Program-made: the position numbers and the translations under genes
In this document: positions 1 through 64,000 of the stretch, one piece after another
Numbering within the stretch: the first letter of the stretch is position 1
Layout of the letters: every line of letters begins with the position of its first letter
The notes under the pieces: generated by a model
The model's input: only the letters and a program-made list of their open reading frames with translations
Told to the model about the DNA's origin: nothing
Databases searched by the model: none
Source of the DNA: Patescibacteria group bacterium
Lineage (GTDB): Bacteria; Patescibacteriota; Microgenomatia; UBA10105; UBA927
Direction of reading: 5' to 3'
Length of the DNA: 64,000 nucleotides
NCBI GenBank assembly: GCA_023379025.1
Contig: JAMCTH010000010.1
Span: 9,088 to 73,087, forward strand

Positions 1-1370
1 TTAAGGAAAAGCGCCGCCGTTATGGCACCCCCGTAGCGTTTCCCGGAAATATTCCTGACGTCCGCGACCGTACTTTTCAAAAGTTCGGCATAGTCTTCGG
101 CAAGCGGGAGCTGCCACAGTTTCTCTCCGGTTTTTTCCGCCGTCGCCATAAGCAGTGCTGCGAGCTTCTGATCGGTCGAAAACAACCCGCTTATCTCTTC
201 CCCGAGCGCCACCATGCAGGCCCCGGTCAGGGTCGCCAAATCTATCGCCACATCAGGCTTCACCTTTTCAAAGGTATACGAAAGCGCGTCGGCAAGCACC
301 ACCCGTCCTTCGGCATCCGTATTGAGTATTTCAATCGTCTTTCCGTTCATGGCCCGGACGATATCCCCGGGCTTGATGGCGCGTGCCCCGGGCATATTTT
401 CCGTTGCTGAAATAAGCCCCACGACATTGACCTTGGGCCTGAGGATCGGCAGGACCGAAAACAAACCGAGTATGGCTGCGGCGCCTGCCATATCCATTTT
501 CATCGTTTCCATGTGCTCGGAAGGCTTAAGCGACAATCCGCCGGTATCAAACGTTATACCCTTCCCGACCAGCGCGACGGTTTTTTTCGCGGTCCCTTTG
601 TACGAAAGAACGATAAATTGAGGCTCCTCACTGCTGCCGCGCGCAATACCGAGGAGGGCCTGCATCCCGAGGCTGACGAGATCCTTTTTCCCGAGGACCA
701 GTGCGGTGAGGGAACGGTCCGATGCGGCAATCTTCTCAGCTACCTTCCCAAGATGTGACGGCGTCGTCAGGGACGGAGGTTCGTTCACAAGATCCCGTGC
801 AAAATAAACTCCCCGGGCTACAGTTTCTCCCCGTGCGGCTCCGCGGGCGACGTCGCTAAGGCATGCCGGCCGGACCAGGAATTGCACGAGTCCGATATGT
901 TTTTCTTTTTTCTGCGAAGCTTCACTTTTATGCCTGTTAAACACATACGTGCCGAGGTGCATGCCTATCGCGGCAGCTTCACCGGCTTCTTCTTTTCCCA
1001 GCCGGTCAAAGATCTCCTTGGGGAGCGCAATATCAACGGTTCTAGCGGCAACCTGCTTCCCTACCCTGCCGACGACGGCAAGAACCGATTCAAAGGTAAA
1101 CACGGTAAGCGCTTTGGGAGCTCCCATCCCGACCAGAAGGATCCGCTTGACCGGCAGAAGACCGTGGCTATGGATAAGAAGGGTCGATTTTGGCTTCGCC
1201 TCAAAATCTTCGGTCCGCGCAACCTCCGACAGCATGCCGCGGAGCGTACGGTCCAGGATCTCGGCTTCGGGAGAAAGGATCAAACCGGATTTCCCGTCCT
1301 CCCACGCGCATACCGCCAGCATATCTGCTTCGGATTTCAGCGGTTCTGTGACTTTGACTTTGCACTGCAT
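1..1370 (-). CDS. pepA: leucyl aminopeptidase (M17 family), C-terminus runs off window start
   Basis: Not in the ORF track because the stop lies beyond position 1. Manual minus-strand translation from ATG at about 1370 (GGAGG 5 nt upstream) gives MQCKVKVTEPLK...GKGITFDTGG...NTDAEGRVVLADAL...GGAITAALFL, the M17 Zn-aminopeptidase signatures. Frame is open to the window edge, so plus-strand ORFs 214-621, 513-758, 882-1574 and 949-1389 are antisense artefacts. Confidence 0.85.
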   Translation of the reverse strand, partial: MQCKVKVTEPLKSEADMLAVCAWEDGKSGLILSPEAEILDRTLRGMLSEVARTEDFEAKPKSTLLIHSHGLLPVKRILLVGMGAPKALTVFTFESVLAVVGRVGKQVAARTVDIALPKEIFDRLGKEEAGEAAAIGMHLGTYVFNRHKSEASQKKEKHIGLVQFLVRPACLSDVARGAARGETVARGVYFARDLVNEPPSLTTPSHLGKVAEKIAASDRSLTALVLGKKDLVSLGMQALLGIARGSSEEPQFIVLSYKGTAKKTVALVGKGITFDTGGLSLKPSEHMETMKMDMAGAAAILGLFSVLPILRPKVNVVGLISATENMPGARAIKPGDIVRAMNGKTIEILNTDAEGRVVLADALSYTFEKVKPDVAIDLATLTGACMVALGEEISGLFSTDQKLAALLMATAEKTGEKLWQLPLAEDYAELLKSTVADVRNISGKRYGGAITAALFL

Positions 1371-1452
1371 AGTATCCTCCGGACGATAACCAACGGTCGT
1401 CTCTCCGTCAGCCGCGTTCCCGGCTTAAGAGAGACGGCTCAAAACCCCAAAG

Positions 1453-1540
1453 TGGCGCGGGAGAGAATCGAACTCTCACTCCGCCGGCTGGCGGAACGGG
1501 TTTTTGAGACCCGCCTGTCTCCCAATTCCAGCACCGCGCC
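1453..1540 (-). tRNA. tRNA-Leu (anticodon CAA), long variable arm, CCA not encoded
   Basis: Minus-strand sequence GGCGCGG-UG-...-CGGGU-CUCAAAA-ACCCG-(variable-arm hairpin CCGCC-AGCC-GGCGG)-GAGAG-UUCGAUU-CUCUC-CCGCGCC-A folds as a class II tRNA with a 7-bp acceptor stem, CAA anticodon in a 7-nt loop, and T-loop TTCGATT. Coordinates hand-counted, +/-2 nt. Confidence 0.8.
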
Positions 1541-1587
1541 GCGTTTCCCGCGGTATGTTCCCCGCATAGTATAGCATGCGGAGAGCG

Positions 1588-2931
1588 TTAATTGGCCGCT
1601 GATGCGGGTCTTTTTTTCTCGATGCTGTAAAACCGGATCCGGTCGCCCCGGAACATAAGATCGATTTCGCCGAGCGGTCCGTTTCTGTGTTTGGCTATCC
1701 GAAGCTTTGTCGCGATCTGTTCACCCCAGTTCGCCTGATCCTGCTCCTCGCGGTAGAGAAACATCACGACATCCGCGTCCTGTTCGATCGACCCCGACTC
1801 CCGGAGGTCGGACAGTTCCGGCACCTTCGTACCCCTCGCTTCCACGGCCCGGGAAAGCTGTGAACAGGCAAGGACCGGCACTCTGAGTTCACGGGCAAGG
1901 TTTTTGAGACTCTGGGAGATAAGCGATACCTCCTGTACCCGGTTATCAAACCTTCTGCCTGAATCGGCAAGCTGCAGATAGTCCAGAATGATAAGCTTTA
2001 CCCCCTGCTCCACCTGGAGCCGCCGCGCTTTGGTACGCATCTCCATGATATTGAGGCCCGGCGTATCGTCGATGTAGATCGGCGCTTCGGCGAGCTCTCC
2101 CATGGCCTCTGACAGTTTCGTAAAGTCCTCGTCCGACAGCTTGCCGGTTTTGAGTTTCCACGCATCGATGTCCGCCTGGGATACCAAAAGCCTGTCCACA
2201 AGTTCCTCCTTGCTCATCTCAAGCGAAAATATCCCGACCGGCGTCTTGTCATGGATGGATACATACTGGGCGATATTGAGCACCATGGCCGTTTTTCCGG
2301 TTCCGGGACGGGCGGCAAGAATAATAAGGTTTGAATCCTGCAGTCCGGCAAGCCTAAAGTCTATATCGGAAAATCCCGTCGCCACCCCGCGGAGACCGCC
2401 GGCCCGTTTGTGCAATTCGTCAAGGCGGTCAAAGGATGAGGCAAGCGCGTCTTTGATCGGGACGAAATCCCGTTTGGTTGCTGACTGGGATATGGCAAAC
2501 AATTCCTGCTCTGCCGTGTCCAGAATTTCCCGGACCGCTCCCTCTTCGCGGAATGCGTTCTCCGTCATTTTGGCGGCAGCTTCGATAAGCCGGCGTTTGG
2601 TTGCGTGTTCAAGGATGATCCTGCCGTACTGCTCGGCATGGGCGCTCGTCGGCACGACATTCAGAAGATCGGAAAGGTACGACGCTCCGCCGACCGACTT
2701 CAGCATGCCGTTCTTTTTGAGCTGCGCCGTCAGCGTCACGATATCGACAGGTTCATGCTGCTCGTACAGCGCGAGCATGGCATCGTAGATTGCCGCGTGG
2801 GCATCCTTGTAAAAATGCTGGGAGCGCAGAAACTCGGCAACATCTACCATTGCGTCCTTATCGATAAGAAGGGCTCCAAGGAGCGACTGTTCTGCGACAT
2901 CGTCGTGCGGGGGAACCTTGGGATATGCCAT
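1588..2931 (-). CDS. dnaB: replicative DNA helicase DnaB
   Basis: 447 aa. N-terminal DnaB domain (QSLLGALLID), Walker A GTGKTA, and the RecA-like C-terminal helicase domain with ...NRVQEVS...KHRNGP. Confidence 0.93.
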   Translation of the reverse strand: MAYPKVPPHDDVAEQSLLGALLIDKDAMVDVAEFLRSQHFYKDAHAAIYDAMLALYEQHEPVDIVTLTAQLKKNGMLKSVGGASYLSDLLNVVPTSAHAEQYGRIILEHATKRRLIEAAAKMTENAFREEGAVREILDTAEQELFAISQSATKRDFVPIKDALASSFDRLDELHKRAGGLRGVATGFSDIDFRLAGLQDSNLIILAARPGTGKTAMVLNIAQYVSIHDKTPVGIFSLEMSKEELVDRLLVSQADIDAWKLKTGKLSDEDFTKLSEAMGELAEAPIYIDDTPGLNIMEMRTKARRLQVEQGVKLIILDYLQLADSGRRFDNRVQEVSLISQSLKNLARELRVPVLACSQLSRAVEARGTKVPELSDLRESGSIEQDADVVMFLYREEQDQANWGEQIATKLRIAKHRNGPLGEIDLMFRGDRIRFYSIEKKRPASAAN

Positions 2932-2964
2932 AGGAGAATAATAATCTACTGTGATAATTGGGTA

Positions 2965-3612
2965 TTATTCCAGTACGACCACCTGCATCTCTTCCGGAAG
3001 TTTATCCTTCGATAGGACAAGCTTGGGCTGCGGTGCCGCGCCTTCCTTACCCATTTCTTTAAGAAACTGCGATACCGGCGAAAGCACCGTACCGATTTTT
3101 TCGCTCAGTCCTTTTCTCCCGTAGTGCATCGGGATAACGATAGAAGGGCTGATCTTATTTACCAGTGCCGCGGCAGTCGGGGCATCGATCGTGTAATAGC
3201 CGCCGACGGGCACGAACAAGATATCAACGCCGTCAAGTGTGTCAACCTGGTCGGCGGAAAGGCTGTGCCCGAGATCCCCAAGGTGCACAAACGAGAGGCC
3301 GTCGAGTTCAATGCGGTAGATCGTATTGCTCCCGCGTTGTGCACCGTTCTCCGTATCGTGGTAGACGCCGATGCCGACAATCCCGACACCCTTGATCTCA
3401 TACTCTCCCGGACCGCGCACTACAAACGGCCGACCCTCGAGGTTACCGACGGCGTTGTGATCCCCGTGATCGTGGGAAACCGTTACAATGTCCGCGGCAA
3501 CATGTTTCGGAAATGCTAAACCGACCATGGCCGGATCATACGGATCTGTAACAACCGTTGCCGTTTTTCCTTTGAGACGGAATGACGAATGGCCCAGCGA
3601 GGTGATCTCCAT
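2965..3612 (-). CDS. MBL-fold metal-dependent hydrolase (UPF0173-like)
   Basis: 215 aa with HDHGDH metal-binding motif typical of metallo-beta-lactamase fold hydrolases. Confidence 0.75.
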   Translation of the reverse strand: MEITSLGHSSFRLKGKTATVVTDPYDPAMVGLAFPKHVAADIVTVSHDHGDHNAVGNLEGRPFVVRGPGEYEIKGVGIVGIGVYHDTENGAQRGSNTIYRIELDGLSFVHLGDLGHSLSADQVDTLDGVDILFVPVGGYYTIDAPTAAALVNKISPSIVIPMHYGRKGLSEKIGTVLSPVSQFLKEMGKEGAAPQPKLVLSKDKLPEEMQVVVLE

Positions 3613-3705
3613 GCTTGCTTTTTATAGCAGATTCACGTATGCTTAGCAACACCCTGCTCTGATATTTCTTTTTTCAGTAATTTTTCAGCCGGAAGCGTGT
3701 ACCCT

Positions 3706-4149
3706 ATGAATCGCGACGCATTGCTTGCTACACTTATCGGTCTCGGATTGGGGCTGGTCATCACGGGTGCGCTCATTCTTACTCCGTCCCTTCTCAGGCT
3801 TCTGCCGAAGATCACCCTGCCAAAAGTCGCGGTCTCCATGCCCAAATCCGCGAAGACTCCGGCCCCGAGACCGACACCCGCAGCATTCGGACTCACGGTT
3901 GACAGTCCGCTTCCGAACGCCATTGAACACAAGACGGATCTCATCGTATCCGGCACAACCGGTGCCGGTGCGACCGTCGTCGTCCAGGGACTGACGGATG
4001 ACGATGTGACCGTCGTCGGCAAAGACGGGAAGTACGTCGGGAAAATCACCCTCTCGGAAGGGAAAAACACCGTTACCGTCACGAGTTACGGGAAAGACAA
4101 ACAAAAGGGAACATCCGTCGTCGTGTACTATACGCCGGAATCGCTCTGA
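3706..4149 (+). CDS. membrane-anchored hypothetical protein with Ig-like/beta-rich ectodomain
   Basis: Track ORF 3697-4149 starts at GTG; ATG at 3706 (MNRDALLATLIGLGLGLVITGALIL) gives a TM helix followed by a Pro-rich linker and a T/V/G-rich beta domain. Confidence 0.6.
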   Translation: MNRDALLATLIGLGLGLVITGALILTPSLLRLLPKITLPKVAVSMPKSAKTPAPRPTPAAFGLTVDSPLPNAIEHKTDLIVSGTTGAGATVVVQGLTDDDVTVVGKDGKYVGKITLSEGKNTVTVTSYGKDKQKGTSVVVYYTPESL

Positions 4150-4152
4150 CCT

Positions 4153-4917
4153 ATGAAACGCGTTCTGACATCGATCGTTCTTACCGCCGCAATGCTTCTT
4201 GTGGCGTCGCGTACGTTTGCCGCCAGCGACGCATCAGTGTCCGCGACTCCGAACCCCCTGCCGAGCGGCGTCAGCGAGCAGCAGCTCGAAACCATTAAAG
4301 ACCGCCTTGCCACAAAAGTCGCTGAACTGCGGCATCTTGAACCCATGGCGATCTACGGCACGGTTAAGGACAAATCCCTGACGTCAGCAACCGTTGAAAC
4401 CGACACCAAAGACGTCAAAATAGAACTGACGGATTCGATCAAGGTCATTGAGGTGATCCGCGGAGCCCGGACCACACTGACGCTTGATGACCTGTCCAAT
4501 AAAGATACCGTCACCGTGTTTGGCTCGTATGATCAGACCCTCGACGTATTAAGCGCAAGCGTTATCTTTCTCCAGGGAGCACTTCCCGTCCACGCGGACG
4601 GCGTTATCACGGATATCGATAAGACCAATAATACGCTGACGGTGCGCTCCCCGGACGGGCAGTCGACGGTTATTGACATCGAAACCGATACCAAAACCAA
4701 CACATGGACGAAAGACGGAGGCATCACAAAATCCGGATTTTCGAAAGTCGCCGTCGGGGATACCCTGCAGATCATCGCGACTCCCGAGCCCAAATACCAA
4801 AACCGCGTAAGCGCCCGCCGCATTCTGGATCTTGGCAACCTCACGAGCCCCACTCCGACGCCCCGGAGTACGGGAGAAGCCACTCCTTCATCCGTCACGG
4901 TCTCGCCGACCCCATAA
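4153..4917 (+). CDS. secreted repeat protein, unknown function
   Basis: 254 aa with N-terminal signal peptide (MKRVLTSIVLTAAMLLVASRTFAAS), internally repeated T/D/V-rich beta modules, and a Pro/Thr-rich C-terminus. Confidence 0.65.
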   Translation: MKRVLTSIVLTAAMLLVASRTFAASDASVSATPNPLPSGVSEQQLETIKDRLATKVAELRHLEPMAIYGTVKDKSLTSATVETDTKDVKIELTDSIKVIEVIRGARTTLTLDDLSNKDTVTVFGSYDQTLDVLSASVIFLQGALPVHADGVITDIDKTNNTLTVRSPDGQSTVIDIETDTKTNTWTKDGGITKSGFSKVAVGDTLQIIATPEPKYQNRVSARRILDLGNLTSPTPTPRSTGEATPSSVTVSPTP

Positions 4918-4980
4918 ACGCACCTCGTATAGGCTTGCCTCCGGCTCAGGGAGCATGATAGCATTCGGTTAAGACAAACC

Positions 4981-5322
4981 ATGAAACGACTGCGAGTGGA
5001 ACGATTTGCAAAAACCCCGACATCCTACCCCTCACCCATGATACGGGAGCTCTTTGGGGCAATCCTGTTGCTGAAATCCCCGAAGGAAGCATCCGATTTT
5101 TTCCGCGATTTACTCACCATGGCAGAACTCAACGAATTCACCAACCGCTGGCAGATGGTCAAAATGCTCTCCCAGGGCAAATCATATGAAGACATTGCAA
5201 AAAATCTGCATGTATCAACAGCCACAGTCACCCGTGTCGCCTACTGGCTGGAGCATGGTTTCGGCGGCTATAAAGAGATAGCAAAACGTCTCTATCGCAT
5301 CAAAGAAAAACCCTTTGAATAA
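4981..5322 (+). CDS. TrpR-like YerC/YecD family DNA-binding protein
   Basis: 113 aa; LTMAELNEF...KMLSQGKSYEDIAKNLHVSTATVTRV helix-turn-helix region characteristic of the Trp-repressor YerC/YecD family. Confidence 0.75.
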   Translation: MKRLRVERFAKTPTSYPSPMIRELFGAILLLKSPKEASDFFRDLLTMAELNEFTNRWQMVKMLSQGKSYEDIAKNLHVSTATVTRVAYWLEHGFGGYKEIAKRLYRIKEKPFE

Positions 5323-5406
5323 GTCAGCAACCGTATTCAGTAATCAGGATCCCATTGTCTGATCTCCCCGCCGTGATTCCCTTTTCCGGTTGCCAAGTTT
5401 CAGCTA

Positions 5407-5435
5407 TTGACATGAATGTATTACTATGTTAATAT
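5407..5435 (+). promoter_or_regulatory. sigma70-type promoter (TTGACA-17 nt-TAATAT) in AT-rich palindromic region
   Basis: TTGACA at 5407-5412, 17-nt spacer, TAATAT at 5430-5435, embedded in AT-rich palindromes (TTAATATATTAA, TATTAATAGATTAGTATATTAA). The next plus-strand gene starts at 5820, implying a roughly 385-nt leader. Confidence 0.5.
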
Positions 5436-5819
5436 ATTAACGTATTAATAGATTAGTATATTAAAACTGTTTTCTATGATCAGCATCTTGACCTACCAGC
5501 TTCTTATATCGTTTCCATCCGGTTCTCCCGGTTTGTTTCTGCACGTCCACCATCATACGCACTAACACTCCTGCGCGTGGTTAAAGCGAGAAAAATCATT
5601 CCGCTTCCGTTTCCATACATCACCGTTGTCATCCGTTTTCTCCCTTTTCCCATTCGTAGTGACCTTTCATTAAGAAATGAAGTATCAAAAAATTCTTGAA
5701 TTATTACTACCGAATATGACACCCATGACAAGCGTGCAAAAAGAAATTGACCGATTCGAGGAGTTACGACCAGGCATCGTGGCAGCCTTCGGAAAAAGAT
5801 TGAAGACGTATTAAACCGT

Positions 5820-6758
5820 ATGGAAACACTATCAACCATCCTCAGCGGAGCTGAGTATCAGAATTTTCTGACTTCCGACTTTGACAGCCAGCGGATAACC
5901 AGATGGCTGCTGCGTAAAGGAGGCGCCGAAATTGAATACCTCAATGCGGATGAGTGGGTAAACGAACCGGACTCCCCTCCCGACGACGAGCGGGCCGTAC
6001 TGCTTACTCCAGAACTTATGGGGGCAGTCAACGATGTCCGGAGTCTCTGGCAGACCTGGCGTTCTCTTTCTTATGGAAAACCTATTGATGAACTAAAAAT
6101 CCTCTCGAGACTGTTATCAAACCGAATTTCCGGAAATGATCAGGTATTATATGTCCCGTGGGGCTCGGCTCCCGGGGTATTTAGGCTAGACTGGAAAGAA
6201 GAAAAGGTTATGGAAAAGATAACGGGAATTGCTTCAATAGCTGCAGAATACGGCATTTCAACCCGGGTACTTATCATGCCCGCTGACGTATATGCACTCG
6301 TAATAAATAAACGGGAACCCAATGAAGTTATCGCGTATTACTATGAAGTCGCGGCGCTTGCCGCTAGATTCGGGTTCGACACCAGGCCGTGGTCTGAAAT
6401 TCGATCGGATAATTCCGGACGGTATGCAGAGTTAAAAGAGTATTATTCGGACAAACGATTACGATCATGTATTCCGGATGACATCATTGAGCAGGCGATC
6501 GGTCAGGCGGCGCGTTGGAGCGGATACGCCTCAGAAAGAGATATAAAAAGAGCGGCATTCTCATATCTCCGGGAACGAAACATAGAAGCACAAATTATCG
6601 ATGAACAGTATGCCGCAATCAAAGTGAGCGCCGTCCCCAAGGCAAAGGATGCATATGTCGATGACCCGCTTCCGCGGCTCTATGTCATCGACAAGGAATT
6701 ACAATTCCCGTGGCTCAGACCCTCGGGAAACGGAGCGTCGTATGACAGATATCGATAA
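5820..6758 (+). CDS. hypothetical protein, unknown family
   Basis: 312-aa ORF with no motif I recognise; 17-nt overlap with the downstream amidohydrolase-like gene suggests translational coupling. Confidence 0.6.
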   Translation: METLSTILSGAEYQNFLTSDFDSQRITRWLLRKGGAEIEYLNADEWVNEPDSPPDDERAVLLTPELMGAVNDVRSLWQTWRSLSYGKPIDELKILSRLLSNRISGNDQVLYVPWGSAPGVFRLDWKEEKVMEKITGIASIAAEYGISTRVLIMPADVYALVINKREPNEVIAYYYEVAALAARFGFDTRPWSEIRSDNSGRYAELKEYYSDKRLRSCIPDDIIEQAIGQAARWSGYASERDIKRAAFSYLRERNIEAQIIDEQYAAIKVSAVPKAKDAYVDDPLPRLYVIDKELQFPWLRPSGNGASYDRYR

Positions 6759-7638
6759 ACGCATTCAGAACATCGTCAGACAAAGTATTGATCTCCACGT
6801 CCACATCGGGCCGGAGATTGTCCCGCGGAAATTTACGGTATCCCAACTGGTACAGGCGGAAAAAGGCAGTATTGGAGGATTTGCCCTAAAAAATCACTTT
6901 TGGAGTACGGTTCCCTTTGTAAGGGAAGCACAAACCAAGGATATTCGTCTCGTTGGTTCCGTCGTGCTCAACTCCTTTGTCGGTGGTCTCAATCCCGATG
7001 CAATCTACGCTGCCCGCACTCTCACAGAGGTGCCGTTTATTGTATGGTTTCCGACTGTGAGCGCAAGTCAGTTCCTCCAGTCAAGCGCATGGGAAATCGC
7101 ACCGGAATGGATTGATCCCAAAGTGAACGTAAAGGTGCGAAAGAGTCAAGATATTCCGGGAATTTCCGTCCTGTCTTCAGACGGCACCCTCACAAAACAG
7201 GCGGCGGCGTGTCTTCTGGCGATAAAAAAGGCCGGAGCGATTCTTGCAACCGGACATATATCATGGAAAGAGGCCCGGTCACTTACCAATCGTGCTTTTA
7301 TCCTGGGGATCAAAAAAATCATTCTGACGCATCCCATCTACCAAAAAATTGCCATGCCGGTGGCGGTCCAAAAAACCCTTGCGCAAAAAGGGGCATTCGT
7401 AGAATTTTGTTATTCTATGTATAGTATAGACACCATTCCGATAGCCGCCATTGTCCGTGATATGCGTACGATCGGGCCGGCACGTTGTATAGTTTCCTCC
7501 GATGTCGGACAGACATTCAGCCCGTCACCGTCACGGGCGCTCACACGCTTTGCCTCGCTTCTACAAAAAGAGGGTATTAGCTCTGAGGAGCTCTCCGTCA
7601 TGATGGTCAAAAACCCACGATATCTCACCGATAGCTGA
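6742..7638 (+). CDS. amidohydrolase-superfamily (TIM-barrel metal-dependent hydrolase) protein
   Basis: Track ORF 6649-7638; likely start is ATG 6742 (GGAG 8 nt upstream), MTDIDKRIQ.... N-terminal IDLHVHIG (DxHxH metal motif) and later His/Asp residues are typical of Amidohydro_2/TatD-like folds. Confidence 0.65.
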   Translation: MTDIDKRIQNIVRQSIDLHVHIGPEIVPRKFTVSQLVQAEKGSIGGFALKNHFWSTVPFVREAQTKDIRLVGSVVLNSFVGGLNPDAIYAARTLTEVPFIVWFPTVSASQFLQSSAWEIAPEWIDPKVNVKVRKSQDIPGISVLSSDGTLTKQAAACLLAIKKAGAILATGHISWKEARSLTNRAFILGIKKIILTHPIYQKIAMPVAVQKTLAQKGAFVEFCYSMYSIDTIPIAAIVRDMRTIGPARCIVSSDVGQTFSPSPSRALTRFASLLQKEGISSEELSVMMVKNPRYLTDS

Positions 7639-7653
7639 TGCTATAATGCCGAT

Positions 7654-8865
7654 ATGAAGCTCCTGGATGATATTGATGCGCTCCTGGTTACCAATCCCAC
7701 GAATATCCGCTACCTTACCGGATTTGTAGGGACTGCGTCCGGAGAACGGGAAGCGTATGTACTGATCACCCGTGACGAGGCATTCTTCCTTACGAGCGGT
7801 TTGTATGTCGAAGAAGCATCATCACTGCAATTGTTAGATTGCTCTGTTGTTAAATTATTACAAACAACGAAACCTCTTCGTATTATCGAAATCCCGATAG
7901 GCAGCTCTTTGGGGAACAAACTTTCTGAGCTTATCGACACAAAAAAACACGTGTCTACCAGGATATCCCAAAAACGGTTTCTTCTCGGGTTTGAAGAGTC
8001 AAATCTGACGGTTTCGGAGCTCAATAACCTTACCGAATCGCTCCGAGGAGTCAAACTCGTTCCAACGACCGATAGAATAGAACTGCTCCGCCGGATTAAA
8101 CGGGCCGATGAGATCCAGCAAATTGAACTCGCCGCAAAAATCACCGACCAGTGTTTCTCGTACATCCTCAAGAGAATCCGTCCGGGCATCACGGAAGCGC
8201 GTCTTGCCTGGGAAATCGAAAGTTATCTCAGGCTGCGTGCCGGCGATATAGCCTTCTCTCCGATCGTCGCTTTTAACGCTCACTCAAGCATGCCGCATTT
8301 TTCCGTCCTGTCCCAGCGCACCGGACAAAATCAACGCTTAGCGTTGAACTCGTTCACTCCCCTCCGTCGCGGATCGCTCATACTCCTCGATTTCGGCGCG
8401 CGGGTCAACGGCTACTGCGCAGACATGACGCGCACGGTGTTTCTGGGACCCCCGAAACCGGAGTGGGCAAGCGCATACAAAACGGTCCTTGCCGCCCAAC
8501 AGGCCGCACTTACTTACCTCCGATCCTGTTATCATGTAACGGAACATGATAACAAATCTTCTCGTGCGGGCCGTGTGACTATATCGGGGAAAAAGGCGGA
8601 CGCAAGTACCAGAGAAATCATTACTGCCGAAGGCTTCCCTCCCTATCCGCATAGCCTCGGTCACGCGGTCGGGCTCGATGTTCATGAGATGCCCCGGCTG
8701 ACGGTTTCCGCTGACGTGACACTTGAGCCGGGAATGATCTTCTCCGTTGAGCCCGGCATCTATGTTTCCGGAAAGTATGGCATTCGCATCGAAGATTTGA
8801 TACTCTTGAAGAGTACTCGCTTGGAGATTCTGTCCAAATCTCCCAAAACACCACTCGTCCTATGA
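7654..8865 (+). CDS. M24-family Xaa-Pro aminopeptidase/dipeptidase
   Basis: 403 aa. C-terminal pita-bread domain with metal ligands (DFGARVNGYCADMTRT, HSLGHAVGLDVHE, EPGIY, IEDLI). Contains an AT-rich segment in the N-domain and an in-frame 10-12-aa insertion (CYHVTEHDNKS) encoded by a palindrome. Confidence 0.85.
   Translation: MKLLDDIDALLVTNPTNIRYLTGFVGTASGEREAYVLITRDEAFFLTSGLYVEEASSLQLLDCSVVKLLQTTKPLRIIEIPIGSSLGNKLSELIDTKKHVSTRISQKRFLLGFEESNLTVSELNNLTESLRGVKLVPTTDRIELLRRIKRADEIQQIELAAKITDQCFSYILKRIRPGITEARLAWEIESYLRLRAGDIAFSPIVAFNAHSSMPHFSVLSQRTGQNQRLALNSFTPLRRGSLILLDFGARVNGYCADMTRTVFLGPPKPEWASAYKTVLAAQQAALTYLRSCYHVTEHDNKSSRAGRVTISGKKADASTREIITAEGFPPYPHSLGHAVGLDVHEMPRLTVSADVTLEPGMIFSVEPGIYVSGKYGIRIEDLILLKSTRLEILSKSPKTPLVL
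8527..8556. repeat. 28-nt hairpin palindrome tgttatcatgt-aacgga-acatgataaca, copy 1 (in-frame inside the M24 peptidase gene)
   Basis: Perfect 11-bp arms and a 6-nt loop. Near-identical copy at 19457-19487 with a compensatory T:A to C:G pair. Confidence 0.7.
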
Positions 8866-10085
8866 AATCAGTACAACCATTAAAAGGTTTTCGGGATATA
8901 TTACCTCCCGATGCCAAAAAACGGCAGTGGGTGAAAGCTGTCATGGTCAAAACTGCCGAGCGCTGGGGCTATGAGCCTATTGAGACGCCGACGCTTGAAC
9001 ACCTTTCCCTTTTCGAGGGGGAAATCGGTGAAGACGAAAAACTATTTTTCGGATTTCGTGATCAGGGCGGCAGAGACGTAGCGCTTCGGTATGACCAGTC
9101 AGTTCCAACATGCCGGTATGTTGCAAATAACCTTTCTGCAATTACGCTCCCCTTCCGCAGATACCAATTCCAAAACGTATTCCGGGCTGAAAAACCGCAA
9201 AAAGGGAGGTACCGAGAATTTACCCAGTTTGACACGGATATTTTCGGCGTCAAAGATGCCACAGCCGACGCAGAAGTGATCGCCCTTAATCTCGATACGT
9301 ACTTAAAAATTGGCTTCAAAAAACCGCTCATCATCTTCAACAACCGTGATCTCATGAAGGGCATCCCCTACCAGGCTATTGTTGCGATCGATAAGCTCAA
9401 AAAAATCGGTGAAGACGGAGTCATTGAGGATATGATCGGAAAAGGTATCGATAGATCAAAAGCCAAAGAATATCTCCGTCTCGTTCAAAGCATAAAGCCG
9501 GATCAAACAGTCAATACCATCATCACGTACCTCGAAAAGTCCGGCTTTGACAGCCAATTTTATAAATTTGAGCCGACGCTAGCCCGGTCATTTTCCTATT
9601 CCCAGGGTCCTATCTGGGAAATAATCATTGAGGACTATACCGTCGGATCTGTCGGAGGCGGCGAACGCTACGACGGCATGATGAAGCGGTTAACTGGCCT
9701 GGATATCCCGGCAACAGGTATCGCCTACGGCTTCGACCGGACAGTGGAAGCGGCGGACCAACTTGGTCTCATCCCGCAAACGGCGATTACGCAGATCTTA
9801 GTCACCCTCTTTTCACCTGAGCTTCAGGAACACATGCTTCTTTTAGCAAAAACCCTACGCGGAGCCGGTATCAGTACGGAGCTATACCCGGATATGAATG
9901 CGAGGATTGATAAACAGCTTAGATATGCTGACCGAAAGGGTATTCCCTACGTTCTTATCCAGGGGCCGGATGAATTGACCAAAAATGTCCTCATCCTCAA
10001 GGATATGCGCACAGGAAAACAGGAGGAACTCTCTATGAACGAGGTGGTAGAGAAACTCAAAACGAACCGAACCGAGTTTCCATGA
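8862..10085 (+). CDS. hisS: histidyl-tRNA synthetase
   Basis: 407 aa. LKGFRDILP motif 1, RYDQSVP, and RYQFQNVFRAEKPQKGRYREFTQFDTDIFG motif 2; class II aaRS core plus anticodon-binding domain. Confidence 0.92.
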   Translation: MKSVQPLKGFRDILPPDAKKRQWVKAVMVKTAERWGYEPIETPTLEHLSLFEGEIGEDEKLFFGFRDQGGRDVALRYDQSVPTCRYVANNLSAITLPFRRYQFQNVFRAEKPQKGRYREFTQFDTDIFGVKDATADAEVIALNLDTYLKIGFKKPLIIFNNRDLMKGIPYQAIVAIDKLKKIGEDGVIEDMIGKGIDRSKAKEYLRLVQSIKPDQTVNTIITYLEKSGFDSQFYKFEPTLARSFSYSQGPIWEIIIEDYTVGSVGGGERYDGMMKRLTGLDIPATGIAYGFDRTVEAADQLGLIPQTAITQILVTLFSPELQEHMLLLAKTLRGAGISTELYPDMNARIDKQLRYADRKGIPYVLIQGPDELTKNVLILKDMRTGKQEELSMNEVVEKLKTNRTEFP

Positions 10086-11092
10086 AACTCACGACTGTCC
10101 AAAAGGCATACCTGGCTCTTATCACCGCCAATGTCATCTGGGGTGCGGCATCACCCATATTCAAACTGAGCCTCGAGCACATCCCGCCCTATACTCTTGC
10201 CTTCTGGCGTTTTTTCATAGCCTCACTTATCCTCCTCCCCTACGCCCTTATGCAGAAACCGGTACGGTTTAAGGAAAAGAAAGATTTACTGCTTCTTCTC
10301 GGATATGCCTTTTCCGGTATCACCATAAACATCCTGTTCTTCTTCTGGGGCATCCAGCGTACCTATGCCCTAAACGGCCCGATCATCGCCTCATCGGCTC
10401 CGATTGTCACGATGGTGTTTGCCATGCTCCTCCTCCGCGAAAAATTCCGGCTCCGTAAATTTCTGGGCATCATCTGTGGTTCGATCGGGATACTCACGAT
10501 CGTTCTTGAACCACTGCTTTCCAAAGGATTGGGAGGGACCGTCGCCGGCAACAGTCTGCTGTTTGTTGCCATGCTCGGAGCGGTCGGGTCAATGATCGTG
10601 GGACGGGCACTCTTCCGTCGGTACAACCCCCTGACGCTGACGTTCTGGATATTTACCGTCGGATGGGCCAGCTTCCTGCCGCTTGCGGTCTATGATGCCG
10701 TCTCCATCCCCAACCTCTACCGGTCCCTGCACCCTCTGGCGTACCTCGGCATTATCTACGGCGGATTTTTTTCCTCGGCTCTTGCCTATGCCTGCCTCAA
10801 CTGGGGACTGTCGAAAATTCCGGCAACCGATTCGTCGCTTTTTACCTACATTGATCCGGTTGTCGGCACGGTGCTTGCTACCATCCTTCTGCATGAGCCG
10901 GTCACGAAGCTGTTCCTTCTGGGAACGGTCCTCATTTTCGGGGGGATCTATGCCGCGGAAGGCCGGCTCCATTACCACCCCTTCGGAAAGCTGAGACAGG
11001 CATCACCTTCTCTGCCACTAGCTCCTCCCCAAGTGCGGGTCATCCCCAAGCGTGAGGCTGCTGCCGCGCTCGAACGGATATTTTCCAAATAG
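10082..11092 (+). CDS. EamA/DMT-family transporter (10 TM)
   Basis: 336 aa with two EamA repeats of hydrophobic helices; 4-nt overlap with hisS; about 45-aa hydrophilic C-terminal tail. Confidence 0.8.
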   Translation: MKLTTVQKAYLALITANVIWGAASPIFKLSLEHIPPYTLAFWRFFIASLILLPYALMQKPVRFKEKKDLLLLLGYAFSGITINILFFFWGIQRTYALNGPIIASSAPIVTMVFAMLLLREKFRLRKFLGIICGSIGILTIVLEPLLSKGLGGTVAGNSLLFVAMLGAVGSMIVGRALFRRYNPLTLTFWIFTVGWASFLPLAVYDAVSIPNLYRSLHPLAYLGIIYGGFFSSALAYACLNWGLSKIPATDSSLFTYIDPVVGTVLATILLHEPVTKLFLLGTVLIFGGIYAAEGRLHYHPFGKLRQASPSLPLAPPQVRVIPKREAAAALERIFSK

Positions 11093-11098
11093 ACGAAC

Positions 11099-11149
11099 TG
11101 TAGAAATCGATTGAAAGGAGGGCGCGTTCCCGCCAACCGATTTCTACAA
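11099..11149. terminator. bidirectional hairpin between convergent genes
   Basis: ctgtagaaatcgattg ... caaccgatttctacag forms a roughly 15-bp stem with a GC-rich loop (ggagggcgcgttcccgcc). It lies between the EamA stop (11092) and the stop of the convergent minus-strand gene (11171). No strong T-run. Confidence 0.45.
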
Positions 11150-11170
11150 AAGGACAAAAAGGAGAGACGA

Positions 11171-11617
11171 TTAAAGTACTGCGAGCACTTCCCTGAGCTT
11201 GGTAAGAGTGTCAATATTGTTGACGTTGAACTCATCCGCTGCAATAACTAGCGCTGCTTCTTCGCACACTGGCACGGGGCTCTTAGCCGGATCATAGAAC
11301 ATGATGATGCAGGCATCACGGTTGACGAGACGTACATATCTCGCAAGATCCACCCCGGTCCGCAAGCTACCCTGGTCCACGAGACGTGGTAAATCCATGG
11401 ATTGCACCGTTTCATCGACGTTCTCGTTGACAATAATGACAACATTGGCGTTAACCAGATCTCTCAGAGATTCGGCAGGATACCATTCGAAACTCTCCGA
11501 ATCCAAATACAATGCTGCAGTAAGTACAACTTGTGCTCGATCCGCTGCAAGATCTGTATTCGCCTCAGGTTGCATAACTACAACGAGCATATCAGCTCTC
11601 ATTGTTTTACTCCTCAC
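11171..11617 (-). CDS. hypothetical protein
   Basis: 148-aa ORF (MRADMLVVVMQPEANTD...); alternative ATG start at about 11599; no motif confidently recognised. Confidence 0.55.
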   Translation of the reverse strand: MRSKTMRADMLVVVMQPEANTDLAADRAQVVLTAALYLDSESFEWYPAESLRDLVNANVVIIVNENVDETVQSMDLPRLVDQGSLRTGVDLARYVRLVNRDACIIMFYDPAKSPVPVCEEAALVIAADEFNVNNIDTLTKLREVLAVL

Positions 11618-11772
11618 TTGAACGCCCTTTTAATCTCCTTTTTGTCAACGAACTTGCCTTCTCTATTTACACGCAATTGTGTTTGAAAGCATCGTAAGTC
11701 TATAGGGTATTGGCCATTCTGTCAAACTCTCTCCGACTTCCCTTTTCCATGGATTTTTTGTACAATACGTCT

Positions 11773-12081
11773 ATGAAATCCAATATCCATCCTCAGTGGT
11801 TTCCGAATGCCCGGGTGTCGTGTGCGTGTGGCAATACCTTTACGGTAGGCGCAACTAAGGAAGTCATCCAAGTCGAAATCTGCTCCAAGTGCCACCCATT
11901 TTTCACTGGCGAGATGAAATTCATCGATACGCTCGGGCGCGTCGAACGCTTCCAGCAGAAACAGCAGGTTGCCAAAGTCGCTGCGGCAAGTCTTGCGGAA
12001 AAGAAAAAGAAAAAGAAGGAACGTGAAGAACAGCTCCGCACCCCGAAATCCCTCAAAGAAATGCTCATGGGGACTCAATAG
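11773..12081 (+). CDS. rpmE: 50S ribosomal protein L31 with Lys/Glu-rich C-terminal extension
   Basis: Track ORF 11710-12081; conserved L31 start [10 protein letters not shown]...CACGNTF...[10 protein letters not shown] begins at ATG 11773. About 35-aa tail [15 protein letters not shown].... Confidence 0.88.
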
Positions 12082-12135
12082 CAACACGAGCAATACACGT
12101 TACTTCGTTGCTTCGTAAACTTCATTTGCTTTTTT

Positions 12136-12175
12136 CGAACTAACGAACTAACGAATGAACGAACTAACGATGAAT
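12136..12175 (+). repeat. five tandem 8-nt repeats (CGAACTAA x3, CGAATGAA, CGATGAAT) overlapping the release-factor start codon(s)
   Basis: ttCGAACTAACGAACTAACGAATGAACGAACTAACGATGAAT; both candidate ATGs (12155 and 12169) lie inside the array. Confidence 0.7.
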
Positions 12176-12871
12176 CAAGACGTAGCTATTCTCGAATTCC
12201 GTCCGGGTCCGGGCGGCGACGAGGCCCGAATCTGGGCTGGTGATCTCATGCGGATGTATCTGCGTTATGCCGGGCTCCAAGGCTGGAAAACCGAACAGAT
12301 CAGCGACAATTCTATCCGCATCCGGGGGCCGCAGGCATTTACCAAACTGCAATATGAAGCAGGCACCCACCGCGTGCAGCGTGTGCCGACGACGGAGCGC
12401 CAGGGCAGAATCCACACCTCAACCGCGACCGTAGCCGTCCTGCCGGAAATTCCGGAAACCGAGATTGTCATACGACCGGAAGATCTGGAATGGGATTTCT
12501 ACCGGAGCGGCGGCAAAGGCGGGCAGAACGTCAACAAAGTAAGCTCTGCCGTACGCCTTCGTCATAAGCCGACCGGCATCATCGTGACCGCCCAGACGGA
12601 GCGCGATCAGTTTCAGAACCGTCAGATGGCCATGTCCCTTCTTCGCGGCAAGCTCTGGGAACAGGAAGAAATCAAAAAATCTCAGATGCTAAGCGAACAG
12701 CGCAGTATTATCGGCCGGGGTATGCGGGCGGAAAAAATACGCACTTACAACTACCCGCAAAACCGCGTGACGGACCACCGGATCGGCAAGAGCTGGCATA
12801 CCCTCGAGGATATCGTCAACGGCAGGTTGCAGAACGTAACGGAGGCGTTAAGCTCCGGCAGCCTTGGCTAA
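12155..12871 (+). CDS. prfA: class-I peptide chain release factor (RF1-like) lacking N-terminal domain 1
   Basis: 233-238 aa. Aligns to E. coli RF1 from about residue 107 onward. Codon-recognition region RVQRVPTTERQGRIHTS (PxT-type, PTT) and GGQ motif SGGKGGQNVNKV. Only 73 nt separate it from rpmE, so there is no room for domain 1. Confidence 0.85.
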   Translation: MNELTMNQDVAILEFRPGPGGDEARIWAGDLMRMYLRYAGLQGWKTEQISDNSIRIRGPQAFTKLQYEAGTHRVQRVPTTERQGRIHTSTATVAVLPEIPETEIVIRPEDLEWDFYRSGGKGGQNVNKVSSAVRLRHKPTGIIVTAQTERDQFQNRQMAMSLLRGKLWEQEEIKKSQMLSEQRSIIGRGMRAEKIRTYNYPQNRVTDHRIGKSWHTLEDIVNGRLQNVTEALSSGSLG

Positions 12872-12882
12872 CGAAATTACCG

Positions 12883-14061
12883 CTACTGGCTGCTTTGGTT
12901 TCCGAGGGTCACGGACACGGTAAGCGTCTTCCCGTCCCGCCAGAGCTTGACGGCAAGTGTCTGGCCGACTTTTGTCTTGCCGATGATTGCCGCCAGGTCG
13001 TTGGTGCCGCTTACCCTGGTGCCGCCGATATCCGTGATGATATCCCCGTTCTGAATCCCTGCCGTCTCCGCCGGACTCCCGGTCACGACATCCACGATAT
13101 ACGCCCCTTCCGGAACGTCGTTCATAATGGCAAGGTCTTTGGTCACCATCTTAAACCGTACCCCGAGATAGGGCCGGTTAAACTGACCGGTCTGGTTGAA
13201 GTTCTTCAGCGCATCCTTGATGACGTTGATCGGGATGGCGAAACCGATATTCTGTCCCTGCTGGGAGACTGCGGTATTGATGCCGATCACCTGCCCCGCG
13301 GAGTTGAGAAGCGGCCCGCCGGAGTTACCCGGGTTGATTGCCGCCGATGTCTGGATCACGTCATCAAGCCGTTCCACATACCCCTCATACGGGCTTCCGG
13401 CAGTGATGCCGCGCCCCAAGCCCGATACAACGCCGGTCGTCACCGTGCTCCTGAATTCCCCAAGCGCCGTACCGATGGCGATTGCCAGCTGCCCGACCTG
13501 TATTTTTGACGAATCCCCCATCACGACCGTCGGCAGGTTCGAAGCATCGATTTTAAGAATTGCCAGGTCATTGGCCGGATCGCGGTAGATTTTGGTAACG
13601 TCATAGGTCTTGCTGGTTGCCGTAATAATCCGGTACTTTGCCGTCGTATCCGATACGACGTGCTTATTGGTGATAATAAGCCCGTCGCTCTCAACGATAA
13701 AACCCGACCCGATGTCCTGCTCCTGCGGCTGGCTGTTCCCGGGAACCTGCTGAAAGGGAGCAAACGGGTCAAACGGATTGACCTGAAAATAGCTTTGCTG
13801 ACCGGACTGCGTAATCCCGACGGTCACAACCGCAGGGGAGGCTTTTTTCACGACATCGATCACGACGGATTCTTCGGAAACCACGTTCACCTTTTCCCGC
13901 CCGGCAGAAAGAGGAGGCGTTGTCAGCGCCTGCTCCGGTATATACCGTGAGATGCTGCCGGCAATCGAGGACCACTTGAGCCCGAATACTCCGGAACTTA
14001 CGAGTCCGCCGATGACCAAAACGATTGCGGCAGGGACAAGAAGCGCTTTCTGGTATTTCAT
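12883..14061 (-). CDS. htrA: HtrA/DegP-family serine protease with PDZ domain
   Basis: 392 aa. N-terminal TM anchor, trypsin-like catalytic region including GNSGGPLLN, and a C-terminal PDZ. Confidence 0.9.
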   Translation of the reverse strand: MKYQKALLVPAAIVLVIGGLVSSGVFGLKWSSIAGSISRYIPEQALTTPPLSAGREKVNVVSEESVVIDVVKKASPAVVTVGITQSGQQSYFQVNPFDPFAPFQQVPGNSQPQEQDIGSGFIVESDGLIITNKHVVSDTTAKYRIITATSKTYDVTKIYRDPANDLAILKIDASNLPTVVMGDSSKIQVGQLAIAIGTALGEFRSTVTTGVVSGLGRGITAGSPYEGYVERLDDVIQTSAAINPGNSGGPLLNSAGQVIGINTAVSQQGQNIGFAIPINVIKDALKNFNQTGQFNRPYLGVRFKMVTKDLAIMNDVPEGAYIVDVVTGSPAETAGIQNGDIITDIGGTRVSGTNDLAAIIGKTKVGQTLAVKLWRDGKTLTVSVTLGNQSSQ

Positions 14062-14080
14062 AGGCCGTCCTCTTCGGATA

Positions 14081-15388
14081 TCATTGTGCCAACAGTTCTA
14101 CTGCTTTCGCAAGCTGTGCGTCATGCGTCGCGTCATTTGTGTCCAGGGCAACGGTTATATCGGGAGTTATGCCCGTTTTATTTATGGATGTTCCGTCCGG
14201 AGTGAGCCATTTGCCCGTCGTAATATGGAGCCCTGCCCCTCCCGGCAAATCCTGCGGCGTCTGGACTGACCCCTTCCCGAACGTCGTCTCTCCGACCAGG
14301 GTTGCCCTCTTGTCATCATGGAGAGCCCCGGAAACGATTTCCGCCGCCGACGCGGTCCCCTTGTTCACGAGAACAACCATCGGGATGGTCAGGAGCTGGC
14401 CCTGACGGTCAACGCCGTAATTCTGGCGCGATCCGTCGCTGTTAACCTGGGTAACGATCGTGCCGCTTCTGATGAATTCGCTTCCGACAAACACCGCCCC
14501 GTCCAGGTACCCGCCCGGATTATCCCGGAGATCAAGAATGAGACCCAAAAGCCTGCCGTCTTTTGCCTGGGCAGCAAGGATGTCCTTCACTGCCTGATCC
14601 CACTCTCCGTTGGTGTTATCTCCAAAGCGCGTAAGGCGGATATAGGCGACTTCCTTGGATGAACGGGAAAGTGCCGCGGTACCGGGAAGTCCGGCGATCT
14701 CCGGTATGGCACGGACGTTCTTCACCCAGTCCTCGACCGACGGCACCGTAATCGTATCACGGACTATGGGAAGGTCGATGGGCTGTGTATCGTTTTCATG
14801 AAGGATGGTCAGGGTCACCGTCGTGCCTTTCGGTCCCCGTATTTTGGCTACCGCCTGGGATATGGACCAGTCCGTTGTGTCGAGGCCGTCCACCTTCAGA
14901 ATGAAATCGCCTGCACGGACTCCGGCTTTCATGGCCGGCGTATTTTTGACCGGCGCAATGACCATGAGATGGTTCTCCTTCATCCCGAGTTCAATTCCAA
15001 CGCCTTCAATTGACCCGCCCAGGTCTTCTTTAAACTGCTCGTTTTCCTTGGGCGGCAGGAACGTCGTATACGGGTCTCCTACCGCATGGACCATACCGGT
15101 AATCGCTCCGTATACCATCTCTTGTGCATTGAGCTGGGACGCATCAATGTAAGAGCGGAAAATCCGCTGCCATACATTCCAAAAGAGAGAAAAATCTACG
15201 GTCGTTTGGGGAGGCGTTTCCTCGTGAAGGACAACGCGGCTCTCCGGGGAAATACCCACGGACACTTTGTGAAGACCCAGATTATAGCCGACCCCTCCGG
15301 CCACAATAAGAAGCGCTGCAATGAGGATAAACGGACGGATTTTTGAAAAAGGAAGTTGTTTCATGTAGCCATCATACCCCAGCGACAC
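14081..15388 (-). CDS. ctpA: C-terminal processing peptidase (S41, CtpA-like) with PDZ domain
   Basis: 435 aa; TM anchor, PDZ segment, S41 catalytic region (GTASAAEIVSGALHD, tail-specific protease pattern). Confidence 0.85.
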   Translation of the reverse strand: MSLGYDGYMKQLPFSKIRPFILIAALLIVAGGVGYNLGLHKVSVGISPESRVVLHEETPPQTTVDFSLFWNVWQRIFRSYIDASQLNAQEMVYGAITGMVHAVGDPYTTFLPPKENEQFKEDLGGSIEGVGIELGMKENHLMVIAPVKNTPAMKAGVRAGDFILKVDGLDTTDWSISQAVAKIRGPKGTTVTLTILHENDTQPIDLPIVRDTITVPSVEDWVKNVRAIPEIAGLPGTAALSRSSKEVAYIRLTRFGDNTNGEWDQAVKDILAAQAKDGRLLGLILDLRDNPGGYLDGAVFVGSEFIRSGTIVTQVNSDGSRQNYGVDRQGQLLTIPMVVLVNKGTASAAEIVSGALHDDKRATLVGETTFGKGSVQTPQDLPGGAGLHITTGKWLTPDGTSINKTGITPDITVALDTNDATHDAQLAKAVELLAQ

Positions 15389-15450
15389 ACGCTTTCACCA
15401 TACCCGAATTCCATGAAAAAATCATGAATGCCGGTTCCCTACTCCTGCCC

Positions 15451-15693
15451 TCACGCACGGACGACAAACGGCAAAAGCGCGAGATGCCTTGCGCGCTTGA
15501 CCGTTCGGGTGAGTGCGCGCTGGTGTTTGCTGCAGAGTCCCGACCGCTCGCGCGAGAGAATTTTTCCGCGTTCGCTAAGGAAACGCGATAGTGAACCGGT
15601 ATCCAGAACATCCGGTGCCGTTTTCCCTTCACAAAACAGGCATACCTGCGCCACCGGTCTGACTTTCCTGATTTTTCTTGTTTTTTTCAGCAT
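15451..15693 (-). CDS. rpsR: 30S ribosomal protein S18
   Basis: 80 aa; CLFCEGK...[42 protein letters not shown] matches the S18 consensus. Confidence 0.92.
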
Positions 15694-15767
15694 ATTTCTC
15701 TCCTATGAAAGACAAAAACCGCCGTCAACTGCGGTACGTTTCATGCACATGCCCCCTGCCCTGACCA

Positions 15768-16331
15768 TCAAAACGGAATGTCATCCGGATTGACGTCTTC
15801 GTCTCCTGTCGGTTTCGGATTTTGCTGGGCCTGGGTCGGCGCACCATCACCCGCCCCGTGCTGCTGTTTTACCGGCTTGCCTGACTGCGGCTTCCCGCCG
15901 GCGTGTTGCGGAGCGGGTGTTTTTACGGCACTTCCTGTTCCCTCTCTGGCCTGCAGAGGGTCGGACCCTGTTTCATCCGCCACTATCCCCGGCCGGCGGG
16001 AATCAAGGAGGATCATATCCTCTATGATGACTTCCGTCGTGCTGCGCTGGTTGCCGTCCTGACCCTGCCACGTCGACGTCCTGAGTCTCCCCTCGACATA
16101 GACCTTCCGCCCTTTAGTCAGGAGCTGCCCACAAAGCTCAGCAAGCTTATTCCAGGCTACGACCCGGTGAAACTCCGTTTCTTCCTTTTTCTCGCCCGAT
16201 TCGGCGGACCAGGTGCGGTTCGTCGCAAGGCCGATCGTACAGACCGGTACACCGGTCGGCGTATACCGGAGTTCGGGATCACGCGTCAGGTTTCCGATAA
16301 GCATGACCTTATTGAGACTTCTGGATGCCAT
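15768..16331 (-). CDS. ssb: single-stranded DNA-binding protein
   Basis: 187 aa. OB-fold N-terminus (NKVMLIGNLTRDPELRYTPTG), Gly/Gln/Pro-rich linker, and the acidic C-terminal tail ending DDIPF. Confidence 0.92.
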   Translation of the reverse strand: MASRSLNKVMLIGNLTRDPELRYTPTGVPVCTIGLATNRTWSAESGEKKEETEFHRVVAWNKLAELCGQLLTKGRKVYVEGRLRTSTWQGQDGNQRSTTEVIIEDMILLDSRRPGIVADETGSDPLQAREGTGSAVKTPAPQHAGGKPQSGKPVKQQHGAGDGAPTQAQQNPKPTGDEDVNPDDIPF

Positions 16332-16334
16332 ACG

Positions 16335-16622
16335 TTACTGCTTAGCCGTCAGGAGATACCGCAGTATGTCCTGACCCAGGGCAAGCTGTTTCTCAAGATC
16401 CGCGACCCGGATGGGCCGGTCGCTCGTCAGCCTAGTTTTCCAATATACTCCTTCCCTTTTTTTCGCGATTTCGTACGCGAGCTGTTTCCTGCCGAGCGGA
16501 GTAATCTCCGAAACCGACACACCGTCTCCTACAAACTTCTCTATCCGCTCTTTCTTCTGTGTATCATCTTCATCCGGCAAATCCGGACGGAGAATGAGGA
16601 CAAGATCATACGACCGTTTCAT
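16335..16622 (-). CDS. rpsF: 30S ribosomal protein S6
   Basis: Track ORF 16335-16658; S6-like MKRSYDLVLILRPDL... starts at ATG 16622. Canonical rpsF-ssb-rpsR order. Confidence 0.85.
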   Translation of the reverse strand: MKRSYDLVLILRPDLPDEDDTQKKERIEKFVGDGVSVSEITPLGRKQLAYEIAKKREGVYWKTRLTSDRPIRVADLEKQLALGQDILRYLLTAKQ

Positions 16623-16681
16623 AGCTGTCATGATACCATGAACCCGTTGATTTCTCAACCAGAAACGAGACCCATGACGGA

Positions 16682-17794
16682 TTATGTTCCGATCTTAAAT
16701 TCTACCACGTCGCCATCCTGCAGTTCATAATCCTTTCCTTCACTCCGGACCTTCCCGGCGTCCCGGGATTTCACCCATCCGGGAGCAGCGACGAACGTGT
16801 CAAAGTCTACGACATCCGCTTTTATGAATTTCTTTTCGAAATCCGTATGGATCACTCCGGCGGCCTGGGGCGCCTTGGTACCTTTGGCGATGGTCCATGC
16901 ACGCGACTCCTTGACTCCGCAGGTTAGAAATGACACAAGTCCGAGCATCTCATAGGCTTTCCGGATCAGGCGATTGAGCGCCGGTTCACTGAGGCCTAAT
17001 TCTTTAAGATATTGTGTTTGTTCCTCTTCCGAAAGGCTCGCCAGTTCATACTCTGTTTTAGCAGAAACCACAATTGTGTCATGCCGAACCTGATCCGATA
17101 CCTCAATAAGCATAGAACGTTCTTTCCCATCTGAAACACCACCCTTTGCGAGTTGTTTTTCTGAAACATTCAGCACGTAGAGAACCGGCTTCATTGTAAG
17201 GAGGTTTACATCCCGGATCGCCTCCCGTTCCTCCGGATCCGTTACCACAATCCGCGCCGGTTTACCGCTGTTTAAGCTATCAAGTAATTTTTTTATAACC
17301 TGCCAGCGCTCCTGAATTTTTCGGTCTGTAACCCCTCGGGGTTCTGCCTGCTTGGTAAGCGTCTGGAGGTCGGCGAGAATAAGCTCCGTTTCAATGGTTT
17401 CCTTATCCTGCACGGGATTAATGTCACCGGCGACATGCACTACTGACGGGTCCTCAAAAAATCTGAGCACGTTGATGAGGAGATGTACTTCACGGATATG
17501 GGCAAGAAACTTGTTGCCGAGCCCCTGACCTTCTGACGCACCTTTCACGAGTCCCGCGATATCCACAAACTCGACGACCGCCGGTACGAGCGGCGGCTTC
17601 TTCCCTTCCGTCTCCTCAACGACTCCGGCCAGTGCCTCAAGGCGCGGGTCCGGCACCGGAACAATGCCGACGTTGGGCTCAATCGTGCAAAACGGATACG
17701 GCGCCGCATCGGCGACCTGCTTTTTGAGAAGCGCGTTGAAGAGTGTACTTTTCCCGGCATTTGGCAATCCGACTATGCCGACTTTGAGATTCAT
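16682..17794 (-). CDS. ychF: ribosome-binding ATPase YchF (Obg-family GTPase)
   Basis: 370 aa; G1 [14 protein letters not shown], and the TGS C-terminal domain. Confidence 0.92.
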
Positions 17795-17889
17795 GGTGTA
17801 AAAAAGGGTGTATTGGCGAGCCTAATTTGGCTTGACAAATCGACCTAAGTTTAGTATAGTCTGGAAAGAATTACCACGGAAAGCGCCCT

Positions 17890-18402
17890 TTAAGGTTTGT
17901 CCTTACGGGGTTCTTTCTTTTTATACGCTACTTTTTTCTTCAGATCGCTTAAAAACCCCAGACAGCCTGACGGAACACGTTTGAGCAGTGCTGAATACTT
18001 TTGCTGATTTGGAATGAGCAGCTTCTGAAGCTTATTCTTTTGAATGAGATACTCTGCCAAACAATAAAAATCTCCATCTCCCGTGACAATCACCGCCTGC
18101 CCATAATCAGGATAATCGATCATAGCCTGCAGCACAAGCTCCGCATCGCAGTTTCCTTTAACGGTACCGTCTTTATATTTTAATGTCGGCTTAAAGATAA
18201 GAACGTAGCCCTTTTCCTGCAGTGATTTATACAGGTTTGCATTACTTTCGATATAACCGATAAATATATACGCCTTTACAACATGATACTTTTCCTCAAG
18301 GTACACGCGGAATCGTCGATAATCGAGTTTCCAACCCATCTCCCGGAAAGACATATTGAGATTTTGACTATCGATAAAAGCGAAGTTTTTCTGCTTTTTC
18401 AT
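17890..18402 (-). CDS. NYN-domain (LabA/PIN-like) putative ribonuclease
   Basis: 170 aa; AFIDSQNL ... CDAELVLQAMIDY ... AVIVTGDGDF acidic residues typical of NYN/LabA nucleases. Local GC about 42 %, against about 57 % in neighbouring core genes. Confidence 0.7.
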   Translation of the reverse strand: MKKQKNFAFIDSQNLNMSFREMGWKLDYRRFRVYLEEKYHVVKAYIFIGYIESNANLYKSLQEKGYVLIFKPTLKYKDGTVKGNCDAELVLQAMIDYPDYGQAVIVTGDGDFYCLAEYLIQKNKLQKLLIPNQQKYSALLKRVPSGCLGFLSDLKKKVAYKKKEPRKDKP

Positions 18403-18588
18403 GCTTTGAATATATCACATATGTAAAACGAAGAATTGCTTGCTCGCCAGTTCTCTTTGGGTATGTAATACTGGTTTACGCGGAAAAACAGTGCGGATAT
18501 CCGATTACAGATCTGTTTCTTCCGACTGTTGCTGTAAATTATGGCAGAGCGGCATCTCATTTGATAGAAAAAATGATATAGGCGTGAA

Positions 18589-19074
18589 TCAATCCGACGG
18601 ATTGACAGCCTTTTCCCAGACTGTGTAGAGCGCCGACGCAATTTCATGATCAACAGCTTCGAAAGAACCCTCCGGGACCACCTGAGAAAGAAATCCGTTT
18701 ACTGCGACAAAAATTCCTAAGTATACGGTAGTTTGTCTTGTAAGTGAAGTGTCCCCTCCCGTTTTCTGCCACGCATCGAGAAGCGCATGATGAATCGTCT
18801 CAGGATGCAAATGTATTTCAGCTGTTTCCAGTCCGATCGGTTCGTCACCAACTAATGCCTCTCGCAAAACTCTGTGAAGATAAAGTTTTTTTTGCACCTG
18901 CAGTTCATCAGAGTCGGTCGGTCGGGCTGTTTCGTCTATTGCGACCGACGGTATAGACTCTTTTGGAAATCCCAAAATCTGAGCGGCAATGTCTGGCAAA
19001 CGAACAAGAGCAGAATTTATAGCGTCTATAACGGCCTCATCAAAAGGAAACGGTGTAACTGTGTCGTGATGCAT
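18589..19074 (-). CDS. hypothetical protein (upstream partner of NYN gene)
   Basis: 161-aa ORF with no recognised motif; lies in the same low-GC segment. Confidence 0.5.
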   Translation of the reverse strand: MHHDTVTPFPFDEAVIDAINSALVRLPDIAAQILGFPKESIPSVAIDETARPTDSDELQVQKKLYLHRVLREALVGDEPIGLETAEIHLHPETIHHALLDAWQKTGGDTSLTRQTTVYLGIFVAVNGFLSQVVPEGSFEAVDHEIASALYTVWEKAVNPSD

Positions 19075-19456
19075 AGAATTGACAAGCCTTTACGTCCGGG
19101 CCAAAAAATCACCTGAAAGCGAATTTACGTAATCTAAAGTTTTTTGGCCCCTTAAATCCCATAGTATATCACTGGCTCTCCAACTAGACAAGCTTACCGG
19201 ATGCGAGAGATACGGTTTTGACTCCAAAAAAAACATTGTGGCGGAAACCTGATTTTTTAGAATCGGGAAGCAAAAAATGCCGGGCTATGTTTGTGATATC
19301 CCGTCCTTCAAGTTCATATGTTGATGGGACCCCGAGAATTGCACTTCAGGAAGAAGGTACCGGCGGCCTAAATAAATTCAAAGCTAAGCTTTAAATTTGC
19401 TCCGCGGATATTCGAGAAACATGAATATCCAGCCGAAATTTTCCGCTTTACGTATT

Positions 19457-19487
19457 TGCTATCATGTAACGGAACATGATAGCAAAA
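19457..19487. repeat. 30-nt hairpin palindrome tgctatcatgt-aacgga-acatgatagca, copy 2 (intergenic)
   Basis: Second copy of the 8527-8556 palindrome. Stem can extend to 13 bp (tttgctatcatgt/acatgatagcaaa). Sits in the roughly 500-bp non-coding stretch 19075-19571. Confidence 0.7.
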
Positions 19488-19571
19488 AAGCGCGATCGCA
19501 AATACGGAAAGTACCGAAACAAAAAAGGGCTAAATAAACGGATCCATTACCTAGTAATCTTCCCTTTGAAA

Positions 19572-20009
19572 TTATCCCGGCCAGGAATATGACAGCATAT
19601 CGTTTAATTGTAATTCCTGCATTTCATCAAACGCATTGACAAAAATGACAAGCATCGGTATCCGCGATCGCCTCTGACTTTCGTATAAAAGCTGTTTACA
19701 CATGTGACACGAATAACAAAATCTGCCCTTCTTCAGTTTCTCATTACTGGTTACTGCAATCGCCATGATCTCCTGCTCGCCATGGGCCGCAGCGTGAGCG
19801 AGCGCGGCCTGCTCTGCGTGGAGTGTGAGGGAATAGGTGTCGGAAAAATATTGTGCTGATGAATACATATTGCCCTTTCGGGTTAAAACCGCCGCAGCAT
19901 ATACGGTCTCTGTGCCGTGTGGATACGGACGTTTTAAGGCAGCTCGCGCCTCGGCGATTAACTTCATCTTAATCTGAGGTGTAATCGATATCATGATTCT
20001 CTTATACAC
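19572..20009 (-). CDS. cdd: cytidine/deoxycytidylate deaminase-family protein
   Basis: 145 aa; HAEQAAL (H/C-A-E zinc motif) and CYSCHMCKQ (PCxxC) typical of cytidine deaminases. Confidence 0.75.
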   Translation of the reverse strand: MYKRIMISITPQIKMKLIAEARAALKRPYPHGTETVYAAAVLTRKGNMYSSAQYFSDTYSLTLHAEQAALAHAAAHGEQEIMAIAVTSNEKLKKGRFCYSCHMCKQLLYESQRRSRIPMLVIFVNAFDEMQELQLNDMLSYSWPG

Positions 20010-20057
20010 ATTGTGTGTTCATTCGTTGTTCCCTTCATATGGTTATATAGTATCAGG

Positions 20058-21029
20058 TCAAAGTTCTGATGATAACTCCGAAAGAAGCGCCAATGCTTCG
20101 GCGGGTGTCGTGGTCGCCATAAAGCGGACCCTCCAGTCCGAAGCGCCATGAAAGCCGTGTATGTAGAGCTTGTAAAACTTCTTGAGAATTGCATAACTCT
20201 TCCGGCTTCCCCATGTTTCCGCAAAAAGCGTAACATGCCGTTCCATGATGCGTATAAGCTCCCGCGGGGTTCCCTGATGGGGCGCCGGAGAACGGTCAAA
20301 CGCCCAGAGATTTTGAAAAATTCCCCGTCCGATCATGACACCGTCAACTTGATACCTCCCATACATCTCAAGTGCGCGACGCGCATCGCGGATATCGCCG
20401 TTGCCGATGATATTCGTCCGCACGCCCATCCGGTCACGGATCCGTACTGCGCGACCGATATCATCCCAATGGGCCGGAACATTCGACATCTCCCGGGCCG
20501 TCCTGCCATGAACGGTAAGTGCGTCGATCTCCTGTCCCAGAAGAAACGGGATCCACGTATCCGTTACCCGCGAACGGGTGCCGAGTCTGGTTTTGACGCT
20601 GACGGGGAGGGTCGTACCCGCGTCCCGAATGCCATTTTTCACGGCCCGGATCACGGAAGCCGCCGTTTCGGGTGTGTCGATAAGCGAAGCGCCGCAGCCG
20701 TTTTTCATCACCGTTTTGTCCGGACAACCCATATTGATGTCTATCCCGGCAAATCCCCGGCCCGCGACAAGCTTCGCGGCTTCATACATCACATCCGGAT
20801 TGTTTCCCCAGATTTGGGCAATGATCGGCGCTTCCGGAGGCGAAAAGAGAAGATTTTCCGAGACCGCATCACTGCCGCGGGACAGGAGTCCGTCAGCCGA
20901 GGTAAATTCCGTAAAAAACAGGTCAGGCTTGGCAGTACTCACGATGATCTGCCGGAATACGGTATCGGATACGCCCTCAAGCGGCGCCATGACGAGAAAC
21001 GGTTTGGGAAGCGCTTGCCAGATATTCAC
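20058..21029 (-). CDS. tRNA-dihydrouridine synthase
   Basis: 323 aa; MAPLEGVSD, FMN-binding TIM-barrel pattern (IDINMGCP, VKTRLG, HGRT). Confidence 0.88.
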   Translation of the reverse strand: MNIWQALPKPFLVMAPLEGVSDTVFRQIIVSTAKPDLFFTEFTSADGLLSRGSDAVSENLLFSPPEAPIIAQIWGNNPDVMYEAAKLVAGRGFAGIDINMGCPDKTVMKNGCGASLIDTPETAASVIRAVKNGIRDAGTTLPVSVKTRLGTRSRVTDTWIPFLLGQEIDALTVHGRTAREMSNVPAHWDDIGRAVRIRDRMGVRTNIIGNGDIRDARRALEMYGRYQVDGVMIGRGIFQNLWAFDRSPAPHQGTPRELIRIMERHVTLFAETWGSRKSYAILKKFYKLYIHGFHGASDWRVRFMATTTPAEALALLSELSSEL

Positions 21030-21111
21030 CGGGAAATTGTAACAGAAACATGCTTCTCACGCACATCATCAAATATGGAGGTTTAAACCTAATCAACCCG
21101 ACGGGTTGATT

Positions 21112-21846
21112 TTACTCGACTGGGGGGGCGCCGAATATGGTCACAACCGTGCCGGGATCGGATGGAGACGCGTACGTGGTCGGACCGGTCGATACCGGGT
21201 CTGCCCAGGCAAAGAGGAGCGCCGCGTCTTCGGGACGCATATTCACGCACCCATGGCTCATCGGATGGCCGAAATTATCGTGCCAGTAGGCGCCATGGAT
21301 ACTGTATCCCGCCGAACGCGGCACATCGGTACTGGCAAAAAACATGGTGTAGGGCACGTTATACAGGTTGTAGTACGTCCCGTCCGCGGGATTACCCCCT
21401 TCCATATGAGTATACCGGAGCTTAATCCAGATCCGGAAATCTCCGGTCGGGGTCGGATGCCATTTCCCGGTCGCGACCGGAAAGGTAAAAACAAGTTTCT
21501 GCCCTTCAAACGCCGTCAGCTTCTGGGTAGAAAGGTCAACATAGATGTGTTTTGGCTCCGTCGTCTCCCCGAGGACGCGTCCCGTTCCGGCGGGCAACCG
21601 GGCAAGGACGGACGGGTATGGGACAATTCTTCCCATGAACGTATTAGTCTTCCCTTCAACAAACGACCCGGACAGGTCGCCGACGCAGCTAATGGAATTG
21701 GCGCAAACAGAAGTTGCTATATTGTGCCTGATAACAAGGAGAAGTGCTATAGACAGCACCAGTGCCGTACCCAGAAGCAGTCCCCTGAAAAAACCGTGAG
21801 ATGAGGCAGACCGCCTCCGAATAGGTTTCATCCGTTTTCGTCTCAT
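21112..21846 (-). CDS. L,D-transpeptidase (YkuD domain) with N-terminal TM anchor
   Basis: 244 aa; catalytic HGCVNM motif near the C-terminus, preceded by SIHG. Confidence 0.85.
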   Translation of the reverse strand: MRRKRMKPIRRRSASSHGFFRGLLLGTALVLSIALLLVIRHNIATSVCANSISCVGDLSGSFVEGKTNTFMGRIVPYPSVLARLPAGTGRVLGETTEPKHIYVDLSTQKLTAFEGQKLVFTFPVATGKWHPTPTGDFRIWIKLRYTHMEGGNPADGTYYNLYNVPYTMFFASTDVPRSAGYSIHGAYWHDNFGHPMSHGCVNMRPEDAALLFAWADPVSTGPTTYASPSDPGTVVTIFGAPPVE

Positions 21847-21963
21847 ACATCCATAGTACGCAAGTTCCGGCGAAATGTGAAGCAGGCGTTCTTGTCTTGA
21901 CTTATACCCTATAGTATGTTATACTGCACCCTTCGTTTTCTCTTCAGGGCCAAACGTATACCT

Positions 21964-22593
21964 ATGCAACCGACAATCCTGACCGCCGTATTTGTCCTCC
22001 TTTTCGGCCCGGGCCGGCCCGTTACCGTGCCCACACCCAAGCCGCTTGCGTACCATGCCTTTTCTCTCGACGACCGCTACGGCAATACCTTCGTCAATAC
22101 GGTATTTAAGGATAACATTCTTCTGGCCGTTCGCTATACGACCGGAGGAGCAGTTAATCCGAATACCCTTAACTGGACAGCCATTCAAAAGCCGTTTACG
22201 GCAAGCCTGACGCTCCGGCCCGGGGAAACGTTTGCATTCCATGACAACGTCCTGCCCGAGTACCGGGGAAAAATAGCCAAAACCCCGGGCGTTCACTTTA
22301 CCTCTGCCGAAGGATTCAAGTCCGACGGCTATCTTGTGGGAGACGGTGTCTGTCACCTGGCTTCCCTTCTCTACTGGGTAGCACGGGACGCGGGACTTGC
22401 CGCTTATGCTCCGGTGCGCCACAACTTCGCGCCTATTGCGGATGTTCCGAAAGAGTACGGGGTCTCGATTTATGCCCTCGGTGACTCACGGGGAAGTGAA
22501 CTGCAGAATCTCTACATTACCAATACCAAACCCGAACCGGTTGTTTTCCGTTTCTCCTTCGACGGCACCAAACTCGGCATCACGGCTATCTAA
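21964..22593 (+). CDS. VanW-like protein
   Basis: Track ORF 21916-22593; ATG 21964 (MQPTILTAVFVLLF) gives a signal/TM then GDGVCHLASLLYW resembling the VanW GGGVCQ motif. Confidence 0.6.
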   Translation: MQPTILTAVFVLLFGPGRPVTVPTPKPLAYHAFSLDDRYGNTFVNTVFKDNILLAVRYTTGGAVNPNTLNWTAIQKPFTASLTLRPGETFAFHDNVLPEYRGKIAKTPGVHFTSAEGFKSDGYLVGDGVCHLASLLYWVARDAGLAAYAPVRHNFAPIADVPKEYGVSIYALGDSRGSELQNLYITNTKPEPVVFRFSFDGTKLGITAI

Positions 22594-23240
22594 CGGGGAA
22601 GCCCGGTAAAGGTCCGGGAAACGACATCATACCAATAGGGATTACTTCTCGACCCGTCGGGAAGGGAGGTAAACACATGGAGAAGCTCCGCATCATCCCA
22701 CCCCGTAACATCCCGGAGCGCCTTGCCGCTTACTTTATCATGAAAGTCAGCCGTCACATCGCGCGCCGTTTCGCCGCCGGGAAAGGGTTTGCCGTCCGCC
22801 CGATAGACCAATACGGCCGATTCCGAGGCGTAGATGTAGACATAGCTGTTATCCGGTGACCAGCTGTTTGGAGGAAGTGACAAACGCGCCGCCACGGGGA
22901 CAGAGGCCGTATAGAGGACAACCGCGTCCTTTCCCGAGATATCCGCATCACCGACCTCATACGTCGCGGACCCATTGCCCCGGGAAATCCGGGTCAGCAT
23001 AATCTGTTTCGTGCCGTCCGGCGAATGGACATTCTGGTGGAATATCTCGGGCGTGGGCACTGCCGTCGGCGTCGGGATCGGGAAACCCCGTGACCCTTTT
23101 ACATCGCTTCCTCCGGTGGCAAAGGTTGTGAGCGGCACGGAGGGTGATTTCTTTCCGAGACCATAAGCCCCTCCGAGAACGATCACTCCGAAAAAACCGG
23201 CGGTCAGAAATCCGGCAATGGTTTGACGCATACGTATCAA
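22590..23240 (-). CDS. membrane-anchored hypothetical protein
   Basis: 216 aa with N-terminal TM helix and Pro/Thr linker. Confidence 0.55.
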   Translation of the reverse strand: MIRMRQTIAGFLTAGFFGVIVLGGAYGLGKKSPSVPLTTFATGGSDVKGSRGFPIPTPTAVPTPEIFHQNVHSPDGTKQIMLTRISRGNGSATYEVGDADISGKDAVVLYTASVPVAARLSLPPNSWSPDNSYVYIYASESAVLVYRADGKPFPGGETARDVTADFHDKVSGKALRDVTGWDDAELLHVFTSLPDGSRSNPYWYDVVSRTFTGLPR

Positions 23241-23276
23241 GCGTAAAAAGAAACGTCGGAGAAGTCAAGAAGACGC

Positions 23277-23954
23277 TCAGTGCGTCGTGGCACTGCCTGA
23301 GGAAACAGGCGTCGGTGTCGGGGTTGTCAACTGGTAGGTAAAATGAAGGGTATACAGCTGCGTCACGCCGCTTACGGTGCTTTTGGCTTTGAGTTGGAAC
23401 GTCACCGGACCGTCTGCCAGACTTCCCAGACAGAGACTTTTATCCTGGGACTGCTCCTGCGAGAAACTTCCGCCGTTGACGCTATACGAAAGTGTCGTCG
23501 TACAGTAGCCCGTGCCGATCGTCTGGAGGGCGATACAGACCGGAGACACATCCGACACGGTCTGGCCTTCCGCCGGAAAAATGATCGTATACGGCTGGGG
23601 GTTTTCATTGCAGGCAACCGGAGTCGGCGTTGGAGTCGCCGGAAGCGTCCCCGTGACAGGAGGCGTTACGGCTGGCACTGCAGGAGAAGAGTTTCCTCCC
23701 GGAGTGGCCTGATTCGACGGGCCGCCGGTTATTTCTACCTGTATCGGGGTGGGCACCGGAGGCGCGGACGCTCTATCCGCTGCCTTTCTGGAGTTGGAAA
23801 TATTGATGAGGTTTGCGGTAATAACCGTGAGAAGCACGGGGATGGTAAGTGCTGCCACAAGAAAGTCGAGCGCGGACTTGCGCTCGGGTAACTTCCTTAA
23901 CCGTTGCCGCAATGCCTCAAGCTGTTCAAACATATAGATAAGAGTAGCAAACAA
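23277..23954 (-). CDS. membrane-anchored Pro/Thr-rich hypothetical protein
   Basis: 225 aa with TM helix, long P/T/A-rich linker, and a Cys-containing beta-rich C-terminal domain. Confidence 0.55.
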   Translation of the reverse strand: MFATLIYMFEQLEALRQRLRKLPERKSALDFLVAALTIPVLLTVITANLINISNSRKAADRASAPPVPTPIQVEITGGPSNQATPGGNSSPAVPAVTPPVTGTLPATPTPTPVACNENPQPYTIIFPAEGQTVSDVSPVCIALQTIGTGYCTTTLSYSVNGGSFSQEQSQDKSLCLGSLADGPVTFQLKAKSTVSGVTQLYTLHFTYQLTTPTPTPVSSGSATTH

Positions 23955-23982
23955 CGCATTTCCTGTTCAAGTTACCCATACC

Positions 23983-24534
23983 TTACCAATCCACAAGTAC
24001 ATACGTGTCTTCGGCAGTCTTTATGACAGAACTTAACCGCACCTGACCTGCAAAATAATCCGGGAAGCGGACCATCTCTGGAAATTCCGCCATAACCTGC
24101 TTACTACGCAGGACTCCTCGAAACATTGTTCTGAATCTTTCGACCACATCGTTCATTTCCAGAGCTGTACCCCCGTCGCCGCTGGTCACTATATCTTCCA
24201 ATGAAATACCATCAAGAAACGGGTATATCTGTGCCGGAAACCGTTGCCCCTGTTCATCCTCAAGTACCTGAAACTCCGCATCAATCACCAGATCACCCAT
24301 CTCCTGTTTGAGAATTTGGTAAAACAGCCGAGAAAACCGGACAACTTCGCCCGGGTCGGTGTTGCATAACTCCGGTCGGAATTCATCCACAATGGAATTG
24401 GTGATACGTTTTAATACGAAGGGCACGCCATTCCATTCAAACCCGTATCTGATACTCTGCTCGCCCTGAACCGGAAGCACCCGAACTCCACCGGCCTCCA
24501 ACTCAAGACTCCGGCCTCCATATTCGATGTGCAT
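23983..24534 (-). CDS. hypothetical protein
   Basis: 183-aa acidic ORF, no recognised motif. Confidence 0.5.
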   Translation of the reverse strand: MHIEYGGRSLELEAGGVRVLPVQGEQSIRYGFEWNGVPFVLKRITNSIVDEFRPELCNTDPGEVVRFSRLFYQILKQEMGDLVIDAEFQVLEDEQGQRFPAQIYPFLDGISLEDIVTSGDGGTALEMNDVVERFRTMFRGVLRSKQVMAEFPEMVRFPDYFAGQVRLSSVIKTAEDTYVLVDW

Positions 24535-24601
24535 GATACCGGGGAGTATAGCCTATCAGGACGTGCCAGGGCAACTTTTCTGGCCATCTGACAGATGGAT
24601 G

Positions 24602-26287
24602 TTATACCTCGTTTTTGGAACCTTTCTCTGCACCTGCCATTCCGTCTTCTGACGGAGTCTTTTTCTCCCATGGATTTGCCTCTATGGCAAGTCTCGGTAT
24701 GAGCAGTGACACGCATGCGCCGGCAAGCACAAATACGCTCGCAACGGAAAGGGCTGTCCTGGAAGCGGTCACGAACGCCTGATCACTGTCCGCCTTGAGT
24801 ATACGCGAGAGGGCCGGGTCCGTATCCGCAAATGCCGTAGCAAACTGCCTTCCTTCCGGAGAAATCGTTCCGAGCGTCCGGATGACGGCAGGTTTTGCAT
24901 CACCCGGAATCCGCCGGTCAGCCGCAATCCCGGCAGTCAGTGATGTGATAAGGGTTCCCGCAAATATTGTGCCGATAAGTGCACCCGAGAGGGTTGATCC
25001 TATCTGACGCATGGTTGCGCTTGAGGCCGAAGCCTCACCGGCGATATCAAGCGGCACTGATGAGATGATGATGTTCGTAAGCTGGGATGATGCAATACCA
25101 ATGCCCATGCCATAGAGGATAAACGCCGGGGCAAGAGTGAGAGCCGTACTCGTTGTGGAAAGGGACAGAATAAGGACGATGGTTCCGAGCGCGTAGACAA
25201 ACATCCCGATATTTACAAGCCACTTGGGGTTGATTTTTGTCGCAAGCATGCCGGAAATAGGCCCGAACAGAAACACGCTCAGCGACGCCGGTAAAAACGC
25301 TACCCCGGTCATAAAGGCATTAAGTCCCAAAACGTTTTCCAAAATTAAAGGCAACGTAAAAAAGATCCCGAATTGTCCGAGCGACACGATGGCCAGCGTC
25401 AAGAGTCCGAAGCTGAAACCCGGGCGGAGAAACATAGAAAGCCGCAGCACCGGGCTTCTCCCCTGCCGTTCAAGATGGAGTTCCCACCGGATAAAAAGAA
25501 GGAGGGATACGACCGCAATAACGATCATAAACGGAATCGGCGACAGCGTACCGAAACTCCAGGTCATCCCCGCAAACGAAAACGGTGCATTCTGAAACAG
25601 CCACCCGTACGTACGTCCTTCTATGAACGAGAAAACGAGGCAAAATAACCCGATGCCGGAAAGGAGCGTTCCCACCCAGTCAAACCGCTTCACATCATGA
25701 CTCCTGGATTCCTTGATGAATACGCTGCCAAGTATGGTAATGAGGGCAATGACCACATTGATCCGGAACGACCATCGCCAGGAAAAATACGCGGTGAGAT
25801 ACCCGCCGAGAAGCGGCCCGACGGACGCCGATGCTCCGGCAATCGCTCCCCAGATGCCGAACGCCATAGCGCGTTCCTTACCGCGGAATTCATAGGCAAG
25901 GATGGCAAGGGCGCTGGTCAGCATCATGGACGCACCGATAGCTTCGATGAACGCTTCTCCGGCAAACAGCATGAAGACGCTGCCTGACACCGAAGCGATA
26001 AAGGATCCGACAGCAAAGAGGCCGGTCCCCAAAAGGAATATTTTTTTCCTCCCGAACATATCCCCGAGTCTGCCCATGGTGATAAGAAGCGTCGCGATAA
26101 GGAGAGGATACCCGGATATCACCCACTGGATGGCCGCAAAGTTGGTCCGGAGCTCCCTGATGATATAGGGAATGGCTACGTTTAATACATTGTTGTCAAT
26201 GATAACGATGGCAAGCCCGAGCGCCACGAAGACAAGCGCGAGCCAACGGTTTTCATCGGTTGCCAAATTCGGAACGACGTGCTTCAT
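24602..26287 (-). CDS. MFS transporter (DHA2-like, 14 TM)
   Basis: 561 aa. Repeated hydrophobic helices, MFS motif A-like GRLGDMFGRKK, and a central extra helix pair typical of 14-TM drug/H+ antiporters. Confidence 0.85.
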   Translation of the reverse strand: MKHVVPNLATDENRWLALVFVALGLAIVIIDNNVLNVAIPYIIRELRTNFAAIQWVISGYPLLIATLLITMGRLGDMFGRKKIFLLGTGLFAVGSFIASVSGSVFMLFAGEAFIEAIGASMMLTSALAILAYEFRGKERAMAFGIWGAIAGASASVGPLLGGYLTAYFSWRWSFRINVVIALITILGSVFIKESRSHDVKRFDWVGTLLSGIGLFCLVFSFIEGRTYGWLFQNAPFSFAGMTWSFGTLSPIPFMIVIAVVSLLLFIRWELHLERQGRSPVLRLSMFLRPGFSFGLLTLAIVSLGQFGIFFTLPLILENVLGLNAFMTGVAFLPASLSVFLFGPISGMLATKINPKWLVNIGMFVYALGTIVLILSLSTTSTALTLAPAFILYGMGIGIASSQLTNIIISSVPLDIAGEASASSATMRQIGSTLSGALIGTIFAGTLITSLTAGIAADRRIPGDAKPAVIRTLGTISPEGRQFATAFADTDPALSRILKADSDQAFVTASRTALSVASVFVLAGACVSLLIPRLAIEANPWEKKTPSEDGMAGAEKGSKNEV

Positions 26288-26361
26288 AGAGCGTTTTTTA
26301 GACTGCCCCGCCTACCCTTTTCTCCGGGTAGCACAACTGAGATCTAAACCTGTACCGGAAA

Positions 26362-27552
26362 TTACTTCCCCTTTCTTCCGGAACGGGGAGAAGGATGGCG
26401 TGCAGAGGAGAGCATCCCGCCGAGTCCCCACATCACCGCAAGCGGTGTCAGGAAAAATCCGATAAGCGGTATATTGAACGCTATCCAGACAACCGGCACA
26501 CCGACGATCATCCGCAGTACAGGCGGGGCTTCCGGATTCCCCGACGCGAAAATCAGTTTTTTCCCGACGAGATACGCGACAAAAAGCCTGCTTACGGCGA
26601 CGGCAGCGGCAAAAAGGAGCACCAGGAGAAGGGAAATCGGTATACCGATGATCGTAAGCATCAGGAAGACGAGCGCTACCGGCGTAATGACGAGTAAAAG
26701 AAGTCCCGTAAGCAGAGTCCGTCCCGGTTCCTTTGTCATCCTGTCCGTGACGCTGTCCGTTTGCACCGGAAAAAATATCACAAGCAGAATCCCCATCCCC
26801 AGGGCGATGAGGATGCCGCTGATAGCACGAAACGGAGCGGCCGCGCGTGCCGTACCGGCAAGAAACGGCAGGTCCTTCCGGACGGACGCTTCTTTTTTCG
26901 GCAACTCGTGCCGTATGACGCCGTGGATAACCGTCGTCGGATCCGCGGTCAGAAGTGCCGGACTCACATACGTCACGCCTCCGGCAACCTGTGCATCCGG
27001 TCCGAACCGCAATGTTTGATCCGCAACCGTGATGTCGCGTCCGATCTGTCCGTTTATCGCAATACTTTCCCCTGCTCCGCCGATGTCCCGCCCGACCGTC
27101 CCGTCTATTACAAGATGCTGGGCGGCAAACAGGAGGTCGCCCGGAATTTTCGCTTCTTCCCGTATCGCCACGTTCTGTCCGAAAAGGAGTGCGTTTTTCC
27201 CGATGGTCCTGTCAAGCGACACCGTCTGCCCGGCCGCATGGATGTTTCCCGTCACCACTCCGTCAACCGTTACGTTCTGTCCGGCACACATGAGATCCCC
27301 GTCAACGGTCCCGCGGACAGTGACCTCCTGTCCGGCACACAGCACGTCGCCACGGACCGTCCCGTCGATGATGACGGAAGTGCCGGCGGCAACGAGCATA
27401 CCGTTAAGCGTCGTCCCCTTGGGAACCAGCACGTTCGGCGCACTCCTGAAATCCATCGCGTAAGCAGGAGACGACAGCATCAGAAGCACAGTTACTGCGA
27501 TGATAAAACTGAAAAGTTGTCCCAGGCGTTTCATATGGAAATATTGTATCAT
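26362..27552 (-). CDS. membrane protein with bactofilin-like (polymer-forming) repeat domain
   Basis: 396 aa. Signal peptide, then tandem G-x-V-x-G-D / VDG repeats (TVRGDVLCAGQEVTVRGTVDGDLMCAGQNVTVDGVV...), then four or more TM helices. Confidence 0.6.
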   Translation of the reverse strand: MIQYFHMKRLGQLFSFIIAVTVLLMLSSPAYAMDFRSAPNVLVPKGTTLNGMLVAAGTSVIIDGTVRGDVLCAGQEVTVRGTVDGDLMCAGQNVTVDGVVTGNIHAAGQTVSLDRTIGKNALLFGQNVAIREEAKIPGDLLFAAQHLVIDGTVGRDIGGAGESIAINGQIGRDITVADQTLRFGPDAQVAGGVTYVSPALLTADPTTVIHGVIRHELPKKEASVRKDLPFLAGTARAAAPFRAISGILIALGMGILLVIFFPVQTDSVTDRMTKEPGRTLLTGLLLLVITPVALVFLMLTIIGIPISLLLVLLFAAAVAVSRLFVAYLVGKKLIFASGNPEAPPVLRMIVGVPVVWIAFNIPLIGFFLTPLAVMWGLGGMLSSARHPSPRSGRKGK

Positions 27553-27558
27553 ACGGGT

Positions 27559-27981
27559 ATGTCGTGGTTACCGTATGCCCTACTCTCCGCGCTGTTTGCG
27601 GCCCTTACCGCAATACTTGCCAAAATCGGCATCAAGGGGGTTGACTCAAACCTCGCTACCGCAATCCGTACGGTCGTCATACTTCTCTTTGCCTGGGGAA
27701 TCGTCGCGACCCAGGGCACACTGTCACAGCTTTCATCCATTTCCCGGTTTTCCCTGGCATTTCTCGTGCTCTCCGGTATCGCGACAGGACTGTCATGGCT
27801 TTTTTATTTCCGCGCGCTCCAGTTGGGACAGGCTGCCCAGGTATCACCGATCGATAAACTGAGCCTCGTTATGACGATCATTCTTGCGGCAATTATCCTC
27901 AAGGAACGGGTGACCGTATCGATTCTCGTCGGAGCTACCCTTATGGCAGCCGGCGCGATCCTCGTCGGCTTTGTCAAATAA
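27559..27981 (+). CDS. small EamA/DMT-like 4-TM transporter
   Basis: Track ORF 26761-27981 is mostly antisense to the gene above; the real gene is the last 141 aa from ATG 27559 (MSWLPYALLSALFAALTAILAKIGIKG...), a single EamA domain. Confidence 0.65.
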   Translation: MSWLPYALLSALFAALTAILAKIGIKGVDSNLATAIRTVVILLFAWGIVATQGTLSQLSSISRFSLAFLVLSGIATGLSWLFYFRALQLGQAAQVSPIDKLSLVMTIILAAIILKERVTVSILVGATLMAAGAILVGFVK

Positions 27982-27984
27982 CGG

Positions 27985-29523
27985 TTACGTTTCGCTGTAT
28001 CCCGGGAAAAAGTCCGTTTTCACCTGAAGTTTAGGGACTCCCATGGAAGAAAGGGTGTGTTCAAAATTTTCTACCATAAGCTGCGGCCCCGAAAGGTAAT
28101 AGGTCCGCCGCTGCCAGTCAGGAACCGCGCGTTTTACCATCTCAGGAGTTACCCGGCCCCGCTCCCCCTTCCAGTCGGCCGGTATTGACGCCGTATCCGT
28201 CAGGGTATAGACGGTCCTGATTCCGACGGAACTGCCGGCATCAAAGATATCCCTGTAGGCGATGTCCGTATGTTTACGGTTTGCATAGAGAAGGACGATA
28301 TCGCGGCGTTCCCTCCTGTCCACCAGATATTTGATCATGCTCCGGAACGGCACCACACCAATCCCGCCCGCAACAAAGACAAGCGGTATTGAGGGATCCT
28401 TAGGCAGCACGAAGTCTCCGGCAACCTGCGCCGCGATGATATGTGCTCCCGGCAATAATCCGGCGAGCGTCCGCTTGTAGGTACTGGGAGGCGTATAAAA
28501 CTTCACGCCGATTGCAAGGTCTCCCTCCGTCGGCGAGGAAGCGAGGCTGAAATAACGCCGGACACCACGGCTGTCGGGTCTCCAGTGCGGCAGTGTCCAT
28601 TCCATATACTGTCCCGGCTCATACCGGAATCCCGGGGGCTTGGCGAAACTCATGGCAAGCGTATCCGGAGTCAGGAGTTTCCTTACGGCGACGGCAAGAT
28701 CCAGACGATAATTGGGACTCATAACATAGGAGAGGATATTGCCGACCGAAAGCGCAAGTTCCGGCGTGAGCGCTATGCCTATTCTCAGTACCGGGGTTGC
28801 GGCAAGGAGGGCAACGACGCCGGCATAGATATCCCGGTGGCGCGCCGTGGTCGGCGACGTCAGGGGCTCCGTCAGCATGACCAACCCGAGAAAGAGAAAT
28901 GCGGACCGGAGGATTGTCGTCTGCCACGTTGTGAAAACGGTGAGGAGCGATCCCGTACGCAGAAGGCTCGCAAGAGCAACGGCGATAAGGTACACCAGCG
29001 CATAGACGGCGACCATCCGCTCCCGTTCGATTTTTCGGACCAGAAGATAGCCGCCGAGAAGGACAAATGGAGCAAGAAATGGCGTCCCCACCCACCATGT
29101 GGCGGCTTTGCCGGTAAGGAGAGCAAGAGCCGCTACCGATGCACCCGCCGGATTAAAAATATGATGCTTGTCTATCGTCGGCAGGTACTTGACCGCCATG
29201 GCAAAAATGCATGAAGAGACGAGAAAGCCGGCATGCTCCGGATACCCGAACGGAACGATCAGAGAAAGGATAAGTGCCGTAATAAAAACGGATTCGGTAT
29301 TGGTCACCGCTCCGAAGAGGCGCGCAAACACCATATTTACCGGTACCGATACGATGACGGCAAGGAGCGCTCCGATGGCGATATCGAGAGGATTATACGG
29401 CAGAAAACCCGCGGCACTCCCCCCGATGGCAATAGCGAGTAAACCAATGAGGTAATAGAGCGTCAACCGGTACATCGTAATCCGGTTGAGATAGCGATCA
29501 AGAAATTCCATCATATACATCAT
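27985..29523 (-). CDS. membrane oxidoreductase: polytopic N-domain (RnfD/NqrB-like?) fused to FNR-type FAD/NAD(P)H module
   Basis: 512 aa. Roughly 300 aa with 8-10 TM helices (HIFNPAG motif), then RRYFSLAS (RxYS FAD motif), GGIGVVPF (NAD(P)H Gly-rich motif), and C-terminal YLSGP. 4-nt overlap with ApbE. Confidence 0.8.
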   Translation of the reverse strand: MMYMMEFLDRYLNRITMYRLTLYYLIGLLAIAIGGSAAGFLPYNPLDIAIGALLAVIVSVPVNMVFARLFGAVTNTESVFITALILSLIVPFGYPEHAGFLVSSCIFAMAVKYLPTIDKHHIFNPAGASVAALALLTGKAATWWVGTPFLAPFVLLGGYLLVRKIERERMVAVYALVYLIAVALASLLRTGSLLTVFTTWQTTILRSAFLFLGLVMLTEPLTSPTTARHRDIYAGVVALLAATPVLRIGIALTPELALSVGNILSYVMSPNYRLDLAVAVRKLLTPDTLAMSFAKPPGFRYEPGQYMEWTLPHWRPDSRGVRRYFSLASSPTEGDLAIGVKFYTPPSTYKRTLAGLLPGAHIIAAQVAGDFVLPKDPSIPLVFVAGGIGVVPFRSMIKYLVDRRERRDIVLLYANRKHTDIAYRDIFDAGSSVGIRTVYTLTDTASIPADWKGERGRVTPEMVKRAVPDWQRRTYYLSGPQLMVENFEHTLSSMGVPKLQVKTDFFPGYSET

Positions 29524-30266
29524 TCTGCCATGACATACCTGTCAAATCCGCTGGTCCAGGAAGCCTGCTTGTCGTGCCCGACCATATAGGCCTCGCAGCC
29601 GGAAACGCGCTCAATAAATGCCAGTCCTCCTTTCCCCATGGCAAAAGCCGCGGTTGCAAACCGGTCTGCTTCGTAGATATCCGATCCGATCACGGTAATG
29701 CTCATAATATCCGCCGCGGTTTGTCCGGTTTTGGGATTATAAATGTGCCCCTTCCTGATATACTGACCGGACGTCGCGACCCCTTCTCCGTTGCCGAGAA
29801 CCAGAACTTTTATCAGTTCTTTCCGGTTAAACGGATTTTCTATACCGATGCGCCAAGGCTCATCCGTGCAGTTTCTTCCGGACACCTGGCTGTCACCGGC
29901 GATCGTCACGGCAAAATTCAGGAGGTACCGCCCCCGGAGAAGCCGTGCCGCTTCAAGGATAGCCCATCCTTTCACGATACCGGAAGGGTCGATGATTCCG
30001 TCGTGGCGGATATCGAAATACCCATGGGTTACGCGTTTGGTTTCCTCCGACAGATCCAGAATCTTTTTCATGGCATCCGACGCATTTCTGAGCGAACGTT
30101 TACCCCGGTTGATTTCGGAAATTTCGCTTTCCTTTTTATAGGTGCTGAACCGAAGGTCGATATCATCAAGTAGACCAAATACCGCTCCCGCATCATGAGC
30201 AGTCGCCCACGGATCGACGAGTTCAACGCTCACCGGCATACCCATGATGTCTCTTCGGTATTTCAT
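29520..30266 (-). CDS. ApbE-family FAD:protein FMN transferase (short form, no signal peptide)
   Basis: 248 aa. N-terminus IMGMPVSVEL (the conserved MGT start of the ApbE fold) and the ATSGQYIR region. No lipobox or signal peptide upstream. Confidence 0.8.
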   Translation of the reverse strand: MKYRRDIMGMPVSVELVDPWATAHDAGAVFGLLDDIDLRFSTYKKESEISEINRGKRSLRNASDAMKKILDLSEETKRVTHGYFDIRHDGIIDPSGIVKGWAILEAARLLRGRYLLNFAVTIAGDSQVSGRNCTDEPWRIGIENPFNRKELIKVLVLGNGEGVATSGQYIRKGHIYNPKTGQTAADIMSITVIGSDIYEADRFATAAFAMGKGGLAFIERVSGCEAYMVGHDKQASWTSGFDRYVMAE

Positions 30267-30270
30267 AAGA

Positions 30271-30795
30271 TCAGACGGCCTGAGACAGGGCGCTTCCGAG
30301 TGACTCCCGGAATGCGGCGCTCGAATCCGAGGCTCCGGAGACGATGTCCACCTGCGCGCTCTGCGCCTGTATTGCTTCCGAACGGAGGATGGGCAAAGCC
30401 TGGCTGTTTATGTAAAGCGAGGTCTGGTTATCGTTCGGGTACTGAAGAAACTGCACGTCAGTGATACTGCCGTTCCGGATGACCGCCCGAACCTGGATAT
30501 TACCATAGTAAGCATCGGCCACACTTCCGGTATACGTGCCGTCTTTGTATTTTCCCCGCGGCTGGGACGGGGCCGGGGTTGCCGCCGGCGGGGGTGTCGG
30601 GGCGGGTGTGAGTGTCGCAGGCATATCCGGAAATCCCGCGGGGGGTAAACCACCCGGTCCGGAAACCGGCGGCAGGGATCCCGCTACCTCCCGGCTTCCC
30701 GTTCCCTGCTCTAAACTTTTCACCCAGACCAGAAGTCCGAAGGCACCAAGTACCACGGTGATCTGCAGATATTTTTTCAGTTGATCCATAGGCAC
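30271..30795 (-). CDS. membrane-anchored FMN-binding domain protein (flavinylation substrate)
   Basis: 174 aa. TM anchor (LQITVVLGAFGLLVWV), Pro-rich linker, FMN_bind-like domain with DIVSGASDSS at the position of the [D]xxSGA[T/S] flavinylation motif. 4-nt gap to ApbE. Confidence 0.75.
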   Translation of the reverse strand: MPMDQLKKYLQITVVLGAFGLLVWVKSLEQGTGSREVAGSLPPVSGPGGLPPAGFPDMPATLTPAPTPPPAATPAPSQPRGKYKDGTYTGSVADAYYGNIQVRAVIRNGSITDVQFLQYPNDNQTSLYINSQALPILRSEAIQAQSAQVDIVSGASDSSAAFRESLGSALSQAV

Positions 30796-30820
30796 AGTCT
30801 ACGGAAGCCGGATGAAGAGA

Positions 30821-31852
30821 TCATGAATTACGGCTCTTCGGCAATCTGATTGTGATCGTTGTTCCTTTCGCCGGAGCGCTTTGTACGGCTATATCCCCGC
30901 CGTGCTCCCGGACAATGGCCTGGGCTATGGGCAATCCGAGACCGGATCCTCCGTCGGCATTTTTCGTTCTGCTTTTTTCTCCCCGGTAAAACCGGTTAAA
31001 GATAAACGGAAGCTGGTCACCGGGAATACCCGTTCCGGTATCCGCAATGGTCACGGTCACGTGTCCGTCCCGGCTTACGGCATCAACTGTGACCGAACCC
31101 CCGTTGTCGGTGTAGTCAATCGCGTTTTTTATGACATTGGTAAACGCGGACAAAAGCTCTTCCCGGTTGCCGTTTACCGACAGTTTGCCGGATCCGGCTG
31201 ATCCGCGAAGCGCCACGTGCCGTTTTTTTGCGTACGGCAGAAGCCTCGCCGTAGCGTCATGAAGTACTAACGAAACGTCCAGGCGTTTCGTAACGGGAGG
31301 AGCCTCCCGGTTGTCAAGACGCGACAGAAGAAGAAGCTCGTTGACGAGTCCGGCCATACGGTTTACTTCTTCGAGGTTGCTCACCAGGTTTTGCCGGTGC
31401 ATGGGCTCGGATTCTTTTTTCCCCGCAAGCTCCACTTCTATGTTGGTTTTGAGGACCGCAAGCGGTGTCCGAAGCTCATGGGAAGCGTCGCTTAAAAACT
31501 GTTTCTGTTGCTCGAGCGTTTCCCGTATCGGGGTAAGGGTCTTGCCGGCAAGCACAAACCCGAGACCGCCGGCCAGGATGAGGATGCCGGCATCGAGCAC
31601 AAACAATACCGTATGCATCTGGTCCTCCGCCTCCTGGACAAACAGGAATTCCTCCTCGTCGCTCCGGGCAAAGCGGTGTGCCGTGGTTCTGATGTTTCTG
31701 CCGAAAGCAACGATTATCGCCTGGCTGAAAATAAAGAGAATAACCGCGATGATCGCGATATAGATGACGGTCAGTCTGAAGCGGGCCTTTTCGAAAAGGT
31801 TAGTCCGTATAGCGGTAGCCCATGCCCCGAACGGTTTGGAGATATCCGGCAT
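30821..31852 (-). CDS. sensor histidine kinase
   Basis: 343 aa. Two TM helices, HisKA H-box SHELRTPL, and HATPase N/G boxes (NAIDYT, DTGTGIP, GGSGLGL). Confidence 0.9.
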   Translation of the reverse strand: MPDISKPFGAWATAIRTNLFEKARFRLTVIYIAIIAVILFIFSQAIIVAFGRNIRTTAHRFARSDEEEFLFVQEAEDQMHTVLFVLDAGILILAGGLGFVLAGKTLTPIRETLEQQKQFLSDASHELRTPLAVLKTNIEVELAGKKESEPMHRQNLVSNLEEVNRMAGLVNELLLLSRLDNREAPPVTKRLDVSLVLHDATARLLPYAKKRHVALRGSAGSGKLSVNGNREELLSAFTNVIKNAIDYTDNGGSVTVDAVSRDGHVTVTIADTGTGIPGDQLPFIFNRFYRGEKSRTKNADGGSGLGLPIAQAIVREHGGDIAVQSAPAKGTTITIRLPKSRNS

Positions 31853-32465
31853 ATGCTCCTTTCAGTTTCTTCCTCAAATTTTTGACATGCGCGTCGACGG
31901 TGTTGCTGAAGGTATCCGCAGCCATATCCCATACATGGTCCAGGATCTGCTCCCGGGTCAGGACGGTGTTTTTATTGCGGAGGAAATACTCGAGAAGCTG
32001 GAACTCCCGGCGCGTCAGGCTTACTTCCGATCTGCCGATCTGCACGGTCTGGGCAGCCGTATCAAGCGTCAGTTCATGACTTTTCAGGACTGCCGGGAGC
32101 ACTGTCTTGGGGCGTCGGAGGAGCGCACGTACCCGGGCAAGGAGTTCCGTAAAGGCAAACGGTTTGATGAGATAGTCATCAGCACCGCTATCGAGCCCCA
32201 CAACCTTATCCTCCAGTGCATCCTTGGCAGTCAGAAATAGAATAGGTACATGCACGCCGGCATGACGGAGGTCCGTACAAACCGTCAGGCCGTCTTTTTT
32301 GGGAAGGAGGATATCGAGTATGACCAGGTCATAATCCTGATTCTTTGCAAACAGCTCTCCTTCTTCGCCGTCAAATGCACTGTCGACGGCATAGCCTTTC
32401 TGTTCCAGCCCTTTTTTGATAGAGAAGTTGAGTTTCGCTTCATCCTCAACGAGAAGCAGTCTCAT
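31800..32465 (-). CDS. OmpR-family response regulator
   Basis: 221 aa. Receiver domain (LLVEDE, D at about 52 DLVILDILLP, K at about 102) and a winged-helix trans_reg_C domain. Confidence 0.9.
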   Translation of the reverse strand: MRLLLVEDEAKLNFSIKKGLEQKGYAVDSAFDGEEGELFAKNQDYDLVILDILLPKKDGLTVCTDLRHAGVHVPILFLTAKDALEDKVVGLDSGADDYLIKPFAFTELLARVRALLRRPKTVLPAVLKSHELTLDTAAQTVQIGRSEVSLTRREFQLLEYFLRNKNTVLTREQILDHVWDMAADTFSNTVDAHVKNLRKKLKGAYAGYLQTVRGMGYRYTD

Positions 32466-32511
32466 GAGGGTATTGTACTCCGCTCTGATGAAGGTTTCAT
32501 GAACTATTACA

Positions 32512-33087
32512 TTACTTCAGGTATCGGCCAAAAAACCGGATGCTTCTCTCCATAGCCAGGGAAAATCCCTGGGAAATATTATGGTCCGATCCCGGATATT
32601 CATAAAACTCCACGGTTTTGCCTGCCGCTTTCAGCCGGTCCCGGAGGCCCTCGGAAAAGGCGACCGGCACCTCCTCGTCCGCGCCTCCGGCATCAAGCTG
32701 GACAGGCGCCGTGATGTCGGCAACATACGCCGTCGGGTCGATGCTGTTCCAAAAGGCAGGGTTTGCCGACCTGGTTTTCCTTCCGAATTGCCGTGTCCCC
32801 GGTAGTCGGGCTTAAACACGATGTATCCGGAACGGGCAAATGCGGCAACGTAGGCAACATACCGCTCGGTCGTCCTGTATTCCTCGGGCGGAATATATCC
32901 GTGATTGAAGACGATGACCGGCCATCCGCGCGGAGGCTTCTCAGCACGCATGGAGGCAACGGAAAGCGAACCCGGCGCGGAAGTCGACGGAGGTGTCGGT
33001 TTCCCTCCAGCGATCCTGTTTGAGAACAACCCAACCGGTACAGCCGGCAATACTGACGAGCAAGATGAGGAAGGCCCATTTTTTCAT
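32512..33087 (-). pseudogene. decayed lipoprotein alpha/beta-hydrolase (dienelactone-hydrolase/S9-like), two or more frameshifts plus internal deletion
   Basis: Three minus-strand frames carry successive pieces. Frame a: lipoprotein signal MKKWAFLILLVSIAGC. Frame b: PVIVFNHGY...YIVFKPDYRGHGNSEGKP. Frame c: ANPAFWNSIDPTAYVADITAPVQLDAGGADEEVPV...FYEYPGSDHNISQGFSLAMERSIRFFGRYLK-stop. The GxSxG nucleophile-elbow segment between b and c is missing. Confidence 0.7.
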
Positions 33088-33142
33088 AGTTCCCGGTCGG
33101 GATTGACAACGGCGTGAACTTCAGAAACAATAGAAGTACGGT

Positions 33143-33535
33143 ATGCGGAAAAAAGGAAACAGCACCCATTATATCATCGTAAGTGTTCTCCTTATCATCA
33201 TGGCTATCGCGGCAACGGCGGTCGTCAACCGGGCTAAATCTCCGGAAACGAATACGACCGATATCCGGGCAAAGGCGAGCGCAGTGAGCACCCTCAAACT
33301 TACGGCTACCGTTACAGAAGTCAATGCGACCCAGGGTACGTTTACCATAGAAAATACCCGATTTGCGGATAACGCCGAAGGCGCGGATCTCGGTACCTGG
33401 ACCGTAACCCCGCCGCCGCTCTATACTCTCGCGACACTTTCTCCGGGCAGCCGGGTGACGATCACGTTTGATCCGCAATCGTTTCTTGCCACTCAACATA
33501 CCGTCAGCGCCACTCAGATTACTGTCGGACAGTAA
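33143..33535 (+). CDS. small membrane-anchored/secreted hypothetical protein
   Basis: 130 aa; TM helix (IIVSVLLIIMAIAATAVV) then T/A-rich beta domain. Confidence 0.55.
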   Translation: MRKKGNSTHYIIVSVLLIIMAIAATAVVNRAKSPETNTTDIRAKASAVSTLKLTATVTEVNATQGTFTIENTRFADNAEGADLGTWTVTPPPLYTLATLSPGSRVTITFDPQSFLATQHTVSATQITVGQ

Positions 33536-33539
33536 CCAC

Positions 33540-34370
33540 TTATCGGAGTAAATCCCACGAAACGGACTCACCGGAACCGATACGTCTGTATGCCGTCCCG
33601 CGCATAATATGGATGTTTCCCCGTCCCCTGATCTCCATCTGCTCCTCTACAATACCGACTATGCAGGCCGTCAGTTCATCAATGCCAAGGACCGTCACGT
33701 CAGGAGGCAGGAGAGCCCGCAACCGGCGGAAACGTTCTTTCCCCATCCAGCAACAGGTCGTGTCAAAATCCTCGCCCTCGGCGTTATCCCAGTGCGGGAC
33801 GATGGCCAGTGAAAATCCGTATCTTCCGAAAAAATTTAACCCGCGCATCCAGAAGGGGTCCATGCCGCACTTATAGATTTCATAGACGGGAAGTGCGTAT
33901 GCGCCGATCGCAACGGCTGAAGCAGACCCCAGAGAAAGGGTTGTACCGGAACGGTGTGCTTTCGTCATTTCCCGGTATACCGCGCTGTGGATAAGATGCC
34001 GTACGGTATAACTTGGCGATCCGGCACCGCAGTAGATATAGTCCTGATTGCGGAGAAGATATGCGATTTCCGGATCATTCGTGCTGTTCGGCCCGTCCTT
34101 TCTCCATGCCCGAATCCTCCTGACCCGGGGTTGATAGTTTCGGAGGTGATCCGTAAAAAACTTTTCCGTACGCTCCGGCCAGCTATGGAGTGCATTCACC
34201 TCAAACCCCGTTGGTGTCTCCAAGATCCCGATATTTACCGGAGGCATCAGTCCGGACACGCGAAACAGGTATTCATGGATAGCGCGACCGGTTGCCGTCA
34301 ATTCCCCTGAGCCGAAAAGCACAACTCTGCCGGGTCCATCCGGATGTTTGGATCGGGTTGTTGTCGTCAA
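33540..34370 (-). CDS. peptidase S51 / class I glutamine amidotransferase-like protein
   Basis: 276 aa; VVLFGSGELTATG and LGSASAV segments resemble the cyanophycinase/PepE (S51) fold. Family assignment tentative. Confidence 0.5.
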   Translation of the reverse strand: MTTTTRSKHPDGPGRVVLFGSGELTATGRAIHEYLFRVSGLMPPVNIGILETPTGFEVNALHSWPERTEKFFTDHLRNYQPRVRRIRAWRKDGPNSTNDPEIAYLLRNQDYIYCGAGSPSYTVRHLIHSAVYREMTKAHRSGTTLSLGSASAVAIGAYALPVYEIYKCGMDPFWMRGLNFFGRYGFSLAIVPHWDNAEGEDFDTTCCWMGKERFRRLRALLPPDVTVLGIDELTACIVGIVEEQMEIRGRGNIHIMRGTAYRRIGSGESVSWDLLR

Positions 34371-35857
34371 ATCGTCTTTTTTTTTACGCGGCTCCCCTGA
34401 GGCGTATCTTCGATGGTAAACCCCATTTCCTCCATCCGGGCCCGCACTTCATCCGCTTTCTGAAAATTGTTCGTTTTGCGGTATGCATCACGCTCTTTTT
34501 TGAGCACCGCTATTTCATCCGGCAAATCGCCTACCGGCTCCGGAGCCATGACGTTTCTGAGAGTAAGTCCCAAAACCTCGTCGAAATCGAGGATGAGATC
34601 GTATTTATCCTGCGACGGAATATTGGATTTGGCCACCTCCCGGGTGATCGCAAGAGCCTGCGGAACGTTGAGGTCGTTTTCAAGGGAAGCCCGGAACGCA
34701 GCCTGATAACCTTCGACTTTCGTCAGCTTTTCCTGGGACAGGGTCCTGCGCCTGGCGATCTGGGCCCGGAGATTACCGATCTGCGTACGCAGTTCCGTAA
34801 GGCTCCTTGCAGCCGCGTCAAGCGCCTCCCAGGAAAAGTTGAGGTAGGAGCGGTAGTGCGCCGTAAGATAGAGATACCGGAGCGCCATGGGATCGATACC
34901 GCGCTCTTCTATATCGCCCAGGCGGTAGAAATTGCCGCGGCTTTTGGACATTTTTTCGCCGTTTACCAGGATAAACTGGCCGTGGACCCAAAAACGCACA
35001 TACGGCGATTTGCCGCTCATACTTTCACTCTGGACGATCTCGTTGGTATGGTGAATCGGGATAAGGTCGACACCCCCGGTATGGATGTCTATCTGATCTC
35101 CGAGGTATTTCATCCCCATTGCCGAACACTCGATATGCCATCCGGGAAACCCCACACCCCACGGACTCTCCCACTCCATGTCGCGCCTCTTTGCTCCGGC
35201 AGGGTCAGACCTTGGATGATGAAGGTCTGACCCTTTCAAGATCTTTGGATAGGAAAATTTCCAGAGCGCAAAGTCCGTCGGATGTTTTTTCTCCGGGTTC
35301 ACTTCGACCCGTGCGCCGGCCTTCAGGTCCTCCCGGTTCTGCCCGGCTAACGCGCCGTAATTCTGGACTTTTGACGTGTCAAAATAGATGCCGTCCCCTA
35401 TGGAATAGGCAAACCCCTTCTTGAGAAGCACGGAAACCATCGCGATCTGCTCCGCAATATGTTCGGTCGGCTTGGGGCGGACGTCGGGATCGAGGAGATT
35501 GAGTTTCCGGCTGTCCGAAAGAAACGCTTCGGTATAAAACCTGGCGATATCCCATGCGGTTTTCCCCTCCCGTTTGGCACCTTTTTCCATCTTGTCCTCT
35601 CCGCTGTCGCTGTCAGAGGTGAGGTGCCCGACGTCGGTAATGTTCATCACAAACTTCGTGGTGTAGCCGAGATACCTGAGTGTCCGAACCAGGATGTCCG
35701 TCATGACGTAGGTGCGGAAATTGCCGATATGGGCATAGTCATAGACCGTCGGGCCGCAGGCATAAATCGTCACAAGGTCCTCCCGGAGGGGGGAAAACTC
35801 TTCGACCGTACGGCTTCGCGTGTTATAGAGACTGAGCATGGTTCTATTATGCCACAC
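34367..35857 (-). CDS. cysS: cysteinyl-tRNA synthetase
   Basis: 496 aa. CGPTVYDYAHIGN (HIGH region), Zn-binding Cys residues, KMSKSRGN (KMSKS). A later ATG (MLSLYNTRSR) may be the true start. Confidence 0.92.
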   Translation of the reverse strand: MWHNRTMLSLYNTRSRTVEEFSPLREDLVTIYACGPTVYDYAHIGNFRTYVMTDILVRTLRYLGYTTKFVMNITDVGHLTSDSDSGEDKMEKGAKREGKTAWDIARFYTEAFLSDSRKLNLLDPDVRPKPTEHIAEQIAMVSVLLKKGFAYSIGDGIYFDTSKVQNYGALAGQNREDLKAGARVEVNPEKKHPTDFALWKFSYPKILKGSDLHHPRSDPAGAKRRDMEWESPWGVGFPGWHIECSAMGMKYLGDQIDIHTGGVDLIPIHHTNEIVQSESMSGKSPYVRFWVHGQFILVNGEKMSKSRGNFYRLGDIEERGIDPMALRYLYLTAHYRSYLNFSWEALDAAARSLTELRTQIGNLRAQIARRRTLSQEKLTKVEGYQAAFRASLENDLNVPQALAITREVAKSNIPSQDKYDLILDFDEVLGLTLRNVMAPEPVGDLPDEIAVLKKERDAYRKTNNFQKADEVRARMEEMGFTIEDTPQGSRVKKKTI

Positions 35858-35942
35858 CAGGGGAAGACGGGGCCAGCACCGGAAGGGCAGGTAATCCTTT
35901 GGTTTCTGAGATCTGTGAATTGGAATTTGGGATTTACCCCCT

Positions 35943-36428
35943 CTAGTCCTGCCTCACGTTCCGGCTCATCTCGGCCGATGCCTTCTTGGCCCGGAGACCA
36001 TAGAGGTCGCCTCTTTTCCGTGCAAAACTCATTTTTGGGAGCGTCTGTTTCTTCTCCCTGACCTCCTGCTTTTCCGTCTGCATCAGCTTTTCCTGCTTCT
36101 CTTTCTGAAGCTGTTCCCAGACGGAAAGTTTCTTTTCCGGCGGATTATGCGCTCCGGAAAGATACTCGAGCGCGCTCCGCGCAATCGCCCGTTTGGCTCT
36201 GATATCTTTTTCCGCCATCACGCGGTCAACCGGCGTTTCCGGGGCATGAGCCTTCTCCCCCTGACCCGCCTGAGGCAGATTTCCCTGACCCTGCGTTTTC
36301 TTCCCGCCTCCGGAACCCAGGCTCTCGAGCGCCTTGCCGACAATATCTTTGGGGACCGATGCAGCCTGCTTGACTACGTCTTTCCCGATATCCTCAAATG
36401 ATCCGATAATCTGACGGGGTATTGCCAT
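35943..36428 (-). CDS. hypothetical protein (Lys/Glu/Gln-rich)
   Basis: 161-aa hydrophilic ORF; G-rich segment SLGSGGGKKTQGQGN; coiled-coil-like C-terminal half. Confidence 0.5.
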   Translation of the reverse strand: MAIPRQIIGSFEDIGKDVVKQAASVPKDIVGKALESLGSGGGKKTQGQGNLPQAGQGEKAHAPETPVDRVMAEKDIRAKRAIARSALEYLSGAHNPPEKKLSVWEQLQKEKQEKLMQTEKQEVREKKQTLPKMSFARKRGDLYGLRAKKASAEMSRNVRQD

Positions 36429-36429
36429 A

Positions 36430-36940
36430 GAATATAAATCTCAAATCTCAATGACCAATGACCAATGACCAAGTTAATATGATGACTTAATAATTATCAG
36501 TACTTACGCAGTTATGCTTCGAACGAGGCGCTCCTTAGCGCCGAAGTGAGAAGTTCTCACTTCGTTCGAACAATATCAACATGCGTAAGTCCTGAGGACT
36601 TACGCATAGCATATTGGTTTAGACGGTTGCACCGTCATTCTGGCAAGCGAGTCATCGAGCGCGTCCAGAATCAGATTCCGGAGTCGCTTACGCTCCCCGG
36701 AATGACGAACTGCGTAAGTCGTGAATTATACTCGCGCAAATTTTAATAAGTTCTTCATTCTCACTCAATAATCCATCTATCTGCTGACCGTATGATTTGT
36801 TGAATGAATATATGATTAATCCTATTTTCCGGTAAATCCCGGACAATTCCGACAACTGCAAGAACAAATGTAAATATTCGTCCTTTTAGGTCATATCGCC
36901 GGTTTTTATTGGTCATTGGGATTTAGGTTTTGTGATTTCT
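36430..36940. repeat. about 500-bp AT-rich structured non-coding island bounded by imperfect inverted repeats, with nested perfect palindromes (possible MITE or structured RNA)
   Basis: Left end aaatctcaaatctcaATGACCAATGACCAATGACCaa (36437-36472) against right end ttATTGGTCATTGGgatttaggttttgtgatttc (36907-36939). Internal hairpins at 36517-36570 (ttcgaacga...tcgttcgaa enclosing ggcgctccttagcgcc and gaagtgagaagttctcacttc) and 36581-36607 (atgcgtaagtcc-tga-ggacttacgcat). CTTACGCA/TGCGTAAG recurs at about 36508, 36584 and 36711. Confidence 0.55.
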
Positions 36941-37244
36941 AAATAAATCCCAGCTGTTCTTTGGCTTCTTTGCTCATCCGGTCCATAGTCCAGGGAGGCT
37001 CAAAGGTGAGATCAACTTCTACAGATTTGACTCCCGGAAGTTTTTCGAGTGCGTCTCGGATAGGAGTTGCGATAAGGTCAAAAAGCGGGCAGCCGATCGA
37101 AGTCAGCGTCATAAGTACCCGGACATTACCGCGCTTCTCATCGATCCCGATATCGTAGATAAGGCCGAGATCCACGATCGAGACGCCGATCTCCGGGTCA
37201 GGTATGGATTTGAGTGCATCGGAAATAGCTTGCTTTTGCAGCAT
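36939..37244 (-). CDS. DUF59/MIP18-family Fe-S cluster assembly protein (SufT/PaaD-like)
   Basis: Track ORF 36939-37307; likely start MLQKQAISDAL at 37244. DPEIGVSIVDLGLIYDI is the DUF59 signature. Confidence 0.75.
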   Translation of the reverse strand: MLQKQAISDALKSIPDPEIGVSIVDLGLIYDIGIDEKRGNVRVLMTLTSIGCPLFDLIATPIRDALEKLPGVKSVEVDLTFEPPWTMDRMSKEAKEQLGFI

Positions 37245-37315
37245 ATTAGATTTATTATACACGGCAAGATAGATTCCGGTACAATATATTTGTTTCTTGC
37301 CCCTCACAAAAAACG

Positions 37316-37870
37316 ATGAGTTTTTTCTTAGACATTTTTCGCCCGAAAAATACTATTACTGTTGTAGACTTTAATGGATTACAAGGTGTAGTCATGGGTA
37401 CCCCGGACCGATCTCCGGTTTGGGTCAAAAATACGGCCCAAAATCTTCAAATTGCGCGACGAGAAGGTGTCAGGCCTTTATGTTTTGCTGATGTTTTATC
37501 CCAAATTGAACCAGAACAACTCTCTATAATTGTCCTGTTTGATACACCACCAAATACTCCATTAACTGGTAATCATTGGAGGGTAGATTCGATCGATCAA
37601 CAAAATCAGACGGTAACTCTCCAGCACTGTAATGGGTGGGGCAATAGTGATCACTCTTGGGTCCAACCACTAGAAGCGCCTTATGACTGGCCTCTTTTTA
37701 GCGGTATAAGTGTACATCAATACAATTATGCAGGATTAGTTTTACCGCTTGTCGATGTCGCAAGACGCTATGATGAAGACTCGCCAGATATTCCATTTTT
37801 ATCACACAAAGAGAGTATTTTCTTTTCGAACGCGGAAGGTACCTTGACCGAACTTACCTACGAATCGTGA
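37316..37870 (+). CDS. hypothetical protein, paralog 1 of tandem pair
   Basis: 184 aa; shares WRVDSIDQQNQTVTLQHC / HQYNYAGLVLPLVDVA blocks with the next ORF. Low local GC (about 43 %). Confidence 0.55.
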   Translation: MSFFLDIFRPKNTITVVDFNGLQGVVMGTPDRSPVWVKNTAQNLQIARREGVRPLCFADVLSQIEPEQLSIIVLFDTPPNTPLTGNHWRVDSIDQQNQTVTLQHCNGWGNSDHSWVQPLEAPYDWPLFSGISVHQYNYAGLVLPLVDVARRYDEDSPDIPFLSHKESIFFSNAEGTLTELTYES

Positions 37871-37893
37871 TTCACACATGAACACGTGGTACA

Positions 37894-38451
37894 GTGTTAC
37901 CCATGAATAAAGATATCCGATTTGGCTCTCTCCATCTTTCACAGGATCAATTCCCATCGGATTTGCTACACACCATGTGGAGTTGGCAAAAATTATTCGA
38001 GGCAAACGGTACAAACCGTGCTGAAGCAATTGGCTTGGGTTATATCCCGCGGTCTATTGCCGAGGTGATTGCTGATATACCAGATACACACGATCTCTTA
38101 AACATGGTGCTGACAGATGGTGCGCCACGGGGTCGAAATTTTGCTCAATACTTCCGGATAGACACTATAAACGTCGAGGCTGAAACGATTACTCTCATCC
38201 ATTGCACGGAGGACGGCGTGCATGATCTTACAGAGTCGGGAGTGACCATCTCCGCGGATCGACGGATGTTTACCGGATATGCCATCCACCCTTATGAGAT
38301 GGACGGGACGCAGTACCCACTGTCGGAAATTGCCGCCATGGTCAGCGGTGATCACCTGGATATCGATGATGGAACTGTAACCATCGGGCCTGTAACTGTG
38401 TATGTCTCAAAACCAGAAGGATTGGTGGAACTTCCTCCGGAGGGATACTAA
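37894..38451 (+). CDS. hypothetical protein, paralog 2 of tandem pair
   Basis: 185 aa. FRIDTINVEAETITLIHC / HPYEMDGTQYPLSEIA blocks align with paralog 1 (xRIDxI-x5-TxTLxHC, HxYxxxGxxxPL). Confidence 0.55.
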   Translation: MLPMNKDIRFGSLHLSQDQFPSDLLHTMWSWQKLFEANGTNRAEAIGLGYIPRSIAEVIADIPDTHDLLNMVLTDGAPRGRNFAQYFRIDTINVEAETITLIHCTEDGVHDLTESGVTISADRRMFTGYAIHPYEMDGTQYPLSEIAAMVSGDHLDIDDGTVTIGPVTVYVSKPEGLVELPPEGY

Positions 38452-39059
38452 TATTCTCTTCTTCCTTCCAGCGCTCTCGTAAGCGTCACGTCATCGGCGT
38501 ACTCGATGTCCGCACCGACCGGCAGCCCATGGGCCAACCGGGTAATTGTGATCTTTGCATCGTAATTTTTAATTTGTTTTGTGATGTACATCGCAGTCGC
38601 CTCCCCCTCCATAGTAGGGTTGGTAGCAAGGATTATTTCTCCGGCCGCGGTATCGGAGAGTTTGAGGCGCTTCAGAAGATCGGCTATATAGAGTTCGTCC
38701 GGCCCGATATTGTTGAGGGGGTCTATCGCGCCGTGAAGCACATGATACAGCCCTTTATACCGGCCGGTCCGCTCAACAGACAAAACATCCGTCGGATTTT
38801 CTACGACACAGATAACCGTCTTATCCCGTGACGGATCGCTACAGATGCCGCAGGGATCCGTTTCACCGACGTTTTTGCATACACTGCAGAGGACCGTCCG
38901 GGACTTGAGATTCCTGAGGTTGTCGGCGAAACGGTTGAGTTCCTCTTCCGGCACATGCAAAAGGTAAAAGGCAAGCCTTTGGGCCGTCTTGGGACCAATG
39001 CCGGGCAGCCGCTCAAAGGATTCGATAAGCCGTGACAGTGCTTTGGGAAGAAGTGCCAT
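38448..39059 (-). CDS. recR: recombination protein RecR
   Basis: Track ORF 38448-39137; conserved start MALLPKALSRLIESFERLPGIGPKTAQRLAF (HhH) at 39059. C4 zinc finger CSVCKNVGETDPCGIC; Toprim domain. Confidence 0.9.
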   Translation of the reverse strand: MALLPKALSRLIESFERLPGIGPKTAQRLAFYLLHVPEEELNRFADNLRNLKSRTVLCSVCKNVGETDPCGICSDPSRDKTVICVVENPTDVLSVERTGRYKGLYHVLHGAIDPLNNIGPDELYIADLLKRLKLSDTAAGEIILATNPTMEGEATAMYITKQIKNYDAKITITRLAHGLPVGADIEYADDVTLTRALEGRREY

Positions 39060-39069
39060 GATACAAGGA

Positions 39070-39777
39070 TTATACCGCAAAAAAGCGGCGCACCGCAGGG
39101 TCCATGAGCGTATCGGCAAGAATAGTCGGGTGTTCACGGGCGAGATCCTCGCGGCTGCTGTGCCGCCCGGTCATGACGATGATGCTCACCGCCCCGATGG
39201 CCCGGGCGCAGAGGATGTCGGGAACGGCATCGCCGAGTATCACGATTTCGCTCGAAGAAACTCTGTTTCCCGTAACCGTACGGAATTTTTCAAACACTTT
39301 CGCCGCCAGTACATTTCTGTCATCCGCTTCTTCCCCGAATAGGCCGAAACGGAATACGTACGGTACGCCCGCATGCGCGAGTTTCCACCGCGCCATGCGC
39401 TCGACATTGCCCGTTAAGAGAGCCAGGGTAATCTCCTGTCTCTTCCGAAGCAGCGAAATCAGGTTCAACGCCTCAGGAATAGCGTCATACAGCTTACCCC
39501 CTGATTTTGCCTGCTCTCCCGCGTACTCCTGGAGGGCGTGTCCCAGCGCATCCATGTGCTCCCATACTGCCTGGGAAGAAATGCCGTACGGCCGGACAAT
39601 CCAGGAAATGATGAGAGGATCCGTCCAGCCGTTGTAATTCACGGATGTATCGATATCCGCATCTATACCGAATACTTTTTTTACCGCATAGAGAAACCGC
39701 GGAAATCCGACCTGCGTACGTGTTCCGACATGATAGATAAGCGTCCCGTCGATATCGAAGAGGACAAGCCGTTTCAT
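39070..39777 (-). CDS. HAD-superfamily hydrolase
   Basis: 235 aa; motif I LFDIDGTL, motif II ALLTGN, motif III/IV GDAVPD. Confidence 0.8.
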   Translation of the reverse strand: MKRLVLFDIDGTLIYHVGTRTQVGFPRFLYAVKKVFGIDADIDTSVNYNGWTDPLIISWIVRPYGISSQAVWEHMDALGHALQEYAGEQAKSGGKLYDAIPEALNLISLLRKRQEITLALLTGNVERMARWKLAHAGVPYVFRFGLFGEEADDRNVLAAKVFEKFRTVTGNRVSSSEIVILGDAVPDILCARAIGAVSIIVMTGRHSSREDLAREHPTILADTLMDPAVRRFFAV

Positions 39778-39782
39778 GAGAA

Positions 39783-40928
39783 TTAAGAAAAATATTTCAA
39801 CAGTCGTGTAAGTCCCTGCATCAGGTTCGGTTCAGAACTCGCAAACGAAATCCGGATATGGCCTTCTCCGCTTTTGCCGAAGACCGACCCCGGTATGACA
39901 CCGACGTTGGTTGCATGAAGGATATCTTTGGCCACAGCAAGGGACGCCCTGTTTGCCTCATACCGGAAAAAAAGATAATACGCGCCTTCCGGATCGGCAA
40001 AATGTATGGTTCCGTCACGGATCGGCGCGAGGGTCCGGAGGGTGAGATCCCGAAGCCTGCTGAACTGTTTCCGGTACGAACGGACGACCGCCTGCGGTCC
40101 GGTGAGCGCGGCGATGGCTGCCCGCTGAGATATTTTGGGAACGCACCCGACCAGGGCATCATGTGTTTTTGCAAATACACGGATCGCATCCGGCCGGGCA
40201 ACGACATACCCCACCCTCCACCCCGTCATGGCATACTCTTTGGAAAACGACCGTACGGTGATGAGCCGCGCTGAACGGTCCCAAAATTCCAGAAGGCTTG
40301 GGGCCGGATCAGCATAGGACAGGAAATGATACGTCTCGTCCGAAAGGATCCAGAATCCGTACCGGTCGGCAAGCCGGACCAGCGAACCCAATTCGTTGGC
40401 GGAAATAACGGCGCCGGTCGGATTATTGGGATTGGTCAGGATAAGGAGTTTCAGCCCCTTTTTTGCCGCGGCCTCAATGCGCGCGATATCGAGCATCCAA
40501 CGGGTGCTCTCCTGCATCGGCAGCTCAACACATACTCCCCGGGCGAGCATAATTTCCGGTATATGGTTGCAATAATCCGGAGTAACGATGCCTACCCGCT
40601 CTCCGTCATGAAGGAGGGAAAGAATTGCCGTTGCCGTTCCTTCCATCGCGCCGACGGTGACCAAAACGTGATCGACGCTTAGGCCCAGTTTATGATTTTT
40701 GCTCATTTCTTTTGCTATGGCGTCCCGCAACTCTTCGGTTCCCAGGAAGTTCGGGTAAACGCCAATCGCAGGATCGTCAAGGGCTTTTTTCGCAGCCGAG
40801 ATAATATGAGGAGCCGTCGGAAACGGAGGGATCCCCTGCCCGAGGTTTATGCCGCCTACAGCCTTTACCTCAATTGAGAGGCGCTTGATGACGGATTCGG
40901 GAAGCGAAGCGGCAAAATAATCATTCAC
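39783..40928 (-). CDS. class I/II PLP-dependent aminotransferase
   Basis: 381 aa; fold-type I aminotransferase pattern with the PLP-lysine region (SFSKEYAMTGWRVGY). Confidence 0.85.
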   Translation of the reverse strand: MNDYFAASLPESVIKRLSIEVKAVGGINLGQGIPPFPTAPHIISAAKKALDDPAIGVYPNFLGTEELRDAIAKEMSKNHKLGLSVDHVLVTVGAMEGTATAILSLLHDGERVGIVTPDYCNHIPEIMLARGVCVELPMQESTRWMLDIARIEAAAKKGLKLLILTNPNNPTGAVISANELGSLVRLADRYGFWILSDETYHFLSYADPAPSLLEFWDRSARLITVRSFSKEYAMTGWRVGYVVARPDAIRVFAKTHDALVGCVPKISQRAAIAALTGPQAVVRSYRKQFSRLRDLTLRTLAPIRDGTIHFADPEGAYYLFFRYEANRASLAVAKDILHATNVGVIPGSVFGKSGEGHIRISFASSEPNLMQGLTRLLKYFS

Positions 40929-40943
40929 AATCAGTGGGTTTCG

Positions 40944-42206
40944 CTATGTTCCCTCCTGCCAGCTCCTCAGGTATTTGCGCTGGACGGGGGTGAGGCGGTC
41001 AAACCGCATCCCCATGGCCCGGAGTTTAAGTCGAGCAACACGCTGGTCAACCTCTTTAGGAAGGACATATACCTTAGGTCGAAGTGTTCCTTTTCGTTTG
41101 ACAAACCATGCCGCACCGAGCGCCTGATTGGCAAAACTCATATCCATGACCTCGGCAGGGTGCCCTTCCGCACCGACGAGGTTGATAAGCCTGCCTTCGC
41201 CCAGGGCATAGATGCGTTTTCCCCCGGGAAGTACCAGTTCTTCGAGGTTCGGACGGAGCATACGCCTTGTTTTCGCGAGTTTTACAAGGCCGTCATAATC
41301 AAACTCCACATTAAAGTGCCCGGAGTTGGCAAGGATTGCCCCGTCCTTCATGCGGCGGATATGGGCAAGGGTGATGACCTCCTTATCCCCCGTTGCCGTC
41401 ACAAAAAGATCCCCGTAGCGGACGGCCCGCCCGATCTGATCAACGGCAAACCCGTCCATAACCGCTTCAAGCGCGCGCACCGGATCGACCTCGACAACCG
41501 TGACATGAGCGCCCATGCCGCGCATCCGGGTTGCGATTCCCCGTCCGCACCATCCGTATCCCGTTACGATGACGCGCCTTCCGGCAAGAAGCACATTCGT
41601 AGTCCTGATGACCCCGTCAACGGTTGATTGTCCGGTGCCGTAGCGGTTATCGAACATATGCTTGGTATCGCTGTCATTGACCGCAAGGACAGGAATTTTC
41701 AAAGCACCGTCATGAGCCATGGCCTTGAGGCGTATGACGCCGGTCGTCGTTTCCTCGGCGCTCCCGATAACATGGGACAGTTCGTTTTTTCTTCCGGTAT
41801 GAAGAAGGCTTACAAGGTCGGCTCCGTCATCGGTCGTGAGATCCGGATGGACATCGAGAACGGCGTTAAGGTGTGCATAGTATGTCTTTTTATCCTCGCC
41901 GTGGACCGCATAGACAAAGACCCCATAATCGGAAACGAGAGAAGCCGCGACGCTGTCCTGCGTAGATAAGGGATTACTGGCACAGAGCGCAACCCTGGCT
42001 CCTCCGGCCAGGTACGTCAGGATCAGGTTTGCCGTTTCACTCGTGACATGGAGGCATGCCCCGATCGTAAGCCCTTTCAGCGGTTTCGTTTTCCTGAATT
42101 CATCCTGGATTTGCCCAAGAACCGGCATGTTCTGTCCGGCCCATTCAATTTTTTTCTTTCCCTCCGCGGCCAACTTTGCATCCGCGATATCATGTGTTTT
42201 TGCCAT
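40944..42206 (-). CDS. ahcY: adenosylhomocysteinase
   Basis: 420 aa; NAD-binding GYGWCGRG and the conserved SAH-hydrolase N-terminal substrate domain (GACLHVTSETANL). Confidence 0.92.
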   Translation of the reverse strand: MAKTHDIADAKLAAEGKKKIEWAGQNMPVLGQIQDEFRKTKPLKGLTIGACLHVTSETANLILTYLAGGARVALCASNPLSTQDSVAASLVSDYGVFVYAVHGEDKKTYYAHLNAVLDVHPDLTTDDGADLVSLLHTGRKNELSHVIGSAEETTTGVIRLKAMAHDGALKIPVLAVNDSDTKHMFDNRYGTGQSTVDGVIRTTNVLLAGRRVIVTGYGWCGRGIATRMRGMGAHVTVVEVDPVRALEAVMDGFAVDQIGRAVRYGDLFVTATGDKEVITLAHIRRMKDGAILANSGHFNVEFDYDGLVKLAKTRRMLRPNLEELVLPGGKRIYALGEGRLINLVGAEGHPAEVMDMSFANQALGAAWFVKRKGTLRPKVYVLPKEVDQRVARLKLRAMGMRFDRLTPVQRKYLRSWQEGT

Positions 42207-42522
42207 AGGACTCCTTTCTGCTAGGGGCAGGATACGACTTCGTACGCTCTCCGTTATCTCAAATGACGGGCCCTTGTGTCAAGGGAGGCATGATACGATC
42301 TTCCGCACGAAACCATAGTAAATTAGACCGATCAACAAACTTTCCTTCGTGTAACACCTCACTATAGTTGATCATCCCGGGTATTGTACCGGCAAGAACG
42401 AGGTGCATTCTTCTCTTTTTGAGAAATTTGCTTGAGCCAAGCCAAAAGCTGCCTCCTTTCTTCCTCTCTCGTCACGTGCTGCCCGTTCAGCATGACCATG
42501 GTGTCCTCGGCAATTATGTCGT

Positions 42523-43527
42523 TTATGTACGTAAGGAGTCCATTGAGATCACTTCGCCATAATTTTCCTTATATCGTTTGATAAATTGCACCTTTGTATA
42601 GCTATGCGTCACCGTGCCGTATTTTTCTACCGTATAGACCGCCGCAACGGCGCCCATTTGCCCGCACACCGCCAGCTCCTCCGGGGTCAGACCTTGATTT
42701 TCCTTTGCTGACGCTCCATTCCTATACCGAACGTATCCTGCCAGAAATCCCCCCCGGAACGCATCCCCCGCTCCGGTCGGATCAAGAACGGACAGAGGCT
42801 TTGCAGGGCGGATATGGATGGCGTCGCGCCGCGTTTCTATGACGGAGCCGCGGGAACCGAGTGTCGTGATGAGTATAGGCACCATTGTCCTCAGTTCATC
42901 GTGGGATACATGCAGTTTTTCCTGCATAAGCTCGATTTCATAATCATTCCCGATCACGATTTCAGCGCCGCGTATCCCCTGTTGTAATTCCTGAGGGCTA
43001 AACGTACCTATCTGAAACGCAGGGTCATAGAGATACGGGAGTTTCAGGGTGCTGCACTCGCCGACGTACTTTTTCATCGCAGAGGGATCCGTCGGGGCAA
43101 TGACCACAAACATGTCCTTTCCCCCGTAAGGCGCGAGCGAAAGTTTTGCGGCGTAGCGGTTTGCACCGGTATAAAAGGTTCCGATTTGGTTGTCTTCCTT
43201 ATCCGTTACGACAAAATATGCACCGGTTCCCAAATTTTTATGAACCGGAATTGTTGCCGTCCGTATCCCGTGGTGTTCCAGAAAGGATTTGTAGTCGCCA
43301 AAATCATTGCCTGCGGGTGCCAATATGACGGGGTTCATACCGAGAAGTTTCAGGGAATAAGCGATATTTCCTGCGGTACCGCCGAATTGTTTATTGAGCC
43401 GGTCAACCAGGAAGCTAAGCGAGATACTGTGAATCTTATCCGCCATGATCCGGTCCGAAAACCGTCCGGCGAAGTTCATAATGTAGTCATAGCCGAGGGT
43501 GCCGGTGACAAGAATATCCATACACAT
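42523..43527 (-). CDS. PfkB-family carbohydrate/nucleoside kinase (likely adenosine kinase)
   Basis: 334 aa; ribokinase-fold with GG dipeptide and C-terminal DPTGAGDAFRGGFLAGY anion-hole motif. Adjacent to ahcY, which suggests adenosine as the substrate (inference). Confidence 0.8.
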   Translation of the reverse strand: MCMDILVTGTLGYDYIMNFAGRFSDRIMADKIHSISLSFLVDRLNKQFGGTAGNIAYSLKLLGMNPVILAPAGNDFGDYKSFLEHHGIRTATIPVHKNLGTGAYFVVTDKEDNQIGTFYTGANRYAAKLSLAPYGGKDMFVVIAPTDPSAMKKYVGECSTLKLPYLYDPAFQIGTFSPQELQQGIRGAEIVIGNDYEIELMQEKLHVSHDELRTMVPILITTLGSRGSVIETRRDAIHIRPAKPLSVLDPTGAGDAFRGGFLAGYVRYRNGASAKENQGLTPEELAVCGQMGAVAAVYTVEKYGTVTHSYTKVQFIKRYKENYGEVISMDSLRT

Positions 43528-43590
43528 AAATCACAAATTCCAATGATCAAATCTCAAACAAAACCTAAGTTCCTTTGTGATTTGGGATTT
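43528..43590. repeat. TGNGATTT / AAATCNCA octamer-repeat inverted motif (copy R4) immediately upstream of the PfkB start
   Basis: aaatcacaaattccaatgatcaaatctcaaa ... tttgtgatttgggattt. Related copies at 35915-35936, 36437-36472 and 36907-36939. Confidence 0.55.
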
Positions 43591-43592
43591 CG

Positions 43593-43862
43593 CTATTGCA
43601 GGTTCAGGCTTTTGGACAGTTCGGTAAGTTTGCCCGCTGCCGCCTGCTGCGACTTTTTAATCGCTTCGTTAAGCGCCTGGCGGACATCATCGTTCGCCTC
43701 TCCCTGTATTTCCACACGTTTCACGTTCTGATTTCCGGTAATAACGATACGGACGTTTCCGCGGGTTACTTCAAACTCCTCCGCCTCAAGCGCCTGCTGT
43801 ATTTTGGCGGCGTGTTGCCTCATGGCATTCATATCTCCCAGCATTTTGAACGGATTCATCAT
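43593..43862 (-). CDS. ybaB: nucleoid-associated protein YbaB/EbfC
   Basis: 89 aa; MMNPFKMLGDMNAMRQ...VTRGNVRIVITGNQNVKRVEI matches the YbaB family; classic dnaX-ybaB-recR neighbourhood. Confidence 0.88.
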   Translation of the reverse strand: MMNPFKMLGDMNAMRQHAAKIQQALEAEEFEVTRGNVRIVITGNQNVKRVEIQGEANDDVRQALNEAIKKSQQAAAGKLTELSKSLNLQ

Positions 43863-43876
43863 AGAAACCTCCTTTT

Positions 43877-45298
43877 TTACTTTTTTCCTAATACTATGTC
43901 CACTTTTATCTTTGCTCCGAACAGTTTTTTTATAACTTCACTGAGAATTTCCCTCGTCTTAAGCTCGGAGAGCTTTTCCTTATGAAAGGGGTAAAACGCT
44001 TCAATGGTCACTATACCATGACCGACAGCCTTGGGTCTAGAGGACCTCAGCACTGCCGCAACGGAGTGATTGTATGGTTTTAATGCTTCAATGAAATCCT
44101 TCCAGTGTTCCGTCAGTTTTACGAGATTCAAAAGTTCATCGTCGTCATCCGCAGGAGTCTCCGGCTCTGCGTCCGGCGGCTTTGCATCTTCCGGGATTTC
44201 CTTTTTTTCCTTCCTGAAGCGTTCCTTTGGCGTTTCGCCTGTCTCTCCGGCAACGGAGTACTGAGAGATTCCTCCGTCGCAGTACTCGACAACCGCGATC
44301 TCAAGCGGGAGAGCCGGAACCGGAGCGCCTTTTATGGCCGCATATGCCTCCGAAAGTATCCCGACCGCCCGCTCGAGCTCTTGAACGGACCGGGTGCCGG
44401 ATGCGGCCCCAACAACGGTTTCGACAAGTTCCCGTTCGAGGGCTTTGAGACACTGGGTCAGGAACAGACGCATATCCGTTCCTGCAAGATCAAGGTCCTG
44501 AACCAGATGAAGAGCAGCACGGATATCACGGGCAAGAAAGGCAGTGAGAAATTTTCCGACCGATTCCTCGCTTGTGAGGGCGAGTACGCTGCGGACATCT
44601 TCCGCCGCCAGTTTCCCCTTCCGGAAGCTCATCTGTTCGAGCATTTTGACCGCGTCGCGGAAAGAGCCGTCAGCCGCACCCGCAATGATCCTGAGTCCTT
44701 CATCCGTGATATCGATATGCTCAGCGGAGACGATACGCCGGAGCGCATTACGGAGCGCGTCTTCCGGCGCCCTTCCGAAGGAAACGACGAGACAGCGGGA
44801 GCGGACCGTAGCGGGGACTTTCTGGGGATCGGTCGTTGCCAGCACAAACACGGCGTGAACCGGAGGCTCCTCAAGTGTTTTGAGGAGCGCATTAAAGGCT
44901 TCCGTCGTCAGCATGTGCACTTCATCAATGATGTACACTTTATAGGCGGCGTGAGCCGGTGCGAGCGCTATCCCGCTTTTGAGTTCACGGATTTCATCAA
45001 TTCCCCGGTTACTGGCGGCGTCCATCTCGAGTACGTCGAGGTTCCTGCCTTCGGCAATTGCACGGCACATATCGCAGGTCCCGCAGGGAGACCCGTCTTT
45101 CTGAGGTTTGGCACAGTCAAAAAGCTTGGCGATAAGACGGGCTGCCGTGGTTTTTCCGGTTCCCTTGGGACCCGAAAAAAAGTACGCGTGGGGCAGGGCT
45201 TTCTTGTCTTTTCCTAACAGTGAAAGGAGCGTCTCCCGGACGGCAACGTTATCTATGTCGGAAAATTTCTGTGGCCGGTAGGTTCGGTAAAAAGCCAT
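43877..45298 (-). CDS. dnaX: DNA polymerase III subunit gamma/tau
   Basis: Track ORF 43877-45382; conserved start MAFYRTYRPQKFSD at 45298. Walker A GPKGTGKTT, Zn-module CGTCDMC, SRC motif. Confidence 0.92.
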   Translation of the reverse strand: MAFYRTYRPQKFSDIDNVAVRETLLSLLGKDKKALPHAYFFSGPKGTGKTTAARLIAKLFDCAKPQKDGSPCGTCDMCRAIAEGRNLDVLEMDAASNRGIDEIRELKSGIALAPAHAAYKVYIIDEVHMLTTEAFNALLKTLEEPPVHAVFVLATTDPQKVPATVRSRCLVVSFGRAPEDALRNALRRIVSAEHIDITDEGLRIIAGAADGSFRDAVKMLEQMSFRKGKLAAEDVRSVLALTSEESVGKFLTAFLARDIRAALHLVQDLDLAGTDMRLFLTQCLKALERELVETVVGAASGTRSVQELERAVGILSEAYAAIKGAPVPALPLEIAVVEYCDGGISQYSVAGETGETPKERFRKEKKEIPEDAKPPDAEPETPADDDDELLNLVKLTEHWKDFIEALKPYNHSVAAVLRSSRPKAVGHGIVTIEAFYPFHKEKLSELKTREILSEVIKKLFGAKIKVDIVLGKK

Positions 45299-45323
45299 AG
45301 GAATAAAAACATTTACCGTGCAT

Positions 45324-45719
45324 TCATTCCGGGTGATGGATGCCCAGGAGATGATTGAGCCCGTGAAGCGCAAGGCGGACAATCAATTCATCAACCAGCA
45401 GGTTCTCTTCAGATGCCTCAAGCACTGCCTGCGGGTAGGAAATGACGATATCGCCGAGCCGCAGAACGTCATCCGGCGGCGCAATGAACGGCAAAGCTTT
45501 CTCCGCCGGATCGTTGAGGGCAAAGGAGAGTACGTCCGTCGGAGCGGGTATGTTCCTGTATCTCGTATTCAGATCCCGCATCCTTCGGTTGCCGACAATC
45601 GAGACGCTCACTTCGGTCGGGCCCTTCACCTTGGGGGAAAGGGCGTCGACGATAGCCCGTTTGACCCGTTTCCGGTCTACGGGAAAATGCGACTCGGTAC
45701 GGAACAGTACAGTAATCAT
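45324..45719 (-). CDS. ybeY: endoribonuclease YbeY
   Basis: Track ORF 45324-45761; start MITVLF at 45719. HGLNHLLGIHH metal-binding motif (H3xH5xH). Confidence 0.85.
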   Translation of the reverse strand: MITVLFRTESHFPVDRKRVKRAIVDALSPKVKGPTEVSVSIVGNRRMRDLNTRYRNIPAPTDVLSFALNDPAEKALPFIAPPDDVLRLGDIVISYPQAVLEASEENLLVDELIVRLALHGLNHLLGIHHPE

Positions 45720-46267
45720 GGTTTTTTTACCGAAACAACCTGTCCGCCCCACAGGAGACAAGCGGTCAGAAGGGTAGGCTTCGGAATGGCATACAGACCG
45801 TCACGGTCCGGCAAACCCGTCGGAAACGGGTCGCTGACCGAATACTCTGATGCCGCCGCATCATAAAGCACCACAAAATGCCCCGACGGATCGCCGATCG
45901 CAACCGTCCCGCCATCTTCAAGATAGAAAAGAAGATGCATCGCGTTTGTCACCCACACCGTATCCGCATCAGGCATGGAGGTAAGCCAGGCTCTCAGCCG
46001 GTCAATCAGTGCGCCTTTCGGTAAGTCACGCCACTCCGGAGCAATGCAATAGGTCGAAGACGTAAGCATAGTTGTCTCAAGCCCATGCCTGCGAAGATGC
46101 CGGGCCAGCTGAGCCGGATAGGTACGGTCCTGGTTGGTTATACCCAACTCGGACAGAATCCGTCGGGTACTCATGGGTTTTCCGAAATATTCGTAGATGT
46201 TCTGAAGACTTACCGGTCCGCAGTCGTGCGAGGTAGGATGCTGTCTATGGTTCGGAAAGGTTTTCAC
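45716..46267 (-). CDS. papain-like (C39-like) cysteine peptidase domain protein
   Basis: 183 aa; HDCGPVSLQNIYEYFG resembles the C39 catalytic Cys region. Tentative. Confidence 0.45.
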   Translation of the reverse strand: MKTFPNHRQHPTSHDCGPVSLQNIYEYFGKPMSTRRILSELGITNQDRTYPAQLARHLRRHGLETTMLTSSTYCIAPEWRDLPKGALIDRLRAWLTSMPDADTVWVTNAMHLLFYLEDGGTVAIGDPSGHFVVLYDAAASEYSVSDPFPTGLPDRDGLYAIPKPTLLTACLLWGGQVVSVKKP

Positions 46268-46274
46268 GGCTGGT

Positions 46275-46727
46275 TTACTGCTTCCGGGAAAGAAGCTGTT
46301 TTAGAATTTCCGATACCCGTTTGCCGTCTGCCCTCCCGGCTACCAGAGCCATAGCGGCTTTCATGAGGAGACCAAAATTCGCTTCGTCGGACAGGACGAA
46401 CGGAAGAAGGATGGTGTGAAGCTCCTCATCCGTCAGCTCTTTCGGAAGGAACGCCTGAAGAATCGCAAGCTCCGCTTCTTCTTTTTCCACAAGCTCTGCC
46501 CTTCCGGCGGCCCGGAATGCCTCTATGGATTCGCGGTGTGTTTTGACCTGTTTTCTTATGACGTCAAGGATATCGCGGTCCGTCAGTTTTTCTTCCGCTT
46601 GAGCGCCGTATCTGGCTATGGCGTCATTCCTCACTTGAGACAGGAGAAACCGCAGCGTCCCCACACGCACCTGGTTGCCCTTTTTGAGCGATTCCTGTAT
46701 GTCCCGGGTCAGAGAAGCAAGAAGCAT
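46275..46727 (-). CDS. GatB/YqeY domain protein
   Basis: 150 aa matching the YqeY pattern. Confidence 0.8.
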   Translation of the reverse strand: MLLASLTRDIQESLKKGNQVRVGTLRFLLSQVRNDAIARYGAQAEEKLTDRDILDVIRKQVKTHRESIEAFRAAGRAELVEKEEAELAILQAFLPKELTDEELHTILLPFVLSDEANFGLLMKAAMALVAGRADGKRVSEILKQLLSRKQ

Positions 46728-46741
46728 AAGGGAAATTCCGG

Positions 46742-46942
46742 TTACGTCCGGCTGTACGCGCGGCTCGGATGCCTGAGCCGCCGTGCGAGTTCGCGCTTTT
46801 TTTCTTTCCTGACTTCCGCGGGTTTCTGGTAAAATTCCCGTTTTTTGAGATCCTGGAGAATTCCTTCCGACAGGACTTTCCGCGTAAATTTGCGGATCAG
46901 CGAATCGGATGTATCTCCGGGTTGTGCTTTCACAAATACCAT
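46742..46942 (-). CDS. rpsU: 30S ribosomal protein S21
   Basis: 66 aa; VKAQPGDTSDSLIRKFTRKV...KREFYQKPAEVRKEKKR matches the S21 consensus. Confidence 0.88.
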   Translation of the reverse strand: MVFVKAQPGDTSDSLIRKFTRKVLSEGILQDLKKREFYQKPAEVRKEKKRELARRLRHPSRAYSRT

Positions 46943-47017
46943 AACGTCAAAAAAACACCTCCCTTAAAAAGAGCGTTCAATCTTCTTTCTATTATACACC
47001 AAATTGCCGGGAAAGCA

Positions 47018-47515
47018 TTACAGTTTGTAGCCGAATTTCCGAAGGAGGGCTTTCCTGTCCGGAACATCTCCTGCCGTTTCGACACCGAGCGGAGACCCGC
47101 CGTCCACGACCCCGAGAAGCGCTCCGCCCTGTCTGGTTCTTGCGACAATCGCCTGTACCGGATTGGCCGTGGCACAAAAAATATGGACAACCTCCGGCAC
47201 CATTTTCACGGCGTTGAGGACATTGATGGGGAACGCATTATCAAGCATCAGGACAAACACATGTCCGCATGCGATTGCCTTCGCATTCCGGGCAGCGAGA
47301 TCCGTAAGGGACGGGTCTGTTCCGGAGGTACGCACCAGTCTGGGTCCGGAAGCCTCCGCAAACGCCAGACCGAACCGTATGCCGGGTACGCTTCCGACCA
47401 TCACTTCATGGATATCCTCCACGGTTTTGATAAAGTGAGATTGTCCGATGATCACGTTTTTTGCGTCGGGATTTTTTATCGGAACGGATTTGATGTCAGG
47501 AGTCCCGGATTTCAT
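47018..47515 (-). CDS. conserved hypothetical protein
   Basis: 165-aa ORF, Gly/Ala/Val-rich, no motif assigned with confidence. Confidence 0.55.
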   Translation of the reverse strand: MKSGTPDIKSVPIKNPDAKNVIIGQSHFIKTVEDIHEVMVGSVPGIRFGLAFAEASGPRLVRTSGTDPSLTDLAARNAKAIACGHVFVLMLDNAFPINVLNAVKMVPEVVHIFCATANPVQAIVARTRQGGALLGVVDGGSPLGVETAGDVPDRKALLRKFGYKL

Positions 47516-47526
47516 AAACCCTCCTT

Positions 47527-48357
47527 TCAGGATAAATGTTTTATAACCTCAATGATATCTCCGATTGTCCGTTTACTCGGCTTGAAGTCCGGATTTTTGC
47601 TGCTTCCGTTTAACACCATATGATGACTTGCGTGAAGAAACCAGGTCGCCTCCGGCTCTTTTTCCTTAAGATGCTCATACAGAGCTGATAAATCGATCTC
47701 GGGTTTTGGCAGACTTTTTATCCGGAGATACCCTTTCCGGTCGTCTTTTCTGACGACCAGTACATATCCCATTTTTTGCCCGAGGTGCACCACTTCGTCG
47801 TTCGTTGTCTCGACCGCAATGGCTTTACCCCACTTCGTCTCAAACTCGACTCCCTTGTCTTTGAGGTCCTTTTCCGCCCAGACTTTATTCTGGAACAGTT
47901 TATAAATCCCGTCGAGGCTCTCCATGCCGAGGGAAACGACCCGGAGCCAGTCATCGGCGTAAATAAGGCGCCACCCGTCTATCTGGGCTACCAATCCCAT
48001 ATCCCAAAAATCAGCGGTCGGGTTCGGGAAAAAAACCTCACGGAAATGGTCTATCTCATTGACGACCTGAGTGAGCCGCGCAAGCGCCTTGTCTTCTCCT
48101 TTCTCCTCGGCGATTTTGGCATAGACGAGGCTCGCGGCACAGATATCCGCATCGGTATTGTGGTGGTCGTATTTCCCATAGCCGGTATCCACATGCATGA
48201 TCTCCGGATTATCATCCGGCGGCAGTCCGTGAAGCGTCGTCCCTGCCGGGACAAATGCCAACGCTGCTTCCTCCCATCCCGGAAAAAACGTCTTAACCAG
48301 CCATACCGCAGTGATGGCGTCCAGATCCGGTCCGATATGGGTCACAATGGTTTTCAT
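47527..48357 (-). CDS. DHH-family phosphoesterase (NrnA-like)
   Basis: 276 aa; motif I HIGPDLDAITA, motif III GKYDHHN (DHH). Confidence 0.75.
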   Translation of the reverse strand: MKTIVTHIGPDLDAITAVWLVKTFFPGWEEAALAFVPAGTTLHGLPPDDNPEIMHVDTGYGKYDHHNTDADICAASLVYAKIAEEKGEDKALARLTQVVNEIDHFREVFFPNPTADFWDMGLVAQIDGWRLIYADDWLRVVSLGMESLDGIYKLFQNKVWAEKDLKDKGVEFETKWGKAIAVETTNDEVVHLGQKMGYVLVVRKDDRKGYLRIKSLPKPEIDLSALYEHLKEKEPEATWFLHASHHMVLNGSSKNPDFKPSKRTIGDIIEVIKHLS

Positions 48358-48360
48358 GTC

Positions 48361-49803
48361 CTAATATGCCTGAGCAAATACCCACTGATGAATCGCCGGC
48401 TTTCCGCAAGAGATACAGAGCCCGTTCTGATCCCGGGTATCCAGCGGCAAACAACGGGTACTTGCTTTTGTTTCTTCCTTAATCTTTTTCTCACACGCTG
48501 GGTTTTCGCACCACAATGCCCGGATAAATCCTCGTTTTGTTGACATAATCTCTTTAAACACATCATACGTATCGGCGATATGCGTATGTTTTTCAGTAAA
48601 CTCCTTATGGCGTTCGAACAACTTCTGCTGCAAATCAGTCAACAATGCCTGAATTTCATAGGGTTTAATTTCCGTCCGCTGTTGATTATGACGGAAAACA
48701 CCCGTAAGTATTTCTTTCCGGAATTCATTCTCACCAATCTCAATACGGACCGGAACCCCTTTGAGTTCCCACTTATTAAACTTGAATCCGGCTGATTCGT
48801 TTGACCGTGCATCAACTTTTACGCGTATCTGTTGCGCTTTCAGCTGGGCCACGACGGTCTCGGCATACCGGAATACCGCGTCAGACGATCCAGGTATGGG
48901 AATAACAATCGCTTGAATAGGGGCAATGTTCGGAGGAAGAATGAGACCCTGATCATCTCCGTGTACCATAATTAATCCGCCGATACTCCGTGTGGAAAAT
49001 CCCCAACTGTTTTGCCATGGAAAGAGTTTTTCTCCTTTATCGTCCTGTACATGCCAATCAAATGCCTTAGCAAAATTCTGACCCAAATCATGTGATGTGC
49101 AACCCTGTAATGCTTTTCCGTCCGGCATAAGAATCTCGTAAGTAAAGGTTTGTTGGGCACCGGCAAATTTTTCCGTTTCGCTTTTCCTTCCGGCAATACC
49201 GTACATCGCAAGCTGTTTCTGATAGGTATCAATATACATATTCAAAGCCCAATCAACGGTATCTAATGATTCCTTATGACTCACGTGGGCACAGTGCCCC
49301 TCCTGCCACAAAAACTCGGATGTACGCAGAAACAGATAGGTTCTTTTTTCCCATCGGACGACGTTGTTCCATTGATTGATGCGTACAGGCAAATCACGAT
49401 AACTATGTGTCCACTCCTTAAACATCTCATACATTATCGTTTCCGACGTTGGTCGTACAACCAATTTTTCTTTCAGCTCTTCACCCCCGGCATAGGTCAC
49501 CACCGCCATGTGCGGTGCGAAACCGGCAACGTGTTCTTTCTCACGGTTGAGAAACTTCTCCGGAATAAAGATCGGAAAGTATGCATTTTCGACACCTCGC
49601 TCCTTAATCCGTTCATCCATAAACCGCTGGATACCTTCCCAAATTGCATACCCGTATGGCCGGATGACCATGCATCCTTTAACCGGTGCATAGTCCGCCA
49701 GTTCTGCTTTCAAAATGACATCCGTGTACCAGTCTGAAAATCGATCGCTTTTTTTAGTAAGGTTTTTCTTGCTATACGATTCCGACATAACTTCTCCTTT
49801 CAA
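48361..49803 (-). CDS. proS: prolyl-tRNA synthetase, archaeal/eukaryotic type
   Basis: 480 aa. Class II motifs with no bacterial INS editing domain; C-terminal Zn-binding extension ending ...CISCGKPAIHQWVFAQAY. Local GC about 45 %. Confidence 0.9.
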   Translation of the reverse strand: MKGEVMSESYSKKNLTKKSDRFSDWYTDVILKAELADYAPVKGCMVIRPYGYAIWEGIQRFMDERIKERGVENAYFPIFIPEKFLNREKEHVAGFAPHMAVVTYAGGEELKEKLVVRPTSETIMYEMFKEWTHSYRDLPVRINQWNNVVRWEKRTYLFLRTSEFLWQEGHCAHVSHKESLDTVDWALNMYIDTYQKQLAMYGIAGRKSETEKFAGAQQTFTYEILMPDGKALQGCTSHDLGQNFAKAFDWHVQDDKGEKLFPWQNSWGFSTRSIGGLIMVHGDDQGLILPPNIAPIQAIVIPIPGSSDAVFRYAETVVAQLKAQQIRVKVDARSNESAGFKFNKWELKGVPVRIEIGENEFRKEILTGVFRHNQQRTEIKPYEIQALLTDLQQKLFERHKEFTEKHTHIADTYDVFKEIMSTKRGFIRALWCENPACEKKIKEETKASTRCLPLDTRDQNGLCISCGKPAIHQWVFAQAY

Positions 49804-49927
49804 TGTCTCCTTATTCGTTACGTGCGTGTTTTTACTATATCAGAAACGGGCGTTGGTTTTAAGGTGGCGTAACACCAGGCTCTTCTGTATAATCCCTTAC
49901 GAGGGACCTGTTAATGCTTTTACCGGC

Positions 49928-50275
49928 TTAATCGGTCCCTTTATCGTATCCCTCATTTTCTAATCGACGCATATGCTCGGTATTCGATATACCGGCAAGA
50001 TACCGCACGATATCCAAATCAGTCAGCTCATCGAAACCAATTCCCTCTTCTTCGGCTAAACTCGCAATCTGATAGGCTCTCCTTTTCACTGATGCTTTAA
50101 GTGAATCACCAGTATACCCGTCGAACCGTCGGGCGATCTCGTCGTTATTCTGATCCATCCATGTGATTTCTAAAACGGCACCGTCTACCTCCCAACGAAA
50201 CGCCCGTGGCCATACGATATCTTCGTGTCTCATTGTCTCAAAAAAGTAGTTTCTGTCAATTTCCATATATATCAC
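49928..50275 (-). CDS. hypothetical protein
   Basis: 115-aa acidic ORF in the same low-GC segment as proS. Confidence 0.5.
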   Translation of the reverse strand: MIYMEIDRNYFFETMRHEDIVWPRAFRWEVDGAVLEITWMDQNNDEIARRFDGYTGDSLKASVKRRAYQIASLAEEEGIGFDELTDLDIVRYLAGISNTEHMRRLENEGYDKGTD

Positions 50276-50576
50276 CTCCTTTCTTTACGCCACCAAAAAA
50301 CCTCGGCTTTACCCCGATATATTAATACCGGAGCAAGGACGAGGATTCTCGTGATACCACCTTGCTTTTCCTTATCAATAAAGGAATCTTATGCACTCCG
50401 CGTTATGCGACATGCTTGCAGTCTTTTTACGGTTCTGCTTCCGTCAGCCTTAATTTCCGTCAATTCCCGGATTTCGGCTGCTGCGATTGGTCCCGACCGG
50501 ATTTCGGGACTCGTTGACGCATGTATGGACGTTAATAAGCTTTAGTATAGCGTTCTTCCATCTCAGAGTCAAAAGC

Positions 50577-51485
50577 TCAATCATGTGTTCCGGATTGATC
50601 ATGGCTGTTCTTCCCCTGGTTCTCTCCCTCACTCTGCTGCTGTTGCGTCCGCCCTGAATTGTTTTGATGATCACTCCCTTCACTCTTCCCGGAATTTGAC
50701 CCGCTACGATTTCCTGATCGGGATGTCGTATCGGAAATCTGCTGCATCTCTGCAATCGTTTGATTGATAACCTGCTGCGTCTGGTCTATTTCCAATGCCG
50801 CGGACACAACCGGAGCGGAAGTTGCCGGCGACCCGGCGGTAACCTCCGCAACGGTCGGGTGTTGTACCGGTGTAGCAGTCGGGATAGGCGGGGGCACCGT
50901 GATCCGGGTTGTAGGTCGGACAGGAATCTGTGTTGGCATGACGACCGTCGTCGGTCTTGGAGGAGGGGCAGGAACAGCGCCCGTCTGTTGGCTCCCTCCT
51001 GTTGCCGGAACAGGCGGAGTTGGAGCCGGTGTAGCTGGAACCACACCGGTTAATGATTGTTTTTGCTGCTCAAGCTGTGCCGAAGCCTGGGTCAGGACCG
51101 CAATATACTGCTGTGCCGCGGCCGCCTGTTCTGCGGGGTTGGATCCGCCGGCGATCGTTTTACCCGCCGCTTCCACCTGGTCGGTAAGATACGTCATCCC
51201 GACCACGGAATTTTTGTCGGCGAGGAGGGTGGTTGCTTCCGCAAGGCGCCGCTCGGTATATTTCATCTGGAGCGTACTGGAGGCCACGTATGACGGACTC
51301 ACCACATACGCGAGCGCTCTCTCAAGGCCCAGTTTTGTTGCATACGTACTGTCTCCCGGAAGCGCATTCCATGTGCCGACGATGAGGAGTGTCGGAACGG
51401 AAAATACGAGCAGGAATGCCCAGACGAACGAATCCAGAAAGTTACGCATCTTCTTTAGCGTATGGGAGGACGGGAGATCTGTCAA
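50577..51485 (-). CDS. membrane-anchored hypothetical protein with Pro-rich linker and S/G/Q/N-rich low-complexity tail
   Basis: 302 aa; TM helix (VWAFLLVFSVPTLLIVGTW), PTPAPTPPVP linker, C-terminal SRSGNRSGSNSGKSEGSDHQNNSGRTQQQQSEGENQGKNSHDQSGTHD. Confidence 0.55.
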   Translation of the reverse strand: MTDLPSSHTLKKMRNFLDSFVWAFLLVFSVPTLLIVGTWNALPGDSTYATKLGLERALAYVVSPSYVASSTLQMKYTERRLAEATTLLADKNSVVGMTYLTDQVEAAGKTIAGGSNPAEQAAAAQQYIAVLTQASAQLEQQKQSLTGVVPATPAPTPPVPATGGSQQTGAVPAPPPRPTTVVMPTQIPVRPTTRITVPPPIPTATPVQHPTVAEVTAGSPATSAPVVSAALEIDQTQQVINQTIAEMQQISDTTSRSGNRSGSNSGKSEGSDHQNNSGRTQQQQSEGENQGKNSHDQSGTHD

Positions 51486-52624
51486 CCGCCGTGCAGGAGG
51501 CGGAACACATCGTGGACACTTACCAGAAGAAGAAGCGCCAAGAGGATCAGCATGCCGACCTGGTGGACGCTGCGTTCAAATGCGGGTTTCAGGCGTTTCC
51601 CGAATATTTTTTCCAGGAATACGAATGCCAGCCGTCCGCCGTCGAGCGCAGGAAACGGCAGGACATTCAGTATGGCAAGATTAAGGGACAGGATACTCGC
51701 AAATTCAAGGACTGCATAAAAACCGAATCTGACGGCCTGACCGGTAACCTCGGCAATTCCGACCGGCCCCGCGATATCTGCCTGTATCGGCTGGAGCGTC
51801 ACCGCCCGGTAAAGGAGCGCGGCAAGTGAAGCGATCATGTCCCAGGCGCGCGTAAACGTGACAACGACCGCTCTCGGAGGAGCTTCGGCCCAGGTATATG
51901 TTGTAAGCTCGACGGAGGAAATCGCTACCCCCATGGGCCCCTGGCCGGTAGGATACGTTTGCCGGGGGATAAGAACCGCCTGCGTACGTTCGGAGTTCCT
52001 GAGAATCCTGAGAACGATCGGTTGTCCGCGTAGTCGTTCCGTCAGTTTTATAAGCTGATCTGCACCAGTGATCGCGGTTGTCGTAAGCTTCGGCTCAGGG
52101 GTGATGCCGCTTTTCCCCTCGGCAAATACCGTCCCGGTCTGGTACTCGACCGACGTGATGACGTCTCCGACCCGGATGCCGGCTTTTTCCGCGGGAGATC
52201 CCGGCTGCACCATATCTACGTGGACGCGGTTTGTATCCTTCGGCTCCCCCTGGACCACCAGAAGAAACGTCATGATGCCGATGGCCAGAAGGAAATTCAT
52301 GGTGACACCGGCAAGGAGTATGGCGCTTCGTTCCAGCCTGCTTCTCCCCCAAAAATAGGTTTTGGCCTTGCGGGTATCGAGGTGTGCCGCCTGTTCCCGG
52401 TCTTCCTCATCTTCGCCTTTCAGCCGGACAAAGCCTCCGATCGGCAGCCAGTTGACGGAATAGATGGTTTTTCCGGCTTTTTTACCCCATATCCGCGGCG
52501 GCAGGCCGAAACCGAATTCTTCAACTTCGACACCGATGATCCGTGCCACGATAAAATGCCCGAATTCGTGGACAAAGATGAGAACCGTCAGAATGATAAA
52601 AAAAGTAACGATCGTGACGATCAT
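51482..52624 (-). CDS. rseP: RIP metalloprotease RseP (site-2 protease, M50) with PDZ
   Basis: Track ORF 51482-52696 (TTG start). Probable start MIVTIVTFF at about 52624, avoiding a 47-nt overlap with frr. HEFGHF (HExxH), PDZ domain, C-terminal LDGG. Confidence 0.88.
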   Translation of the reverse strand: MIVTIVTFFIILTVLIFVHEFGHFIVARIIGVEVEEFGFGLPPRIWGKKAGKTIYSVNWLPIGGFVRLKGEDEEDREQAAHLDTRKAKTYFWGRSRLERSAILLAGVTMNFLLAIGIMTFLLVVQGEPKDTNRVHVDMVQPGSPAEKAGIRVGDVITSVEYQTGTVFAEGKSGITPEPKLTTTAITGADQLIKLTERLRGQPIVLRILRNSERTQAVLIPRQTYPTGQGPMGVAISSVELTTYTWAEAPPRAVVVTFTRAWDMIASLAALLYRAVTLQPIQADIAGPVGIAEVTGQAVRFGFYAVLEFASILSLNLAILNVLPFPALDGGRLAFVFLEKIFGKRLKPAFERSVHQVGMLILLALLLLVSVHDVFRLLHGG

Positions 52625-52649
52625 ATGCTGCTTTGATGCTATGCCTGCA

Positions 52650-53213
52650 CTACACCTGCCCGAGCTCCTGTTCTTTCCGATCTCCCAATGCATCAAGTTC
52701 CGCGATCATTTCGTCCGTCAGCTCCTGGATTTTTTTCCCGGCAAGCGTGCGTTCATCCTCAGAGATTGTCCGGTCTTCTTCGTCTTTTTTGACATCCCGC
52801 ATCGCCTCGCCCCGGATCTGCCGGATCATGATCCTGCCGCCTTCCAGCTTCGTACGGGCAAGTTTGATGTATTCCTGCCTTCGCTCTTCGGAAAGCGCGG
52901 GAATAGTGATCCTGATGAGATCGCCGTCAACAACCGGCGTCAGCCCGGTGTTGGCCTCGAGAATCCCTTTTTCGATCTCCGGGGTGATCGACGGATCAAA
53001 CGGAGCGACCGCAATAGTCCGTGAATCCATCGCGGTAATCGTTGCGAGTTCCGTCAGCTTAAGCCGCTGCGAACCTCCATAGGCGGCAATCACGATGTGT
53101 TCAACAAGTGCGGGAGTGGCTCGGCCGGAATGGATGGACTGAAGGTCAGTCTTCGTGACATCTATGGCTTTGCGCATCCGGTCACGGGCCTGGTTGAGGA
53201 TAGTATCGATCAT
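52650..53213 (-). CDS. frr: ribosome recycling factor
   Basis: 187 aa; typical three-helix-bundle RRF sequence. Confidence 0.92.
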   Translation of the reverse strand: MIDTILNQARDRMRKAIDVTKTDLQSIHSGRATPALVEHIVIAAYGGSQRLKLTELATITAMDSRTIAVAPFDPSITPEIEKGILEANTGLTPVVDGDLIRITIPALSEERRQEYIKLARTKLEGGRIMIRQIRGEAMRDVKKDEEDRTISEDERTLAGKKIQELTDEMIAELDALGDRKEQELGQV

Positions 53214-53268
53214 CTATACGTAGTGTACGGGGAGATTGCGCTAGCGTCAAGATGCGTCAAGATGAGCG

Positions 53269-53721
53269 TTATAGTTCCAGCCGGGAAAATTTGGTCACCG
53301 TGATATTTTCCCCGACTTTGGCAATCGTCTGCTTCACCAGTGCCTCAATGGTGACCGAGCTGTCCCGGATATATGCGCTTTTCAGAAGCGCCGGGACGTC
53401 CCGGGGGTCCATGGAAGCCACCTGCAGCGCGACTTCGTGGGCAAGCGTTTTAAAATCATCCGTCCTGGCGACAAAATCCGTCTCACACCGGAGCTCGACC
53501 AGGACACCGATTTTACCGTTCGCATGGATGTATGACGCGATCAGTCCTTCTCCGGTTTCCTTCCCGGCTTTTTTTGCAGCTTTCTCCGCAGCACGCGACT
53601 CGATGAGTTTTTTGGCCTTTTCGTAATCACCGTCTGTCTCCTCGAGTGCCTCACGGCAATCGGAAACACCGGCTGATGTTTCAGCCCGAAGTTTTCTGAG
53701 ATCATCAAGAGATACTTGCAT
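53269..53721 (-). CDS. tsf: elongation factor Ts (short form)
   Basis: Track ORF 53269-53736; start MQVSLDDLRKLRAETSAGVSDCREAL (UBA-like N-terminus, TDFVAR core). About 150 aa, lacking the duplicated core subdomain of long EF-Ts. Confidence 0.85.
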   Translation of the reverse strand: MQVSLDDLRKLRAETSAGVSDCREALEETDGDYEKAKKLIESRAAEKAAKKAGKETGEGLIASYIHANGKIGVLVELRCETDFVARTDDFKTLAHEVALQVASMDPRDVPALLKSAYIRDSSVTIEALVKQTIAKVGENITVTKFSRLEL

Positions 53722-53755
53722 AGACGTAACTCGCAATTGTTATATTGCTCAATTG

Positions 53756-54610
53756 TTAAACGGCGCTCGTTGTCACTTTCTTCGGTCTCCCGCGCGTTTT
53801 CTTCCCGGGAGCCGCCGTGTCAGACGGGTCTGCTGCAGACTCTTTTTCATTAACGGGTACGCTTGTTGCTGAAGAAGCCCCGGGAGTCTGTATTTCCGTA
53901 TGCGCTTCTTTCTTTTCGGATTTCTCCCTGAGTTCTTTCCCTTCCTTGTATGCGGCGGCTATGGCATGGGTCAGAAGCTGTATGGATCCGACCGCATCAT
54001 CATTTGCCGGGATCGCATAGGTGATGTCCGTCGGGTCCGTATTCGTATCTACGATCGCGATGATCGGCAGGCCGGTACGTATCGCCTCGCGCACCGCTGC
54101 AATTTCCTTTTTGATATCCACGATATAGACCGCCTGCGGGGGATTTTTCATGGCTGCCACACCACCGTAATATGCCTGCAGTTTCCCGAGGTGCCGCCCG
54201 AGTTTTACCTGTTCGTGTTTCGGGTACTTTTTCCAGACGCCGCTGTCCCGATCCGCCATCATGCTATTGCAGGTATCGATGTTCTTTTTGATGCTGTCCC
54301 AGTTCGTCAGAAACCCGCCGATCCACCGGTTGGCAAAATAGGGAGCGCCTGCGTGCTCTGCCTCCTCTTTGAGGACTCCCTGCGCCTGCCGTTTGGTTCC
54401 GACCAGGAGAAGTTCCCCTCCCCCGGCGACGAGATCCCGTACATATGAAACCGCGCGGTCAAGACCCGCCTTTGTCTTGACCAGATCTATGACATGTATG
54501 CCGTCTTTTTCGGTGTAGATAAATGTTCGTGCTTTTGGGTGCCATCGTTCGGCTTTATGTCCAAAATGACATCCTGCTTCAAGGAGTTGCTGTAAGGTAA
54601 TTTCTTCCAT
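53756..54610 (-). CDS. rpsB: 30S ribosomal protein S2 with basic C-terminal tail
   Basis: Track ORF 53756-54625; start MEEITLQQLLEAGCHFGH. About 60-aa C-terminal extension ending GKKTRGRPKKVTTSAV (AT-hook-like GRP). Confidence 0.92.
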   Translation of the reverse strand: MEEITLQQLLEAGCHFGHKAERWHPKARTFIYTEKDGIHVIDLVKTKAGLDRAVSYVRDLVAGGGELLLVGTKRQAQGVLKEEAEHAGAPYFANRWIGGFLTNWDSIKKNIDTCNSMMADRDSGVWKKYPKHEQVKLGRHLGKLQAYYGGVAAMKNPPQAVYIVDIKKEIAAVREAIRTGLPIIAIVDTNTDPTDITYAIPANDDAVGSIQLLTHAIAAAYKEGKELREKSEKKEAHTEIQTPGASSATSVPVNEKESAADPSDTAAPGKKTRGRPKKVTTSAV

Positions 54611-54766
54611 AAAAAAACGGCGCAATACGCGCCTTCGACACTCAGTGTCCCGCGTATCTCTTTCATCCTCCGCTCGCCGGTCCGCCCCTGGCGGAAGAGA
54701 TACTCATGTGAGCGTGAGTACTCTATCTATTGTACCCCAAATCCTTTGATACCGCAAGCCGATGCA

Positions 54767-56167
54767 TTACGGAACGGGAAATTGTTTCGTCAGGGTTTTC
54801 ACCGCTTTTCCGATGGTTCTCAACCGGCTATTTGACGAGAGTTCGGATCTGACCTTCCGCAGATACGCCTGCCGTTCACCCTTATCTTCGGGGATCTCAT
54901 ACTGTGCCACCTCCCCCAGGATCTCTATCATCCACCGGGCGACGGCCTTCATCTCTTTCTCCTTCATCCCGCGGGTCGTAACCGCGGGCGTGCCCATACG
55001 GATGCCGGAGGGATAAAACGAAGAGCCGGTTTCATACGGGACGGTGTTCCTGTTGACGACGATATCGGCATACTCGAGCGCCCAGGCCGCGATCCAGGCA
55101 GACGTTTTGACGCTCCGGAGGTCCAAAAGAACAAGATGCTTATCTGTTCCTCCGGAAACGACGTCGAATCGCGCTTTGACAAACGCGTCTGCCAGAATCT
55201 TCGCGTTGACGATGACCTGCCTGCTGTAGGTTTTGAAAGACGGCTGCATCGCTTCCGCGAGGGCTACGGCGATACCTGCGATTGTATGCTCATGCGGCCC
55301 GCCCTGAAGACCCGGAAATATTGCCTGATTTACCCGTTCCGCAAGATCCTCCGTGCCTTGCGTCGACTTGACGTGTTTCGGAGTATGACGCGTAAACACC
55401 AGCGCCCCGCGGGGTCCCCTGAGTGTTTTGTGCGTCGTCATCGTAACGGCATCCGCGTAAGGAAATGGTGACGTATTGAGGCCCGACGCAACGAGTCCCG
55501 CTTCATGGGCAATATCGGCAAGATAATACGCGCCGACGTGACCGGCAATTTCTCCCATCCTTTTGTGATTGATTTCCCTGGGATATGCCGTGCCGCCGGA
55601 TATGATGAGTTTTGGATGCACGGACCGGGCCTCCCGTTCAATTGCATCATAATCAAATACCCGGGTCTTCCGGTCAACTTTATAAAAAACCACGTTCCAG
55701 ATTTTTGAGGCGAGAGTGACTTTCTTCGACGGAAGCTGCCAACCGTGTGAGAGGTGTCCGCCGTCCGGCAGGTACATAGCCATGATCGTCTCTCCGGGAA
55801 GAACGAGCGCGCTCACGACGGCGAGGTTTGCCGGACTTCCGGACAGCGCCTGAACATTTACTTCCCATGCGCTTTCCGAAAGACCGAAAAGAGAAAGTGC
55901 GCGCTTCTTGCAAAGCGCCTCAAGTTCATCGACCACACGGTTTCCCTGGTAAAACCGTTTCCCGACCTGACCTTCGGCATATTTATTGATGAAGACCGAC
56001 GACACTGCTTCCCGAACCGCTTTTGAGGTATAGTTTTCACTCGGGATCATCTCTAAAACCTCCCGTTGGCGCTTGGTTTCTTTCTGGATAATTGTATAAA
56101 GCTCAGGGTCCTGGACGTTAAGGATCATGCGGCTCATCATAGGCGATTTTACCGCAAAGTACAACAA
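54767..56167 (-). CDS. glyA: serine hydroxymethyltransferase
   Basis: 466 aa (start may be M10/M14). PLP-lysine region TTHKTLRGPRG and MIPSENYTS; C-terminal extension of about 45 aa. Confidence 0.92.
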   Translation of the reverse strand: MLYFAVKSPMMSRMILNVQDPELYTIIQKETKRQREVLEMIPSENYTSKAVREAVSSVFINKYAEGQVGKRFYQGNRVVDELEALCKKRALSLFGLSESAWEVNVQALSGSPANLAVVSALVLPGETIMAMYLPDGGHLSHGWQLPSKKVTLASKIWNVVFYKVDRKTRVFDYDAIEREARSVHPKLIISGGTAYPREINHKRMGEIAGHVGAYYLADIAHEAGLVASGLNTSPFPYADAVTMTTHKTLRGPRGALVFTRHTPKHVKSTQGTEDLAERVNQAIFPGLQGGPHEHTIAGIAVALAEAMQPSFKTYSRQVIVNAKILADAFVKARFDVVSGGTDKHLVLLDLRSVKTSAWIAAWALEYADIVVNRNTVPYETGSSFYPSGIRMGTPAVTTRGMKEKEMKAVARWMIEILGEVAQYEIPEDKGERQAYLRKVRSELSSNSRLRTIGKAVKTLTKQFPVP

Positions 56168-56178
56168 CCGTCCGTCCG

Positions 56179-56787
56179 TTACTTCCGCTCGCCGAGATGT
56201 TCGACCATAACCCGCAGGGGTTTGCCGCGGGGCGAAAACGTGACCCGCAGGCAGTCGGTCAAGCCTATGTATTCCTTTTCAAACGGCATCCTCGTATAGA
56301 GCGGTTTCCCGCCGTATTTGAATTTGACGCTCATGATCGGGTCGCCGTGGGAGACGACTACGATCTCCTCCCCCCGATACCGCCTGACCAGTTCCCTGAT
56401 GGTCCGGTCCATGCGCCGGAAGACATCGCTCAACCGTTCTCCCCCGGCGCGGATAAGGTGTGGCTGGAAAAAACGGAAGTGTATGGATTCCATATAGGGT
56501 AAGGGTTTTCCCTGGAGCGGCGTTTTGATATCCATAAGCCTGTTATCCGTCAAAACGGTGAGGTGGTGCGGCTTGGCGATGATCTCGGCAGTTTCCCTGG
56601 TGCGGGTCAGCGGGCTTGCGACAACGGCAGCGATGGGTTTGCCGGAAAGCGCCCGTGAGAGAACCTCTGCCTGCTTCCTCCCGCGCGGGCTCAGCGGAAA
56701 CCCCGGCAATCTCCCGTGAAAAATATTTTCCGGGTTTTCAAATTCTCCATGCCGACAGAGATAGACGATAGTTCCGGATCCTTGCAT
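56179..56787 (-). CDS. histidine phosphatase (phosphoglycerate mutase-like) family protein
   Basis: 202 aa; catalytic RHGE (LCRHGEF) and downstream His (SHGD). Confidence 0.8.
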   Translation of the reverse strand: MQGSGTIVYLCRHGEFENPENIFHGRLPGFPLSPRGRKQAEVLSRALSGKPIAAVVASPLTRTRETAEIIAKPHHLTVLTDNRLMDIKTPLQGKPLPYMESIHFRFFQPHLIRAGGERLSDVFRRMDRTIRELVRRYRGEEIVVVSHGDPIMSVKFKYGGKPLYTRMPFEKEYIGLTDCLRVTFSPRGKPLRVMVEHLGERK

Positions 56788-56806
56788 AAGCTATCTCCCT
56801 TAAGTA

Positions 56807-57547
56807 CTACCTCTCAATAGGTAGACTACCACCTTCAGGTGCCAATTGATTCCCTTCAAATGATTTACCGAGCGCATATCCTGCAAATAACCGGACCTGA
56901 CGCAGGAATTCATGCTCTGAAATGAGATGATTGTCTATCGGACAATATCGTTCACCTAATTCTGCTCTTTCTCTCTCTCTAAAACCGGCACTATCTCCGA
57001 ACCAGTCCATAAAATCAGCTCGTGAGATGGCATGGGGTCGCGCGTCATTTCTCGCAAAACGTGTGTCGACCGGTGAACGGATATCCAGAACCCAGGAATC
57101 TTCAAGCAATCCATGCGCACGCAGTCCATGGAGTAGCCAAAAAGGCGACTGATGGGCGGCAGGAGCTTCCGGTCCATAATCCATATCTTCTCCGTATGCC
57201 CATTCGACAAGGATGCATGCATCCCCGGAACCCTCATTTTTTTGAAACTCAACCAGTTCTCGAAGGATACGGTCATGCGCTCTATTGATCGTTTCCCCGT
57301 CCAGCGGATGAACCTGAAGTGATCCGATTTCCTCTCCTCCAATAATTTCGGCATGCAACCCATGGCTCACACCGTCTCCTACCTCGACATCGGCGACAAC
57401 CTCCTCATCGAATGCGATTTTATCATTCCAGATATACGCCCTCATACCCTGAACTTCCGCCAAAAATTCTATATGACTTACTGCTGCCGATTTACCGGCA
57501 CCCGACTGCCCGACAAAAAATAGTATATTCATGGCGTTTAGATACAA
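56807..57547 (-). CDS. P-loop NTPase, putative nucleotide/nucleoside kinase (paralog A)
   Basis: 246 aa; Walker A GQSGAGKS. Shares D-G-x-x-(L/I)-N-x-x-H, (I/V)LV-E-x-A-x-G and (L/I)D(I/V)-x-(S/A)P(V/L)(D/E) blocks with the two upstream ORFs. Confidence 0.65.
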   Translation of the reverse strand: MYLNAMNILFFVGQSGAGKSAAVSHIEFLAEVQGMRAYIWNDKIAFDEEVVADVEVGDGVSHGLHAEIIGGEEIGSLQVHPLDGETINRAHDRILRELVEFQKNEGSGDACILVEWAYGEDMDYGPEAPAAHQSPFWLLHGLRAHGLLEDSWVLDIRSPVDTRFARNDARPHAISRADFMDWFGDSAGFRERERAELGERYCPIDNHLISEHEFLRQVRLFAGYALGKSFEGNQLAPEGGSLPIER

Positions 57548-57577
57548 AACATCCCGACCGATCCAAATCCGTTTCTT

Positions 57578-58360
57578 CTAAAGCTCAGGATGGGGCCTAC
57601 CCACCCCTTCCAGACCAAGTTGCGGCATGATAAAATCATGAAATGCGGCCTCTATCTGTGTCATGTATATAGATGCTTCTTCCCGTGTTCTTCCCTCATT
57701 TAAAATTAGTCTATAATCTTCTCCTAAACGGGAAATGTCCTCGTCAGTCATATATCCTGCATCAAAAAAATAATCCCGAACTACATCCTCTGGTACTGCA
57801 TTTCCTATCCGCTGAGTTACGCGCTCCACACGTTGATCGAGGGGTGCACGGATATCTATAATTGCAACCTCACCAAGAAGGTCACGCTTTTCAATCCAGT
57901 CAATGACATCAGGCCCACTTTGTCTGATTGCTTCTTCGCCAGCGGTAATCTCTTTACTCACTCCCGTTGCAACTTCTGCAACAAGAATACGTCGTTTCCC
58001 TTCATGGCCATTTCTTCGCTGTGCCATAACATGATCACGGATCAGATCAAACTGCATTGCGTGCGCCCGATTGAGTACCGCCCCGTCACGATATCCCATG
58101 GTATGATTTCCTGGAACACGTCCGTCTGTTAATGTGCTGTGGTGTCCTACTCCGACGAGATCAGGATCGTAAGGATCTCCACCCTGCCGGTCAACGACAT
58201 CCAAACGCACAGCCCATTCCAAATGGAGCCGGTCATCAGAAAGGTCTGTATCGTATCCGAGTTTCCTAAGCCTCGGTAGGACAACCTGTTGTGTCAGTGT
58301 TGTCTTCCCTGCCCCCGCGTGTCCGAGGGCGATAAGGACGGATTTAGGTTGACCATTCAT
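57578..58360 (-). CDS. P-loop NTPase, putative nucleotide/nucleoside kinase (paralog B)
   Basis: 260 aa; Walker A GHAGAGKTT; RDGAVLNRAH, ILVAEVATG, IIDIRAPLDQR blocks. Confidence 0.65.
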   Translation of the reverse strand: MNGQPKSVLIALGHAGAGKTTLTQQVVLPRLRKLGYDTDLSDDRLHLEWAVRLDVVDRQGGDPYDPDLVGVGHHSTLTDGRVPGNHTMGYRDGAVLNRAHAMQFDLIRDHVMAQRRNGHEGKRRILVAEVATGVSKEITAGEEAIRQSGPDVIDWIEKRDLLGEVAIIDIRAPLDQRVERVTQRIGNAVPEDVVRDYFFDAGYMTDEDISRLGEDYRLILNEGRTREEASIYMTQIEAAFHDFIMPQLGLEGVGRPHPEL

Positions 58361-58380
58361 ATTTTAATTCTGATTCTCTT

Positions 58381-59097
58381 TTAACGTAATTCACCCTGTA
58401 TTCGGCCTTCATTGCTTAATCTTGGTGATACAATGTCCGTATATATTGTCTCTACTTCCCGTGCAAATCGCACCGGATCATGATAGCCGTTTTCTAATCG
58501 ATGAAAAAAAATACCATGAGCTTGTGCCTCCAGTGCGTCTACTTCTCCGCCATCCTGAAAGTACCGGCGGAATGTTTCATCATCCAGTCCGTCCGGTCTT
58601 CCGGAGTTCCGCAGAGCGCGAATTTCAAGGGGAGCTTCCACATCTAAAAGAAACAATCTGCCACCGGCACGAGTCTCATGAATCCCTCCCAGAAGTGATG
58701 ACCCATCTTGCAACAGTCTCTCTTTCCCCGGACCAAATTCTGCAACAGGGCCGGTAGCATATTCGACGATAACTACTGCTCCTTCTCTTTGCTGATTCCC
58801 GACATACGCAATCATTTGTTCGTGCACTTCGTTAAGTAATCTGCCGTCAGTAACCCTGAACTGCCTATGCCCCGCAGGGCCGTCATTTAAGAGAATGCTA
58901 TGATTCCCACGTAAACCTTCCGATCCGATCACTTGTCCGCGATAAGCAACATCGAGAAGTACTGCTTGCTCAAGCCAGGTTCTGTCGGATACCGTCATGA
59001 CAGTGTATCCGTCTCTCGTCAGCAATACCTCAAAAAGATCTACCACCTCTGATTTACCTGATCCGGATTTTCCAGTAACAAATAGAGTATCTATCAT
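58381..59097 (-). CDS. P-loop NTPase, putative nucleotide/nucleoside kinase (paralog C)
   Basis: 238 aa; Walker A GKSGSGKS; TDGRLLNEVH, VVIVEYATGP, LLDVEAPLEIR blocks; 4-nt overlap with tdk. Confidence 0.65.
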   Translation of the reverse strand: MIDTLFVTGKSGSGKSEVVDLFEVLLTRDGYTVMTVSDRTWLEQAVLLDVAYRGQVIGSEGLRGNHSILLNDGPAGHRQFRVTDGRLLNEVHEQMIAYVGNQQREGAVVIVEYATGPVAEFGPGKERLLQDGSSLLGGIHETRAGGRLFLLDVEAPLEIRALRNSGRPDGLDDETFRRYFQDGGEVDALEAQAHGIFFHRLENGYHDPVRFAREVETIYTDIVSPRLSNEGRIQGELR

Positions 59098-59744
59098 CCC
59101 TTATAGATTGTGTGGCAGGAAGAACAGACTGCTATGTACCGTGCTGTGACGCCGCCGGTTGTTCCGATCGACTGCTCGGTGCCGCCGGATACGCGCTCGG
59201 TGTGTTCGGCGCGTCCGCCGCATTTCACGCATATGCTGTACTGCTCGATACATTCATCAGCCATATTCATGAGGGGACGCGTTGCGCCGAACTCTTTCTT
59301 GCGAAAATCGTAAATAAGGCCATTGAGATATACATCAATCCCCTGGTTAAGAAGTGTGCGGACCACGTTGATAAACCGGTCGCGGGGGAAAAAATGGATC
59401 GCGTCGATAATGACTTTTTGGATCCCATCGCGGCCCACATAACCGAGTATTTTCTCCGGCTCATGCATACCGATATAGATGACCGGAAGCGGCCGCTCAT
59501 CGTGAGACCGGGTATGTCCCATACCACCATTACTTTTAGCTTCCGCCTTAAAACAGAGGATACTGAAACCAAGATTTGAGAGTACGGAAAAGAGAGTCAG
59601 GAGCTTTGTGGTTTTCCCGGCAAACATGGGCCCGGCGATGACCGTAAGTTTGCCTTTTGTTTTTGTCTGGGTCGCGGATCGCGCCTTTCGTCCGGAAAGG
59701 CTTGTGGGCTTGGCGGGAGTTGATTTATGCGTTTTTTTTCGCAT
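59094..59744 (-). CDS. tdk: thymidine kinase with Lys-rich N-terminal extension
   Basis: 216 aa. P-loop GPMFAGKTT; C-terminal Zn ribbon CVKCGGRA...CSSCH. About 30-aa basic N-terminal extension. Confidence 0.9.
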   Translation of the reverse strand: MRKKTHKSTPAKPTSLSGRKARSATQTKTKGKLTVIAGPMFAGKTTKLLTLFSVLSNLGFSILCFKAEAKSNGGMGHTRSHDERPLPVIYIGMHEPEKILGYVGRDGIQKVIIDAIHFFPRDRFINVVRTLLNQGIDVYLNGLIYDFRKKEFGATRPLMNMADECIEQYSICVKCGGRAEHTERVSGGTEQSIGTTGGVTARYIAVCSSCHTIYKG

Positions 59745-60372
59745 CCGGCGGTTCCAATCGTTTACGGACTACACCCCAAATAATGGATGCCACCGCTTCC
59801 ATATCCTTGGTGGCATCAACAACAACATACCGCTCATGATACTTTTTTGCAAGAGCCAAATACCCCCCATGAACCCGGAGATAAAAATCTTCCTCTTGCA
59901 CATCTAACCGGTCAATCTTCGTGTCGTTACTTCGCCGGCGCAGTCCGCTTTGGACGTCCATAAAAAGAAGTATGGTCAGATCCGGTACCGCGCCGTTTAC
60001 CGCAAGTGCGTTGAGTCTCAAAACAACATCCGGTCCGAGCCGGCGGCCGTATCCCTGATATGCAATGCTGCTGTCAAGATACCGGTCGGAAATAACTATG
60101 TTCCCGGCGGCCAGGGCGGGACCGATAACCTCACGTACATGCTGGGCGCGCGATGCGGCCATGAGATACGCTTCCGCGACAGGATCAAGGTCTACATTTT
60201 CCCGGCTATGGGTAATGGCACGGATCTCTTCACCGATACGCGTGCCTCCCGGCTCGCGGGTCACCACGGGGTCATACCCTTCTTCTTTGAGCCTGCCGGC
60301 AAGCGCAAGGGTCTGCGTCGATTTTCCCGATCCCTCACCGCCCTCGAATGTGATGAATAGCCCGTGTTTCAT
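59725..60372 (-). CDS. tmk: thymidylate (dTMP) kinase
   Basis: 215 aa; P-loop FEGGEGSGKST, DRYLDSSIAYQG (DRY/LID region). Confidence 0.9.
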   Translation of the reverse strand: MKHGLFITFEGGEGSGKSTQTLALAGRLKEEGYDPVVTREPGGTRIGEEIRAITHSRENVDLDPVAEAYLMAASRAQHVREVIGPALAAGNIVISDRYLDSSIAYQGYGRRLGPDVVLRLNALAVNGAVPDLTILLFMDVQSGLRRRSNDTKIDRLDVQEEDFYLRVHGGYLALAKKYHERYVVVDATKDMEAVASIIWGVVRKRLEPPDAKKNA

Positions 60373-60378
60373 ACAGTC

Positions 60379-61008
60379 CTAGTGTAATCCGGATGCTGGC
60401 AGAGAAGCAACCGCGGCGAGTATGTGTTCATGAATTTCGTCAATACCCGCTGATGCATCGATACGCGTGTGGGGAATATGACGGAGAACGTCCGCATAGG
60501 TCTTCCGTTTTTGAGAAAGAAGCTTAACCGATTCAAATGTGCCGATCGGTTCACCGGTCTTGGCATGCCGCAGGTTGATCCTCGTGAGGGCCCGGTCCGG
60601 AGCCATATCAAACCAGAAAAAAAGATCGGGTGACGGTTCGAATGCGGAAAATGCATCGCGTATCCGGTCACGTTCCTTTGTCGTTTTCCCCTGATAGACA
60701 AGTGCGCTCACCCAATTGCGGAGCGATATCACCCATGTACCACGGGCAAGCGCCGGCTCAAGCGTTTTCCTGACCATGCTTTCCCGGTCCGCAAGGAGAA
60801 GGTATAACTCACAGAGATGATCAATCTTTCTCGATCGCCTCCAGGCGTGAAGAACGGTCTTGAGTTCCGGAGACGGGTGGTACAGGAGTATGGCCGGCTG
60901 ATGACGGGTTTTGAGATGCCGTACCAAAAGTTTGCCCTGGGTTTCTTTGCCCGTCCCCGATATCCCTTCAAACACGATATAGTTCCCCCGGTGCATAGTG
61001 GCGTTCAC
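60379..61008 (-). CDS. thymidylate-kinase-like paralog
   Basis: 209 aa; P-loop FEGISGTGKETQ, LRNWVSALVYQG in place of DRY...AYQG; tandem to tmk. Confidence 0.75.
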   Translation of the reverse strand: MNATMHRGNYIVFEGISGTGKETQGKLLVRHLKTRHQPAILLYHPSPELKTVLHAWRRSRKIDHLCELYLLLADRESMVRKTLEPALARGTWVISLRNWVSALVYQGKTTKERDRIRDAFSAFEPSPDLFFWFDMAPDRALTRINLRHAKTGEPIGTFESVKLLSQKRKTYADVLRHIPHTRIDASAGIDEIHEHILAAVASLPASGLH

Positions 61009-61664
61009 CTCCCGATAAGGACGTCCTTTAGGGCATAGACGGTCGGAAGCGTGATGTCGGCAACATCGCTCGGCGTCTCCGACCAGACGAGGCAGGTATG
61101 CATCCCAAGGGCGCGGGCCGGCGCAAGGTCCACGGCGGGCCGGTCGCCGATCATCATATGGGAGGGCGCCGGAAGACCGGTATGTTTCATGATATACCGG
61201 AAACCCTCAACTGACGGTTTTGTCACCCCGACGGTTTCCGATGTCACCATAAGTTCAAAGGTTTCTTTCGGAATACCAAGAACGGCAAGTGTCTCGATGT
61301 GCCTTGCGATCACGCCGTTGGCGAGGATCATGTGGCGGTACCCGTGAAGCGAGCGGAACAGTGAAATGAGCTTGGGATCGCGTTTCAGGAAGTCGCGCCG
61401 GTCGAAATACCGTTCCATTTCAACGGCAGACTCGGCGACGGTCTGACCCGTCAGTACGGAAACGGTTTCCGTCGCACTTTGGATCGTCACTTTATACCGC
61501 GCTTTGAATTCACGGTCGGTCCGGTCGTAGTCCCACCCCGTATGAGCCATGATCGTTGTATATTCCGCCTGCCGCACCGCGGCAAAAAGCGCGGGATTCG
61601 GCCGGTAGAATGTACCGTCAAAATCCCATATGAGAACCCGTACGTCGGAAAACTGGGCATTCAT
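61005..61664 (-). CDS. HAD-family hydrolase, probable (deoxy)nucleotidase
   Basis: Track ORF 61005-61826 would overlap the upstream gene by 136 nt. Internal start MNAQFSDVRVLIWDFDGTFY at 61664 gives motif I DFDGT, later TKPS and MIGDR (motif IV). Confidence 0.7.
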   Translation of the reverse strand: MNAQFSDVRVLIWDFDGTFYRPNPALFAAVRQAEYTTIMAHTGWDYDRTDREFKARYKVTIQSATETVSVLTGQTVAESAVEMERYFDRRDFLKRDPKLISLFRSLHGYRHMILANGVIARHIETLAVLGIPKETFELMVTSETVGVTKPSVEGFRYIMKHTGLPAPSHMMIGDRPAVDLAPARALGMHTCLVWSETPSDVADITLPTVYALKDVLIGR

Positions 61665-61690
61665 AGATGGTATGTATTGTAGCAGACTGG

Positions 61691-62437
61691 TTATTTTTTC
61701 CGAGGCAGGTGTAAGCGTTTGGCGACCTGACCGATAAGCATCGCCTGCGCTTCCCGGCTCCGGACGATATTGAGTCCGTCCGTCTGTATGATAAGTACGG
61801 GAATCGTGCTGTTGGCTTTCAGCCAATCATGGTTGAGTTTATCAAGAAGCGCCAGATAAGACTCCGGTATTTCCTGTTCGTAGCTCCTGCCGCGGGAGGC
61901 GATACGGCGCTCTAATACCGGGACACTCGTATCAAGATACACAAAAAGCGAGGGCTTCGGAAAGTAGGGTTCAAACGAAGTATATATTTTCTGATACAGC
62001 CGCCATTCGGCATCATCCATATGTCCCAGCATATGCTGCGCCCTGGCATAACTATAGACATCCTGTTCAATAGGAGTATCCTGTATTATTCCCGGACAGT
62101 TTTTCCCCCACTGGGGATCGTTCACTTCGCTCAGGACGCGTGCCGCATCCAGAATCTGCCGCGTTTTTTCCATAAGGAAAAACGTCTGAGAATGAAAGGC
62201 CCAGCGATCCATTTCGCGGTAGAAACGCGGTAAGAATACGTTTTCCCCGAAGTTTTCCTCAAGAAGCGTAAATCCGAAAGTTTCCGAAAGTAGCCGGGCC
62301 GCGGTCGTTTTGCCGCTTCCCATCGAGCCCATGACCGAAAGGTAGAGTCGCCGCATTACTGTCTGTTGTAACACACATCCGAACGCATGAACAACGGCGA
62401 AAAATTGACATCCGACGACGGAATACCTACCATACAC
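61691..62437 (-). CDS. deoxynucleoside kinase (dCK/dGK family)
   Basis: 248 aa; P-loop GSMGSGKTT, ERR-type LID motif LERRIASRGRSYE, and QD/E-rich substrate region. Confidence 0.85.
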   Translation of the reverse strand: MYGRYSVVGCQFFAVVHAFGCVLQQTVMRRLYLSVMGSMGSGKTTAARLLSETFGFTLLEENFGENVFLPRFYREMDRWAFHSQTFFLMEKTRQILDAARVLSEVNDPQWGKNCPGIIQDTPIEQDVYSYARAQHMLGHMDDAEWRLYQKIYTSFEPYFPKPSLFVYLDTSVPVLERRIASRGRSYEQEIPESYLALLDKLNHDWLKANSTIPVLIIQTDGLNIVRSREAQAMLIGQVAKRLHLPRKK

Positions 62438-62785
62438 CTACGGGCACACATGATTGTGTACCCCGGAAAGGAGGCGGAACAAAGATCGGCAATTGCAGTT
62501 AAAAGCGTGTGGCCCCCTCTTTTTACGTAAAAAAGGGGGGGATACGAGGCAGGGGATCCCGAGCTCCAGCGAGGGAAATCGGACTTAGCAGAGAGAAAAC
62601 CGTAGGTTGTCTCTCCTAAAGCATCTGCGGAAACCCCTTGGCGGCACTTCCCGCCAGAAGAAAAACCGGAAAACGCTTTCGGTAACGGGAGCACTAAATG
62701 GCTTTTCACGAAGTCCGTATCTTCTTTATCATCACCATTCTGTCTTCTTTTCCCAATAATTGTTCGGGCATACTGGAGGTACTAT

Positions 62786-64000
62786 ATGTGCGGAATTTTC
62801 GCTGTTGTAAACGATCCGGATCATCATGCAGCGCAAACAACGCTTGACGGACTGAAAAAACTGGAGTATCGGGGGTACGATTCCTGGGGCATCGCAGTTG
62901 TAGAACACAAAAACGGTACTCTTGCAATTGAAAAACATATCGGCAAAATCGGAGGTGCAACAACGGCGTTGCCTGCCGGAGATATCGCCATCGGACACAC
63001 GCGATGGGCCACCCACGGCGGGGTGACGGACGGCAATGCCCATCCGCATGTAGACTGCTCCGGCAGAATTGTGGTGATCCATAACGGCATCGTGGAAAAT
63101 TACCAGGAGCTCAAGCAAATGCTGCTCAGGCGTCATCATAGATTTACCTCCGAAACCGATACCGAAGTCATCGCCCACCTTATCGAAGATCGGGTAAAAT
63201 CAGAGTCCGTTGAAACTGCCGTACTCGGCGTTTTTAAAAACCTTGCCGGTTCAAATGCAATCGTTGTTCTCGATGCAAAAACGAATACCATTGTCGCGTG
63301 CCGGAACGGTTCCCCTCTGGCAGCCGGCGTAGGAAAGGGGCAGTTTTTCTTAGCATCCGATGTCACGCCGTTTCTTAAATTTACCCGGGATGTAGTGTTT
63401 CTAGCCGACGGTGAAGCGGTCATCTTGACAGCAACGAAGCTCAGGCTCCTTGATATCAAAACCGGAAAAGATAAGAGATTAACGCCCAGGCGTCTTGACT
63501 GGAAACTTGAAGATGCGGAAAAGGGCGGATATCCCCATTTTCTCCTCAAGGAAATTATGGATCAGGTGACAACCGTACCGAAAACCGCGCTCATAAACCG
63601 CAATGAGATAGCACACGTAGCACGCCGTCTCGAACGTGCCGATCGGATCGTGTTTACGGCATGCGGTACGGCGTCCTACTGTGCGCTCGCCGCGACATAC
63701 TTTTTCTCCGGGGTGGGCAGAGAAACCAAATCGTACGGCGCCTACGAATATACTCCATTTTCCGGATTCGCCGGCAAAAAAACGGTGCTGTTTGCCATAT
63801 CCCAAAGCGGTGAAACGGCAGATACCCTGATTGCCGCAAGAAACGCAAAGGCGCGCGGTGCATATGTCGTCGCGGTCGTCAATGCCCGCGGATCCGCCCT
63901 TGAACGCCTGGCCGATACGACGCTCCCGGTTGGTTCCGGCCCGGAAATCGCGGTCGTCTCGACGAAAGCCTTTACTTCGCAGCTTGCAACGATGTACCTC
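62786..64000 (+). CDS. glmS: glutamine--fructose-6-phosphate aminotransferase, runs off window end
   Basis: Not in the ORF track (no stop within the window). GGAGGT RBS at 62775-62780; ATG 62786; MCGIFAVVND... (N-terminal nucleophile Cys2), RGYDSWGIA, then SIS-domain motifs (ISQSGETADT). Confidence 0.9.
   Translation, partial: MCGIFAVVNDPDHHAAQTTLDGLKKLEYRGYDSWGIAVVEHKNGTLAIEKHIGKIGGATTALPAGDIAIGHTRWATHGGVTDGNAHPHVDCSGRIVVIHNGIVENYQELKQMLLRRHHRFTSETDTEVIAHLIEDRVKSESVETAVLGVFKNLAGSNAIVVLDAKTNTIVACRNGSPLAAGVGKGQFFLASDVTPFLKFTRDVVFLADGEAVILTATKLRLLDIKTGKDKRLTPRRLDWKLEDAEKGGYPHFLLKEIMDQVTTVPKTALINRNEIAHVARRLERADRIVFTACGTASYCALAATYFFSGVGRETKSYGAYEYTPFSGFAGKKTVLFAISQSGETADTLIAARNAKARGAYVVAVVNARGSALERLADTTLPVGSGPEIAVVSTKAFTSQLATMYL

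Follow-up and report, generated by a model that had tools for sequence, protein, structure and literature searches.

Why does the gene for an M24 aminopeptidase carry, in frame, a perfect DNA palindrome that recurs in the same stretch of a Patescibacteria genome with one base-pair change mirrored in both arms? We examined this question in the window, the whole 64,000-nucleotide stretch of DNA that was analysed, and in related public sequences. The features of the window that are directly concerned are the following.

7654–8865, plus strand: Xaa-Pro aminopeptidase gene (pepP; M24), host of palindrome copy 1; PF00557 Peptidase_M24 and Creatinase_N
8527–8554, no strand assigned: palindrome copy 1, TGTTATCATGT-AACGGA-ACATGATAACA (11-6-11), in frame in pepP
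8862–10085, plus strand: histidyl-tRNA synthetase gene (hisS), directly downstream of the copy 1 host gene
19455–19486, no strand assigned: palindrome copy 2, TTTGCTATCATGT-AACGGA-ACATGATAGCAAA (13-6-13), intergenic
19572–20009, minus strand: cytidine-deaminase-family gene (cdd), with its 3' end facing copy 2

Two palindrome copies and the peptidase loop

Copy 1 comprises 28 bases, with perfect 11-bp arms around a 6-nt centre, and lies in frame in the M24 gene, as originally predicted; it starts at the predicted position 8527 and ends at 8554, so that the predicted end, 8556, falls 2 nt beyond the true one. Copy 2 reads tttgctatcatgt-aacgga-acatgatagcaaa with 13-bp arms, carries the centre in the same orientation as copy 1, and is located 86 nt beyond the stop codon of the cytidine-deaminase-like gene. 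A distant cdd-family gene at locus L003 is likewise followed by the same palindrome. A 22-nt core (TATCATGTAACGGAACATGATA) is identical between the two copies, and arm position 9 is occupied by T..A in copy 1 and by C..G in copy 2, confirming the compensating T-to-C and A-to-G exchange. The repeat search detected only these two copies in the window, with no third match to the core in 64 kb at up to three mismatches. An additional 8.4 kb upstream of the window contained no new full copy, leaving two copies in 72 kb of this genome. Hairpin predictions for both copies yielded z-scores of −4.0 to −6.0 relative to shuffled sequences, and consensus promoter and terminator scans found none at either copy.

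Several simple identities were ruled out. A chance origin of the repeat is excluded by the shuffle control, in which 0 of 100 shuffles contained any match to the core. The palindrome is not a CRISPR repeat, as there is no array, and not a terminator, as the T-run precedes the stem and the A-run succeeds it, the opposite of an intrinsic terminator, and the terminator scan was negative. It does not correspond to a known RNA, since a glmS ribozyme unrelated to it is the sole Rfam match in the window. Finally, the copies are not the attL and attR ends of an 11-kb island between them: the pepP frame runs on through copy 1, and the pepP-hisS-EamA-L31 order kept in relatives also contradicts such an island.

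The M24 protein of the window is identical to a public protein (P0001) labelled 'Patescibacteria group bacterium'. Copy 1 encodes CYHVTEHDNK (residues 292–301) and is located 308 nt upstream of the start of hisS, which overlaps the pepP stop codon. The stretch from the DMTR to the HSLGH block spans 56 residues in insert-free orthologs against 72 here, a difference of 16 aa, and other palindrome-bearing orthologs stand 11 aa above the insert-free baseline. In an AlphaFold2 model of the peptidase, pLDDT falls below 50 at residues 295–307, just past the helix spanning residues 269–294, which fits the placement of the insert in a tolerant surface loop. Ortholog lengths and the low pLDDT of the model support the predicted in-frame insertion in such a loop; its position was predicted incorrectly, because in the alignment the loop follows the second Asp ligand block (D257) and precedes the His block (H337), rather than separating the last two metal-ligand blocks.

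The same surface loop carries the palindrome in at least seven orthologs, approximately 310 nt upstream of hisS (the window, L129, L130, L113, P0010, P0012, and P0022). In L129, a perfect TGCTATCATGT-ACCGTT-ACATGATAGCA occupies the same pepP codon position, the copy in L130 has two arm mismatches, and L131 and L132 contain more decayed dyads. The corresponding peptide signature CYHV(T/P)xHD is present in P0009, P0010, P0012, P0022, P0025, and L113. The arms are identical at the nucleotide level in pepP orthologs that are about 50% identical as proteins. This finding indicates that it is the DNA dyad, rather than the encoded peptide, that is under constraint, as the original prediction had proposed. 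A neighbour-joining tree bearing on single origin versus repeated insertion in pepP is star-like.

A family of 30-bp sites in Patescibacteria

When one genome per species was scanned for exact 20-mers, 10 copies were detected in four MAGs, at 2–4 per genome: a Gottesmanbacteria MAG, one Patescibacteria-group MAG, and two MAGs labelled 'Gammaproteobacteria'. The loci of the latter two resemble those of CPR MAGs. A metagenome scan, in which the centre bases were left free and the hits were filtered for a G...C flank signature, yielded at least 78 distinct contexts. All loci were retrieved by arm search, and the arm conservation is therefore partly built in. The 78 listed sites align without gaps, and the consensus in public Patescibacteria contigs is (T/A)TGY-TATCATGT-N6-ACATGATA-RCA(A/T). 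Above-chance symmetry reaches arm position 12 and not beyond, which defines the unit as a 12-6-12 element of 30 bp, with 12-bp arms (T/A)TGYTATCATGT around a 6-bp centre. Among the matches listed, the centre types are AACGGA/TCCGTT (37), TTTAAA (18), TCTAGA (8), AACGGT (4), ACTAGT, ATGCAT, and others; 6 of the 14 types, accounting for 31 of the 78 sites, are perfectly palindromic. All copies within a genome share their centre. Literature searches returned no description of this site.

The exchange at arm position 9 proved to be a recurrent pattern of the whole family. Among the 78 sites listed, 47 are T·A, 24 are C·G, and 7 are mixed (Fisher p = 4e-13, ignoring relatedness), and the AACGGA class alone includes 15 T·A, 16 C·G, and 6 mixed sites. 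A single genome can contain both states. At arm positions 9 and 12, changes on both sides are more frequent than in any of 500 shuffles, and covariation is limited to these positions; that at position 12 mostly follows lineage. Palindromes are known to symmetrise via intrastrand template switching, a process termed quasipalindrome mutagenesis. The arm covariation is real but could be explained by such self-correction of the palindrome, and selection on an RNA stem is therefore not required to account for it. An RNA structure is not demonstrated by compensatory-looking changes in a palindrome alone. Between the trpS copies of L008 and L136, the 6-nt centre is exactly inverted while the arms are unchanged, and the recurrence of exact centre flips shows that hairpin-mediated events occur here. 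The palindromic centres and the independence of orientation suggest that a symmetric dimer recognises the site as duplex DNA.

Copies also reside within other genes. In trpS of L008, the palindrome lies in the linker ahead of the C-terminal tRNA-binding domain. This linker copy is present in five orthologs of 77–87% identity, and equally close orthologs have none; no clean empty site was obtained among the TrpRS orthologs, whose linkers are too diverged. An rsmI-like gene hosts a further in-frame copy. Only one reading frame of the palindrome is stop-free in both orientations, and every intragenic copy consequently encodes YHV(T/P)...HD. Other palindrome families (AAGGnnnnnCCTT...) were also observed in frame within the same genes.

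With respect to the surrounding genes, the sites are not confined to promoters: the matches listed comprise 14 convergent, 5 divergent, and 40 tandem contexts, and 6 sites within long ORFs. Many copies abut stop codons, 1–15 nt past them, and some sites are located 18–65 nt upstream of TyrRS, AlaRS, GluRS, and MiaB-like genes. Six kinds of aminoacyl-tRNA synthetases (TyrRS, AlaRS, GluRS, ThrRS, HisRS, and TrpRS) occur among approximately 100 neighbouring genes, an enrichment that is only suggestive of a synthetase regulon because CPR genomes are rich in translation genes. Further neighbours include two MiaB-like enzymes, TrmD (twice), RtcB, a 2'-5' RNA ligase, RsmI, two cdd-family genes, and FolD. 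The recurrence of MiaB-like (L027 and L109) and Ser_hydrolase (L019, L050, and L111) genes across centre classes suggests that they are conserved targets.

A putative operator and competing readings

In three loci (L001, L005, and L007), the palindrome brackets a gene of 146–150 aa that Pfam assigns to Trp_repressor (PF01371). The closest matches of this long gene are YerC/YecD (TIGR02531) and the PDB entries 3KOR, 3FRW, and 3G1C, each described as a 'putative Trp repressor'. The long family scores 37.7 bits against the TIGR02531 YerC equivalog, below the 42.2 cut-off, and possesses an extra C-terminal segment of about 45 aa; the bracketed protein contains the PF01371 helix-turn-helix only, with no catalytic domain. 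With tblastn, the long gene was found beside the palindrome in 20 loci, down to 32–40% protein identity, and all named homologs belong to Patescibacteria or Gottesmanbacteria. An upstream copy is present in about 17 of the 20 loci at a constant spacing of approximately 8 nt before the ATG, although one arm is decayed in several, and 15 of the 17 lineages listed read ...ACATGATA[AG]C[AG]T-N6/7-ATG before the gene. In most such loci, a second copy follows about 5–8 nt past the stop codon. Ten contigs carry both flanking copies, approximately 490 nt apart and always with the same centre up to orientation. The centre class tracks the protein clade and its helix-turn-helix residues (SFTT, GLET, and SLTT), and the gene order around the long gene is kept within clades.

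Judged from these sequence relationships, the palindrome is probably, if not with high confidence, the cognate operator-type site of a Patescibacteria homodimer of the Trp repressor family (YerC/HisR-like). This link to TrpR-family regulators was missed by the original prediction, whose emphasis on a constrained dyad held, in contrast to its mobile-element and RNA interpretations. YerC is HisR, a histidine-dependent repressor of the TrpR family, and HisR operators are 20-bp palindromes (cacTTTA-N6-TAAAgtg) that often precede hisR and have a lineage-specific consensus (PMC9413887). The present sites resemble HisR and TrpR operators in the PF01371 membership of the bracketed gene and in the site directly upstream of the regulator's own gene, and they match the 7-6-7 layout of HisR operators, here as atcATGT-N6-ACATgat. 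In contrast, the arms are ATCATGT extended to 12 bp instead of TTTA or GNACT, a second site directly follows the stop codon, some sites lie in coding sequences and between convergent genes, and the neighbours are synthetase and tRNA-modification genes rather than his or trp biosynthesis genes. The long family also departs from YerC in its C-terminal extra of about 45 aa and its score below the equivalog cut-off.

In the proposed mechanism, each helix-turn-helix of the dimer would contact one arm of the double-stranded site, following the 7-6-7 layout of HisR operators. At the regulator's own gene, the right arm and the next T would form an extended −10-like box (TGnTAnnnT), with the ATG 7–8 nt further on, where a leaderless transcript would start. 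Binding would shut off this leaderless-type promoter, and there is reasonably good ground for such autorepression by the regulator. It seems that each new copy originates as a complete 30-bp module of 10 codons; since only one frame is stop-free in both orientations, those that survive within genes would be inserted in frame into loops. Occasional hairpin extrusion, accompanied by template switching within the palindrome, would best account for the symmetric T·A/C·G changes and for the centre flips.

The operator reading appears to be favoured by the bracketing, the geometry, the centre symmetry, the clade-tracking centres, the low copy number, and the conservation in place. Against it, the convergent (14 of 78 listed) and in-ORF (6 of 78) sites and the proximity to stop codons are odd for promoter operators, the scans detected no consensus promoter near either window copy, and the full conservation of the asymmetric AACGGA, together with the scarcity of mixed arms, is unlike independent half-site evolution. 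To our knowledge, almost nothing is known of gene regulation in Patescibacteria, and their genetic handling is not yet possible. The analysis pairs a CPR-specific TrpR/YerC-like family with the 30-bp site that it probably binds, a combination open to testing, and names hisS, thrS, tyrS, alaS, gltX, trpS, and tRNA-modification genes as candidate targets. It also describes an unusual situation: a site that probably binds a protein forms a 10-codon in-frame insert within conserved enzymes and is retained at the nucleotide level amid protein divergence.

A related but rather unlikely possibility is that the 30-bp dyad is a copyable, self-symmetrising operator module, which is duplicated, including into loops, and kept through binding by the CPR TrpR-like protein. 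If true, this would imply either a REP/RAYT-like partnership with a helix-turn-helix protein at its core or a Patescibacteria-specific, parS-like marking of the chromosome.

The mobile reading treats the palindrome as a minimal non-autonomous element (of the REP/MITE kind, or one that invades reading frames as the Rickettsia palindromic elements, RPEs, do) that some machinery would copy into intergenic sequence and into protein loops that tolerate it, with the TrpR-like gene as a RAYT-like partner. The insert relative to bare orthologs, about 10–11 codons, is roughly the size of such an element, the flanks of different copies are unrelated, and the window and L001–L008 contain perfect copies or none at all, but no degenerate intermediates. 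TrpRS orthologs sharing 83–87% identity carry the palindrome only patchily, and the other palindrome families inserted in frame in the same genes are in line with this reading. The dispersed short palindrome, the bias towards gene 3' ends (convergent sites outnumber divergent ones by 14 to 5 among the matches listed), and the single-copy gene bracketed by two copies recall the REP-RAYT-REP layout. However, the bracketed 146-aa protein is a helix-turn-helix protein without a catalytic domain and not an HUH Y1 transposase; each genome holds 2–4 exact copies rather than tens to hundreds, some within ORFs; and the copies lack a GTAG head and stand in frame inside genes, unlike REPs. MITEs differ in that the unit here is only 30 bp, with no direct repeat at the copy flanks that would represent a target-site duplication and no related transposase seen. 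RPEs similarly place palindromic DNA in frame in surface loops and linkers of housekeeping proteins. They are 100–150 bp long, high-copy, and without an associated DNA-binding protein, whereas the present unit is 30 bp, low-copy, and conserved in nucleotides across deep divergence. The pepP copy stands at the same codon in orthologs that are about 50% identical and have unrelated flanks, which argues for long vertical retention under constraint, and the gene order around the TrpR-like gene is kept within clades. In view of the copy number, the helix-turn-helix protein, the missing target-site duplication, and the fixed pepP position, the REP/MITE-like element originally proposed was not supported, and we regard a mobile palindrome as unlikely.

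Another reading, which we consider improbable, assigns the protein-bound site a chromosome-level role modelled on parS/ParB, Noc, or MatP, so that its position relative to genes would be irrelevant. Such a role is consistent with a placement indifferent to context (convergent, tandem, divergent, or intragenic), very high sequence conservation at low copy number, and sites that bracket the gene of the putative binder, whose C-terminal segment of about 45 aa could mediate higher-order contacts. Like parS, the palindromes are few and nearly invariant per chromosome, some in coding sequences and some beside the binder's gene; the protein fold and the site sequence are different. Against such a role, members of the TrpR family are known to repress in response to small molecules (PMC9413887), and the upstream site overlaps the −10-like box at a constant spacing from the ATG, as is classic for autorepression.

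The structured RNA motif that had been suggested as the second interpretation of the palindrome is very unlikely. A transcript hairpin acting in stability, processing, or protein binding is suggested by the stable predicted folds (z-scores of −4 to −6), the both-sided changes beyond all 500 shuffles at arm positions 9 and 12, and the many copies 1–15 nt past stop codons. However, the loop occurs in both orientations, AACGGA and UCCGUU, in the same gene contexts (trpS, pepP, and downstream of the TrpR-like gene), and 31 of the 78 sites listed have palindromic centres, which RNA loops do not need. In addition, the order of the T-run and the A-run is the reverse of that of an intrinsic terminator, no Rfam family matches, ribosomes would unwind the copies in coding sequences, and the covariation at position 12 mostly follows lineage.

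A site-specific recombination site, dif- or lox-like and served by a tyrosine recombinase encoded elsewhere, would agree with the 28-bp 11-6-11 layout of Xer sites, the one shared centre per genome that strand exchange requires, and the usually inverted pair of sites around the TrpR-like gene, but it is extremely improbable given that the annotated neighbours of the copies include no recombinase gene, palindromic centres (6 of 14 types) would abolish directionality, essential genes (hisS and others) lie between the two direct copies of the window and nevertheless keep their order, genomes contain several copies, and the arms are perfectly symmetric and unlike the XerC/D arms of the dif consensus.

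The Trp repressor-family gene of the window

The window itself encodes a short member of the family, with the following elements around it.

4954–4963, minus strand: lone half-site CATGATAGCA (TGCTATCATG on the minus strand), identical to the copy 2 arm
4981–5322, plus strand: Trp_repressor-family (YerC/HisR-like) gene, PF01371, 75 bits; 113 aa by ORF, 94 aa in the public gene call
5407–5444, plus strand: promoter-like TTGACA-17-TAATAT overlapped by the palindrome tatgttaatatattaacgta, read from the sequence and not from a scan

The product of this gene is one candidate binder of the palindromes of this genome, and its location in the conserved pepP-hisS synteny, along with the recurrent neighbours of the sites, would further favour the operator reading. 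The half-site ends 17 nt upstream of the ATG of this gene, and the pattern T[AG][TC]TAnCATG occurs in the window only there and in the two palindromes. Since about 0.5 matches are expected by chance (an estimate) and the extra 8.4 kb beside the window also contains one lone half-site, the match at 4954 constitutes modest evidence. Two observations weigh against the operator reading here: a search of the 72 kb available from this genome did not detect the long TrpR-like gene, and the resident 113-aa paralog is tied elsewhere to a 10-4-10 arrangement of a similar half-site.

If the palindromes of the window are operators, protein bound within pepP, 308 nt before hisS, and after cdd may act as a roadblock or internal operator for transcription of pepP-hisS, perhaps with an amino acid as the signal. 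The window sites may instead serve a position-insensitive architectural role.

The promoter-like element at 5407–5444 lies just downstream of the TrpR-family gene, a position at which related contigs carry TGTTAACATG arrays. In these relatives, arrays of TGTTAACATG half-sites, in a 10-4-10 or overlapping arrangement, are located directly before and after the short TrpR paralog and also near the ends of pepP and hisS. The recurring gene order comprises dnaB, a metallo-beta-lactamase gene, two unknown genes, the TrpR-like gene, and pepP-hisS-EamA-L31.

In-frame inserts in pepP orthologs

The loop of the M24 Xaa-Pro aminopeptidase (pepP) that carries the palindrome in the window (8527-8554) accommodates several further recurrent insert types in the orthologs of other lineages, listed here with the homologous public proteins.

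Recurrent inserts in the pepP loop
VKAHLP: P0002/37/42/51
GRALNS: P0005/14/45
SRPGL: P0013/31/61
GPGPV: P0027/33/34

The DNA encoding three alternative loop inserts (related public loci L133-L135) contains short GC-rich dyads, such as CAAGGGCGGGCCTTG. This loop is a hot spot for the insertion of palindromes. In their N-terminal half, pepP orthologs also carry other perfect palindromes, 30-38 bp long, in frame and of the form AAGGnnnnnCC...GGnnnnnCCTT.

AAGGnnnnnCC...GGnnnnnCCTT palindromes
L133: 10261-10290, 19852-19882
L134: 10267-10299, 10639-10674
L130: 3363-3398
L129: 1832-1869

SHLAKPGETF, RSHLAKPQGETL and similar peptides recur in pepP and in the linkers of TrpRS (P0149), and these palindromes are their suspected source. 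These genomes seem prone in general to carrying palindromes inserted in frame.

Conserved non-coding stretch near the short TrpR-like gene

The short TrpR-like gene is followed by a TTGACA promoter-like box with an array of arm-like half-sites and then, approximately 200 nt downstream of the gene, by a conserved non-coding stretch.

Conserved non-coding stretch
window: about 5540-5690
L130: 1280-1400
L133: 6110-6230
L134: 8230-8350
L135: 7590-7680

The pattern CTCCATCATAGCCTC...GCGCGTGGC(C/T)GAGGCGAGAA...TTCCCTCCTCTACCATTCGCAGG is conserved across these five loci, and the genes downstream of the stretch in relatives include those for a CntK_N-like protein and histidine ammonia-lyase. Rfam yielded no match for the stretch, even at E<=1; its sole match within the window is the following.

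62493-62716, + strand: glmS ribozyme/riboswitch (RF00234, 51 bits)

The conserved stretch may represent a leader RNA or riboswitch-like RNA that has not been described.

Surroundings and hosts of the palindrome

The second copy of the palindrome in the window lies in a low-GC region.

19075-19571: intergenic region around copy 2

This region is unusually long at about 500 nt and contains only short ORFs and a single weak promoter-like match (19191-19163, minus strand). Elsewhere, the palindrome is contained in a duplicated unit of ~130 nt, in which ~25-nt direct repeats (CCACCTCAAACGTCGTCAyGCC) lie on either side of it.

Duplicated palindrome-bearing unit, contig DATKGN010000011.1
L004: 900-1150
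L006: 7440-7690

Soil metagenomes contain another conserved element, unrelated to the palindrome, that has the arm TTATCATGT...ACATGATAA in common with it. The centres of this element are rich in A/T, and its conserved flanking sequences (ccaaactgcaag ... gcaaatccaagg) are distinct.

Arm-sharing soil element
L010, L021, L025, L031, L038, L055, L058, L078, L086, L100, L106

The palindrome-bearing MAGs of L001, L003 and L005 (CAYRFA01, CAYMYO01) are labelled 'uncultured Gammaproteobacteria'. They have the palindrome, the long TrpR-like gene and a downstream thrS in common with the Patescibacteria MAG of L007, and their label is probably wrong.

Follow-up and report, generated by a model that had tools for sequence, protein, structure and literature searches.

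Can a release factor reduced to domains 2-4 be the genuine RF1 of a bacterium? The question is raised by a gene in the window (the whole 64-kb stretch of patescibacterial DNA analysed here), whose product wholly lacks domain 1, the N-terminal three-helix domain that comprises residues 1-106 of E. coli RF1. To our knowledge, hardly any characterised bacterial RF1 or RF2 is without this domain, which provides the docking point for L11 and RF3.

The gene, its reading frame and its domains

The open reading frame at 12155-12871 of the forward strand (238 aa) encodes a class-I release factor, and in this our results agree with the first-pass annotation, which had described an RF1-like protein of 233-238 aa with a PTT tripeptide and a match beginning at about E. 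coli residue 107; profile HMMs, PDB comparisons and a MAFFT alignment concur on these points. The start had been placed at 12155. The conserved start is instead the second ATG, at 12170, used by NCBI (MCL4360572.1, 233 aa) and by all orthologues, and the most likely coding sequence is 12170-12871 (forward strand; 233 aa beginning with MNQDVAILEF, stop TAA at 12869-12871). The protein matches MCL4360572.1, and the genes predicted in two independent Logan assemblies, at 100% identity. The five extra in-frame codons at 12155-12169 (MNELT, forward strand), where the mechanical ORF begins, are not conserved in orthologues and probably represent an unused alternative start. No N-terminal extension of the frame is possible, because it is closed by a TAA at 12149-12151, 3 nt upstream of the ATG at 12155, and by another stop at 12116. 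The adjoining gene upstream, here as elsewhere in the clade and in Parcubacteria, is rpmE for ribosomal protein L31 (11773-12081, forward strand; Pfam Ribosomal_L31, E = 5.9e-26). It ends 73 nt before the ATG at 12155, with both stops closing the frame in between.

The proposal that domain 1 is missing in its entirety is borne out by this upstream stop and by all comparisons of the protein. The Pfam PCRF model is matched only over its positions 98-194 of 194, with positions 1-97 absent, and the NCBIfam RF1 models match from model position 103 or 111 onward, whereas the Pfam RF-1 domain is complete (positions 2-116 of 116, aa 101-209, E = 4e-37). The best matches among PDB sequences are RF1 proteins (phmmer, E = 7e-73; 44-47% identity to PDB RF1 chains), the alignments covering residues 110-343 of E. 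coli RF1 and 85-319 of T. maritima RF1. According to the MAFFT residue map, aa 7 of the protein corresponds to residue 107 of E. coli RF1 and the last residue, 238, to residue 350 of 360. The AF2 model (pLDDT 85) superposes on domains 2-4 of ribosome-bound RF1 with a TM of 0.85 and an rmsd of 3.3-3.5 Å.

The retained part begins with domain 2, the N-terminal part of the codon-recognition superdomain (12173-12448; E. coli RF1 107-208 by the residue map and alignments), continues with domain 3 for peptidyl-tRNA hydrolysis (12458-12706, GGQ at 12518-12526) and ends with an RF1-type domain 4 and C-terminus (12722-12868; E. coli RF1 302-350), all on the forward strand. As first reported, the codon-recognition region and the GGQ loop are intact: P78-T79-T80 maps onto P188-A189-T190 of E. 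coli RF1 and GGQ 122-124 onto 233-235, and PxT, GGQ, GGDEA and RIHTS all occur, spaced as expected. Within the codon-reading segment RVQRVPTTERQGRIHTS (12371-12421, forward strand; PTT at 12386-12394), the residues P, T, E, G, R, H, T and S are invariant in a 36-sequence alignment. Two traits that had been singled out turn out to be ordinary. The RF1 tripeptide motif is defined as PxT (PMC4530459), so PTT in place of PAT is no anomaly; the orthologues studied here carry PTT, PAT, PST or PKT, and other aligned RF1s have PET, PVT or PLT. The missing C-terminal tail amounts to just ~10 poorly conserved residues, and the full-length RF1 of Parcubacteria ends there too. A change that had gone unmentioned is a 10-residue deletion in a domain-2 beta-hairpin, after aa 50-52 (nt ~12302-12319; E. 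coli RF1 ~151-160), which is common to all shortened RF1 forms.

Affinity to RF1, RF2 and rescue factors

Among the RF1, RF2 and PrfH profile HMMs, a comparison recommended by the first-pass annotation, the RF1 models fit best. The two RF1 equivalog models match across the whole protein, but their scores are below the curated cutoffs (NF001859, 320 bits against 400; TIGR00019, 312 bits against 423.25), and by NCBI's rule the protein is not called RF1. The shortfall matches the missing ~100 residues, and other shortened RF1 forms from Microgenomates score 304-336 bits. The RF2 model gives 208 bits against a cutoff of 370, and the SPF motif is absent. By identity, domain 2 is closer to RF1s (53-62%) than to RF2s (31-43%), as is domain 4 (43-64% versus 19-29%), and a tree of domains 2 and 4 places the protein within RF1, with 100% bootstrap for the RF1/RF2 split. 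What the window RF1 has in common with canonical RF1 are domains 2, 3 and 4, the PxT, the GGQ loop, the tip of the GGDEA helix and the RIHTS segment; it differs in the absence of domain 1, the hairpin deletion, an RF2-like domain 3 and its scores below the curated cutoffs.

In gross architecture the protein also resembles PrfH (RFH, the RtcB-associated factor), both naturally lacking domain 1 and both having a codon-recognition-type domain followed by a GGQ domain, which would suit a PrfH- or ArfB-type rescue factor acting independently of stop codons. That identity is refuted by the profile scores and the PDB matches. In contrast to the full-length matches of the RF1 models, the PrfH model (TIGR03072) reaches 71 bits (cutoff 166.65) over aa 105-200 and the ArfB model 53 bits (cutoff 100) over aa 102-137, in both cases the GGQ domain only, and PDB PrfH aligns at residues 107-185 only. 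ArfB (ICT1) has a GGQ domain and a basic C-terminal tail but lacks a codon-recognition domain. PrfH has an altered "anticodon" region, and its gene occurs together with one of rtcB type (PMC1586002, PMC6514570), whereas the window RF1 has a canonical PxT together with RIHTS, and its upstream gene is rpmE; no RtcB was found among the neighbour genes scanned around it. We give a rescue factor of this type practically no credence. The first-pass annotation had dismissed it too, and the dismissal stands on the model scores, the PxT and the rpmE neighbour; the reason offered, that the codon-reading domain is retained, does not, since PrfH likewise retains a codon-recognition domain while lacking domain 1 (PMC1586002, PMC6514570).

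The affinity of domain 3 is different. It shows 58-69% identity to Microgenomates RF2, as against 41-49% to other RF1s, and its tree conflicts with that of domains 2 and 4. Gene conversion of domain 3 between RF1 and RF2 has been published for Bacteroidia and Chloroflexi (Ishikawa, Kamikawa & Inagaki 2015, PMC4530459); as in those cases, an RF2-like domain 3 is combined here with domains 2 and 4 that are clearly RF1, and CPR/Microgenomates would be a further lineage beyond the two described. Because the bootstrap for the domain-3 grouping is modest (56%), the sequence comparisons are suggestive of such a conversion in Microgenomates RF1 rather than proof of it.

Conservation of the short gene and the fate of domain 1

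The gene block hisS-EamA-rpmE-RF1-HtrA-Ctp-YchF recurs in related loci. The rpmE-prfA synteny is found in 22 of 23 of them and also in two loci (L024 and L025) where RF1 is full length; in Parcubacteria, full-length RF1 (357 aa) directly follows rpmE, and intermediate forms of 303 aa and 331 aa occur in rpmE synteny like that of the window. This shared adjacency confirms that the gene occupies the orthologous prfA locus. Across lineages, RF1 forms of 256-317 aa are found in Davies-, Pace-, Beckwith- and Amesbacteria; in several Microgenomates phyla the length is 281-345 aa (mostly ~300-317), in Amesbacteria 256 aa, and in Gottesman- and Roizmanbacteria ~232 aa, as in the window. [quoted passage not shown]

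Other origins of a short gene were weighed against this one. A single MAG-derived window could bear indels, and one relative (L021, the sole exception among 23 related loci) has an interrupted copy, both of which would fit an artefact of sequencing, assembly or annotation, or else a pseudogene in decay, a normal prfA having been truncated at its 5' end or frameshifted. The lengths of the relatives speak against this: all but one of 23 related GTDB species genomes encode an intact orthologue, with lengths of 225-238 aa (231-238 aa in 21 of the 22), and the best 120 database relatives listed are all 230-253 aa long, with a mode of 232. An in-frame stop lies within 81 nt upstream of the RF1 start in 23/23 related loci; in the window, stops at 12116 and 12149 separate the gene from the end of rpmE (12081), and the two other assemblies contain the identical gene. 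A pseudogene is further at odds with the conservation of RF1, the identity of which across related loci (70-79%) exceeds that of Ctp (48-64%), HtrA (58-70%) and YchF (57-70%) and, in nearly every locus, that of rpmE (56-75%). The other assemblies, the relatives' lengths and the upstream stops refute artefact and pseudogene alike, to which we assign a negligible probability, and dispose of the upstream indel that the first-pass annotation had raised against its own reading.

An intact gene could still be an accessory or specialised RF1 paralogue, such as a rescue or quality-control factor, with a normal full-length RF1 elsewhere in the genome. The natural RF-family proteins without domain 1, PrfH and ArfB, are specialised factors (PMC1586002, PMC6514570), the protein is under the RF1 equivalog cutoffs, and our homology searches were confined to the window and ±10 kb of the relatives' loci. 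We nevertheless consider a paralogue improbable. The locus next to rpmE is the same as that of full-length RF1 in Parcubacteria, the series of 331, 303 and 256 aa lies in that synteny, and the codon-reading residues are fully canonical. Searching the 64-kb window with the window protein (tblastn) returned only the gene itself as a release factor, and tblastn gave no RF paralogue within ±10 kb in 23 loci either. A scan of genome contigs, based on peptide patterns from the window protein that would miss a divergent copy, gave two assemblies with two matches, the second gene being RF2 and not RF1. We rate it as very improbable, in turn, that domain 1 was split off and is encoded as a separate small protein that associates with the factor on the ribosome. 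Of the release factor domains, domain 1 is conserved least (PMC1586002), for which reason a divergent stand-alone copy could escape tblastn, and there are several small ORFs of unknown function nearby. Yet domain-1 queries from two Parcubacteria RF1s, one Firmicutes RF1 and two Microgenomates RF2s had no match at E <= 1 in the window or within ±10 kb of the 23 loci, and the intermediates show progressive shortening, not fission. Two nearby ORFs, neither with a Pfam match, were rejected as a stand-alone domain 1: that at 11171-11617 (reverse strand) is specific to the window, and that at 15428-15793 (forward strand) has an implausible translation rich in Arg, Ser, Cys and Pro. With the alternatives weighed, we hold with a probability of about 85% that the gene is a genuine prfA orthologue, its product consisting of domains 2-4 only; from sequence and by analogy, the factor would read UAA and UAG and hydrolyse peptidyl-tRNA, domain 1 having been lost reductively.

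How termination with a domain-1-less RF1 would work

All three stop codons are in use both in the window (TAA 34, TGA 26, TAG 14, with TAG closing 19% of ORFs) and in the relatives (TAA 202, TGA 100, TAG 70), and RF1 activity is therefore needed. A UGA frequency near 0, which the first-pass annotation had suggested looking for, is not seen in these counts. Nor is termination as a whole free of domain 1: RF2 of the same assemblies (locus L034 alongside L016, and L038 alongside L006) and of sister genomes is 334-349 aa long and keeps domain 1. The Microgenomates RF2s of L034 and L036 reach 428 and 420 bits on the RF2 model (cutoff 370), and that of L034 covers PCRF positions 5-192 of 194. A tblastn search with E. 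coli PrmC and RF3 of the window and 50 loci (~20 kb per genome) found RF3 in two Ruminococcaceae loci only and, within the ~20 kb per genome covered, no match in Microgenomates DNA.

We infer the activity of the window RF1, its UAG/UAA specificity and its independence of L11 and RF3 from conserved residues and from engineered factors. The PxT/domain 2-4 module would read UAA and UAG, the GGQ domain 3 would hydrolyse peptidyl-tRNA, and binding to the A site would proceed as for N-terminally deleted E. coli RF1. Release at UAA and UAG but not at UGA would accord, as indirect evidence, with the 19% of ORFs closed by TAG and with the separate RF2 of relatives. The results of Mora, Zavialov, Ehrenberg & Buckingham (2003, Mol Microbiol 50:1467; summarised in PMC1586002) indicate that such a truncated factor keeps codon specificity, release in vitro and function in vivo and no longer stimulates nucleotide exchange on RF3. 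As described there, the construct consists of domains 2-4 only, the same architecture as the window RF1, but it is an artificial deletion in a host with RF3 and a ribosome adapted to the full-length factor, whereas the window RF1 is natural, fixed in a clade and under selection, and combines the truncation with the hairpin deletion and an RF2-like domain 3.

Domain 1 bridges the N-terminal domain of L11 and RF3 (PMC3677378). The window RF1 would not touch the L11 N-terminal domain and would not be recycled via this bridge; we therefore propose that it would dissociate from the ribosome unaided. Termination at UGA, together with whatever function is linked to RF3, would fall to RF2 with its domain 1. 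Loss of the L11 contact may not be neutral, since RF1 is reported to be inactive on E. coli ribosomes lacking L11 (Tate 1984, as quoted by a referee in PMC1586002). The loss of domain 1 from RF1 only also fits a referee's remark, printed with the same paper, that the domain seems more important for RF2. A broader scenario is tentative and, in our estimate, rather unlikely to hold in full: Microgenomates would terminate at UAA and UAG with a minimal two-module RF1 that contacts neither the L11 stalk base nor RF3, prfC would be lost or restricted to RF2, and the factor-binding site of their reduced ribosomes would have co-evolved; the series of 357, ~305, 256 and 232 aa would then record a "universal" domain becoming dispensable, and the homogenised domain 3 of RF1 and RF2 would be a shared adaptation of the two factors to a changed peptidyl-transferase centre or to PrmC.

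We regard the window RF1 as a newly recognised natural form of a familiar factor; we found no description of a truncated RF1 in CPR/Patescibacteria in the open-access literature. The reduced ribosomes of CPR show lineage-specific loss or shortening of uL30, bL9, uL1 segments and rRNA helices (Tsurumaki et al. 2022, PMC9297842). The theme is the same, parts of translation being lost or shortened by lineage, but that study covers ribosomal proteins and rRNA only, and a word search of its main text gave no release factor, RF1, prfA, RF3 or termination. With the release factor, the paring down of translation in CPR is seen to reach beyond the ribosome itself to soluble factors. A large clade that appears to have discarded domain 1 from RF1 while RF2 keeps it is a natural experiment, a test in nature of the laboratory finding that RF1 can dispense with the domain, and its minimal and intermediate forms offer material for biochemistry and cryo-EM of termination independent of RF3 and L11. 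The short Microgenomates RF1s are annotated as "PCRF domain-containing protein" and, as they are so named and score below the curated thresholds, pipelines can wrongly report prfA as missing in Microgenomates.

A minor observation concerns the DNA just before the start codon. Scanning 11500-13000 for promoters and terminators gave nothing above shuffle expectation, and no Shine-Dalgarno-like sequence is visible in the leader at 12136-12170 (forward strand), which is taken up by an 8-nt tandem repeat (CGAACTAA, 4.4 copies; TRF). About half the orthologous loci have repeats of period 7-9, built from other units, ahead of the start. Similar repeats of period 7-9 also occur upstream of many other genes of these genomes (79 intergenic arrays), which rules out an RF1-specific regulatory leader and marks the repeat as a lineage-wide feature.

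Identity and architecture of the release factor

The gene, called mechanically as a 238-aa ORF at 12155–12871 on the forward strand, encodes an RF1 from which domain 1 is missing. The Pfam PCRF match covers only positions 98–194 of 194, and the RF-1 (GGQ) domain is complete. The NCBIfam RF1 equivalogs score 320 and 312 bits, their matches starting at model position 103 or 111 and reaching the model end, and phmmer against the PDB aligned the protein with E. coli RF1 110–343, T. maritima RF1 85–319 and T. thermophilus RF1 102–340. In the residue alignment, amino acid 7 corresponds to E. coli residue 107 and the last residue to 350 of 360, PTT (78–80) to P188-A189-T190, and GGQ (122–124) to 233–235. 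All four comparisons bear out the first-pass annotation, which had the whole of domain 1 missing and the alignment starting at about E. coli 107, and the last confirms that the codon-reading region and GGQ are intact. Two of its statements need revision. PTT is no departure from a canonical PAT, as the RF1 tripeptide is defined as PxT (PMC4530459) and varies both among the orthologues (PTT, PAT, PST or PKT) and in other aligned RF1s (PET, PVT or PLT). The supposedly absent C-terminal tail amounts to approximately 10 unconserved residues, and a full-length Parcubacteria RF1 has the same end point. An AlphaFold2 model based on 36 homologues (mean pLDDT 85) superposed best on the ribosome-bound, open RF1 (TM 0.85, rmsd 3.3–3.5 Å) and fitted the closed crystal forms poorly (TM about 0.57).

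The NCBIfam RF2 model gave 208 bits, and those of PrfH (71 bits) and ArfB (53 bits) matched only the GGQ domain, which supports the earlier dismissal of an ArfB-type factor. PrfH resembles the window protein in gross architecture: it also lacks domain 1 and keeps a codon-recognition-type domain (PMC1586002, PMC6514570), so the retained codon-reading domain, offered as the ground for excluding PrfH, is insufficient. The exclusion nevertheless stands on HMM scores and gene context, the window protein failing every PrfH-specific test. It shares with RF1 the PxT and GGQ motifs, RF1-type domains 2 and 4 and the orthologous locus, and departs from RF1 in two respects, the missing domain 1 and scores under the curated HMM cutoffs. 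Structurally, it equals the laboratory N-terminal deletion of E. coli RF1. Functionally the protein is an RF1, with an activity and codon specificity that we infer.

The upstream rpmE (11773–12081; Pfam Ribosomal_L31, E = 5.9e-26) ends 73 nt before the ATG at 12155, confirming that there is no room for a split gene. Stop codons at 12116 and 12149–12151 shut the release-factor frame, and that of rpmE goes no further than 12081, so no arrangement allows a longer N-terminus. The second ATG, at 12170 (MNQDVAILEF), is conserved as the start and is used in the orthologues, in the gene calls of two other assemblies and in NCBI record MCL4360572.1 (233 aa), titled 'PCRF domain-containing protein [Patescibacteria group bacterium]'.

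Conservation and graded shortening of prfA

Scanning a single genome for each GTDB species identified 23 loci with an orthologue of 70–79% identity, from Gottesmanbacteria, Roizmanbacteria, the 'Microgenomates group' and MAGs mislabelled 'uncultured Gammaproteobacteria'. The orthologues were 231–238 aa long in 21 of the 23 loci and 225 aa in one (L022), and the best 120 relatives in a collection of 5.8 billion proteins were all 230–253 aa, with a mode of 232. A sequencing or assembly artefact, including the upstream indel named beforehand as an explanation that would overturn the case, is ruled out: two other sequencing runs, assembled independently, gave the identical 233-aa gene and the rpmE–RF–HtrA layout, short orthologues occur across the clade, and an in-frame stop lies 0–81 nt upstream of the start in all 23 loci. 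Searches of the window and of ±10 kb around the 23 loci detected no remnant of domain 1. Across related loci, the identity of RF1 (70–79%) exceeds that of Ctp (48–64%), HtrA (58–70%) and YchF (57–70%), and in nearly every locus that of rpmE (56–75%); this conservation above its neighbours argues for strong purifying selection on the short protein.

In the remaining locus (L021, 2495–3252), on a 3.3-kb contig, the ORF ends after 47 aa and the similarity runs on; the interruption is a frameshift or assembly error. Many GTDB representative MAGs from binchicken/TPA co-assemblies (L005, L009, L012, L014–L017, L021, L034, L035, L037 and others) are titled 'uncultured Gammaproteobacteria bacterium', and this deposited taxonomy looks wrong, given their typical Microgenomates RF1/RF2 and synteny.

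The gene order, hisS, an EamA transporter, rpmE, the release factor, an HtrA-type protease (−), the Ctp S41 protease (−), further genes and YchF (−), is kept in related loci, and two Parcubacteria/Paceibacterota loci carry a full-length 357-aa RF1 (409 bits, above the RF1 cutoff) directly after rpmE. The window gene is thus the prfA orthologue. A search among 50%-identity cluster representatives and a subsequent profile search recovered intermediates of 331 (P0126) and 303 aa (P0123) in this synteny, a 256-aa form in Amesbacteria, and forms of 281–317 aa in Davies-, Pace- and Beckwithbacteria and 'Microgenomates' MAGs; lengths among these relatives are bimodal, at about 230–250 and 290–320 aa. 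Of domain 1, the ~305-aa forms keep just the final helices (PCRF positions 43–194), and the region aligning with helix alpha-2 of E. coli RF1, the proposed RF3-touching helix (PMC3677378), is therefore already gone. A 10-residue deletion in the domain-2 beta-hairpin (E. coli ~151–160; window ~12302–12319, amino acids 50–55) is common to all shortened RF1s (232–331 aa) and absent from the Parcubacteria RF1 and any RF2. The loss of domain 1 looks stepwise, and P0130, a 232-aa form that is more divergent and overlaps the end of rpmE at its start, may represent an independent full loss.

All shortened Microgenomates RF1s score 304–336 bits, below both NCBIfam RF1 cutoffs (400 and 423 bits), and are named 'PCRF domain-containing protein' or 'hypothetical protein', the former PGAP name arising because domain 1 is absent and the curated cutoffs are failed. 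Automated pathway or completeness checks may call prfA missing in Microgenomates genomes. We found no paper in the open-access literature describing a truncated RF1 in CPR/Patescibacteria, and the principal survey of reduced CPR ribosomes, searched by word, gave no mention of release factors.

RF2, stop codons and domain 3

The 64-kb window contains no second release factor. The genome scan recovered both factors in two assemblies, as the pairs L016/L034 and L006/L038. The L034 factor has the SPF tripeptide, 336 aa and PCRF positions 5–192 of 194, and the RF2 model gives it 428 bits (cutoff 370 bits); that of L038 has 331 aa when read from its first ATG, with X residues masking the SPF region (~10220–10250). 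A Levyibacteriota RF2 (L036) scores 420 bits, and 15 further SPF-type genes on Microgenomates, unclassified Patescibacteria and Peribacteria contigs encode 334–362 aa. RF2 thus keeps domain 1. The stop-codon check proposed in the first-pass annotation did not give a UGA frequency near 0: heuristic gene calls ended in TAA, TGA and TAG in 34, 26 and 14 cases in the window and in 202, 100 and 70 among the 23 related loci. The genetic code in use is standard. As UGA is a stop codon, RF2 is needed, and as UAG ends about 19% of ORFs, so is RF1 activity.

Domains 2 and 4 are clearly RF1-type, with identities of 53–62% and 43–64% to RF1s vs. 31–43% and 19–29% to RF2s. Domain 3 (12458–12706, forward strand), compared with L034 10320–10580 and other RF2 loci, shows 58–69% identity to Microgenomates RF2, 48–49% to Parcubacteria RF1 and 41–43% to other RF1s, and identity between the L016/L034 paralogues of one genome is 69% for domain 3, falling to 35% for domain 2 and 19% for domain 4. 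Neighbour-joining separated RF1 and RF2 with 100% bootstrap for domains 2 and 4; the domain 3 tree conflicts with this, placing Microgenomates RF1 and CPR RF2 together (56% bootstrap). The pattern matches the RF1–RF2 domain-3 gene conversion of Bacteroidia and Chloroflexi (PMC4530459) and would add a lineage outside the published cases; it is suggestive of conversion in Microgenomates, not conclusive.

Proposed mechanism and surrounding sequence

The most economical reading is a working RF1 that leaves the ribosome spontaneously, beside an RF2 bearing domain 1, because of earlier work on deleted E. coli RF1, the domain-1 bridge and RF3 distribution. In the summary that PMC1586002 gives of Mora et al. 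2003, E. coli RF1 with its N-terminus deleted retains codon specificity and release activity in vitro and functions in vivo, and RF3 nucleotide exchange is no longer stimulated. Domain 1 bridges the L11 N-terminal domain and RF3 domain 3 in cryo-EM (PMC3677378); RF3 has a patchy distribution and has been lost many times in particular lineages, and in quality control it is said to work via RF2, not RF1 (PMC4342817). The 233-aa protein is predicted to be active, specific for UAA and UAG, and independent of L11 and RF3: it would decode through domains 2/4 and hydrolyse peptidyl-tRNA via GGQ, it would not contact L11, and recycling by a domain-1/RF3 bridge would be impossible, so that it would depart spontaneously. 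RF2 may keep domain 1 for any remaining role linked to L11 or RF3. Such an RF1 was foreseeable from the E. coli deletion work; its value lies in its natural occurrence across a clade, in the informative asymmetry between RF1 and RF2, and in the graded intermediates.

The window is an ordinary Microgenomates chromosome, with dnaB, hisS, cysS, proS, dnaX, glyA, ahcY, a Dus-family tRNA-dihydrouridine synthase, a histidine kinase, a site-2 (M50) protease, one tRNA-Leu and a block of rpsB (53756–54625), tsf (53269–53736, −) and frr (52650–53213). The tsf product, EF-Ts, has 155 aa, matches only positions 1–76 of 204 of Pfam EF_TS and is possibly another shortened translation factor. A full-length glmS ribozyme/riboswitch (Rfam RF00234, 51.3 bits) lies at 62493–62716 on the forward strand, followed by no ORF ending within the window; the glmS gene under its control would presumably extend past the window end. 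Between the EamA gene and rpmE, a 148-aa ORF (11171–11617, −) has no Pfam match and no counterpart in the 23 syntenic loci, and two Logan assemblies call a 139-aa gene there; the ORF is either spurious or an insertion specific to the window.

In the window and the 23 related loci, tandem repeats with a period of 7–9 form leaders right before start codons, with no Shine-Dalgarno-like sequence visible at them. They precede RF1 (12136–12170, CGAACTAA x4.4), the ORF at 35943–36428 (36436–36472, CAATGAC x3.4) and frr (53244–53264, a 10-mer). A repeat lies upstream of RF1 in approximately half of the 23 loci with differing units (ATTGAAA, AATAATCC, TTTAGGA x11.7 and others), and ~65 kb of intergenic DNA from the related loci holds 79 arrays, many 2–15 nt from a start codon, e.g., before ctp. 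The repeat leaders look like a lineage-wide feature.

Follow-up and report, generated by a model that had tools for sequence, protein, structure and literature searches.

The closest described relatives of the locus analysed here are the NQR/RNF-like systems, a class described from genomes (Méheust 2021, eLife, PMC8238504; Huang 2024, mSystems, PMC11334425) and modelled in the second of these papers. The class is defined by a PF03116 N-terminal membrane domain fused to an NqrF-like PF00175 NAD-binding domain, and also by a flavinylation-associated gene cluster, with ApbE or FMN_bind encoded within five genes; 127 clusters were reported (PMC8238504). The membrane subunit is described as lacking the flavinylated Thr motif and the NqrC/RnfG-like partner as keeping [S/T]GA[S/T]; in an AlphaFold-multimer model the FMN_bind subunit docks at the membrane subunit's vacant flavin site, on the side away from the FNR module (PMC11334425). 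A one-way transfer of electrons from NAD(P)H to an extracytosolic FMN is proposed in these papers.

The locus and the published class

The window, by which we mean the whole stretch of 64,000 nucleotides that was analysed, comes from a 'Patescibacteria group bacterium' (protein accessions MCL4360591.1 and MCL4360592.1). A check of the open reading frames confirmed the five co-directional minus-strand operon genes that had been read from the sequence alone, each at its expected position (Table 1). Pfam matches upheld the domain assignments of all five proteins, and the motifs quoted for them were all located in the translations, with HIFNPAG (residues 121-127), RRYFSLAS (322-329), GGIGVVPF (386-393) and YLSGP (476-480) in the fusion protein and SGAS in the FMN_bind protein. 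Packing by 4-nt overlaps or gaps held for the oxidoreductase and ApbE genes, which overlap by 4 nt (ATGA; an 8-nt gap if the NCBI start, giving a 508-aa form, is taken), and for the ApbE and FMN_bind genes, separated by 4 nt, but not for the remaining junctions: 25 nt separate the FMN_bind and histidine kinase (HK) genes, and the HK start codon (ATG, 31852) lies 53 nt within the response regulator (RR) gene, preceded by AAAGGAG. The same HK/RR overlap was seen in two relative loci (L010 and L024).

Table 1. Positions of the operon genes and related features in the window
Feature	Position	Strand	Basis
OmpR-type response regulator (RR), 221 aa	31800..32465	-	Pfam
Small sensor histidine kinase (HK), 343 aa	30821..31852	-	Pfam, hydropathy
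NqrC/RnfG-like FMN_bind protein, 174 aa	30271..30795	-	Pfam, homologue architecture
Predicted flavinylation motif SGAS, residues 153-156	30328..30339	-	Motif conservation
Leaderless, trimmed ApbE-type FAD:protein FMN transferase, 248 aa	29520..30266	-	Pfam, AF2, Foldseek
Oxidoreductase (fusion protein), residues 1-512	27985..29523	-	
RnfD/NqrB-like membrane domain of fusion, residues 1-270, ten helices	28714..29523	-	
FNR-type FAD/NAD(P)H module of fusion, residues 271-512	27985..28713	-	
Weak sigma-70-like promoter match	32472..32500	-	9/12 consensus positions

Both domains of the class definition were found in one protein, PF03116 at the N-terminus and PF00175 at the C-terminus, with the ApbE and FMN_bind genes directly upstream of the fusion gene. 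The flavinylation motif was absent from the fusion proteins (0/82 and 0/85) and present in all 72 of 72 FMN_bind partners, which is the distribution described by Huang 2024. We conclude that the locus is a typical member of the published NQR/RNF-like class, and neither a new system nor a new domain fusion; the fusion that the sequence-only reading did not recognise as described is the defining feature of the class (PMC8238504, PMC11334425). The core architecture is identical, including a membrane subunit without a flavinylation site, and the taxonomic range matches, the published class covering the candidate phyla radiation and a modelled Chloroflexota example (PMC11334425). The 80 related loci that we compared are nearly all from Patescibacteria, with a few from Chloroflexota, and in 62 of them the FMN_bind, ApbE and fusion genes formed an intact triad with the gene order kept, so that the arrangement is not a chance one and the check for a conserved gene order was passed. 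The window locus differs in having an OmpR-type two-component system upstream, and our survey of species-level genomes (GTDB species representatives) differs in scale, with ~590 related stretches as against the 127 clusters given in PMC8238504.

We put at about 0.68 the probability that the locus encodes a flavinylation-associated module of the NQR/RNF-like kind for electron transfer across the membrane, preceded in this genome by an OmpR-type two-component system. In the proposed mechanism, NAD(P)H (the donor may be NADH or NADPH) would be oxidised by the cytoplasmic FNR module with reduction of its FAD, and the ten-helix RnfD/NqrB-like domain would then carry electrons outward across the membrane to an FMN presumed to be covalently bound to Ser156 of the NqrC/RnfG-like protein, itself held by one N-terminal helix anchor and a flexible Pro/Thr-rich tether of ~54 residues. 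ApbE would install this FMN from FAD, and the reduced FMN domain would hand its electrons to an extracytosolic acceptor that the module does not itself encode. The order from NAD(P)H through FAD and the membrane domain to a covalently flavinylated FMN_bind protein, already suggested by the sequence-only reading, agrees with the published proposal as well as with the present checks. These checks show the domain identities, the folds, how the fusion protein lies in the membrane, and that both the flavinylation motif and the triad are conserved; flavin occupancy, the direction of flow, the donor, the acceptor and control by the two-component system are inferred.

Gene neighbourhood and the two-component system

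Among the 80 loci no other gene was conserved around the triad, and no gene for a terminal reductase or acceptor was conserved nearby. The RR matched Response_reg and Trans_reg_C in Pfam (93 bits each), and its best NCBIfam matches, both below cut-off, were to RppA (241, cut-off 250) and to the CopR/SilR subfamily (222, cut-off 279). The HK carries HisKA and HATPase_c domains (Pfam) after two transmembrane helices (~32-50 and ~82-100) that flank a loop of ~30 aa, and kinases of ~340 aa with the same architecture adjoin the module in five related loci (L010, L024, L053, L062 and L079) and lie ~2.3 kb away in another (L078). A two-component system was directly adjacent in only 7/80 loci, and an RR was present within 7 kb in 14/80; the system earlier called dedicated is a recurrent but minority neighbour; it may control the module in the window. 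A weak sigma-70-like match ends 7 nt upstream of the RR start codon and is no more than a possible promoter, such sites being no commoner in the region than in shuffled sequence.

A different use of the same chain would be that of an assimilatory metal (ferric) reductase, which would reduce Fe(III) or some other metal outside the cell so that it can be taken up, under the control of a metal-responsive two-component system. The best scores of the RR and HK were with the CopR/CopS-type heavy-metal and RppA/RppB families, but all of the NCBIfam scores fell under the curated cut-offs, and the ~30-residue loop of the kinase has no recognisable metal-binding domain. A VIT1 Fe(II) transporter is reported in six NQR/RNF-like clusters (PMC8238504), an NRAMP-type transporter lay within 6 kb in 4/80 loci (in L031 it lies 136 nt downstream), and P-type ATPases occurred within the same distance in 6/80; however, metal-transporter links at this frequency (4-6/80) are rare, and none lies within the window. 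We consider assimilatory metal reduction unlikely.

The fusion oxidoreductase and other redox systems

The NQR2_RnfD_RnfE (PF03116) match of the fusion protein, over residues 24-242, was ~1 bit over threshold (28.8 bits vs a cut-off of 27.7), and the sequence-profile match of the membrane domain to NqrB was weak (E 0.07); the RnfD/NqrB identity of this domain is suggested mainly by its predicted structure, which showed an RnfD/NqrB fold instead of that of an unrelated transporter family. The NAD_binding_1 match was stronger (53.6 bits, residues 383-486, Pfam), and the cofactor motifs of the FNR module were invariant among the homologues. Counts of Lys and Arg over 85 homologues (12.2 vs 1.9), read by the positive-inside rule, place the N-terminus and the FNR module in the cytoplasm, and not in the periplasm. 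Cys is nowhere invariant in the membrane domain, and the invariant columns of the whole protein likewise lack it; a single His of the domain is invariant. Having no Fe-S or haem ligands, the domain presumably holds a non-covalent flavin, as NqrB holds riboflavin. The stretch of NqrB from 215 to 286, which carries the flavinylated Thr236, was matched by only ~25 residues of the fusion protein.

Canonical Na+-NQR, with its six subunits NqrA-F, covalent FMN on NqrB and 2Fe-2S ferredoxin domain on NqrF, was considered and rejected: the module has two redox polypeptides only, no flavinylation motif in the fusion, no invariant Cys and no other gene conserved around it. The two systems have ApbE maturation in common, and the FMN_bind protein is the counterpart of NqrC; in contrast, the module lacks NqrA, NqrD, NqrE and the 2Fe-2S domain on the FNR module, has lost the covalent FMN site of NqrB and has no quinone context, and its proposed one-way flow through two polypeptides would differ from the semicircular flow of NqrABCDEF. 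The Rnf complex (RnfABCDEG) was also rejected. The partner protein is RnfG-like, but RnfA/E, RnfB and RnfC are absent from the operon and from the Pfam-scanned flanking genes, and none recurs in the 80 loci; NAD(P)H, which enters Rnf through RnfC, would enter here through the fused FNR module, and ferredoxin would not be involved. The likeness to the Firmicute PplA/FmnB system stands as an analogy only. What the two share is the general logic of a surface protein that is flavinylated by an ApbE-type enzyme and receives electrons from cytosolic NADH; as an identity it fails, as the operon has no Ndh2, EetA/B or Dmk genes and its ApbE has no lipobox. In the Firmicute locus (Ndh2 with a C-terminal transmembrane helix, EetA/B, DmkA/B, PplA, FmnA/B) the membrane step uses Ndh2, demethylmenaquinone and EetA/B, the lipoprotein PplA carries two FMN_bind domains and FmnB too is a lipoprotein, whereas the module would use an RnfD-like flavoprotein, has a transmembrane-anchored substrate with one FMN_bind domain and a leaderless ApbE, and has no linked flavin exporter. 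A NOX/ferric-reductase-type oxidoreductase, in which a six-helix bis-haem ferric-reductase domain is joined to an FNR module, did not fit either.

The module, which occurs widely in a phylum without conventional respiratory chains, might be a minimal redox-driven pump: the passage of electrons through the NqrB/RnfD-like domain would be coupled to the translocation of Na+ or H+ and would energise the membrane. In NQR and RNF it is the NqrB/RnfD subunit that has been implicated in moving ions. Three acidic residues of the domain are invariant (E77, E219 within a TEP motif, and E255), and E219 corresponds in the alignment to the Asp in TDP of NqrB. However, the module contains neither NqrD/E nor RnfA/E, the subunits with which NQR and RNF complete their coupled semicircular path, and the authors who defined the class favour simple one-way transfer. 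We think it quite improbable that the module pumps ions.

The FMN_bind protein and its leaderless ApbE

The FMN_bind match cleared its threshold (28.5 bits vs a cut-off of 22, Pfam), and the protein consists of an N-terminal KK and a transmembrane helix (~10-28), then a linker rich in Pro, Thr and Ala (29-82) and then the FMN_bind domain itself (~93 aa), an architecture shared by 72 homologues with P/T/S-rich linkers of 27-96 aa. By hydropathy, KK and the hydrophobic helix could score as a signal or as an anchor; the N-terminal segment contains no Cys. In the FMN_bind proteins an initial MKK precedes a hydrophobic helix, with ~2 Lys/Arg and no acidic residues on the N-side of the helix, charges that favour an N-in, C-out orientation. 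The motif [S/T]GA[S/T] occurred in every homologue (SGAT 44, SGAS 26, TGAS 1, TGAT 1), and Ser156, 18 residues before the C-terminus, is the predicted attachment site of FMN. Ser at this position, first taken as unusual, is found in 27/72 family members and is allowed by the published motif.

The ApbE protein has the fold and signature of its family, and FMN transfer is its predicted activity. It matched PF02424 with 137 bits, and its AF2 model (pLDDT 93.9) gave in Foldseek a TM-score of 0.88 (query-normalised; 0.70 target-normalised) with Listeria FmnB; V. cholerae ApbE (0.85, query-normalised) and T. pallidum Ftp (0.88, query-normalised) scored similarly. Its ATSG and EADRFAT align with the conserved TSG and EADAWDT of E. 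coli ApbE, of which ~50 residues (~108-158) have no counterpart here. The reading frame cannot be extended upstream and begins MKYRRDIMGMP, with the MGM fold start seven residues later. The signal peptide and lipobox, correctly noted as missing, were absent from the cognate ApbE here and in every relative, and this leaderless, trimmed form is family-wide; in the searched text of PMC8238504 and PMC11334425 we found no mention of it as a universal trait.

Characterised ApbEs that act on extracytosolic substrates are all exported (PMC12052999), and because the cognate ApbE is leaderless, the route by which an outward-facing FMN_bind domain is flavinylated is a real puzzle. The cytosolic ApbE of Klebsiella pneumoniae likewise has no signal peptide, but it matures a soluble cytosolic fumarate reductase (cited in PMC12052999), whereas the sole linked substrate of the module is membrane-anchored and extracytosolic-looking. 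FMN might be attached in the cytoplasm and the anchored domain exported afterwards, or ApbE might leave the cell by an unrecognised route; we regard this reading as rather improbable. Very unlikely, in our view, is an inward-facing system, in which the FMN_bind domain, flavinylated by cytosolic ApbE, would work on the cytoplasmic face and relay FNR electrons into the membrane domain and on to a lipid-soluble or externally bound acceptor, like NqrB with quinone: Patescibacteria are not known to make quinones, and both the N-terminal charges of the FMN_bind proteins and their long P/T/S-rich linkers, which are typical of extracytosolic tethers, argue against it. The paradox would vanish, every ApbE of the family being leaderless and cytosolic flavoproteins being known substrates of cytosolic ApbEs (PMC12052999), but the published multimer places the FMN_bind domain opposite the FNR module (PMC11334425).

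For the window locus the main outcome, an NQR/RNF-like module typical of a published class, is deflationary. Known so far from prediction and modelling, the class is small enough for heterologous reconstitution, and its leaderless ApbE poses a sharp question of where and how flavinylation occurs; either of the two routes suggested above, if true, would be an undescribed way of building an extracytosolic flavoprotein without FAD export. The module is far commoner in Patescibacteria than first reported, and with three genes and two redox polypeptides it is among the few membrane redox devices of these bacteria, which lack conventional respiratory chains, and it bears on their redox balance and membrane energisation. 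If FMN is attached by one of those two routes, the three-gene module would serve hundreds of Patescibacteria species that do not respire as a self-contained electron outlet for NAD(P)H, one that may be coupled to ions.

Layout of the operon and its surroundings

All five co-directional minus-strand genes that the sequence-only reading had placed in 27985-32465 were found as ORFs, and every sequence motif that it had cited was located in the window proteins. The genes are tightly packed, and the 4-nt overlaps or gaps that it had described held for two junctions: the fusion gene shares 4 nt (ATGA) with ApbE, and a 4-nt gap separates ApbE from the FMN_bind gene. The other junctions differ; 25 nt separate the FMN_bind and kinase genes, and the kinase start ATG at 31852 sits 53 nt within the regulator gene (31800-31852, minus strand), with its own AAAGGAG ahead. 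The same 53-nt overlap occurs in two distant relatives among the related loci, L010 (4754-4806) and L024 (521-573), where the kinase N-terminal peptide is likewise kept. Promoter and terminator scanning gave sites no more numerous than in shuffled sequence, and no operon boundary was drawn from it; in the vicinity of the operon an Rfam scan detected neither an FMN riboswitch nor any other regulatory RNA. A "Patescibacteria group bacterium" MAG contains the window proteins in identical form, as MCL4360591.1 and MCL4360592.1, which supports the earlier guess of a reduced-genome host.

Downstream, the EamA gene converges on the fusion gene; the two stops are 3 nt apart, with no space for a terminator between them. 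Directly upstream of the response regulator is a degraded alpha/beta-hydrolase gene, the N-terminal part of which (…VIVFNHGY…DYRGHGNSEG) is in one frame and the C-terminal part (…EFYEYPGSDHNISQ…GRYLK, then stop) in another, the middle part expected to hold the nucleophile elbow being absent; judged from these fragments it is probably a pseudogene. The bactofilin-domain protein combines its beta-solenoid of bactofilin type with a hydrophobic segment in the N-terminal part and three TM helices in the C-terminal part; such a membrane-bound form is unusual, and it is not kept beside the module in relatives.

Features of the operon and of the rest of the window
Feature	Coordinates	Strand	Evidence or remark
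Response regulator, OmpR-type	31800-32465	-	Pfam Response_reg + Trans_reg_C
Histidine kinase	30821-31852	-	Pfam HisKA + HATPase_c
FMN_bind protein, 174 aa	30271-30795	-	Pfam FMN_bind, 28.5 bits (cut-off 22)
ApbE, 248 aa	29520-30266	-	Pfam ApbE, 137 bits
Fusion protein, 512 aa	27985-29523	-	Pfam NQR2_RnfD_RnfE (residues 24-242), 28.8 bits (cut-off 27.7); NAD_binding_1 (residues 383-486), 53.6 bits
EamA protein, 143 aa	27550-27981	+	Single domain (half-size DMT)
Alpha/beta-hydrolase gene, degraded	about 32512-33050	-	
Bactofilin-domain protein, 396 aa	26362-27552	-	PF04519, 40 bits
MFS transporter, 561 aa	24602-26287	-	1.7 kb downstream of module
L,D-transpeptidase (YkuD) and VanW-like protein, divergent genes	21112-22593		YkuD, 84.6 bits
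Dihydrouridine synthase	20058-21029		Adjoins the YkuD/VanW-like pair
glmS glucosamine-6-phosphate ribozyme/riboswitch	62493-62716	+	Rfam RF00234, 51.3 bits (gathering score 37), full-length
tRNA-Leu (CAA)	1452-1540	-	Sole tRNA in the 64-kb window

Conservation of the module across relatives

We surveyed one genome per GTDB species; at least 589 of at least 600 matched stretches encoded a relative of the fusion protein, and the 80 best of these at least 589 relatives were used to compare gene context. Nearly all 80 loci came from Patescibacteria (Levybacteria, Saccharimonadales, Paceibacteria, Microgenomates, Gracilibacteria, Peregrinibacteria, WWE3 and Wirthbacteria), with a few from Chloroflexota. 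Of the 80, 62 had the full set of FMN_bind, ApbE and fusion genes in this order; about five of the exceptions were truncated by contig ends. When all neighbouring ORFs of the 80 loci were clustered, neither a further conserved gene around the triad nor a conserved acceptor or terminal reductase was found. The other neighbours were variable; within 7 kb they comprised an OmpR-type regulator and ABC ATPases, including MacB-like proteins (14/80 loci each), a kinase built like that of the window, with two TM helices and ~340 aa (11/80), an ECF-type sigma factor (10/80), G6PD and a P-type ATPase (6/80 each), and NRAMP and an MFS transporter resembling that of the window (4/80 each).

The two-component system, earlier regarded as dedicated to the operon, does recur beside the module, and the gene order of L010 is exactly that of the window, but it is found no more than 300 nt from the module, on either side, in 7 of 80 loci. 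By a rough estimate this adjacency is well above random for genomes with few such systems, and we conclude that the link is recurrent, not defining. MFS orthologues directly adjoin the FMN_bind gene in L035 (4139-5656) and L041 (3916-5697; 419 bits), and in L013 and L062 they are no more than about 4 kb away; a functional link is possible but weak. G6PD, an NADPH producer, is encoded 1.3-5 kb from the fusion gene in L017, L021, L060, L069, L016 and L064, which hints faintly at NADPH as a possible donor. Duplications also occur: L039 (6986-10049) has two tandem fusion-protein paralogues with a divergent 289-aa ApbE, and L003 (5233-6251) and L079 (5180-6995) have two FMN_bind genes apiece.

The fusion protein and its class

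A database search returned thousands of relatives of the fusion protein; most of the best 120, at 48-57% identity over the full length, were from Patescibacteria, and nearly all had the same two-Pfam-domain make-up. The membrane domain alone, compared with 1.84 billion representatives, matched 1029 clusters at E ≤ 1e-3, of which 157 reached E ≤ 1e-30, and because most listed matches were ~500 aa it is as a rule joined to the FNR module. Its RnfD/NqrB identity is marginal on sequence alone, where NQR2_RnfD_RnfE exceeds the Pfam threshold by 1 bit and NqrB is matched among PDB profiles at an E of 0.07; the assignment is settled mainly by predicted structure. Over an 85-sequence alignment the loops carry 12.2 K+R on the FNR-bearing side versus 1.9 on the opposite side, indicating a cytoplasmic location for both the N-terminus and the FNR module. 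Invariant columns include RRYFS, GGxGxxPF, SGP and the C-terminal FFPGY in the FNR module, and TNxES, KY…H.FNP, WW, GG, TEP and PE..L..GN in the membrane domain. As the alignment has no invariant Cys and just one invariant His in the membrane domain, this domain is unlikely to hold Fe-S or bis-His haem centres; the natural inference from these columns would be a flavin-only transmembrane route.

No [S/T]GA[S/T] occurs in the fusion proteins (0/82 from the loci, 0/85 from the alignment), and only ~25 residues of the window protein correspond to NqrB 215-286, the stretch that bears the flavinylated Thr of NqrB. The "PAGAS" of the window protein was considered as a degenerate flavinylation site and rejected, since it does not match [S/T]GA[S/T] and reads AAVS or AAIS in most homologues. 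In their account of a modelled Ktedonobacter racemifer pair, Huang et al. (2024; PMC11334425) point out a lack of conservation of the NqrB/RnfD flavinylation Thr, and propose that the flavin site left vacant in the membrane subunit is sampled by the covalent FMN of the partner.

These class features are reproduced at the window locus, which is therefore a member of the NQR/RNF-like system. Because the remaining subunits of NQR and of RNF, and the other components of the Firmicute EET system, are absent from the window module, the locus falls outside all three. The earlier view of the fusion as an undescribed system was wrong; the class was defined bioinformatically by Méheust et al. (2021; PMC8238504) and Huang et al. 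(2024), and the window locus is a further member of it. A literature search found no other paper naming the class.

The predicted flavinylated partner, ApbE and the proposed electron route

The 72 FMN_bind proteins encoded beside the fusion gene share a single design: an N-terminal hydrophobic helix, in most preceded by MKK; a P/T/S-rich linker of low complexity, 27-96 residues long (median 53); and an FMN_bind domain of ~93 residues with an invariant [S/T]GA[S/T] 17-20 residues before the C-terminus. The window Ser156, earlier remarked on as standing in place of the usual Thr, is ordinary, since the predicted flavinylated position is Ser in 27 partners (Thr in 45). An FMN_bind–ApbE fusion through readthrough was rejected, the genes being in different frames in the window and separate in relatives.

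That ApbE lacks a signal peptide, as first noticed in the window, holds there and throughout the relatives compared. With the ORF closed 4 nt upstream, and with the first strand of the model (pLDDT 93.9) already including residue 2, no leader is possible. The model matches the folds of Listeria FmnB, V. cholerae ApbE and T. pallidum Ftp, with a TM-score of 0.88 query-normalised and about 0.70 target-normalised; the lower value agrees with the loss of ~50 residues, 108-158 of E. coli ApbE, which lack a counterpart in the window protein. The window ATSG and EADRFAT align with conserved segments of solved enzymes. From the 65 ApbE proteins encoded beside the fusion, which begin M-K-x-T-x-x-I-M-G-M-P or a close variant, the best 120 database homologues (238-263 aa) and the divergent, longer and also leaderless ApbEs of L039 and L061, the leaderless form is universal in the module family. 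Characterised ApbEs with extracytosolic substrates are exported lipoproteins, and cytosolic ApbEs are known for cytosolic reductases only (PMC12052999). The leaderless ApbE is the main unexplained fact of the module: flavinylation may precede export, ApbE may follow an unconventional export route, or the FMN_bind domain may actually be cytoplasmic.

The electron chain sketched from sequence essentially matches the published proposal. NAD(P)H would reduce the FAD of the cytoplasmic FNR module; electrons would then pass to a non-covalent flavin in the RnfD-like domain, by analogy with NqrB and RnfD, and next to FMN on the predicted Ser156 site of the tethered partner, whose FMN domain would reduce an external acceptor. 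Given the long flexible linker, the reduced FMN domain may swing off the membrane. The module could alternatively be a ferric or metal reductase, an ion pump or an inward-facing relay, readings for which support is thin. The interest of this NQR/RNF-like locus lies in the ApbE localisation puzzle, in a class that has been predicted, with no experimental study of it found in the literature, and in a spread through Patescibacteria that is much wider than first reported.
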